Shown in pieces: positions 1 to 46,692 of a DNA stretch of 46,692 nucleotides. The stretch comes from Paramecium tetraurelia (taxonomy: Eukaryota). Numbering within the stretch: position 1 is the stretch's first letter; each line of letters begins with the position of its first letter. The stretch lies in assembly GCA_000165425.1 (NCBI GenBank), contig CT868074.1, forward strand, positions 558,001 to 604,692. Reading direction: 5' to 3'. A model generated the notes under the pieces. It saw only the letters and a list, made by a program, of their open reading frames with translations, did not search any database and was not told where the DNA came from. Position numbers and translations under genes: made by a program.

Positions 1-595
1 AGCAGTGGCACTTCCTGTTGGTTTACCCAACTATATTTAAATGGTTGTTGTCAATGAGTCGTAGACTTCAATTTCAGCACCTACAATGAATGCCACTACT
101 CTTGGTGTTGGATACTTCAAGTAATATTAAACCATGAAATCTTGGAATCGAGTTCCAAAACCTTGTCTCAATCTAATCAAATCTTCAAATTAATAGTTAA
201 CGTATTGCACTTCTGCTTCTGAATCCACGAATGCTACCCATCTTATTCTTAACACTGGAATGATTGCTGGACCATTAATTAAATAGTTTATATAGAACCC
301 TTTTACAGTCACATCAGAAACAAAAGTCTGATAATTGATATTCCTATTTTTATTCCACTCTATTTCTTCGTGCATCAATAAAACTTATGGGCGTCTATTC
401 AAATATTTATTATTCTGACCTGCTGAATTATCTTGGAAATTGCACTCGAGTGAACATTTGCAATGGAAAGACAGGTTCAACGAATTTGTTTTGTCTATTG
501 ATGGTTCTATCAATCCCAGATTGCCATTCTGTATAACCATCATAGCCTAACTATCCCAAAACGCTAACACATAAAATTGCTGCAATTATAAACAT
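1..595 (-). CDS. Secreted H-type lectin-domain protein (3' end runs off the window)
   Basis: ATG at 595 and a signal peptide MFIIAAILCVSVLG. After a 25-nt intron (395-419) it reads RVQFPRQFSRRPQVLLMHEEIEWNKNRNINYQTFVSDVTVKGFYINYLINGPAIIPVLRIRWVAF, matching the H-type lectin pattern F..P.V..., ..T..GF..., ...W.A. Confidence 0.7.
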
Positions 596-614
596 TAATA
601 TTAAAAAAACGATA

Positions 615-1226
615 TCAATTAGATAATAATTCTGCAATCAACTCCACCAAGGCCATTGTGTTTTACATAAAGATATCAAAAATTTCTCGTTTTCTTTACT
701 ACAACTAATAAAATTCTTCCACCCAGTCTTCGCTTTTAATACATTTAATTAATAACTAAAGTTCTTCCAAATTCATCAATTTCTCCTTGACTTCTTCAGC
801 ATCCACTTCTACTTAATTTTAATCATAATTGGCTCTTCTTTTCCCGTAGATAAGATGAGTCATCACCTGTTGTAGATCGTACTTATTATGAATCATGGCT
901 TAAACGACATCCTCTCTTTTATAGCCCTATTCAATCAATTCCAAGACCTTCTTTTTATAGTCTTCAGCATTATCTAATATCATCTCTTATAATTCAATTA
1001 GTTTCGACTTTTTTCGTTCTTTGATTGTTTAGATTATCAGATCTCCCTCTTGTACATCTTAATTAATCAACTATAGTTTTGGTTAAAGAATTCTGTTTTT
1101 ATGAATGTAATTATATTCCTCCTTTGTGTTGCTGATGATGTTATTGAGATCTTCGACGGTGATTTATTGAGGAACTGTAACTTTGAGGTTTTCCCTCGGA
1201 GAAATTTTAACAATAATTTAAATCAT
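615..1226 (-). CDS. Rad23-like UBL-UBA protein (203 aa, divergent)
   Basis: Intronless 612-nt ORF in code 6. N-terminal ubiquitin-like segment (MIQIIVKISPRENLKVTVPQQITVEDL...YIHKNRILQ...GDLII), a UBA (KVLELIEQGYKREDVVQAMIHNKYDLQQVMTHLIYG), and a C-terminal helical segment resembling the XPC-binding/STI1 domain. Confidence 0.65.
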
Positions 1227-1402
1227 TAATAATTTATACGTACGAGGGTGAAATGTAAGTCATATCATATGGTGATTGGTAAATCGAGAAACACTGAGAG
1301 ATCGACTCGTTAAAGGGAAATAGGATGATATCGAAATACTGGATTAAAGATTTGATTAAAGCTTGAATATAAATTAAGTTGCTAACATAATAAATTTTAT
1401 TG

Positions 1403-4400
1403 ATGAAATATTAACAACAAAATGATATCGAGGGTCAGAAGCATTCTCTGTTGAGCGTCGAGGATCTCACTGATTTATTTATCCTTAACAAAATCAACGA
1501 TGGATAAAGTTTAAATTAGGTTAAATCATTTGGAGACGATTATGGTTTGGCTCGTAAACTAAACTCAGACATAAAAGTATGTAAAAGAGTCTAAAAGCTA
1601 TTAGTAAGGACTCAGCACAGAAGCTGATGTGTAAAAGAATAGAGAAAGCTTTGGAGACAACACACCAGTGGAGAAAGAACCAACGACTTTGTGTGAATTG
1701 ATAATGGAATGTTTGGAAGACACCATGCTTCGAATACTGCTATTAGCAGCATTGGTATCAACAGTGATTGGGATAATAAATGAAGGAGTGGCCACAGGAT
1801 GGACAGAAGGGTAAGTTAATTATTTGATCATAATAGGGCGACGATTTTTTTTGCCATATTTTTAATCATTTCAATCACCGCAGGAAATAATTATTTGAAA
1901 GAAAAACAATTCAGATAGTTGAGAAGAAGATTAGATGATGGAAAATGTCAAGTTATCAGAGGAAATAAGGTAACGGAAATTGCAACCAAAGATCTCGTTG
2001 TCGGAGACATTCTATTATTTAATCTAGGAGATCTCTTTGTTGTAGATGGTAAAAGATTAAGTATATTATTATAATAGGTTTGATGATATAAGGTAGTGCT
2101 GTTAAAATGGATGAGTCAGCAATGACTGGAGAAAGTGACGAAATAAAAAAATTACCATATTAAGAAATGGCACAATAAAAACAATAATAATTGAATCAAG
2201 ATGCTGCCAGAGGTCACACTAGTCCATTTTTAATATCAGGAACTAAATGCTTAGATGGAACAGGCTAAATGCTAGTTCTAGCTGTTGGTTAAAATACAAT
2301 CTCTGGACAATTAAAGAAATTGTTGATTCAAGACAATCCACCAACTCCATTATAATAGAAATTAGAAGGAGTGGCTTCAGATATAGGAAAATTGGGAGTT
2401 ATCGTATCAATCTTCACATTCATTGCTTTAATGGGACATCTTGGATATGACATTTATTTAGGTTTGATACAATTCCAAAGTCTTAAGACCTTGTAAGTGA
2501 TAGTGGAATCATTTATGATTTCTGTAACCATTATTGTTGTGGCTGTACCTGAAGGATTACCCCTGGCTGTTACAATAGCATTGGCATATTCAGTTGGAAA
2601 AATGAAAGATGAATAAAATTTGGTTAAGAATCTATCATCCTGTGAAATAATGGGTGGAGCCAATAACATATGTAGTGATAAGACAGGCACATTGACCTAA
2701 AACATCATGCAAGTAACTGCCTTGTATGTTGAAAGGAATACCATAAAGAATGATGTCCATACAATTAAATCTAAATTGAATAAGAATACCATTGAATTGA
2801 TGTGTGAAAGTATATGCTACAATTCAAATGCATTCCCATAAAAGGATAAAGCAACCAATAAATGGATCTAAATTGGTAATAAGACTGAATGTGCTTTGTT
2901 AGAGTGTGCCGATAATTTCAACTACAACTTTTCATAATACAGACCTAGTGATAAAATCCTTAGATAAATCCCATTCAATAGCAAGAGAAAGAAGATGAGT
3001 ACTGCAGTATATAATCCAAAATCTCAATTTGTTAGAGTGTATACTAAGGGTGCTTCTGAAATTATATTAAATCAATGCATCAAAATGGTAGGAGCTAATG
3101 GTGTTGAATAAATTTTAGACTAAAATGCAAGAAATTAAATCTATAATGATATAATCTAATAATTTGCTTCAGAATCCTTAAGAACAATAGCCATTGCATA
3201 CAGAGATCTCGATCCTCACTCTTAAAATTCAAGTGTATTAGGATAAATTCCTTAACTTACTAAATACACTTAATCAATCTAAGATGATGATTTAGATAAA
3301 GATTTAGTACTAGTTGCAATTGCAGGAATCAAAGATCCAATAAGACCAGATGTACCGAATTCAATCAAATAATGTCACTCATCTGGAGTTACTGTTAGAA
3401 TGGTTACTGGTGATAATATATTGACTGCCACAGCCATAGCCAAAGAATGTGGAATTCTTCAGATTAACAAACAACCAGGACAATATGAAGTGATGGAGGG
3501 CAAGTTTTTCAGAGAGTTTGTGGGAGGACTCAAGACAAGCAAAGACAAAGATGGAAATGAAATCAAAGAAGTAGGAAATAAGGAGAATTTTAAAGTGGTT
3601 GCCAGAGACATGAAGGTTATGGCAAGAGCATCACCTGAAGATAAATACATTTTGGTTACTGGATTGATTGCTGAAGGTAATGTTATTGCAGTCACTGGTG
3701 ATGGTACTAATGATGCTCCAGCCTTAAAAAAAGCAGATGTAGGATTTGCTATGGGTATCACTGGTTCTGATGTTGCCAAGGATGCTGCTGATATTATCTT
3801 ATTAGATGATAATTTCAGTTCTATAATCACAGGTACTTACAATTAGTAATTTTAGCTATGAAATGGGGCAGAAATATTTACGACTGTATTAGGAAATTTA
3901 TCCAATTTCAATTAACTGTAAATCTAGTAGCATTATTCATGTCCTTTTTGGGTGCTGTTGTTCTGAAAGAATCCCCATTAAATACTATTGAAATGCTCTG
4001 GGTTAATCTTATTATGGACACCTTTGCTTCGTTAGCATTAGCAACTGAACCTCCCAATATCACAGTGCTTGAAAGACAACCATACAAGAGAGAGGATAAA
4101 ATTGTATCTCCAACCATGAATAGAACCATCGTAGGAGGATCTGTCTATCAGATTGCTGTTCTGTGTGGCATCTTGTTTGTTCTACCAAAATACATGGATT
4201 TATCTATGCCTTAAGAGTTATAAGGATAAAAAGTAATATATAAATGCTATCATTTAAGTTCCATAAGAATGTAGTGTAAATGAGTATATTTTTCTAAACT
4301 TTTGTCGTTATGCAAGTGTTTAATTCAATTACTTGCAGATAACTTGATTACAAAACTATCAACCCTTTTACTAATGCATGCAACAATCCTTTATTTTGGG

Positions 4401-4738
4401 GCGTCTAAACATTCACTTTAATAATCTAATGCATCTTAATTTAATATGGTGGTAAATTTGTTAAGGTCTCCCATTTAACTGTGTAACAACATATACTTTG
4501 CATTGGATTTGGAGTAGGTAGCATTATATTTTTGGCCCTTGTTAAATTAATCATTCCTGATAAGTTCTGTCAAAGGGTTGAGCTTTTCAGAGAAGATATT
4601 ATCACTGAAGATAAAATGGATGATACTCTAGCAAGTAGATTAAGAAGAAAATCAACTACAAGACAAAGAAATAGAAAAACTGAAAATTAAGATTATGTCA
4701 CTGTCCGTAGTATATAATAAAGTCATTAAAGAATGTGA
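1403..4738 (+). CDS. PMCA: Plasma-membrane Ca2+-ATPase (P2B-type)
   Basis: Motifs [28 protein letters not shown] (phospho-Asp), [33 protein letters not shown] and [20 protein letters not shown]. Introns at 1577-1604, 1811-1836, 2049-2077, 3833-3855 and 4233-4258. Confidence 0.97.
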
Positions 4739-4834
4739 AATATTAATTATAATATTAATAATTCCCTATATCTAATTTGGGAGAATAAATCTCTACCAAT
4801 AATTTTGTTATAAACAATTAATAATGGAAATCAT

Positions 4835-6659
4835 TCACTAAGAGGGCAGTTTTTCTATATGATGGAACATGTGGCTTTCATTAGTAAAATACTCTTTGAA
4901 GATCTTATTCTCGCTCAATAGTTCCAACATTCCAGGATGCAATCCAGTAATATACACCTAAGTGCTATTTTCTATGTTTATAAATACTATTATACTTCTC
5001 ATGTTATCTATAATAATGGCTAAACTGTCAACTGCTTAGAAATCGAAAACGCAAACATATCTGAAACTGAGAATGAAAACGTCTGTCTTGGCTAATTCTT
5101 TGATCTAATCGATGTGACCCTTGATATTGATGTAATTTAAGGCTCCATTAAATCTGTAAACAGTATATGTTCCTTCTAGATTTGGGGGAATGTCATTGCA
5201 TTCTTCTTCAAATTCATGAAGATTAGAATCTCTTAGATTTATCTAATACACTCCTTCCTTTTGATTGGTCATCACTTCTGCTGAGGGTGAACTCATTTTT
5301 TGTGCAAAAATAATTAGAGCATGCATGCTGCCAATAAGAGTACTTTGAATGGCACCGTAATTAACACAGAGCCAAGCAATACAAAAAATATAGAATAAAA
5401 TTAATTTTCTCTAGGTTCTGTATAAATTAACATAGTAATGCCAAGGTGGTATATTGATAATCATGTACAGCAATTGACCACTAATAATATAGAAGGGTAT
5501 ATCCATAAAAAATTTACTAAAAACACCATAGAAGAACAGTATTGATAAAGCGTTAAGAATGGAGGACCATTGGTTGGTCTTACGTAACTTAATATCTAAA
5601 ATGTACATCCTTGATGATGCACAACAAGGCAACCCACCAAATATTCCACTTAAAATATTGGCAGTAGATACACATTGTATTTCCTGATCATAATCACATT
5701 TGACACCACTTAAAGACTAACCTGCCCTGGCACAGAATTGATTTTATATCAAAATAAAAAGTGTGATGGGTATAGCTTAAGTTAATAGATGACTAACAAC
5801 TTAAAAGTCTGGATGAAATTTTGGGCCATCATATTCTATAAAATTAAAATATATTGTGACTTATCCATATGCTGATCTCAAGCATTTTTCAGTTGGATAG
5901 ACTATTCCCAAGGTTAATCCAGTTAATGTAGTTATGAATATCCATGGAAATTACCTAAAGAATATTCTACCCATCTACAAAAAGAGGAAAACACACCATG
6001 CACCTACAAAATAGTATAAATCTCCTCTTTCTTAAAAAGATATAAACATATCGTAGTAAGATGAATACAGTTCCACTCCTCTATTCGAATGATTATCTGT
6101 TAATCCAAACATATAATCACTATATGAAAAAAAAAATAGACTTGCAATCCCTAACAAGAATCCTTCTATAACATAAACCGGAATAAAATCTGATAAATGA
6201 TGCCATTTTAATAATCCTGCCAAATAAATGTAGATTCCCACTATGATTGTGATCCAAGGCATTACTTCAACACCATAGGTCTTCACCAATTGATAATTCA
6301 ATCCAATTACGACCCAAGATGGCATATATATTGAATGGTTGCCTTGTCAATCTTAATAATATACTTCCACTAAAGAATCCATTGGTTAGTGCTGCTATGA
6401 ATGCAGTCGTGATACCAACAGAGGCGTTGCAACCTGAACTACTACCGATAGTTAAGTGAAATGGCATATTCAATATTGTCTAGGCCATTCCACTCTTCCA
6501 AGAATCTCTAATGTAGGTCAATCCACTCTTAAAACTATGAACCGACAGATGATCTAGACTGGATTATTTTTGGAGTTTGCTTGATTTAATATTGGGCCCT
6601 TATTGTTGATTTTCATTTTAATTCAGTGTTGGAATTTCAATTAAAGGTTATTAAGACAT
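4835..6659 (-). CDS. SulP/SLC26 anion transporter with C-terminal STAS domain
   Basis: Multi-TM ORF with FIPVYVIEGFLLGIA and DQEIQCVSTANILSGIFGGLP. STAS signature YRFNGALNYIN...ILSFRYVCVFDSQAVDSL. Intron at 6343-6364 and a possible 3n intron at 4972-4995. Confidence 0.88.
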
Positions 6660-6678
6660 AAATAATATTAACAAACAT

Positions 6679-7063
6679 ATGCTAAAGTTATTTATTCTGA
6701 CCCTTTTAATAATTACAATTTCAGCCAGATTGGACCAATAAGATCCAGCAGTTGGGAAGAAAAATACAAGTTCAAACAAATAGGAAAGTGATGTTATGAA
6801 ATACAGGAGAGCAGCTGCAATGGCCAAAGAGGAATTCTAGGGTATGGAAGTGTGAATAACAATTATTAGAACTATGCGGTCTCAATGGTTTTGTGTGGAA
6901 ATAAACTACTCTGGTTGATACTCAAGTTGTCTCTGGATTCAATTACAGCATCTATGGTAAGGTGTAGAAAGGAGATTAGACAAGAACAGTCAAGGTCTCA
7001 TTTTATATTCCAGCTGGATAGGATTCCAGAATTAAAGCTACCGGTTGCAATATTGTTGCTTGA
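6679..7063 (+). CDS. Secreted cystatin-like protease inhibitor (118 aa)
   Basis: Signal peptide MLKLFILTLLIITISA, N-terminal Gly, and the cystatin QxVxG motif in TQVVSGFNYSI. A 28-nt intron at 6842-6869 restores the frame. TGA at 7061-7063. Confidence 0.75.
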
Positions 7064-7097
7064 AGAAATACAATAAAACAATATATATATATTAATA

Positions 7098-8615
7098 ATG
7101 CCTTATTCATTCAAACTTTTAGTTCACGATGTCTAACTTCAAATTTCAGATCCTATTCTGATCTCCAGTCCTTCTCTTTCATTCACCATAGCCAATTATC
7201 CAAAAATTATAGTTAACGGAAAATGTCCTATAAGTAATGTTAAGGGAACATACGATTAACAGAAACCATTTGGCCATGGGAAATCAATTTTATTGCATTT
7301 GAATCAGGATAAAATGACAGACATCTTGAGGGAAATGCCCCTCGAAATATTATTTTTGAATGGACAAGCAATTGTAGCTGGAGCAAGGATTAATTTAGAG
7401 CATTTTATTCCAGACATTGATTCAGAATTGAAGTTCAAGAGAGGCAACTTCCATTTGCTGGATCATTTTGGCAAACCCTATTTGTTGGCTGATATTTCAA
7501 TAAGCATACACGACCCAGATAAAATTCCAGATGTTTTGAAAGAGGAAAGAGAAAGACAAATCTAAATGATGAAATAAAAACAATAAAATGATTACCTACA
7601 ATAACTAGAGAAGCCAACTGACCCAGAACCAGTCCCAGATTAAATAGTGTATAACAAAAAGAAGAAACAAGACTCTACTCCAAAAAATTAGTATTCACAT
7701 CCAAATACATACTCTGAATAGAGAAGTCCAAGGAATATGAATGACATTGAATAAATGAGTTAATAACCAAAAATAACCATTCAACAACCACGTTAATAAA
7801 CAATGCAATCAACTTAACCTAAAATCCCATAAAGACCTGTAAGTGCTACACCTAAATCCAACGTCCATCCAAACTCCAAACAGCCAATTAGTTTCCATGA
7901 ATCCAAAGCATCTTAAAAACAATCTGTGAAAAAACCCTTAAAACCAGCCCTCAAAGTTAATTAAAAAACATCCAAACCAATCCCCTAGAATTCTTAACCA
8001 TAATAAACGATTAAAAAGAACCCAAATTCTGTAATCATACCAGAACCAGATGAAATTAAGGATATTCCTATTACTGAATGGGTGAATTAAGTTTACTGTC
8101 CTCCCCCTATGTTTCTGGATAAGAAAGTATATGTGCACAAGGTTTATAATGCACCTGAAGAGTAAGTCGAGAAATATGTAAAACCAGCAAAATTCTACTC
8201 TATTGGGATACAAACAGATTTTCAATTGCCAGATGTAAAAGCCTAATAAACTGAATACTCTCAGGATCCTTAAGATTACACTCCTAAGGACAGAGTTTAA
8301 ACATAAACAGTCGTATCTGATAATTACTAAGAGGACTTTGAAAGCTTTGTTTAATCTTAATCCTAATTCTCATAGAGTTAATAACTGAAGCAATCGAAAA
8401 CTCCAAGAAATTAACCTTCCTCAAATAGGAGAACTACCTCTATTTAAGAAGCAGTTGATGAGGATGTTATATCAGATATCTATTCTTAAGATTTTGAATA
8501 AATTAGTTAGAGTTAAACTTTTAAAAGAAGTTTATCAAAAAAAGATGATATATCTGATTCATATATCCCAGATTTTGAGTCTATCAGCCAATCTTAATAA
8601 TTTAGGAAAAAATGA
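7098..8615 (+). CDS. MAP10/KIAA1383-like protein (N-terminal C2-like domain plus Q/P/S-rich tail)
   Basis: 1518-nt intronless ORF in code 6. The N-terminus FTIANYPKII...FGHGKSILLHLNQDKMTDILREMPLEILF resembles the MAP10 N-terminal motif F..GKS.LF.L......L...PL. The rest is low complexity. Confidence 0.55.
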
Positions 8616-8645
8616 TTTTTATTATTTATTTTATAATATTTCATA

Positions 8646-9957
8646 ATGGGTAATAAATAAACTCCTGCATAATAGTCAATTCAAGCATATATCAAACATC
8701 TAAAGACGAGGAAGGAAACCTTAAATCTAACAGGGCTGAAATGCATGAAGTATGATAATATTATTGTGACCATTGATTAATGGAAGAAAATGAGTTAAAA
8801 ACTATTATAGATCTAATACGATTATCCAAAATACAATTAGAGAATAAAAAAAATAATTTTAGAACTCAAAATATTCATCGAGAACATCAATTCAGAAGAG
8901 TTGATCAAAGCTTTTCAGAATAAGCAAAAATTAGAAGAGTTCTTGCGTTTAGATAATAGTGAGGCTTATCCTTGTCTAAATCTTAGTGAACACATTCAAA
9001 TTGATCAATGCTAATTGCATGTACAATCTTTGATAAAATCTACAAGAATTAAAAGAAGAATTTTAAACAATATTAATGAACTTAAAAAATAATCCAAATT
9101 AAAGAACTTAGTTGAAAAAGAAATCTTATAAAAGGATAATTTTATTATGATCATCATTCAAAAATATTGTTAAATTGTATTATCAACATTTCAATAGACT
9201 AATATAAATGAGCTTAATTAAGAAATAATTGATCATTAACAATCCCTTACATTTATAACGAAATTTTAATAGAAATTGTTGACGGATATCTACATGAAAG
9301 AGATTGATCCTGATATTACATTGAAAACCATTTTCACCAATGAGAAAATATATCTTCATTATATTAATTTTTTAAAGTGCACAAACTCAGAAGAATTAAA
9401 GGTTTACGAACAATAGCTCGATCTAAAATAAAATCTTACTCTTAGTGATTTGGGAGCAGAATAAGCATTTTGGTTGAGTGAAAAGAAAGATCCTTATTCT
9501 GAAGTTGTTCTATAATTAAATTTTATTTAGAAATAAAAATGTCCTGTAAGAAAATTTGAACTTATAGGAAAGCTTAAATATACAATATGCAAAGTAAGAA
9601 TGCTATATATTATAAGTGCTTAGACGAATATTATATCTAGCATCCCATGAAAAATCAGAAACAATTACAAGTAGATAGCGATCACTTTTTAATTATTTTG
9701 ATTTACACTTTGATTCGATAAAATTAACCTACTTTTATTATACATCTTAAATTCATTTTATTTACAATGTCAAAGGAGATCGGTAAATCAATCATTTCTC
9801 ATTCTTTTTAGAAATAGACAGAGGTCAGAATTCTTGGGTTTTTGTCAGCCTCATTGCTGCTGTAACTTAGATTTAAGTTAAAGATATTTGCAGAACTAAT
9901 CTATAAAATTGTTTAGAAACTGTTATCTAGAGTTAATTCAATCTAGAAGGAATGTGA
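8646..9957 (+). CDS. VPS9-domain (Rab5-family GEF-like) protein
   Basis: 419 aa after removing introns 9594-9616 and 9783-9811. The C-terminal CPVRKFELI...VDSDHFLIILIYTLIR...IHLKFI...GQNSWVFVSLIAAVTQI follows the VPS9 pattern. N-terminus is MGNKQT. Confidence 0.7.
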
Positions 9958-10087
9958 TCTATATTTTTTTAGGATAAAATCAAATTTTTTTCTATTGTTG
10001 CTAGTAAATAATTTTGAAACAAAATAATAATTAAATAAATTTGTATCTTAATTATATAAAATTTGATTTTAAAGAAATTGTCAAAAT

Positions 10088-10504
10088 TCACTGAAAATCA
10101 AAGTCCTCAAAAGAATGTTTTCTTTCTTACTCTAGCTTTACTCTTTTTTTATTTAAGATTATTTTGTTATTAAAAGTACAAAGTTCGTTTACATTTTATT
10201 TTAAAAGACTTACATCATTAGGTGATAAAATGTTTACTACATCTTAATCATCATTATCAGGTTGCGAAACTAATACTTAAACTATTTTAATTTATCTAAT
10301 AAGGGTCATAAATAATTATTACTAATAATGTTCTTGTTGCTTTTTAAGCGGATCTGTTTTCATGATTACTCCTAATTGTCTTAAATATTTGATTACACTC
10401 TATTCTTATTGATTTAAGATAGCCTTTTTATTGTCTTTGTTATGAAACATAGGTAGAAATTCGTCTAAGCTATCTTTTGAATTTAAGGATTAAAAAGACA
10501 ACAT
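10088..10504 (-). CDS. Hypothetical protein (138 aa)
   Basis: Uninterrupted ATG..TGA frame in code 6 (MLSFQSLNSKDSLDEFLPMF...RKHSFEDFDFQ). No motif recognised. Confidence 0.55.
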
Positions 10505-10562
10505 TAAAAATTATTTATCTTATGATACTGCTATATATTATTTTATATTTTGCTATTATGAT

Positions 10563-10935
10563 TCAATATTTTTATCTACGAACTCCAGCCAAACATGCTC
10601 TATAAATATTTCTAGGGTTTTCTGGGAACATATCAGCATGAATTCTTAAGTCTTCCATATTATCTATTAAATTGAATTGCAAATCATTTTGATACCTAAT
10701 TCTCCTTTTTTTGTCCACATCGCTTCAGCTGTATATCTTTTGCACATGTCTTCTGCTTCTTTTCTCAATCCAGGATCATTCACTCTACCAGTAGCATAAT
10801 CACATCCCTTCCAACAAATTTAGATTGATGGGTTATACCATGAAAATACATCTTAACACATGGCGTAGCAAGTACCACCATTGTACCTTAGAATTTACCC
10901 ACCTATTATTCATTGATTAGTGTACCTGTTGCCAT
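10563..10935 (-). CDS. Small Cys-rich protein with twin CX3C (105 aa)
   Basis: Introns 10903-10925 (23 nt) and 10664-10695 (32 nt) give MATGGQILRYNGGTCYAMCQDVFSWYNPSIQICWKGCDYATGRVNDPGLRKEAEDMCKRYTAEAMW...IYRACLAGVRRQKY. Confidence 0.8.
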
Positions 10936-11144
10936 TTTGATAATTAAAAATAAAATGTTATTGTATATTATATAAGTTTAATAAATAATATACTCATTAA
11001 CGTTTGTATTGGTATTCTAGGGAGATTCATAGTGGATGATAATCACTGTAGAATATTTACATAAATAAAACAGTTATTATAAATAAGGGTATATATAGAG
11101 AGTCATTAAAAAATTAAATCTTTAAATTTAAATAAAAACAAACA

Positions 11145-11702
11145 ATGTCCAACAATAAGGAATAAATCAAGGCAGAACTTGAAGAGAATAGAAAGAAATT
11201 AGCTGAAAAATTTGGACAAACAAAAATGGGCAGCACTTTGGCCAGAAGAAAGCATAAAAATGTTCACTAAACTTAAGTACGTAATGGAAATAATCATTAT
11301 AGATAAATGACGATAAGAAGCTTAAATAAGTTATTAAGAAATTTGGAGTACAACAATTGGGGAATATTGACGAAGTCAACTTTTTCAAAGATGATAATAC
11401 AATTATTCACTTTTCAAAACCAGAAGTCCAAGCAGCTATTGGAAGCAATACATTTGCCATTTTTGGAAATCCAGAAACTAAAAAGTTTGCAGAGTTGATG
11501 CCAGAGATTTTGAATCATATTGGTCCAAACTAAATGGGTCTTCTTTAAGAATTAATGAAAGAAAATTAGAGTAAGGTACATAATTTAAAAAAAATTTAAG
11601 GAAAAAGTTGAAAAAATTGCTGAGGCTGATCCAAAAGATGAAGACGATATTCCTGTATTGGTGTAGGGATAAAACTTCGAAGAAGCAAGCAAGAAAGAAT
11701 GA
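11145..11702 (+). CDS. BTF3: Nascent polypeptide-associated complex beta subunit
   Basis: RRKHKNVH, DDKKLKQVIKKFGVQQLGNIDEVNFFKDDNTIIHFSKPEVQAAIGSNTFAIFG and LMPEILNHIGP. Introns at 11277-11302 and 11576-11600. Confidence 0.95.
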
Positions 11703-11953
11703 GTTAAAATATCATATATTATGTATACCATCCATTATTTAATAACCAATATCTATTATGTTTTGTTTTGAGTAGATCTTAATCACTTACTTTAATGGGG
11801 GTACTAATTATCAGAAGGATATTATCGTCTCTGGATCAATATTTATTGTGTTTTTGAATAATTAATCAGAATTGGTTGGAGTATTGAGAGGGCTTTATAG
11901 AAATCATATGAAAATGAATCCCATTTGAAATTATTATTAATTTAATTATTATT

Positions 11954-13238
11954 ATGGTGTTGACTGCTAGACAAAGGGATGAATTAAATTAAGCAATACA
12001 TCAATATTTATTGATAAGCTATCAATAAAGTGCATAAGTGTTTAAAACTGAAGCTGTTGTTAAGGATGGCTAAATTGAGGCTGATTTATTGGAGAAAAAA
12101 TGGAATTCTATTGTAAGGTTGTCAAAAAGAGTAATAACTTTGGAATAGCAAGTAGAACAATTGAATGAATAATTAGCATAAGCTTAAGCTGGCAAAATAC
12201 AATTTAATAAATGTACATCAAATAAAGTTAAGATATAGCTGATGATGAATAAAGATTAACACCCTTTGAGAAATTTAAATTAGAAGGACATAGAGCAGGA
12301 GTGAATTGTGTGGCTTTTCATCCCTAATACTAAATTCTTGGTTCAGCAAGCGATGATGGCAGCATTAAATTATGGGATTACGAAAGTGGTCATTTCGAAA
12401 AAACATTAAAAGGACATACAAGTAATGTAAATTGTTTGGCATTTGATCCTACTGGAAAATATATTTGTAGTGCTAGTAGTGTATAATTAAATTTGATAAT
12501 AAGGATTTATCAATAAAATTATGGGAATTAAAAAACCATACCTGTGTAAAAACACTTATTGGTCATGAACATAGTGTATCAACTGTTTAATTCTCTGATC
12601 ATGGAGATTTTATATTGAGTGCTAGTAGAGATAAAAGTATCAAATTATGGGAAGTGTAGACTGGATTTTGCAAGAAAACATTCTCTGAGCATCAAGAATG
12701 GGTCAGGTGTGCTGTATTTAGTAATGATGAAAAACAAATGGCTTCTTGTTCTTAGGATTAGATGATTTATATATGGGTAATAGATAGCGGATAAATTTTG
12801 CATCAATTGAGTGGACATGAACATGTGGTTGAATAAGTCAAATATGTTCCTGAACATGGGGCCAAATAAATTCTGACTCAATAATAACAGCAAAATATTT
12901 AAACGATTAATCTATTAGTTTCTGTATCAAGAGATAAGGAAATCAAAATATGGAATACTATTTTAGGAACAAATCTGTTTACATTATCTGGACATGATAA
13001 TTGGGTCAATGGAGTTTCTTTTCATCCTGATGGAGTTCATATGCTTTCAGTATCTGATGATAAGACAATTAGAGTATATTATTTATATTGACAATAGGTA
13101 TGGAATTTGAAAGAGTAGAAACAAAAAAAGAAGATTGAAAATGCTCATGATAAGTTCATTTTGAAATGTGAAATAAATAAATTTATATTCGCCACATGTT
13201 CTGTAGACCAAACAATTAAATTATGGCTATTAAGTTGA
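11954..13238 (+). CDS. LIS1: Lissencephaly-1 homolog (LisH + WD40 dynein regulator)
   Basis: [39 protein letters not shown], and WD40 repeats ([38 protein letters not shown]). Introns at 12213-12238, 12481-12503 and 13074-13097. Confidence 0.95.
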
Positions 13239-13321
13239 TCAAATAAATAATATTTATCAAAATATGTAAAATACAGTTAATCAATTTTATATGATAATTA
13301 TGATATATTAATATAATATAA

Positions 13322-15994
13322 TCAGAATCTCCTTCTTAAACTCCATACTGATTAAATATGCTATTCAAATTGAATGTCGTCTTCAATTAACACATTTAAA
13401 TTATTATAATATCCAATGAATTCTTCAAAGGTTACGTTAGGATTTTTTACATAGTCTCCCCCAGTCTATAAAATAGTTAAAATTCATACAAAAACAATGT
13501 GATGTTATTCAAAAGTGTCTATGAATTCGCATAAAATGTCATCCTCTCTTTTTCTGTTGGCTCTGACATCAGGATGATCCTTTGCACTGAATTATTCTAT
13601 TATTTATTAAATTCTAATTACATTTAACTATATCGATGGTAGCCTTTGGAAGAGATTCAAATGCTTATTGAACAGCATTAAATTTCCTTAAACTCATCGT
13701 ACCTTAAACTTATTTAATGAATCCATCATAATTCATCATTCCATTTGTTTGGAATTATTAGAAAACTTCATCTAAAATTTAATCACTCACTTCCAGTCTC
13801 CATTACTTAAAGCAATTCTTCCATTCCTAGTATGATAAAGCATTCAAATGGGATTTATCATACAACTAAAATCTATACTATATATTTATCAATCCTCTCA
13901 ATCCTCTTTATGAAATTTTATTCTTCAAAATTTGCACACCATCCATCTTTTATTTGTTTGATTTTACACTTTGCTCTCTTTCTTATTATTACTATTGTGA
14001 TTATTATGAAATCTATGATTAAGACAGTGGGATTTATTAAAGTTATGATCCATTTTAAATTGCTTTGACATCTTCCAATGGTTTAAATATGTTAAATGAA
14101 GCTGGTTAATTATAACCTACAGAAGGTCTTGATTAAGCTAATTATTCTTGTTGGGTAAATGTTCCAAATGGTGCATTTGCAGAAACACTTCCTCCTTGTA
14201 AAACATATCGATGGTGATCTTATAAATAACTTCTTTTATGATCTGGTTCAAAAACTTACTTATTACCAGCATGATGATTCTTGCCTCCGTCTTACAGCAA
14301 TCTGAATACATTCACAATTATCTACTCGAAGTATTTATCATCAGGTATTGAGGCACTATAATTACTAAAGAATTCTAATAGTTCTTCTTTTGGAATATTT
14401 TCATGTCCAAATCCTCCATTGATATTATGTAATTATTGCAATGGTTCAAAAAAGTCTTAAACAATTTCATCATCACTTTTCTTGCCACTTTTTAGATCAG
14501 GATGATTTCTACAAATGAAGTTGTTTCTTAATGTTGACAATGTGACACAATCATTTGTTCTATATTTTTCAAATAATTATTCGATTAATTAAATTCTCTA
14601 TTATGGCATTTCACCTCTTAATACAAACATGAAACCCCATAAATCTATTAAACCAGATGATTCTCTATCGAAATATTGGAATACAAGATCTATTTCAGGG
14701 TCTGTCACTTCAATTTTATGATCTCTAATAGCCTTTCTAAATTCAGTCAAATTCAACATCCCATCATGATCAGCATCTAAGATTTTCCCAACTCTATACA
14801 AAGATATGAAACCTCTTGCTCCTCTTGATATCAATCGATTTCTGATTCTTTGTACTATTAATTCAACCTATCTGGATGTTGAGGACATCTAGGATGCATT
14901 TGACTATTGAGATTTGACTGATTTTGGAACAGATTATCGTTGTTATTGTTATTGTTATTGTTATTATTATTGTTATTGATAAGATTTTACTGATTTATCT
15001 TAAGATGGGGAAAAATTTAATTATTAGACAATTTGAGGATTGGTTATTATGTTCTATGATTCAGGGGAGTAATTGAATTATTACTATTATTATTTTACAC
15101 TTTGAGGTGGAGTACCATATTATGGAGCTTATTGTTAAAATTAATTCAAATCCCAAACAGAAGCCAGAATAGACTTAAATATTTCATCACTTGTCACATA
15201 GAATCCAAAATAAGAGTAAAAATCAAAAAAATCTTGAATTGTCAACATTTTAATTCCTCTTAATTACAGATAGACACTTAATCCTGACAAAAATTCTTCT
15301 CTAACGTCATTAGGCGATCTATTTAGTATTTTAATTTCGGGATGTCTATCTGCATTGAATCTATTCACTAACTATTGAGGATTGACTTCTCTTTATTCAA
15401 ATGTGTAAAATACATCTGACACTACTCCTTACCTGGATTAATTCAAGTATTGACCCTTAATTTAATTAATCAAGTTTGAAGCACTCATATACTCTCCATT
15501 GAATAATTAATACAACCCATCCACTTCTATATTATTCCTTTTCAAATAATCCTGCAATTGCTAAGCAGTAAATTAACTTGGTAAACTTATTGCTAAATTC
15601 AATATGCCTAAAGCCCCCTTCAATTGTAATTTAACTCTGAGTTAATCTAATGGATTTCCTGTTTGTACTATTCTTGATTCTGCTTATTCCTCTAATGATT
15701 GCTTCCCAACAACTCTATTAATAAACTCCTTATAATTTAGTTATTCATTAACAGAGTAGGTCGTCCAAAGTCTCTCTCCAAACTAAATTTAAAAAATTGA
15801 TATACTTCTTAATCTGAAATCGTAACACCAGCTTTAGCTATTGCTTTTAAAAAGTCTTGCTTTTTCAAATTCCCTTCATTGCTAAGGTCGAAGAATTTGA
15901 ATATTTTGAGGAGCACTGTTTCAACACCTATTCTTGAAGAAGCTTTGAATTAAAGTTTTGTTACAAGTTCTTTTTCAAATTGCTAAATATCCAT
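13322..15994 (-). CDS. Calcyphosin (CAPS/CAPS2)-like multi-EF-hand protein
   Basis: FKFFDLSNEG, RGARGFISLYRVGKILDADHDGMLNLTEF and FDRESSGLID. Repeated calcyphosin C-modules HPDLKSGKKSDDE / HPEIK / HPDVR and FFSNYSASIPDDKYF. Central Gln-rich linker and several tiny introns (e.g. 15783-15805). Confidence 0.85.
14941..14979 (-). repeat. Poly-Gln microsatellite (CAA/TAA) inside the calcyphosin-like gene
   Basis: Imperfect (TTATTG)n on the + strand, equal to mostly alternating CAA/TAA Gln codons on the - strand. Confidence 0.75.
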
Positions 15995-16299
15995 TTTAAC
16001 GATAATTTAAATTGTAATTTTAGAAAAGACATCTCGTCATAAGTTTCCCAATATTTACGAAAGATACTTTGTATTTTAAATATATTTAGGACAGCAATCA
16101 CCATAACCCAAAAATATAAACTTGATTCTTTAGCTTTCATACAAGTTTAATAATTTGAGTTAGATTTAACATATTTTTGAACATGAAAGATCAGAACAAT
16201 CATCTAACTCAAATAACATATAGATAATTTTAGGGATTAAAAATATCATAACTTTACTACGAATAATTTTTGTAAAATATTATAATTGACATTAATCTC

Positions 16300-17301
16300 T
16301 CACTCAAATTCTTCAGATCCAAAAGTTATTTGTTGCCACGTGTCTGATTCAAGTTCTTATTATATTAAAGCTGAATTCTAGCCCAGAAAAAATTGGATTT
16401 TCGAAAAGGGTTTTGGGCTTTGATATTCAACAGTTGGTAAGAATTACATAAATTCTATTGTGCGGCTATCGTTGAAAAGAAAATCATAAGAAAAAACAAC
16501 ATAACCTTTGTTATTTTCTAAGTGCTAAAAGGTACAGATTGGCTTAACTTTAGTTTAATATTAAAGATTTCTGATTAATTTATTGTTGTGTAAATTATAG
16601 ACTCTGACACCAAAATGATGTTACACTACCACCAAATTATTGACATTCCATATTTTTGCCTTTATTTTTTAAAAGTATTTTGGTTCAAATGATAATAAAA
16701 ATGATTTCACAACATTCAATTTAGTATTTTTCTTTCTGAATACTTTAAAGCAAATTAACTTTTATTATCTCATAATTTACATCGTTGAGAGATATGCTTC
16801 CTTATTCGAAACAAATCTCCAATCAAAGGTTGCAATATTAACCTAATATACTTCACTTAAATCCCCAAGGATATGGGATGTTTCCAATGTATCATTTGTT
16901 TATATTAATTTGTATTGAGAATCTTCTGTAAAGGATAATTTCAGACGTTTGTAAGCTTCATAAGTAATAAACTTCAATTTGTATTGCTATTTGGTATAGA
17001 GATCAAAAATAATATAATCCTATTCGCCCAAAAAAAAAATATATTTAGAATCAGGAGTGAATTGAATGGAAAATGTATCTGCATCATCATCATGCTAAAA
17101 GAGAACCTGATTGGTTTTTAAATCTCTTACTGTAGCATTGTAATATTCCTTATATTTTTCATAAAGAATTATACAGCAGACAAATCTGTTATTATTTGAG
17201 ATGATTATTTGATTTATTAGAGTATCCGCCTTGTTGGGAGGGTTTTCAATTTTAGTTTGATATACTTTGACAATGCAAATATTTTGGGATTCGAATTACA
17301 T
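16300..17301 (-). CDS. Divergent WD40-like beta-propeller protein (333 aa)
   Basis: 1002-nt intronless ORF with propeller-type strings IISNNNRFV, VRDLKTNQ, IQFTPDSKYIFF..IIFDL and VRVYNLHNNKLIRNL. Confidence 0.6.
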
Positions 17302-17322
17302 TTATTAATATAATCAAATAAA

Positions 17323-18469
17323 ATGGAGTTTAACTTAAGAAATGAATAAATGATAGCATATCATAGAAATAGAGAGGATTATGAACCATAACCTGAGGAT
17401 TGTTTATAATTTGCTTATGGCGATCGTAGATATGTGAAGATGACAAACTAAATTTTTGCAAGTGATGATGTTTTGAAACTGAAGAATTTAGAGGAAATCA
17501 ATGAAGATTTGTAATCCTAATATTTATTAAAATGATAATAGTCATAGAGGAGACTTTATAACCTTGGCATTGTTATCTAGTGATATACTGGATGTTTTAA
17601 TGAGTCATTTATCCAATCCTCATGAGAGAATTCGAGAACTCTCTTCGAGTGCAATTGTAAATATATTTTGAACTATAAAAAGGTGTTGATTAGTTCAATA
17701 AAATTTGGAAGGGATAAGATAATGGAAAAGTTTTATGTTCCAACAATAATGAAACTTCTGAATGATTAAGTTGTTAATATTAGAAAAAATGGATACCTCA
17801 GTTTATTAAACATGACTGAATTTTAATAAGGTAATTATAATATTCAAAATTGTAGGAGTTGATCATGTTTATGCGTAGGGTATTTTGGTACCATTGGTTA
17901 ACAAATTGGTTGAAGAAAGTGTTGAGGATTTATTGACTTTGGATTTGCAATTGTTGGAGAAAATATTGTATTGTGGAGATGCCTAAGTCGAAATTCTAAA
18001 AACTTAAGCTATCAAGAGATTAACATAACTTTTAAAACGATCTAATTTTAAGTTGAGATCCTTGGCTTGTAAGAATCTAGCTTGCATTTCATATGATGCA
18101 AATGGGAAATTAGATGTTATCAATTAAGGGTGTGTTCTTGAATTGTGTGAACGATTATTAGACGATCATAATGAAGTCATCACTAATGCAACAATGGCTT
18201 TGGCTAGTTTAGCATAGCATAATGAATGCAAATTTCAAATGATGGATAATAATAAGCTAGACATTGTTATTTAATTGCTTAGTCACAACGATCACTAAAT
18301 CAAATTAAATAGTGTTCAATTAGTAACTAGTCTTGCTGAACATCCAAAAGGAAGAAAGGAATGTTATAAATGTTTGCCTACTCTTTAGAACTTTTCAACT
18401 GATCCTTAATATGAGTACATCAGTCCTTATGCTATCTAGGCCATCGAAGTCATTAAGTGGGAACCTTGA
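17323..18469 (+). CDS. RSPH14: Radial spoke head 14 homolog (armadillo repeats)
   Basis: N-terminal FAYGDRRYVKM, ARM repeats (VRSLACKNLACIS...GK, LAEHPKGRK) and C-terminal AIEVIKWEP. Introns at 17511-17541, 17657-17682 and 17831-17855. Confidence 0.85.
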
Positions 18470-18502
18470 AAAATAAATTATAATATATATTTATTATTAT
18501 TA

Positions 18503-19382
18503 ATGGAAAGAGATCCCTTTTATAGCAATGAGTAATAAAATGAATTGCGACCCTATAAGCCAAGTAAGTTTTGAAAACAAAATAAGCGTAGGAATAAACC
18601 TTCTTTGAGAGATTTTCATACTAATCCTTAACATTCAAAACTACTGTTGTTTAATTCATAATATTCTTTTTAACTATTTTTCACACAGTTTATTTGACTG
18701 AAAAATATTTGGAAGACGATGAGGATGAATCTGATATTTATAGTTTTGAATGTGTATTGTACACTTGGGGTTCAAAACACACTCCCTCAATTATATACCG
18801 TTTTTAATTTTGGAGATTAGTCTGTCCTATATTTCTTCATGGATCCTTTTCACATATTATAGGCAATATGATGGTTCAAATATATTACGGGTTCATTTTA
18901 GAATTAACGCATGGATGGAAAAGAGTTTCAATTCTCTACATTGTAGGAGGAATAGGAGCTTCCTTATTCTCGTGCGTTAGATTTTATTCTGAGACATCTG
19001 TAGGAGCTAGTGGATCAATATTCGCTTTGTTAGCTCTTGAGTTAATCTATTTTATAACTGCTTTTCCTGGAATTGAACCAAAAAGAATTGTTGTATTTAT
19101 TTTATTAGCTCCCATGATTTTCTTATCTTTCATTGATGCTCCTCCTCAAGTTGATATTGCTGGTCATCTTGGAGGACTTGTTGTAGGATTGCTTATAGGA
19201 ATAGGATATGCATTTGCTGATGCTCAAAGCAATATGTATTATTTCATAATATCAATAGCAAAAAATAATGCTAATACATTTTTTACGGTTTGGTTGGACT
19301 TTTGTTTATTTATATTTTCACCATCCTCTACCAGGCTAAATCAGAAGATGAATAAATATGCTAAGGAATGAATATTATTTGA
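18503..19382 (+). CDS. Rhomboid intramembrane serine protease
   Basis: QFWRLVCPIFLHGSFSHIIGNM, catalytic VGASG and AGHLGGLVVG. Two 23-nt introns (near 18564 and 19236) give 277 aa with a final TM helix. Confidence 0.93.
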
Positions 19383-19420
19383 ATTCCAATATAATTTTAC
19401 ATAAACTATAATATATATAA

Positions 19421-20529
19421 ATGAATTATGTAATTAAATAAACAGACTTATTTTTAAGGGGACTAAAGACTTGCCACTCAATTGATTAGAACTTGTATTG
19501 TTACTTTTCCACTAATGGTATATAACAATATACAAAAATTTAGGAATTTTATTGTTGAATAATTATCAATAATTTGAAGATGTTGATGCTAAAAAGCCCA
19601 CATTTTTTTTTTATCTCAAGTCAAACTCATTCGAAAAACTTCAAACTAATTCAATTCATTATAAAATGCCGTAAAACTTGTCTCCAGATGTCTAAATTAA
19701 ACTATAAAAACTAAATGCCTCTTTGGATAAATTAGTTTTCGAAATAAACATACTATAGCTATATACAAGTTTAAAACCCTTTAAAAAATAAATCAAAAAA
19801 ATAGAGATTTAAGTTTATTACACTATTTCCCAATTAAGAGTCTTACAAAAATTTAAGATGATTGTATTTTTCAAGGATTCATTTTTTACTATTGAATGCC
19901 CAATCATTTAATTAGATGAAATTGAGTAAATGGAATCTATCAGAAAATATATGGAAAAAAGAAAACACTTGGAAGTATTGGAAGTTGATCCAAAAATCTC
20001 AGAATACTTGAATGATTTCAATTAAAAAGAAGCAATTTAATTGATATTGAAAAAGAACAGCATTGAAATTCATTTAAACAGTGAAAAGTAGGAAACATCT
20101 CTTGAATTAAATAGTGGGTTTTTAACTTAATATAAGTTTGATGATTTCTTTAACATTTACAAAAATGTTAATACTATCAATATAGAACCGAATGTTTTAA
20201 CTCCTTTTCATGGATACGGATTCAAAGTCTCAATTTCTAGAGACAGTGATCAAAAATCCAGAATATTTATTTCTCAAGATTGGCAAGATTAAGTTAGTAT
20301 GGTTTTGAAATCCATTACAACTCTTATTAACAAGATAAAGGTCATCTCCATTTTAGATGATGATCATAATGATGATGAATTGTATACTTTATTTTTATTT
20401 AATTTTAGACTCGACATTATAGCTGAATATTAGGTTGATAGAGTACAGGAACAAGAGTCTATTATGGAAGATGAACAAATATAAGAACAATAGATAAGAA
20501 AGAAAATAAAAATGAATTTTAAAAATTGA
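19421..20529 (+). CDS. PCNA-fold checkpoint clamp subunit, Rad9-like (divergent)
   Basis: The N-terminus LFLRGLKTCHSIDQNLYCYFSTNGILLLNN...TFFFYLKSNSFEKL parallels the Rad9 pattern F.RA...LS.I..ELY......L.L...N...F.F...FF..Y. About 350 aa, with an acidic tail and basic RKKIK. Introns at 19518-19543 and 20382-20408. Confidence 0.5.
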
Positions 20530-20640
20530 TTCTCATTTTTATTCAAAATTAATGCTAATTTATTATGTAATGATAATATAGTGATGAATAAGATTATGTG
20601 AAAATTTAATGTACTATTTTGTAATAATAGCTTGATTAAA

Positions 20641-20956
20641 TCACTTTTTCTATGTATTTTTAACTTTTGGTTATGCTTAAGTTCCTGCTCTAAAACCATT
20701 CTTTGCTCTTCTAGCAATTGATTTCAAATATCTCATTCTTCCTGTTCCAGTTGATCTACGTCTGGCGACCTTTTCACCCCATCCACTGTCTAATATTGTA
20801 TTAATTTATTTTAATACAGAGTCTTAATCTAGCAGCTGGGTATCCACATGATGCGCATCTGTTTTTTTAAATGTGGAATGTTTATCTACCACATCTCTTG
20901 CAGAAAGTATGAGTCTTTTAATGTCTTTTACCGATTGCTGGTGTACCTCTTGCCAT
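20641..20956 (-). CDS. RPL37: 60S ribosomal protein L37 (eL37)
   Basis: [45 protein letters not shown]...[13 protein letters not shown]. Intron at 20790-20817. Confidence 0.98.
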
Positions 20957-21138
20957 TTAATTATTTAATAAAAGATTTAATTTTATGAAATAATCTCATA
21001 ACACTAAGAAAAATAAAGATGATAAGAAATCTTTTGTAATATAGGTAATATGAATTATTAGTTATAAACAATCCAGATCATCGTTAATCCAAAAGATTTC
21101 TTAATTAAAAATATACAATATGTTTATCTAAAACACAT

Positions 21139-22070
21139 TCATTTTTTTTTGGTTTTTTGTTTTAATCTATTTATCCATTCTTAAGACACATTTATTTCCT
21201 TTTTTTCAATATTTGCTTTTGCCTAAAAGTATTCTTCTAGGTTTTATTCAAATTTTTTATATTCATTAAGTTTGGTGTTGCTTTCCTACTAACCTTTCTT
21301 TCCTACCAAATTACTATTTTGAACAATTAAAGGCGCATTTTCGTTATTATTGGTGGTACTTATTGTGATAGAGGGTCTCTATTGTTTTGTATCGTCATAA
21401 TAGCTTAAGCAATCTTACTATTTTTCATTGAGAAGCTATATAAATAACTATAATCGCTCCTTTGTTTTAGAATATATTTGAGTTTGTGAATAGAACTTTT
21501 TATCTAATACTTACTTCAATGAAATCAAAAAGTCCTATGTTTTACATCAGATTCTTACATTCACTTCTTTGTTCCTCAAAACTATATTGGTAAATGAGTA
21601 TTTCATGAGTCTCAAACAATGAATTGATTAAGAAATTTTTTCTTTGTGTGAAAATGATTTCACTACCTCTTGCAATTCTTTATGCTTTAACTAAGTTACC
21701 TTATAAGATTTTTCCAGCTCTCTAATTATGGTGACATAATCTTTAAGATGTTTGATATCAATAGGTTTTGTAATTTAAGAAAATTACTTAATATGTTAAA
21801 GAATTTTCTAGCATAAAATTTAAGTATTACTTCCATGTAAATCCTAACCGATTTGTATATTTAGTCGAAAAAGAAATCATATTATTCTATTTATTAGAAT
21901 GTGTAAGTAAAGTACTACTGCAATTCTTTGTACGTATAGTTCTCCACAAATATTAATTCAATTATTTATGTCAAATAGCATTATTATTCTATGATATCAT
22001 AATTTGTTTCATCTGTCGAAGGTGTCTCACATCGCAGAATCTCCTTGCTTATTGTGCATTACATATTCAT
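21139..22070 (-). CDS. Hypothetical protein (294 aa)
   Basis: ATG..TGA frame restored by a 23-nt intron and a 24-nt intron (21535-21558). C-terminus VSQEWINRLKQKTKKK. Confidence 0.65.
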
Positions 22071-23308
22071 AATTTTTAAATACAAAAATAATTAAAAAAT
22101 TCCACACACTCAATAGAGATCAATTATTGCAATTAAAATTAATCCCAATTAATAGATTTTCTATACTCCTCATCTTCAAGAAGATTAGCAGACAAATACA
22201 TAATAAATATAATTATTTATTTCATATCTTTGTTTTACTCCTCTTTTACTCCTCCATAATAAAAAAAAGAACACCTTTAAGAATACTGATTACTTCATTA
22301 AAATTATGTTAATTTTATTCTTTTTATCTCAATTGCCTTAATAAATTACAATAACTAAATATATTTAAAGCAATACTTAATATACTTTTATCTTCATTTA
22401 TTTTTGTAATGAGCAATACCTTACAGGTTTTGCTATTACAATTCTATCTTATTTGATTCATTAAATCGATATATACAAAACTTTCATATTTTCTTATCTG
22501 TATAACAGACCTTTATTATGTAATTACTAAAGGTGTCGATTGAAATATCTTGATTTCTAAAATCTAAAAAAGACATTACTAAATGAAAAAAGAACTTAGA
22601 CTCAAAATATAAAAATACCTGGAATATTGACAATAATGAATCCAATAATCTTTGTTAGCTTAACTATTGATAGATTTTGTTAAGTTTAGAAAGAAACTAT
22701 TAAAGTCTCAGAGAGGTTTCTTCATATTCAGTGATGCTAGTATCTATTCTATAAGAATTTGATATCATACATTGTTTATTTCATACTTTGCATCTATGTT
22801 GTAAATCTAAATTTACAAATTTAATTTCAATTTCATTTAATCATTATTATTTAAAGCATGAGATCTATATTATAATTTTCCTTTTAGATCAATATTAGAT
22901 TTAGAATATGCATGTAGAAGCATCACATTTAATCTCGTTTAAAAATGGTTGTGGTATTCAGTGAGGTGGAATAAGATCTCTAAATTTATATGGATAACAT
23001 CCTTCAAGATATTTTAATTGTTGTCTAATGTTCCTCTATATTTACTTAAAATAATCGTGACATATATTTATAAACAAATTTTATTTAATTAAGATAAATA
23101 ATTTGAATAATACAATATAACATGTCTTGTGTTTCATTTAAAGGGTTTATATCATCTATTCCTCAGTTTTTATGAAGCTTTTTATAAATCATAATTCTTA
23201 ATATAATACTAAAATGAAATCAATGCTTTGAGAAGTTTAAGGCTTAATAACTTTGAGATTCGACAAAAATTATGATTTTTCAAATAAATTAGTAAAAATA
23301 TTAAAATT

Positions 23309-24024
23309 TCAAACTTCAAGCTCAAGTTACTTCTAAAATTCTGCCATTTGTTTTTCTAATTCAAGCATATCACATTACAATTCATCGTAGTTGTTGGTTG
23401 ATTCTAATAAGGAATTTAATTATTAAATATCGGATGAGGGAGGAGGTTACAATTACTTTGAATACCCATTCAACTATTTATGGATTTCTGTAGAAAAGCT
23501 TTAAATTTCAGCTAAACTTTATTCTAAAAATCCATCACAAGTCCATTTTGTAATGCAAGTTGCAGGTACCTTGTATTCTAAAATGATAATTTGTTGATAC
23601 TTGATAATTATTATTAGAGTTCTTAATCGGTGATACAATTTGAGATTGATTAATCAATAACTTTTATATCTTCTTAGAATTTTGTATATATCTTATTTCT
23701 TTTGTTTTCAAAATCAATTGCTCTTTCTTCAAATGTTTTATGATTAATCTCTGTTGGTTTAATTTGGTTTATTTGCTTCTATATTTGTTAAGCTGTAAGA
23801 TTTAATTTGTTTAAGGTATAATCTCTCACTTTATCAACTTCCTCTTTTGTAAAGGTAACCTATATTGAGCTAATTTTCTTTTTTCTATCTTCGATTTCTT
23901 TGATAAAATGATTCTTTGTATCCTCATCAAAACACAAATTAGCAGCACAATATTTCTAAACAATTCTTATTGGCGAATGATCATCAGAGGAATCAAAAAT
24001 TCTCTTGCGTTTTTAAATAGACAT
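23309..24024 (-). CDS. Hypothetical protein with N-terminal KRKR (230 aa)
   Basis: MSIQKRKRIFDSSDD..., one 23-nt intron near 23578-23600, and a coiled-coil-like C-terminus. Confidence 0.65.
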
Positions 24025-24099
24025 TTAATTCGTTAATTTATTTATTAATCATCTGTTAAAGAAAGCATTTTATAATTAATAAAAATGTGAAAATATTAA

Positions 24100-26402
24100 T
24101 CATACTTAGGATGAGTGATGTCTTGGAGTTGTTCTAATTTAGTTTGTTGAGATCGATCTGACTTTAGGTAATTGTTATTGCTCTCCTCCATTTTATAGAA
24201 TAAAGGTCGTTGAAGTATTATGCAAAGCTGGCCTATTAGATTACCTAGTTACTTATTTTGTTCTTGAAAATTTAAATTGTGTGTTAGCTGCTTTCTTGAT
24301 ATCAGATTTATAATGAGAATCATCAGATTATCTATGCATTATAGTGGGTTAATTTCTAAAGATATTATAAATTTATTTTGAATTTTCAACTTCCTATTAT
24401 AATTATTTGATCACTTCATTTAATCGCTAAATTTATTACTAATACTGCTCCATCATGTAAGCATATTCACCTATAACCTATTATTATTGTTTAGACTCTT
24501 CTTTAGTTTGTGTTATGGTTGATTATTGCTATTCAATTTTCTTTTTCGCTTCATTCAATGCCTTTTGATCTTAAATCCTGATTATTTCGAAGCTTTCTTT
24601 TTCTAGTTACAGCTTTTTTAATTCATCATTAACTTTATTAAATCTTTCTTCGAAAGCTGCAGTTAATTATTATTTTCCAATTGAATGATTGCTTCTAAGC
24701 ATCTCTAATTATTATTCATGTGACTTTTTTAGTTCATAAGTATTATCTTATAATGAAATGATTAATTAGTTCAATTAATCAATAATTTTAGCATCTTCGT
24801 TAGCTTAATTCTGTAAGTTTTGAATTTAAATCACATAATGTTAAGTTTTATTTTCAAATTCAACATTGAGTTTTTCCAAGTCATTATTTTATTTAATTTT
24901 TTATGCCTCTAACTCCCTTTGTTTTAATAAAGTGAGTTCCTCGATCTATAATTTTTATTGCTTGCTTTCTCTTAAAAATTTCTATTCATAATCTTTGGCT
25001 AATTTAGCAGCCTTTTAATCAAATTATAACTTTAAGGCATTTAATTTCTCTTAAAATGACTTTTCCAAAGCTTGCAATTTAATGGTTTGACTTTCTAATT
25101 GATTTCCATATTGTGAAAGCATCAATTCATAGTCTTCAATTACATCTTTAATTGCCGTATCGTCATGTTAAATCATTGTTTCTTTATATAATAATTAATC
25201 AGGATTTATCAATTTATTAGGATAGAGCAATTATTCATATTTAATTCTTTGTTTGTTTAATCTTTCTTGATAAGTTTTATCTATCTTAACATTCATATCA
25301 GATAATTCTTTGATGCATAACTCTTTTTTTCCTATTTGAGAGTTTTTCTCTTTAATTGTAGTTTCTTATTCAGAAATTAGATTTTCAAATTTAGTTTACT
25401 ATTCAGCGTATTAATCTCTCTAATTCTTAATATATTATTAAAGTTCGATTTCTTTTTTATTTAGTTTTTCAATCTATTATTTTAAGGACTCTATCAAATT
25501 CATAAGATTAGTTTTTTCTAAATTTAATGCTGTAATTTCATCTCTATTACTCTTTAAAGTTTATAATAAATTTTCAACTTAGCGATTTAATTTAGTTATG
25601 TTTTTTTATTATTATGAGCATTATTAAGCTAAGAGTCCATTGTCTTATTTTATATTTTACAATTCTGTTAAATGTTGTCGATTTTTAATATCTAATTTTT
25701 AAATTTAATCATTTAATTCTTTTAGTTGTTTCGAGAATTCTGTTTAGTTTTATCTTTCTTATTTGTCAAATTAATTAACTAATTCTTGCTTTTATTTTTT
25801 TAATTTCTATTGATATTCATCATCTAATTGTTAATATTTTTTAGAAATTTCATCCTTTTCAAGTTCAATCAATTGAATTAAATCTTTAAATTTGATTTCT
25901 TGGTTTTCTAGTTTTTTATTGAATTCTAATTTTAGTGTTATTTAATGATCTGAATTCTTTTTTTATTCTAAATTGAATTATTCCAATTATTTTGTTATTG
26001 TTTGCTCATGCTTAAGGATTGTAGCATTTAGTTTTTCAATCTCATTTCTAGTTTCCTCATCTTGTTGTTAAATAAATAATTTAAACATTTTATTTTCAGT
26101 TTCTAATTCTTGTATCTGTTCCAAATAATTCTCGATATCTTTCTTTAACCATTCATAAACATCTACCATATCACTCAAATTAATTTGAAGATGACGCTCT
26201 TTTTTGTAACTTAATAATTGAGCAAAATCTAATCGCCTTTGTTCCATATAGTATTGTAAGGCATGAATGCTTTCCTTTAATTTTGAGTTACTCTCAACTA
26301 ATGGCTGATTATTTAGTATAAAATTACAGTTAACTATGATTCCAAATATTTCACATTATCATTTGCTTACTTTAGCTTTCTATCCTTATCATCTTCGAAC
26401 AT
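24100..26402 (-). CDS. Long coiled-coil protein (about 759 aa)
   Basis: Q/E/K/L-rich heptad-like ORF in code 6 with one 23-nt intron near 26305-26327. The length is consistent with frame. Confidence 0.7.
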
Positions 26403-26628
26403 AATAATTATTAAAATTATGATTTATAATTTGAGGAAAATGATTTCTTTATTTATAATTCAAATAATATAAACCAAAGTATCATATATTCACACATAAG
26501 GACAAAATAATTTAGAAACAATTACATTTATTATTTATTAATATACACATATAATGAACAAAAACCTAGAAATAAAGTAACACTATTTACTAATCATAAA
26601 AACAAATAATTTAATTTTTGAATATAAC

Positions 26629-28334
26629 TCATTTAATTACATCTAAAGGAACAATGACTGCAATTATTATCAATAGGAGACAGTATACAACCATATATTT
26701 CTAAGCTTCTGACTTGGCTAAGATAAATCGTTTTAGCCAGCATTAAAATAATAAAAATGCAACAAGTCCACAAACAATTATTATACATACTGCAAAAGTC
26801 TTTGAGTGTTTACTGCTCCTTCTCACTAATCCAGTATCAATATTAATCAAAGATTGAATACCCCAGGTAATTCCCATACAAAGTGATGATTTACATATAG
26901 CTGTCTAAAAGAACGCTTAGGTAAATTTCAATTACAACTCTTCCTTTGCAATATCAATTTAATGGTATGCAAGTTATGTTGAAACCAAAACACCAAGAAA
27001 TATAAATCCCAAAACTTGTATTGGAATACCTGTTCCATCAAATATTTCAAAAATCCACCAATCAATTAAAAAGTATAAACCTGTTACTATTGCTAATGAT
27101 ATTAATAAATCTAATATGATGTTGACATAATCAGCGTCATCTTTTGGTGTTGGAATGAAATGACATATAAGGTGGGCAGGGAAGAACAGAATAAAAAGGA
27201 ATTTATCTAGTCCACCTTTTGGAAGAGTCAATTTTTGCTTTCCACCTTCTTATTCTTGTCTAATATTATTTATTTCTAAATTTACTATTATTATTGTTCT
27301 TATTCTTAATCATTCTCCTACACTCCTTCTTAATCCTTTTAGTGTTCGATAGGTATGTCATTATTTTCCATTAAAGGAATATCCTCATTAATATTTTAAT
27401 GATGTGAGTCTGGAACTGAAGAAGCAGGTTCAATCTTGCTTTTTTTTGAAGGAGGTCCTCTTTATTTAGGCTATTTTTATCATGAATTCCTTACTTTATA
27501 CATATTCAAATAATATTCAACTCTAAATTGTTTCTCTTATTTGACTTAGTTTTTAATGGCAAATATTATAATGTATACTATTTTTTAAAAAATTAACTTC
27601 AATTTTCCACTTTTTTATGAACTTGCTTTATTATTCAGAGCCAACTTCTTTATTAAGGTAGGATCATCAGTTTAAATGTAATTATTGTCTTTCAAATGAG
27701 TGATGGATATTCTTCTCTTCACATAAGTTAAGTGCTATTCACAACTATAGTCTTCATCTTCAGCAGTTAGATCAAACCATTCCATCATCTTAGATTTAAC
27801 ATTTTCACTATTAAAAATGAAGATAATATTTGCAAAGTACACTACCAATAAGATAACTGCCGTTCCAATGTTCAAAAAATCTAGTAAAATACATATGAAT
27901 AGAACAAAGAGTGATAAGATATAAAAAAATGCATCTCTTATTGTTATCCATGTATCTAGCACTCCATGAGAATGAGTAGGATACTTATAAAGAATGTAAG
28001 AGAAAACAAAAAAGATCATAAAGGCATCTGATCCAATAATTGTAGAAACAGCCAAATCTGATTCACTACTAAAGGTTGAGTAAAAGCACAGGATAAGAAA
28101 TTAAATTGAGTTTAAACAACTATACAGGATTGCTTTATATTGTTCTTCGTTTTCATTATCCTATTTAAATTTACAAATCTTTACATCCAAATAATTCATA
28201 AACATCTAAAATAAACTGAGTAAATGTTTCCTGTAGATATAGTATATCATTCCAAAAAAGTAAAGGACTCCAATAACGTAACCAATTATTTCTCCAGGTG
28301 ATTGTTACCTTTCATCAGGAATTAATAATCTCAT
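26629..28334 (-). CDS. Ca2+/cation antiporter (NCKX-like) protein with degenerate alpha repeats
   Basis: Two TM bundles around a hydrophilic loop. SDLAVSTIIGSDAF, WITIRDAFFYILSL, FILFFPAHLICHFIP, GIPIQVLGFIFLG and MGITW follow the NCKX layout. Introns at 28161-28184, 27471-27494 and about 27260-27285. Confidence 0.75.
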
Positions 28335-28356
28335 TTATTATATTTTATAAATAATT

Positions 28357-30551
28357 TCATTATCCAATTTACCCATTAGCTTATAATTCATTTCCTTTTT
28401 ATTCTAAAAAGTCTGCTAAAAAGTTAATTGGATTTTCAGGGTGTTTTTCACATAGAACAACTAATGCCTCAGCTAAATAAGGCACTACATTATCGGCTAA
28501 ATATTATCTAAGAGGTTAGCTTCTTAAATCAAGTTGCTCTTTTTCTTACTGTTTAAATTATTCAAATTTTTATTCATCAGTCAATTTTTATTTTTCCTTT
28601 GAAACACGACTCTCATTTAGAGATTTCTAGAAAATTACAAAATTTTTACATTTAATTAATCTGTCTTTTTCTTCACTCCTAATTATGATTATTAAACTTA
28701 TGATTGAGAAATTGGTATCTTTTTCTCCTACTATTAGTTTGATTCTTATTATTGAGCTGTCTATAATTCTGGAGAAACATCTTCTTAAATAACTTCAATT
28801 TCAATATAGTCTTCTTCTTTTTTTTCTTATAGCACTAAAATGGGACCATTACGAGTAATAAATTCTAAAGCTTAATCAAAAGCAGATTCGGAAAGGTTTA
28901 TTCTTTTAATATCAAATTTTTCGTATTATTATAATAGGGAATCGTTTGATTTTCTAAAATTAACTATCCTTCTACTTACCTGTTCTTCTGTGTATCTAGG
29001 TTGATCGATAATCTATCTTGCTTTCTCCTTCAATTAATCATCTGAATAGTCAAAGTATATAACTCCTTTTGGTTTAATATTTTCAATTACTTAATTGTTC
29101 TCATTCTAAAATAATAGTTCATATTATTCTAAAGTTTTTGGAAAACCATCCAAAACATATCCAAGATTTTATGTATCATTTTACTCAAGTCTCCACTTAT
29201 ATGCTTAGATTAAAATATGATCAGGTAATCTAGGAATAATAGTTGAAGCATCGAATACAGGTTCTGGTTGCCCTTTCGGTACCTTTTTCTTCTTTTTTTC
29301 AGCCTCGAATACTGCTAATGCTTCTGTAACCATCTAATCTTTAACTTACTATAAAGTTGTTTTTAATAATTCCCCTAATTTTGTGGGAGAATCTATTAAA
29401 TCTAATATTAATTTTTTTATCTAAATGTGAGGGATGCGATAATAATTTGATAATTGCTAACTTAAATAAGATTTTCCTGCTGCTGGACCTCCATGAACTA
29501 TTAATTTAATTGTATCTAAGCCACGATATAATTTAAATTGATCTCTTATTTTATAGATATTTTTAGTAAACCCTTCCTGAAATTCCCAATTAACTGATGA
29601 ATTCTTTTGAGCATCATTAATTTGATCATTTGAATCGAAAATTTGAGTTGGCCTCAACCAAACATTCATCTTTAACATCTTCTCTGAGCAATTTGTTACT
29701 GTTTTTGTTTTCCCATTTCCAATACATTTAGCGATGGTAGTAACCAATTTCTTTTAAGTCATATTCTCATAATCCACTGCAAAAATATATTTATCTTGAG
29801 GATTTAGAATTGTAGCTTTCCTCACTATGCTTGCTAAATCATTAACATGAATCATTGGAATAATGTTATTGCCTTCCCCATGTATTGGTAATTCAGCATC
29901 TGGATTCATCCAAACTGTTTTGAAAAGTTCATATAGAATATCTTCTCCATTACCATAAACCAATCCAGGTGTTATTACATATGTGTTTAATTCTTTTTTT
30001 TCACAACCCAAAATTGACTGTTCTAGATGTTTTAATCTCTCAAATGAATTAATTCTTCTTATTGGAAGATCATTTTCAGTAAACCTCTCATACTTCTTAA
30101 ATAATTAGGTTTCATCTTCATTCATAATTGATTATCGAAAAGCAGTTTCTTCTGATTTTTTCTCTTTTAAAGCAGTTGTTGACCAAGTTAATGGATTACT
30201 CACTAAAACAAATGTTTTCTCTGAGTTATAATTACCATATTTTAATAATTTGTAAGCATACTCAGCTTAACAATAATTCTAATGAAAAATGATAATATCA
30301 CAATCTAAGATAACCTAACCTAATTCAGTTGTATCAGCTGCATTTATTAATTTAGTTGCTCCTCTTGGCAGATTTTCCCCATTCCCAACAATAATATTTG
30401 GATTTATATCAGTCTCGTGATCATTTCGAAATTCCTCTACAAGAGCAGAACCAATTAAGGAAGTCATGTCTTCTATAAATATCCTTAATTACTGGCAATT
30501 TTGGGATTTATCTACAGAACCCCTTTCTATAGATCTAGTTTATAAACTCAT
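28357..30551 (-). CDS. AK7: Adenylate kinase 7 (NAD-binding-like + AK + Dpy-30)
   Basis: FVLVSNPLTWS, YVITPGLVYGNGE, GEGNNIIPMIHVNDLA, P-loop HGGPAAGKS, NLGYVLDGFPKT, and the Dpy-30 motif SQPLRQYLADNVVPYLAEAL...PENPINFLADFL. Confidence 0.93.
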
Positions 30552-30992
30552 TTTAATCTAAATATTGATATAATAAAAAATACAATAACAAATTTATCAT
30601 TTCTTAAGAATTAGTTTTGAACTATTCTTATTTTTAATAATAAAATAAAAAGAATCAAGTAGTGAGATTTGCATTCAGATACCTTCTTCTTTTCTCCAAA
30701 TAAGAAAAAGCATCAAAGTTGTCCTCAGATTGTATTTAATTGAAATTTCATTATTCAACCTATCAAGCTATTGACTTTCTCTTCTTTTAAACAAAATAGA
30801 ACTTATTATAAATATTAGAGTTTCTTAATTTAAGGCATCCTGAAACTAAACAAGTAAAGTTAGAAATATTATTTGAATTCTCTCAACATATTTTATCTTA
30901 TATTTGGGTAAGCAGGTATTACATTACTATTATAACACACTTATATTATTATTAAATTAATTATAATCCGTTTTATTAATAAATATACATTC

Positions 30993-32587
30993 ATGATAAA
31001 ATCCATCATTTTGATGTCTTTGCTCTTATTATCCTTTGGGTAGAACATATAAGGAACTTTAGCAACCCACTATGATTTAGATGGCAATTTGATCTCTGAG
31101 GAAGTTCAATAATCTACAGAAGATGATTACTCCTCTCTTAATAGCATGGATTCGTCAATGGATTCCAGCATGAATCTAAACGTTGATGAACAATAAAATT
31201 AATTTTAACTTGATGAGAACCTCAACTCTATGAATTCAATGGATTTAACAGATGATATCGCTCCTCTATAAAGTGGAGAAGTCGATAACAATTAAACAAA
31301 TTTAGTGGAATCAGAATTTGAGATATCTCCAGTTATCAATAAATAGCCAGAAGAAGAATCATCATCTTAGTATTAAGAATATTAGCAATAAGAAAGAGAA
31401 AGGGAAAATTAATTAGCAGAAGTGATGTAAGAGGGTAATAATAATGACAATCAAAATGAAATAACTACTACAGAACAACAGCAAGAAGAATCAACTCAAA
31501 TTTAAACTGATACTTTTTTATAGCCTGTAATTGCATCATAAGAATAAATTATTGATATCTTACAACCTCAAGAAGAATAAGAAATTATCAATTCATTAAA
31601 ATAAAGTGAGGATATCTAAGACTCATTTGTAAATAGTCAAGAGATTCAATCCTCCTTTGATGAAAATGATTCAATGTTATAAAATATTGATCCAAATGAA
31701 ATAAATTCAAACAATTTTATTGCAAATACAGAAACATCAAATAATGATGAAGTAAATTAATAACAGCAACAAGACTTACCTTAAGGAGAATTGAATGTTA
31801 CATAATAAGAAATTCAAAGTAATGAGGATAATTAATTAACCAAATCAGAGCCAGCTGCTGTCGAAAATTAACCCTCAGAATAGGTTTCCAATTAAAACAT
31901 TGAATCACAAACTAATTCAGCTTCTCCTTAAACAAGTATTTAACAAGAATCTATTTCTGAAAAAGGAATAGATCAAGGTGTTGATTAAACCGCTTAAACT
32001 CAAATATTGAATGATAATATAACTCCATCATAATCTGAAATTCAAGAGAATTAAAATAAACAGAATGATATTGAGTCATAATCTTAAACACAAAATAATA
32101 ATGAATCATAATCAAATGGAGAGGAAAAGCATGAATTGTAAAAAATAGAGAATAATATCACTTAAGAACAATAACCAGAAAATTAAGAAAAGCTTAATCA
32201 TTAAAATAATGAAACCTAAAATATAGAAGAATTAAATACTGTAAACATTTAGGATGATATTAAAAATGCTAATGAAATAAAATAAGCAAATTGTATTGTC
32301 ATATATTCTTAATGCGAGTATTAAGGATTTGCATTGGAAGTTTGTAATAGTTTAAAAGAAATAGAGTATTTTATATATTGTTTTACATTTATAGGAAATT
32401 TAAACATGAAATAAAATCTCTCTACATTCCTTAAGGCTATGGACTTACAATTTATGAAAATTAAAACTTTAATGGAAAAAGCCATCGATACACTTCATCT
32501 TAGGCATGTTTGTCAAGTGCAGTTTCTTTAATACAACTTAGGATGGATATTTAGTTGGCTCATTAAAATTTAAGAGGAAACAAATGA
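30993..32587 (+). CDS. Secreted acidic Q/E/N-rich protein with C-terminal beta/gamma-crystallin domain
   Basis: Signal peptide MIKSIILMSLLLLSFG, a long low-complexity region, then NCIVIYSQCEYQGFALEVC...IKSLYIPQGYGLTIYENQNFNGKSHRYTSSQACL. Intron at 32366-32394. Confidence 0.8.
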
Positions 32588-32634
32588 ATAATAAAGCTAA
32601 TATAATATATTATTGAACAAAAAATATGATTATT

Positions 32635-33915
32635 TCATTAGTTTTATTGCTAAAATTACTCTTTTTACTATTAAAATATTTATTATCCAAGTGGCTTTAA
32701 AGAGTCCTCAAAAATAGAATTCAACTATTTAAGATGTTCACCATTTAAACAAGTTACATCAACAAGAGCTGCAGAAACCAAATATGGATCGATATTGGCA
32801 GCTGGTCTTCTATCTTCAAAATATCTAAACTCAAATAAACATATACAATACCCTTATCCTTGTTCTTTAGTGATAATTGGGACCCTAACAGAACAGCCCC
32901 TTGACCCGTCTCCCCAAGTGAATTAGTCATATTTCCCAGTCTCATGTCTACCTGTTAGTCTAAGCTCATTCTTTTGGCCATAAAGCTTAATCATTTCAAG
33001 ATGATTCTCTTTAAGAATAGGCATTAATTTATCTACAATATATCTATATCCTCCTTCAGATCTAGTTGTCAGAGTAGAATAATTGCAATGAGCTCCACTA
33101 CCATTCCAATCGCCTAAAATAGGTTTAGGATCATAGTTAATATCAATTCCAAATTCTTCTCCAATTCTTTCCAAAATATATCTTGCCAGCCACATATGAT
33201 CACCAATTTCAATGCCTTCTGCAATTCCTATTTAAAACTCCCACTATGATGGTGCAACTTCAGCATTCAATCCAGCAATTTTTATTCCAGCATTCAAGCA
33301 TGCTCTCAGATGAGCTTCTGCTAAAGCTCGACCAAAATTATTTCTTTCGCCAATTGAGCAATAGTATCTACCTTAAGTATAGGGAAAACCACCTGTTGGC
33401 CATCCTAAAGGCCATAAATGTGTTGTTCCTGTTCTTTTCAATAAGAAATATTCTTGCTCAATTCCAAACCATGGTTTATGATCTTTGGCTTTCTCCATAA
33501 TTTAATTTGCAATCCATCTTAATAAATGATAAAAGATTGAAATTACCTAAAATTATATCTTGCTGGTGTTTTTTTATCTGGTAGGTATGTTTCACACAAT
33601 ACGAGAATATGAGGATCACCTCTGAAGGGATCCTTTATTACACGAACTGGCTTTAAATAAATTTCAGAAAATCTAGTCACTGCTTAATCAGTTGATGATC
33701 CATCATAAGTCCACCACTCTAAATCTTCAAGTGTTTTGATTTGGGTTTAATATACCTAAAATAATTTTACACGTGTTAATTACTTTTGTTTTTGATCTTA
33801 AAGATTCTCCTGATCCATCAATCCAAATATATTCTGCTAAAACAATTGTATTATTGACAGCTTTTGAAAGTTAGTAATAATTGAAGTCACGTAGATTTTC
33901 AATTGTTTCTGTCAT
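32635..33915 (-). CDS. GLN1: Glutamine synthetase (type II)
   Basis: [70 protein letters not shown] and [14 protein letters not shown]. Three tiny introns, including 32825-32851. Confidence 0.97.
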
Positions 33916-34619
33916 TAAAATTAAAAATAATTGGTACTTTAAAATAAATATGAAATTGTTATCCTTAATTTAAATTTATATAGATTTAGAATTCAATTCC
34001 TTTACATTTCTCATAATCTCTTCTTTCACATAATTTATATGTATAATTTAATCCATTTGGTTTTACTTTATGGCTAAAATCCTTAAACAAATGACAATTC
34101 TAACAATTTGAGAAAATTAATTCTGTATTTTTATTAGTTTTTCTTTAAATGTCTGATCCTAATGAGAGAAGAAATTGTTTATAAATTTTTTTCACTCTCT
34201 TCTATTATCTTTTCTTAATCATGAATGTAACAATAATATTGTATTGAATATGCTATTTAATTAACTAAGCTTCTCTTGAAATCTCAATGTTCAACTAAAA
34301 TTAAAAAGTATCTCTAATTATATCATTATATTTTGACTCTCTTTAGTATCTCATTCCGGTTCATTGATACATAGACATTCTAATTGTTATCATCATAAAG
34401 GTGATTGATTTTTCAAAATTCTAAATCAGTTAAAATACTGTTGGTTTGAGGTGATTCTGTCCATTTTCTGATATTTTTTGAAAAATCGCTGCTTCCTTGT
34501 TAAGGTAAACTATTTTTAAAGTATTCGTTATAAAATTTTCCTATGCTAAAAAAATGATATTATCTCTTGAGAGGTTCCCATTATTTAATAATAAATATTT
34601 TAGAATTAACGAACATACA

Positions 34620-37600
34620 ATGATTGATTAAATCAATCAGCTTAAGGAATAAATAATTACACTTTAGTAAAATGAAAAAGATTACCAGGATTTGAATTTC
34701 CTATTCACCAATTTGGAACATAGATATAATCTGTTAGCAGAAGAAAAGTAGAGAATGGAAATTGATTATAATCGCAGACATGAATTTAATATGCAATCAG
34801 TAGCCAGACACAGAGCAGAGATTGACTAATTGCGAAATGAGTTAATGTCTTGCCAAAACAATCAGGAACAGATGGAATATTTGGTATATGAAAATCAAGC
34901 GCTGACAGATGAAGTTAACAATTTAAGGGATGCTTACACAAAAATAGTGTAATAAATCTAAGAATAAGATGAAAAATATTAAACAACTTTGGCTGCTAAA
35001 CAATAGTACATAGAAAGCTTGTAATTTTAAATTAAATAAATGAATGACATATAGACACACAAAGAAAAAAAGTTTTAAGCAGAAAACGAGAATAAACAAT
35101 AATTTGTAAGTGAAATGGAATCTTATAAGTCATAAAATGAAAAACTTACTGTAGACAATAAGCAATTAATCAAACAGATTGAGCGATTAGAACTTTAAAT
35201 TTAAAATTATAAAGACTAACTTAATCAAATGACATAAGAAATTGGAAAAATGTAGCATTAAATGGGCATGCTAACTAAAGAATTAGGAAATTAAAATGTA
35301 TGTAATTCTACTTATTATAGAAAGTCTCAGCAAAAGAATACTAATTGGATCATGAATTAAAATCTTTAAAGAATATGAACATACAGTTACTTTAAAAAAA
35401 TGAACACCTCCAATAATAAATAGAATAGCTAATACATAATAATTAATAGCTTATCTTAGAATGTGACACGTTAAGAATTAAATTTGCAGAATAAGAAAAC
35501 TCAAAACTAATGGTCTAAAATTAATATGCAAAATCTTTAAATAAATTTTAAGAAGAAAGGAAAGTAATTAAGGATTATTTATGTAAATTAATATGTTATC
35601 ATTAGAACGATAAAAAGTCTTGAGAGAGACTAGATTATAAAACGAAAATGATGTTAGCAAATGCTTAGAAGAAATTACTAGATTAAATAATAAGTGATTG
35701 TTATTATTTATTTTTCAAATTAAAAATATTGAATATTTATGCAATACTAAACATTTAAGCCCACAATTTTGAATGATACGACTAATTAATAATAACAAGG
35801 TACGTTAAGACCAAGCTCTAAATTCATGAATTAAAAAATTGATCATACAAACTTGAACAATGAAAATAAAAAATCTACAGTCTAATATTAGGAAGCTATA
35901 GAATATATCCAAGAAATAGAGGAATAGAAATCTATAATAGAAGGATAAAATTAATTTATTTAGATTTTAAGAAATTCAATAGAAAGTAAATTATAGATTG
36001 AAGGATTTCAAATGATATTAGATTAAGTAGAAATTATGTCAAAAGAATAAAAAATTGATTTATTTGCATTAGTCACATAACTATATTAGGAATTGTCAAT
36101 CTAAAATTAATAAAATGCATAAGTTGATAATTTATAACAATTAGTAGACAATTTAAATAAATAAATTAATTGTTATGCTAAAGAGTTAACAGAATTAAAG
36201 GTAGATAAGTAATATTTGTTGGAATAACTTGATTAATTGTAGGGTGTCACTAAAGATGACGATACTAGCTTATTTAAAGATGCTTAAATATCAAAATTAG
36301 AATCAGAGAATCAGCATTATAAAACTCAGAATCAGAAATTACACTTACAAAATGAAAAATATTAAGATGATTTAGCTTAACTGGAAAAAAGGCTTAATAA
36401 GATTCATTTGAATTTGAAAACTGAGGAATGTGAAAAAGAAGAATTAATTAAAGAATTAGAAAATTTAAAACAAACTTTTTATAAAAGTCAAGTTAAAGAA
36501 GAACATAAATTAGAACTTAATTTGGCTTTAAAAGAATAAGAGTTAGAATTTAGCAACAATAAAATCAAAAGACTAGAGAATCAAATTAAAGAATTAAATG
36601 CATAGATCGAAGAGTAATAAAAATAAATTGGAACATAAAAATATCAAATAGAAAATCTGCAGCAGTAGCATTAATTGCAATATGATTAGTTAGAGATTGA
36701 AATGAATCAATATCGAAATGAAATTCATGAATAATCAATGTTTTGCGAACAATTACAATCATAGTTATAAGCATCAGACTAATATATTTAATAAAGTAAA
36801 TATTTTATTATATATCATTAGTTACTGATGAAATTCGTAAAATTGTAAAAACTAATGACTTCGACATATTCAATATTTTAACATCACTCTAAGAAAATAT
36901 TTCAACTTTAAACCTAAATGAGCAAAGGTTGAAATAAAGCGAACATGAAAAATCTTAAATAATCTTCGATTTATAACATCAATTCACAGACTCCCAATAA
37001 AATAATTAATAATTATCTGAGTAAATATCTTTGTTAAGTGCATAAACTTAGCAATATTAAAGCGACATTAAACAACTAGAAAAATAAAAACGATTATTTC
37101 GATAAGAATTTACTCACATGAAATAATTAGAAGAACAGAAAAATCAAGAAATTAAGGAATTATAAACATAGTTTTACAAATTCGATAAAAAGTTCTCTGA
37201 ATAATTAGAAAGATCCATAAAAATAGAAAAAGAAAATGCTCAATTAAAAGAATAATTGTCGCTATCTTAATAGCAACTAGCAAGTGCGAAAAACCAAGTT
37301 TCAAATAAAAAATCTCTAAGCTTCAGCTAATCATCATTTACAGAATAAAAAATAAAGAATTATGATTACATTGCACTTTTATAAACTGTAAATTACATTT
37401 TTATATAAGTTTGAAAAAGTAAAACCGTTATTTCCTAGTGAGGCTCTTGAATTAGTTTAGGAGATGCACTCTTTACAAAACAAATTAGTGAGAACAGAAG
37501 AAATAGATAGTCAATTAATTTAAGAAGAAATAAAGATATAATAAAAAATATCAATTTAATAACTCAATTTAAAAAATATGTAAGCTTGCTTATCTAAAAT

Positions 37601-37790
37601 AATGTCTGAAAATAAAAAGTTAAAATTAGAAGTACATAAATTTTATTTATTATCAAAGTTATAAATGATTTAACCAATACAGGGTGAGTAAACTTAATCA
37701 TAAGAATGTTTATCGTATGATTAAGGAAGAAGTTTCTCTAGATTTCATAAATAATCAATGTCGGTTCACACAAAACCTAAATTTTAATGA
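34620..37790 (+). CDS. Large coiled-coil protein (about 1000 aa, several tiny introns; boundaries approximate)
   Basis: Q/E/K/N/L-rich heptad-like reading frames joined by GT..AG mini-introns. N-terminus MIDQINQLKEQII...LEHRYNLLAEEKQRME. Confidence 0.6.
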
Positions 37791-38321
37791 TATTAAATAG
37801 AATTATCTTTATTGAATTTTGTGAAAAGAAGAATTTATTCTTAAATTATATTGTTTAATTTAATTATTTGTAAGAAGTCTTAGCAGGCCAAATGGTTTTG
37901 TGTTTAAATAATTATACTTTTGACATGATTGTTTTTTAGGCACCATTCTTTCCTAAACTTAAATTTGATATCAATTAACAGTCTTCGCTTTGAATAAGAC
38001 AATATGAACAATATAAGAATTCAAATAAATTTATAAATCTATAATTGAGGTGGTTTTTTTCATTTACACGTGATTTTTATTACTTAAACATGATCTAATT
38101 AATGAAGTGAATCAGAAATTCCAACTAAAGTTTAAAAAATGATAATTAACCTTATAAGTTTTATCTCCATTTTATTTCAAAAATAATTTATTAGTACCAA
38201 AATTAACAAATCTCCCTAAGTACTCAATTAAATTGGATTTTATTATTAGATATTAATTTATATTTAAATGTAAAATCACACTTATTATTTTATTATTTTT
38301 TATTCCTATTTTTGAATTTGT

Positions 38322-41300
38322 ATGCACTAACACGATTAGAATCAAGGTTCTTTATTCTTATAAATTTAAGCTAACATTAATTTCAATTTGCAATACACGT
38401 TAGAAGATGAACATTATTACTAATTACCAAAGTTGATTGTTGGAAATTTTAAAGGTAAAAGAACTCACAATAATGTAAACATTGTTTTATCCTTTTAGTA
38501 TAAGCAGGATATATAGAAGTTAGATGATGATTTAAAGGATATTGCAGAGACAACTGTTCTTAAACTTAAAGACTATGCTAAAGTTTGGGATGTTGACTCT
38601 TATGATCAATAATAAAGATATTACTTCAACATTCCACCAACAAGTTTCTTACATAAAATCAAAGAATTTGAATTACCTAAAAACTTTTAAGCTGTAAGAT
38701 TTTGAATTTAATCATTTAAGTATGAATATAATGCTGTAGCGAAATTATCGGAAAAACAAATTCAATAAATGAAGGAAACTGGAACTTTTGAAGTTCCCTC
38801 GAGATAATTTCCAATTCCATATGTTTGGTAGATTTCATCTTGGGTAATTAAAGGTACAGAATTAGATTTTATCAAAGGAATTTAAAACATTGAAACTTCA
38901 AAATATTTGGATCTTGCTAGAGCATATAAAGCATACAGAACTTGGCTAGCCTATATTGCTTAGGATAGAGATGATCTTGGAAGAAATATATCACTTCGAT
39001 CCGCTATATATAATATAGGCATTGTAATTATTCTTATATATTCATAGAGACCATTAGTGATATTTTCTATATTTTTTGGATTTAAAGAGATGTATTCTTA
39101 CGTAGATGAACAAAAATTATTAGCTCTGATTGAAACATAAAGATAGTTTGAATTGAAGTAATTACAGAATGTCAATGTTGAATTATATAAATATTTAAAA
39201 CTGAACCCTTATGATAAGGAAAATTTACTAGCCAAATAAAAATATGAAGACTTATAATAATGTTAAAACGAATTTGAAATTGAAAGAAATGGAATCAGGT
39301 TGCAAATGCAAAGCATATATGATATTCAAATAGAAAAGAAAACTTTACTACAAGCTGAAGATGAAGAGATTGTGGAGTAACACTAATATTTACAAGAATA
39401 AATAAATTAATTGTAATGCGATTTTGTGAAAAAATATAATCTATATATAGATAAGAATATTGACATAACAATCTAGATTGAATAAGCAGCATATTCAGCT
39501 CAAAAATAGTTTTGGGAAAAAACAAAATATCCTAAACCTATTGTCTATTAACTTATTTCCTTAGGAGATTGCTTAAGACTTTACGATTATCATTATGAAA
39601 TTTATTAGACAAAATGTAATACAGCAATAAAAACCTTTAAGGAATAGATAAAACAAAAACATAAAATAAAATCCAATTTCCCAAAATTTGTAGAGGAAGA
39701 AACTCGAAAATTCAAGAAGGATGTGAAAAAATAACTCAAATAATAATTTGTGTCAAATTTTATAGCAGATATGAAATAATTAAATTTGTCTGAATAATAG
39801 GTTTATGAGTAATTTTAATAATGCAAAAAATAGATGAGGGAAAATTTTAAGCAAATGAGAAGTCAAAAGAAAATAGAAAATAAAGAGCCTTCGATTAAAA
39901 TTGTTGTGTATCAATTTCATTTTAAATTAGCTAAAAACGATTATTTCCTCCATATGAAGTTTATTAAGAAAGAGATAGATATTATTTGAGAAGATTTAAA
40001 GATTACCATATTGATTCTTCCAAAGCTGGCTGGAAGCTTAAATTAATAGGGATAAGATATTATGTTTGGACAGTTAACATTATATTTTGGTTAAGTGCAA
40101 ATGCTGTTTCTGGGCCTATCGGAATTAAGGCTTTGATAAAATCGGAAAAATTTAAACCAGATGTTGTAATAGATTCAACAACAGGTAAAGTCAAGCCTTC
40201 AAATTTTACTGTTACACCCTTGATAGTAAAGTTTTTTTCTGTATTAGAAGGAATGAGAAACTCCAGATGTCACTTTGAAGGTAGTCCTGATACTGGTTTG
40301 TTTGGAAAAAATTTATATAGGGTTTTTAACTTAATAGAAGTCTATATATTTAGATTTTTATTAGTTGGCGTTATTGGAGTTATAATTATTTTACCAACTA
40401 TTATTATATCTAATGTGGTAATATCTACTTTATTGGCATTAACTGCTTGGCTTTGGATACCTATAACCATAATTATTAGAATCCTGTTTAATTCATTAAT
40501 TTACGATACAGATGTATGTCGAAGAAGAGAAAAAGATATTATTTGGAGATCTCCAAATTGGTTTCCATTAATCATCAATATTTTTGATTTTTTAATTTTA
40601 GGAATTTTAAACACAATTTATTGCTTATTTAAATTGCTAATATGGCATCCCTTTTGGATAACATTTATGGCCGCATTTGCTTATCTTAGATTTTACACAA
40701 GATCGCTCTATGATTCATTTACTATTATTATTATCAAACTAATGGGTAGAGTTCCATCCTCAGAAAACAACATAGCTTGGAAAATCTCTGGGCCTGGATT
40801 ATCAAGATAATATTTTTACGGAGTATTTAAAATTTTTAAATAAGATCTAATTACCTTAAGTATTGATTTTAGTTCAAGCAGAGTTAGAGAAAAAGATGCT
40901 AAATCTCTACAAACAAAATTTAATAAATCTAATCAACAGACCATCATAAGATCTAAGGTAAAAAATTAACCCTTTTTTCTAATTATTTAATGTAAAAAAA
41001 TATCGAATTCATCTAGGCATAATTTTCTTTTGATGATCCAGCTTGCGGATATTTGACCAATTAATTAAATAAATAAATAGAGGAAAGATTAAGCCTATTT
41101 CCAAAGCTGAATCATTAAATTAGGTTTTCTGAAGATGAATTAAAGTACATTTTAAAATAGGTTAAATCTTTTGTTGAAAAAGTAAATAATTTTAAAGGAT
41201 ATGAAATCTTACATTTGGGATTCTTATCAGGTTTAGAAAGGGGACTATAATTTATTAAGTGAAAAGATTATGGCTGCAATATTTGGTTCTGCTGTTCTTG

Positions 41301-41637
41301 ATCCATTCGAAGATTTAGAAATGAGATTTTAGCTCGTATTCTAATTATGTTATCTTAGAATATTTCTTAAAACTTTGATTTTATTAGTAAAGTTGATAAA
41401 GCTTTAGACGGGAACATATTATTTCAGCTACCAACTGATTATACAATCTAACCTAAAAAATTAGGAGAGAATAATGTTATTTAAAAAAAATTTATTTCTT
41501 ATTAGCAAGTAATCCTTTTTATTATTTAGGTCTTACAAAATGTATGGAATTGGCAAAGTTTAAAGTAAAGTTAAAGTTCTTTAAATTCCAAAAGAAATAG
41601 ATGTTTAATAAATTATAGTATAGATCCAAAATAGTGA
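38322..41637 (+). CDS. Large uncharacterised multi-pass membrane protein (boundaries approximate)
   Basis: Long code-6 frame with many mini-introns. Hydrophobic cluster at 40040-40740 (FLLVGVIGVIIILPTIIISNVVISTLLALTAWLWIPITIII) flanked by FEGSPDTGLFGK and GRVPSSENNIAWKISGPGLS. Confidence 0.65.
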
Positions 41638-41924
41638 ATTATTATTAAAAGCATTGTTATTAAAATTATTTTATCACATTTAAAGGGGCAATTTCAGTAG
41701 TAAATTTTATATAGTAACTCAATCGATACTATTCAAATTAAACATAATAATTTAGCTTTGATTGTTATTAAATGAACCTATTTTTAAAGTGTTTTTTAGA
41801 TACAACTTTATTTAAAACATTATTGTAAGAAAAAGCATATACTAATTTATTGGTTTGAAAAATTACCATTTGAAAAATAATTCTAAATAATTCAAAAACA
41901 TTAAATTTTTATTATTTAATTAAT

Positions 41925-42731
41925 ATGTTTTATTATGGTTAACTAGTTATTGGGCCTGCAGGAAGCGGGAAAACTTCATATTGTAATATTTTACAAGAAG
42001 GATCTTTTAAGAGAAACATTCAAGTTGTTAATTTAGATCCTGCTGCTGAGTATATCCCCTATAAATGTGCAATTGATATTCGAGAATTAATATGTTTAAG
42101 TGATGTAATGGAAGAATTTGAATATGGTCCAAATGGTGGTTTAGTCTATTGTATGGAATATTTATTATAAAATTGGGATTGGATGCAAGATCAATTAAAC
42201 AATATTGCTTAAGATGACTATGTTTTATTTGATTGTCCAGGATAAATAGAATTGTATTCTCACATTGATATGATGAGAAAGTTAACATAATTATTAGTGA
42301 ATTCTGGATTTTCAATAAGTTCTGTTTATTTGGTTGACATAAATTTTATTGAAGATGATGCTAAATTTTTATCTGGACTTTTAATGGCTTTGTCAGCCTC
42401 GATGACTTTGGAATTACCTGCGTTTACTGTGCTTTCTAAATGTGATCTTATGAAGGACAAAAAGAAACTAAAGAGATACACAAAGCTTCATAAATTTAAT
42501 GAAGAAAGCGAGTATATAAATCAAGATGAATTTTCTAAAACTTATAAGTCTTTTACTTCAGGCATAAGTGAGTTGGTTACTAGTTTTGGAATCGGAAGGC
42601 TTTTATGTCTAGATACAACTGATGATGAAAGTATTGACAATATCTTAGGAGAAATTGATTACGCAATATAATTTGGAGATAATTTAGAACCAGATGATAA
42701 ATTATATGATTAAGCTGAATAATAATTATGA
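41925..42731 (+). CDS. GPN3: GPN-loop GTPase 3
   Basis: [55 protein letters not shown] and IDYAIQFGDNLEP. Intronless, 807 nt. Confidence 0.93.
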
Positions 42732-42783
42732 AGTGCATACTATAAAAATATTGCTATATATCTATATTTATTAGAATTAGTAT

Positions 42784-43764
42784 TCAAGCTAATTTACTAA
42801 TATCATTCATTACTTCATCCCAAGCATTTCCAAATTAGAATCCTTTTTAATATATCATATCTTAAGCTACTTAATCCCTTGCTTATACTAAATCCTACTT
42901 AGTTATATTCTACATTCCTTTAGATTTTAATAAGGATAATAATGAATTATCCTAATTTAAACTTGCCATTTCTTACAAATCCATCATATCTTAAAACCTA
43001 TTTTTATAATATTCCACGGTTGATTTCAAAGATTTATTGTCTTCATTAAAACTATGATTCTAAACCTTTAGTTTATGCACTTCCTCTTGCAATTTATCAA
43101 TCATTTTCATATAATTTTCTTTTAGAAATCGAAATTCATTAATGTACATCTCCTTCTCTTTATCTAAAGTTTGCTTTACTATTTCAAATTTCTCGCATTC
43201 CTATTAAAAAATTTACTTTTAGGATTCTAAAATTTTAATTTAATTTGTAAATTAAGCTATTTTTACACTTGTTTCCACCTCATTTTGTTATTTTAATTAT
43301 AATTATGCTTCTAACTGAACTATCCTACTTATGAATTGTTCATTAACTAATTTTATCTATTCCTTCAATGCAATTTCCTATTAACTAATTAATTATTCAT
43401 TTTTTTATTATATCTATAAATATTCAATTTTTAATTTCTAATTTTCATTATTTAAGATTTTAATCTACTCTTCATAGAAAATATTTTATTTTTTAAGATT
43501 TTCCAATTATGCCTTTTTAGCTTCATTTTAAGAGATTTCCATTTACAGTTTATTTTCTCTCTCCTATAGAGAATATAACCATTGCAAATTTTTTTCATCC
43601 ATTTCTTTTTTTTTTATATCAATGTTCATTTTGTCTATTGAGTAATTCAACGAATTTAGTTGCTTCTTTTATTATTCGAAATTATTATTAATGCTGCTAA
43701 GATTACTCAACAGTGGTCCAATCTTCTCATACAAATCATAATTTCTTTAACTGTCTGTGCTCAT
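42784..43764 (-). CDS. Coiled-coil hypothetical protein (326 aa)
   Basis: 981-nt ATG..TGA span in code 6, Q/E/K-rich, ending FGNAWDEVMNDISKLA. Confidence 0.65.
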
Positions 43765-45401
43765 AAAAATTAACTTAATAAAAATATTGAAAATTCAAAT
43801 AATCAATACTCCTTTCCACGAAAATGTGATATAAAAATAAAGTTCAGATCTTACAATTTCGTGGGTAGTCCAAATTTTGCTACTAAACAGCGCCTTGCTA
43901 ATCATCTGAGAGTTTAGCAAAAGATGATAATCAATAAAACCAAATAAGAATCCAAGAGCATAGTCATTCTGAATAATTTAAGGCTAATTCTACATTAAAA
44001 AAGTAATCCGACTCAATTTTGAATGATAATATTCCAATACATAAACCATTAACTTGGAAGATAATATATTACTACTAATATTTGGAGTCAAATTGCTAGT
44101 AGAATATGAGAAAGAGTTACTTCATTTGATTATTATATTCTAGCAAAGTGATTATTAATGAAAATCTCGCACCAACTTAACTGTACTATTGATTACTCCT
44201 CTTTTGAAAAATTCCCATATTATATAGGTCAAAATTAATGGTTTCTTTATGCTCTTTAATTGTAGACAGTGGAGGTACACTATGTATCTTTTAATTACCA
44301 AAAGTCAAGTGAGCTTACTTAATCAATTATAAAATTATTTGAGACTCTCAAACATTACTTCAATCTCAAGTTGCACTCTTTAAGGAGACTAAATAATAGT
44401 AATAGTACAACTTTAGACAGCACTCCACTGTGTGTTTAGAGTATGTTTTATGACGATGACTACTTTGTTGATGTACGTTATCATTGTCTAATGAGTCTAG
44501 CAATTTTATCAAAACATCTCACACAATAGCTTTAGCAAATATTCCATTTTAATTTTTCACCTATAAAGTACCTATCGCTGATTTATATTGTTTGAGTAAT
44601 TTAAACTTGAAATTATACATGAAATACATACATTTAGATTTCAGATGAAAACATCCTCAAAACAAATGGTAATTTAGAAATTATTTATAGGAGTAAGAGC
44701 GTCCACACATTTGCAATATTCAGTTTCTAAAACGAAACATTTAAGCGAAGAAGTTTAAAACTAGTAGAATTCATGATGCATGGTATAGAGGAGCGTTAAA
44801 CAGGTGTAAAAGGTTTGATCTTCTCATTTAAATTTGAATGGTTTTTTGACCTTTTTTTTGATGGATATAGCACTTGAGTGCTTTACACTTGGTTGCATAT
44901 AATTTATTGTTAGAGGAAGACAATAAAATACAAGTTTTTAAGATAATTTCTCAGACAATTATTCATGTATACATTAAAAAATAGAGGGGACATTGGAGAG
45001 CATTAGGGGACTCCATTTTTAGAATGAAATTTTCTTACATATTGTTTGGATGTATAATATTTTATTGTGTATTGCTTGTAAAAATCTTAGCACAAATATT
45101 AATGCTTACATAAAATCGATAGCATAAACAAAAATGCATAAATACAAATTTGACAATATACATATATTTTTTCATTATATTAAAAATCCTTCATTAGAGA
45201 TAATTATCTTAAAATAAGTTTTATTATTAAACATGTTAAATATTTATCTTTAACTAATTTTCTAAATTAACATATTACCCTGCGTAAAAATTATTATTCT
45301 ATGCAATCACTTTTTATTTTCGTTTATATATATTCTGTTGATTGTGTGGATATTTTACGATTTTTAGATTGATTATAAATTACTTATTTGATATATTAAT
45401 T

Positions 45402-46443
45402 ATGGAATTATTTAAGGTTTCCAAAATCTAGAGTCAAATCAATAAAGAACTTTAGGTTTAAAGTATAGTTTTTTTAATTATGGAACTTACAAACTAATCA
45501 GGAATAATTTAGATAGAGAAGATCAAAAGAATTATATCAATTGCAAGCATATTGTAAAAGTAAAAAAAAAAAAAAAAGTGGGTTTTAATCAAAGAGTAAT
45601 ATTCTAATTAATTATAGTGAGTCAACAAAATAATTAAAGGAATTTAGAATAAGGAAGATTAAAAAATCATTGGAGACAAAGATAAATATTGTTTAGGTAA
45701 GTTAAGATTCAACATTAAAGAAAAACTTAAATGATTCTATATATGAGTCCTTCAAAGGTGTAATTAATGAAATTATTTGTTTTAGATAATACTCTAAATA
45801 AAATGGAGAGATTTGAAGAAGCTTTGGTGGATTATGATTTAGCAATTTTGAAAAATCCAGAAAATTCTCTATATTTTTTTAACAAAGGTATAATAATATT
45901 GATTATTTCTTTAGCTGGTACTCTAGATAAAATGTATAGATATGAGGAAGCTTTGGACAATTATGATTTAGCAATTTTGAAAAATCCAGAAAATTCTCTA
46001 TATTATTTTAACAAAGGTATAATACATATTGATTATTTCTTTAGCTGGTACTTTAGATAAAATGAAAAGATATGAGGAAGCTTTGAAAAATTATGATTTA
46101 GCAATTTTGAAAAATCCAGAAAATTCTCTATATTATTTTAACAAAGGTATAATACATATTGATTATTTCTTTAGCTGGTACTTTAGATAAAATGAAAAGA
46201 TATGAGGAAGCTTTGAAAAATTATGATTTAGCAATTTTGAAAAATCCAGAAAATTCTATATATTATTTTAACAAAGGTATAATAAATATTGATTATTTCT
46301 TTAGCTGGTACTTTAGATAAAATGATGAGATTTGAAGATGCTTTGAAAAATTATGATTTAGCTAGAGAAAAAAGCTTAGGTATTTCTGACTATTAGAATG
46401 GTAAAGGTAAGCTATCATTTAAAGACAAGCCAATTAAAAATGA
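45402..46443 (+). CDS. TPR-repeat protein with one TPR per 102-nt exon
   Basis: In-frame ATGs at 45402 and 45480. Introns at 45596-45617, 45758-45785, 45888-45914, 46017-46044, 46147-46174, 46277-46304 and probably 46407-46429. The unit AGTLDKMKRYEEALKNYDLAILKNPENSLYYFNK fits the TPR consensus (A8, Y17, A20, Y24, A27, P32). The 3' end is uncertain. Confidence 0.8.
45786..46406 (+). repeat. Tandem array of 129-130-nt exon+intron units (5 exons)
   Basis: Exons at 45786-45887, 45915-46016, 46045-46146, 46175-46276 and 46305-46406 are each exactly 102 nt. They are separated by near-identical introns of consensus GTATAATA(C/A/-)ATATTGATTATTTCTTTAG. Confidence 0.95.
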
Positions 46444-46692
46444 TTATCAAAATAATTGACAAATTTTAATTATTCTTAAAAATTATACTAAATAAATGAA
46501 AGAAATTTAGAAGATTTAGAAATCCTAATAGAGAAATTTATTTGAAATTTATATACACTATATAAAACATAAAACTTGGAGTATGATTTGATAATTGCAT
46601 CCATATGTCCGGTTTGGTTTTTGCAATCACACAAAAATAGCCCCCTTAAACCATGACCGAGAAGGCAAAAAATCCCCGACAGCGAATTCCGT

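Follow-up and report, generated by a model that had tools for sequence, protein, structure and literature searches.

A short TPR gene of Paramecium tetraurelia that probably grew by tandem duplication of a 130-bp exon-plus-intron module

Near the end of a 46,692-nt stretch of Paramecium tetraurelia DNA (contig CT868074.1; "the window"), we found a tandem array in which each unit is one TPR-coding exon plus one tiny intron. The explanation we favor, and consider very probable, is that this is a small, weakly transcribed Paramecium TPR gene in which a 130-bp exon-plus-intron module was duplicated in tandem, with the position of the intron being inherited. The locus is a case of ordinary repeat-protein growth by tandem duplication and not a demonstrated diversity-generating system.

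Tandem Repeats Finder reported a single array, at 45790-46362, with a period of 130 nt, 4.4 copies, 95% matches, and a score of 978, and a repeat search gave five in-register copies spaced by 129, 130, 130, and 130 nt. When the sequence is read directly, the 130-nt unit is a 102-nt exon followed by a 27- or 28-nt GT..TAG intron. Four consecutive exons are flanked by mini-introns on both sides: TPR exons 1 (45786-45887), 2 (45915-46016), 3 (46045-46146), and 4 (46175-46276), all on the + strand. Each is exactly 102 nt long and encodes one TPR. Every cut splits a codon behind its first base (AAA G|AT or G|CT), which makes all four exons phase 1-1. A first-pass annotation of this DNA had claimed this same-codon, symmetric cut at TPR position 8, with one exon per TPR and the mini-introns copied along with the exons, and our sequence reading and repeat finding agree.

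The five introns of the array, also on the + strand, are intron 1 (45758-45785, 28 nt), intron 2 (45888-45914, 27 nt), intron 3 (46017-46044, 28 nt), intron 4 (46147-46174, 28 nt), and intron 5 (46277-46304, 28 nt). All five are in phase 1 and end with TAG; four of the five begin with GTA, and intron 1, which is diverged and is predicted from the sequence, begins with GTG. Their lengths and GT..AG ends lie within the range for Paramecium mini-introns: over 95% of introns in Paramecium measure 20-34 nt, and a GTA..TAG consensus is also mentioned (PMC11334263). With a period of 130 nt, which is not divisible by 3, the array is coding only once every intron has been removed.

The units differ in how far they have diverged. 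Units 3 and 4 are 99% identical and units 2 and 3 are 95% identical, while unit 1 is at 84-86%; the baseline is 58 ± 3%, from 200 random 130-mers drawn from the window. There is 1 base difference between exons 3 and 4 and there are 5 between exons 2 and 3, and exon 1 is 12-15 bases away from the rest. No base distinguishes intron 3 from intron 4; relative to them, intron 5 carries one substitution and intron 2 a 1-nt deletion. The earlier statement that the introns are within 1 nt of each other is thus correct for introns 2-5; it does not hold for intron 1, which differs from introns 3-5 at 11-12 of 28 positions. Our counts do bear out the single-base difference between exons 3 and 4, and with just one difference in 130 nt between units 3 and 4, the latest duplication or homogenization was indeed recent. 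Near-identical copies lie in the middle of the array and diverged copies at its edges, which is the pattern that unequal exchange or slippage between neighbors is expected to give. Unequal recombination of modules, as the first-pass annotation had suggested, or slippage appears to be the most economical origin of the array. Unequal exchange or replication slippage between neighboring units would have multiplied the exon-plus-intron module, and each new repeat would have copied the inherited intron along with its exon. The spliceosome recognizes the tiny introns one by one, so any number of units stays in frame. The changes between units are concentrated at two TPR positions, 15 and 22, both with a double-base change. 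Non-synonymous changes outnumber synonymous changes by 7-8 to 1-2 (exon 1 versus exons 2-4) and by 2 to 1 (exon 2 versus exon 3), counts that are too small for a test of selection.

We also considered whether the assembly might have the wrong copy number, so that the number of units at the locus is really lower or higher and units 3 and 4 reflect an assembler's duplication or collapse. Units that differ by 1 base in 130 are what such an error could leave, and the count of 4.4 units is an assembly figure: the contigs and 58-nt reads of public runs are interrupted within the repeat, and among the public-run contigs listed, none bridges more than one unit. Three RNA reads, discussed below, imply a junction that is absent from the window. 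However, exact DNA contigs cover the junction of exon 3, intron 4, and exon 4, as well as both sides of the region with the distinguishing base. Also, 16 of the 24 runs listed contain at least half of the sampled words, with 17 studies represented, and units 1, 2, and 5 are distinct and therefore are not collapsed copies. We consider an assembly error to be very unlikely.

TPRs have a period of 34 residues and a consensus of small or hydrophobic residues at positions 8, 11, 20, 24, 27, and 32. The array matches the period and consensus of the canonical TPR (PF00515, TPR_1, and its clan), and only the gene structure is peculiar. TPR_1 matched four of the five exon peptides, with E values from 6e-5 to 0.016, beginning at profile position 9; the best match was to exon 1 (E = 6.1e-5, profile positions 9-34). 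Single exons scored 15.5-23.1 bits, which is under the TPR_1 cutoff of 27.8 bits because each one lacks profile positions 1-8. An unspliced ORF of 114 amino acids (45731-46072) scored above the Pfam cutoffs for TPR_1 (33.2 versus 27.8), TPR_11 (29.1 versus 26.8), TPR_2 (27.5 versus 27), and TPR_17 (26.2 versus 24.4). Since Pfam TPR_1 places the first residue of the exon at profile position 9, the codon that is split encodes TPR position 8. The residue at this position is A in exons 2-4 and D in exon 1; L11, A20, Y24, A27, and P32 are kept in all four exon peptides in the alignment. The spliced reading has four full TPR units plus a half unit, and its predicted product is a short TPR solenoid with a surface for protein-protein interactions.

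The half unit lies in the terminal exon (46305-46459, + strand; 155 nt including the stop codon). Its first ~57 nt are unit-like, with an HMM match at 46307-46363; homology to the unit stops within this exon, near 46362, and a unique tail follows. The exon is 155 nt long because its frame stays open to the TGA at 46457-46459. The first-pass annotation had counted five 102-nt exons, of which the four that are bounded by introns stand. The fifth (46305-46406) would require an 18-nt GT..AAG intron at 46407-46424, but this sequence is present, unspliced and with 0 differences, in a contig from the RNA-like run X17 that covers 46328-46520. The same 18 nt are covered by an RNA-Seq contig from run X20 that has 3 differences.

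Upstream of the array, the gene model is less certain. The exon that precedes the array (45618-45757, + strand) is not a repeat: its DNA likeness to the unit is at chance level. Its terminal residues, NDSIYESFK, faintly resemble the end of a TPR unit; the reading of 45628-45757 as a decayed sixth unit was rejected at the DNA level (58-64% identity, versus 58 ± 3% by chance). A putative 22-nt GTA..TAG intron (45596-45617, + strand), identified from the sequence, would connect the frame of the ATG with that of the TPRs. The putative first coding exon (45402-45595, + strand) would begin at the ATG at 45402 or at an in-frame ATG at 45480; it is open under code 6 and includes a run of 16 A's (45562-45577, + strand) that is read as lysines. 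With the 22-nt intron removed, the frame runs for 298 codons; it has 12 in-frame TAA or TAG codons and is free of internal TGA. The gene probably has about 272-298 codons. This use of the code, introns of 22-28 nt, a GC content of 0.21-0.34, and the closest protein relatives (described below) all indicate Paramecium. A start at the ATG at 45731, with intron 1 read through, would keep the frame into TPR exon 1 but is less likely, as it leaves ~290 nt of transcribed sequence upstream.

Outside of the TPRs, database searches gave little. A Pfam scan at E ≤ 1 of the N-terminal pieces (65 and 45 amino acids) and the C-terminal piece (50 amino acids) found no significant family, with E values of 0.065-0.072 being at chance level, and no NB-ARC or ROC-COR domain. 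A word-index search of protein databases had no matches for the last exon (50 amino acids), exon 3 (41 amino acids, including 7 intron codons), or the N-terminal 65 amino acids, although absence from a word index is weak evidence. The gene, being absent from these matches, may be unannotated or mis-modelled. In metagenomes, a 24-nt intron-exon junction had no matches; 11 loci matched the exon-peptide alignment (44-56% identity, 38-58% GC), and none of these was ciliate-like, so they were set aside. Between 43000 and 46692, two Rfam models matched at E ≤ 0.1, CRISPR-DR66 and mir-3473, both far below the gathering score and at chance level.

The gene is weakly transcribed, in the sense direction. 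RNA reads from run X24 map to 45441-45722, and because the first mate is on the - strand in all stranded reads, the transcript is from the + strand. X24 depth is 0.7-5 across the unique 5' part and falls to about 0 beyond 46430-46474, near the TGA. The mapping used a likeness threshold of 90, and the likeness is just 90-95% for 192 of the 244 reads from X24 and for 63 of the 86 contigs from X13. Since reads from paralogues are included, neither depth profiles nor variant letters can be taken to show variation at this locus, and cross-mapping of paralogues also produces dips in depth at introns. From the read mapping, we therefore used only exact pieces and loose ends.

DNA contigs from run X13 contain intron 2 and intron 4 without a single difference (intron 2 in pieces 45896-45985 and 45905-45985; intron 4 in a contig that spans 46093-46181). 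Intron 2 is missing from one contig from run X17, which reads TTTAACAA, then AG, then exon 2; that is, 8 exon-end letters lie directly ahead of exon 2, as in an exon-exon junction at the predicted site. This junction comes from one contig, and X17 was inferred to be RNA by run classification. Among the joints listed, there were no plain skips of 27 or 28 nt with at least 3 reads at any intron of the array. Run X20, which has a different organism label (share 0.13), includes exact contigs of 54 and 57 nt from exon 3, and these pieces do not show an array structure in a relative. If a 28-nt intron were retained, we computed that a TGA would be reached 19 codons later, and in Paramecium, retained introns with lengths that are not divisible by 3 lead to nonsense-mediated decay (PMC11334263). 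Intron 2 is translatable, because it is 27 nt long, a multiple of 3, and has no in-frame stop; its retention would insert 9 residues.

The first-pass annotation had also raised exon skipping, that is, isoform diversity from skipping or reordering symmetric exons during splicing. By arithmetic, any of the 102-nt, phase 1-1 exons could be dropped without a frameshift, and three X24 reads join a 3' end of the exon 2 or exon 3 type to the start of exon 2, which the order in the window does not predict. However, these reads go back and therefore are not a skip; they are accounted for by a paralogue or by one base that differs in exon 1. Dropping one exon here would require the excision of 158 nt, which is far from the 20-34 nt of over 95% of Paramecium introns (PMC11334263). 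Furthermore, in the available text of a transcriptome-wide study of P. tetraurelia, exon skipping was never seen, and its authors argue that a spliceosome limited to very short introns precludes it (PMC5663052). Skipping or reordering of these exons is extremely improbable.

The boundary between exon and intron is shared with paralogues. In two cases, paralogous DNA contigs have an exon that ends exactly at unit position 102 and is followed by GTA. In two other paralogous contigs, the 3' end of an intron (..CAG or ..TAG) lies immediately 5' of the exon start, and for one of these paralogues, RNA contigs from X17 and X20 have ..AGCAAAG joined to that exon. As 63 of the 86 X13 contigs are 90-95% alike, many paralogous units must exist. 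A phmmer search with exon 3 found 5,106 proteins at E ≤ 1e-3; among the first 10 matches, 6 were TPR proteins from P. tetraurelia, P. octaurelia, or P. sonneborni (59-66% identity), and one further match was from P. bursaria. A regular expression identified in-frame insertions of 8-9 residues after K-G at TPR position 8 in four of seven Paramecium relatives; they end with I or L followed by A or G. By eye, a fifth relative (P0021) has a comparable insertion at position 8. Unspliced introns of length 3n that end with TAG would appear as such insertions, which suggests that relatives in other Paramecium species have an intron at TPR position 8 as well. Since the paralogues, and by inference the relatives from other species, share the site, the position-8 intron is probably an ancestral trait of the family and not a device for shuffling.

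Alternatively, the array might be one part of a family-wide expansion: a large and active class of 102-nt, phase-1 TPR exons that are traded between loci and encode fast-evolving binding proteins, via ectopic recombination or gene conversion and perhaps with help from retroelements, as a Paramecium counterpart of the LRR arrays of Tetrahymena. The exact exon boundary that is common to paralogues, the abundance of X13 contigs that are 90-95% alike, the recurrence of the inferred intron position across four Paramecium species, and the clustering of unit changes at TPR positions 15 and 22 are all in line with this. Also, in the available parts of one report, TPR genes are among the genes that are densest in IESs, with IESs at the 5' ends of TPR coding exons (PMC6771405). 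However, simple descent explains the shared boundary equally well, the substitutions are too few to test selection, and an HMM search found no second TPR gene in the window. We think that family-wide expansion is unlikely.

The region upstream of the gene, at about 43765-45401 (1.6 kb), contains no convincing gene, as the first-pass annotation had said in describing a gene-poor stretch, but it does contain a weak match to reverse transcriptase. This decayed relic (44913-45080, - strand; motif GVPQCSPMSPLFFNVYMN) lies within the ORF at 44484-45194, whose residues 39-94 match profile positions 106-153 of Pfam RVT_1 (E = 3.5e-5; 24.1 bits, which is under the cutoff of 29.6). It was the sole match among nine non-TPR ORFs in the Pfam scan, and a sequence search found no relative of the ORF in PDB. 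The relic is 0.3-0.5 kb upstream of the TPR gene, and the youngest LRR arrays of Tetrahymena adjoin LINE-like elements, according to the portion of that study available (PMC6564038), which would fit a family-wide expansion with a retroelement involved. However, this is a single match below the Pfam cutoff, and in P. tetraurelia, LINE relics are given as 0.84% of MAC-destined DNA in the accessible part of PMC5405496.

The relic and the gene-free 1.6 kb would also be consistent with a young or decaying gene, in other words, a recently made copy of part of a larger TPR gene, sitting beside a transposon relic and having no conserved function. Such a gene could have unique N- and C-terminal pieces without protein-database matches, no domain beyond the TPRs, low read depth, mainly non-synonymous differences between units, and a translatable 27-nt intron. 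On the other hand, 298 codons are open without an internal TGA, GT..TAG is kept in all five array introns, and the consensus residues A8, L11, A20, Y24, A27, and P32 are largely kept (position 8 is D in exon 1). Also, the gene is transcribed from its sense strand, and word-index searches give weak grounds for calling a protein absent. We judge this explanation to be quite unlikely. The first-pass annotation had proposed that the locus might belong to a diversification system that yields variable binding proteins. We found no sign of programmed diversification and nothing beyond ordinary repeat-protein evolution: expression is weak, Pfam identified no N-terminal domain, and the word-index search gave no protein-database match. 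Tandem duplication of the exon-plus-intron module within a small TPR gene remains our preferred reading.

Several aspects of such arrays are already published for P. tetraurelia: tandem repeats of TPRs at the nucleotide level, "TPR coding exons", and co-amplified IESs. In the sections available, about one-third of the tandem repeats of P. tetraurelia are placed in MAC-destined DNA, TPR repeats among them (Guerin et al. 2017, PMC5405496); IESs in 3-6 copies arose as TPR or WD40 repeats expanded (Arnaiz et al. 2012, PMC3464196); and "TPR coding exons" have IESs at their 5' ends (Vitali et al. 2019, PMC6771405, legend to Fig. 8E). PTET.51.1.G1500001 is one gene with such an IES for every exon. 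These reports are about the same genus and family, and they describe repeated TPR exon modules, co-duplicated IESs, and DNA-level repeats. They differ in that they focus on IESs and DNA elimination, and the excerpts available from the three do not describe the 102-nt length, the phase-1 intron at position 8, or the co-amplified mini-introns. For arrays of 102-nt, one-TPR exons in ciliates, our literature search gave only that figure legend, in the portion of PMC6771405 available, and nothing in PMC5014332 or PMC13085455.

The first-pass annotation described both of its analogues correctly. First, Tetrahymena has arrays of 90-bp LRR exons, although in phase 2 (Xiong et al. 2019, PMC6564038). 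As far as the available text goes, these resemble the Paramecium array in having exons of exact length, each with one solenoid repeat, and a single intron phase. There too, exons are duplicated together with their introns, which makes young arrays repetitive at the nucleotide level, and unequal crossing-over of exon/intron units is the proposed origin. However, the repeats are LRRs instead of TPRs, the exons are 90 instead of 102 nt, and the phase is 2 instead of 1. Young introns are around 250 nt and more in Tetrahymena versus 27-28 nt here, and a retroelement adjoins the young Tetrahymena arrays, whereas the Paramecium locus has one weak reverse-transcriptase relic. The scale differs as well: close to 50,000 exons, spread over thousands of genes, versus one array of four exons. 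In the same text, LRR genes of P. tetraurelia lack such a peak in exon length, and the exon structure of TPR genes is not covered (PMC6564038).

Second, the brown alga Ectocarpus has TPR exons of 126 nt and 102 nt, and the genes concerned are NB-ARC-TPR and ROCO candidate receptors (Zambounis et al. 2012, PMC3341825). In the part of that paper available, one exon is one repeat, 21 TPR-like exons are 102 nt (34 amino acids) long, and an identical exon length divisible by three allows in-frame gain or loss. In contrast to the Paramecium gene, the main TPR exon is 126 nt (42 amino acids), and the arrays are joined to NB-ARC or ROC-COR domains, whereas the Paramecium gene is without a signaling domain. 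Exon exchange between loci and tests of selection were reported for Ectocarpus (PMC3341825), while the Paramecium case is known from one locus.

What is new for Paramecium TPR genes is the exact architecture, with 102-nt exons, phase-1 introns at TPR position 8, and mini-introns that are amplified along with the exons. The locus is a clean and very young case of a solenoid protein gaining repeats and of introns multiplying inside a duplicated module, in a setting where introns are so short that each needs separate recognition. Intron 2 is also of the translatable 27-nt type, which is known to be disfavored by selection. A single locus does not by itself change current views. A peak of 102-nt, phase-1 exons among the TPR genes of Paramecium, if there were one, would give ciliates a second, independent case after the Tetrahymena LRR arrays, and it would link the amplification of introns, IESs, and repeats. 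More tentatively, and less likely than not, Paramecium may have its own expanding class of 102-nt, phase-1, one-TPR exons with ~28-nt introns, and maybe germline IESs, that arose independently of the Tetrahymena arrays. If so, this locus would be a very young member of the class; its sites of expansion would perhaps be beside retroelement relics, in unstable parts of chromosomes; and tiny introns (and IESs) would multiply mainly as passengers of repeat modules.

The array is a genuine, very recently duplicated series of exon-intron modules in a Paramecium TPR gene. Tandem Repeats Finder placed a single array at 45790-46362, with a period of 130, 4.4 copies, 95% matches, and a score of 978, and a repeat search of the window gave five in-register copies spaced 129, 130, 130, and 130 nt apart. 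Four exons on the + strand are exactly 102 nt long: exon 1 (45786-45887), exon 2 (45915-46016), exon 3 (46045-46146), and exon 4 (46175-46276). By sequence reading, they are flanked by five GT..TAG introns on the same strand, of which intron 2 (45888-45914) has 27 nt and the others have 28 nt (intron 1, 45758-45785; intron 3, 46017-46044; intron 4, 46147-46174; intron 5, 46277-46304). Each 102-nt exon opens with codon bases 2-3 and closes with base 1 (AAA G, then AT or CT); because the codons are cut after the first base, all of the exon boundaries are phase 1.

The first-pass annotation had counted five 102-nt exons. Four of these stand, but the fifth lacks support: its putative donor at 46407 opens an 18-nt GT..AAG stretch that is kept unspliced in a contig from the RNA-like run X17 (46328-46520, no differences) and is also spanned by a contig from the RNA-Seq run X20 (three differences). 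Repeat homology stops near 46362, within the last exon, and the reading frame of this exon runs on to a TGA at 46457-46459. A search of all six frames of the window with an HMM of these four exons' peptides turned up no further TPR.

The spliced reading, under the ciliate code, gives 34-residue units of the AGTLDKMKRYEEALKNYDLAILKNPENSLYYFNK type. Of the five exon peptides, four hit Pfam TPR_1 (E from 6e-5 to 0.016), each time with exon residue 1 at profile position 9, so the split codon is TPR position 8, where the first-pass annotation had placed a phase-1 boundary throughout. Single exons score below the TPR_1 gathering threshold because they are without profile positions 1-8; the unspliced ORF at 45731-46072 (114 residues, two units) passes four TPR Pfam models. 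With exon 3 as the query, a full HMMER search returned 5106 proteins at E<=1e-3. The first 10 hits include six Paramecium TPR proteins at 59-66% identity (three from P. tetraurelia, two from P. octaurelia, and one from P. sonneborni), two cyanobacterial proteins, and two unnamed metagenome proteins; an additional hit is from P. bursaria.

In the inferred gene model, which lies on the + strand, an ATG at 45402 or 45480 begins an open frame of 298 or 272 codons without an internal stop. A 22-nt intron (GTA..TAG) is predicted at 45596-45617, a non-repeat exon would end at 45757, where the array follows, and the last base of the TGA stop is 46459. The model has 12 in-frame TAA or TAG codons and no internal TGA. 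GC content along the window is 0.21-0.34 and the gene's introns are 22-28 nt long; over 95% of Paramecium introns are 20-34 nt, according to PMC11334263. By its TPR relatives, code, GC content, and intron size, the sequence is of Paramecium type. An uninterrupted A16 at 45562-45577, inside the putative first coding exon, reads as a lysine run; no reads were placed over 45549-45589 around it, so the 5' gene model there is a prediction from sequence. The N-terminal pieces and C-terminal tail of the predicted protein matched no Pfam family and had zero matches in word-index searches of the protein database.

The copies differ in age. A single base separates exons 3 and 4, and five separate exons 2 and 3; between exon 1 and the rest there are 12-15 differences. 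Among the introns, 3 and 4 have the same sequence, 5 carries one substitution, and 2 lacks one base; intron 1 is divergent, with 11-12 of 28 positions different. Thus, the earlier statement that the introns differ by at most 1 nt is right for four of the five (2-5) but not for intron 1. Over the whole unit of exon plus intron, identity is 99% between units 3 and 4, in agreement with the proposal of a very recent duplication, 95% between units 2 and 3, 84-86% for unit 1, and 70-81% for unit 5 (the partial copy within the last exon), as compared to a mean of 58 +/- 3% for 200 random 130-mers from the window against unit 3. The most economical explanation is tandem duplication of a 130-bp module of exon and intron via unequal exchange or replication slippage; the identity pattern, with a young center and old edges, is in keeping with it. 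The original suggestion that the modules arose through unequal recombination or gene conversion is well supported. The array codes only with one intron per copy, as a unit of 130 is not a multiple of 3; with all boundaries in phase 1 and each exon 3 x 34 nt long, the frame holds for any number of units.

Public sequencing runs offer an independent comparison. The array stretch was present, in whole or in part, in 20 of the 24 listed runs (17 studies), and half or more of the sampled words were found in 16 of the 24. We mapped four runs at a likeness lowered to 90, a threshold that is unsuited to variant calling but is informative about the family: 192 of the 244 raw X24 reads and 63 of the 86 contigs from the DNA run X13 were only 90-95% alike and therefore derive from paralogues. 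Exact X13 contigs cross intron 4 (46093-46181) and link the 3' portion of intron 2 to exon 2 (45905-45985). Another exact X13 contig covers 46333-46691 and continues for 20 letters, so the window's end is not a chromosome end. The final 90 or so bases (46600-46692) are far GC-richer than their surroundings; this sequence is genuine, because X13 matches it exactly.

As for splicing, an X17 contig (that this run is RNA is a guess) consists of exon 2, the preceding AG, and the eight letters TTTAACAA. These letters match an upstream exon's end rather than the intron, so the contig joins exon to exon where the junction was predicted; at introns 4 and 5, too, X17 pieces break off at the AG. In the mapped runs, no plain 27- or 28-nt skips were seen among joints with at least three reads. 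X24 provides stranded, paired oligo-dT RNA reads of only 58 nt, whose first mates are all on the - strand; this implies + strand RNA. Coverage is 0.7-5 in the unique 5' region (45441-45722) and dies away by 46430-46474, around the stop codon. Three X24 reads join a 3' end of the exon-2/3 type to the start of exon 2 (46144/46146 to 45913/45915). The order in the window predicts exon 1 at this joint; the last 27 nt of exon 1 have one base different. The joint may reflect a strain difference, a paralogue, or another order of units.

Exon skipping, which had been proposed as a source of variants, is contradicted by Saudemont et al. (PMC5663052): that paper reports no exon skipping across the P. 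tetraurelia transcriptome and attributes this to a spliceosome that recognizes introns only if they are very short. Loss of one unit from the transcript would require a 158-nt excision. Retention of an intron is another matter. Each of the four 28-nt introns, if retained, leads to a TGA 19 codons downstream, and Paramecium introns favor a stop upon retention, since mis-spliced mRNA is then exposed to NMD (PMC11334263). Intron 2 has lost one base, which makes it a translatable 27-mer with no in-frame stop; its retention would add nine residues (GIIILIISL) without triggering NMD. A stopless 27-nt intron belongs to the disfavored class.

The X13 paralogue contigs show that the position of the intron is a trait of the family. 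At two of their loose ends, exactly 20 nt follow from unit position 82 before GTAAAAAC.. or GTATATTGG.. begins, so these paralogue exons end at unit position 102. At two others, the 3' end of an intron (..TTTTTTCAG or ..TTTCCTAG) abuts the start of the exon. For the ..TTTTTTCAG paralogue, X17 and X20 contigs carry ..AGCAAAG joined directly to the same exon; therefore, this intron is spliced. Among database proteins, a regular-expression scan found spacings of 42-43 residues in four of seven Paramecium relatives (P0130, P0150, P0005, and P0001), and P0021 has the same wider TPR spacing by eye. In each, the extra length comes from an 8-9-residue insertion that directly follows the K-G of position 8 and finishes with I/L and then A/G. 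These insertions look like 24-27-nt phase-1 introns ending in ..TAG that gene models may have left unspliced, presumably at the same phase-1 site as the window's introns. P0130, P0005, P0001, and P0021 are from the aurelia complex; P0150 is from P. bursaria, which hints that the intron is older than that complex.

The gene neighborhood is ordinary. Seven of the window's 19 long ORFs have Pfam matches (P-type ATPase, sulfate permease, EF-hand, adenylate kinase, Na/Ca exchanger, and, in two ORFs, Lips). The two Lips ORFs overlap in different frames at 38706-41053 (+) and cover profile positions 45-414 (E=2.7e-51) and 426-726 (E=1.4e-102); they are probably one gene divided by a mini-intron or a frameshift. 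The "gene-poor stretch" of the first-pass annotation is 1.6 kb of gene-free sequence immediately upstream of the TPR gene. It contains what looks like a decayed non-LTR retroelement relic: a match to RVT_1 (reverse transcriptase) at 44913-45080 on the - strand (E=3.5e-5; 24.1 bits, below the cut-off of 29.6). This was the sole match among the nine non-TPR ORFs scanned. The surrounding ORF (44484-45194) carries GVPQCSPMSPLFFNVYMN, which we take to resemble a non-LTR reverse transcriptase motif, and has no relative in the PDB. LINE relics in any case account for 0.84% of MAC-destined DNA (PMC5405496). LINE-like elements lie beside young LRR arrays in Tetrahymena, whereas the window has one weak match in a single case.

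Differences between the units are mostly non-synonymous (two versus one synonymous for exons 2 and 3; 7-8 versus 1-2 for exon 1 against the others) and cluster at TPR positions 15 and 22, but they are far too few for a selection test. Judging from the fold, the product would bind another protein through a short TPR solenoid. The proposed diversification system is unsupported, and there is no receptor-like domain among the Pfam matches of the predicted protein.

Related systems are known. In Tetrahymena, Xiong et al. (2019) (PMC6564038) reported close to 50,000 exons of 90 bp, more than 96% of them separated by phase-2 introns, with an origin by unequal crossing-over and an adjacent LINE-like element; the LRR genes of P. 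tetraurelia were without such a peak in exon length. Ectocarpus has TPR exons of 126 nt and 102 nt (Zambounis et al. 2012, PMC3341825). Within the abstracts and passages covered, our literature searches found no ciliate description of the 102-nt, phase-1, position-8 architecture or of co-amplified mini-introns. We tentatively raise, as a rather doubtful possibility, a family-wide class of 102-nt phase-1 exons parallel to the Tetrahymena LRR arrays. In P. tetraurelia, roughly one in three tandem repeats lies in MAC-destined DNA, TPR repeats included (Guerin et al. 2017, PMC5405496), IESs with 3-6 copies were explained by TPR or WD40 repeats having expanded (Arnaiz et al. 2012, PMC3464196), and IES density is highest in TPR genes, where IESs sit at the 5' end of the exons that code for TPRs (Vitali et al. 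2019, PMC6771405). Overall, the duplication is a known kind of event, and the modular, repeat-expanding nature of the family is already published for the genus.
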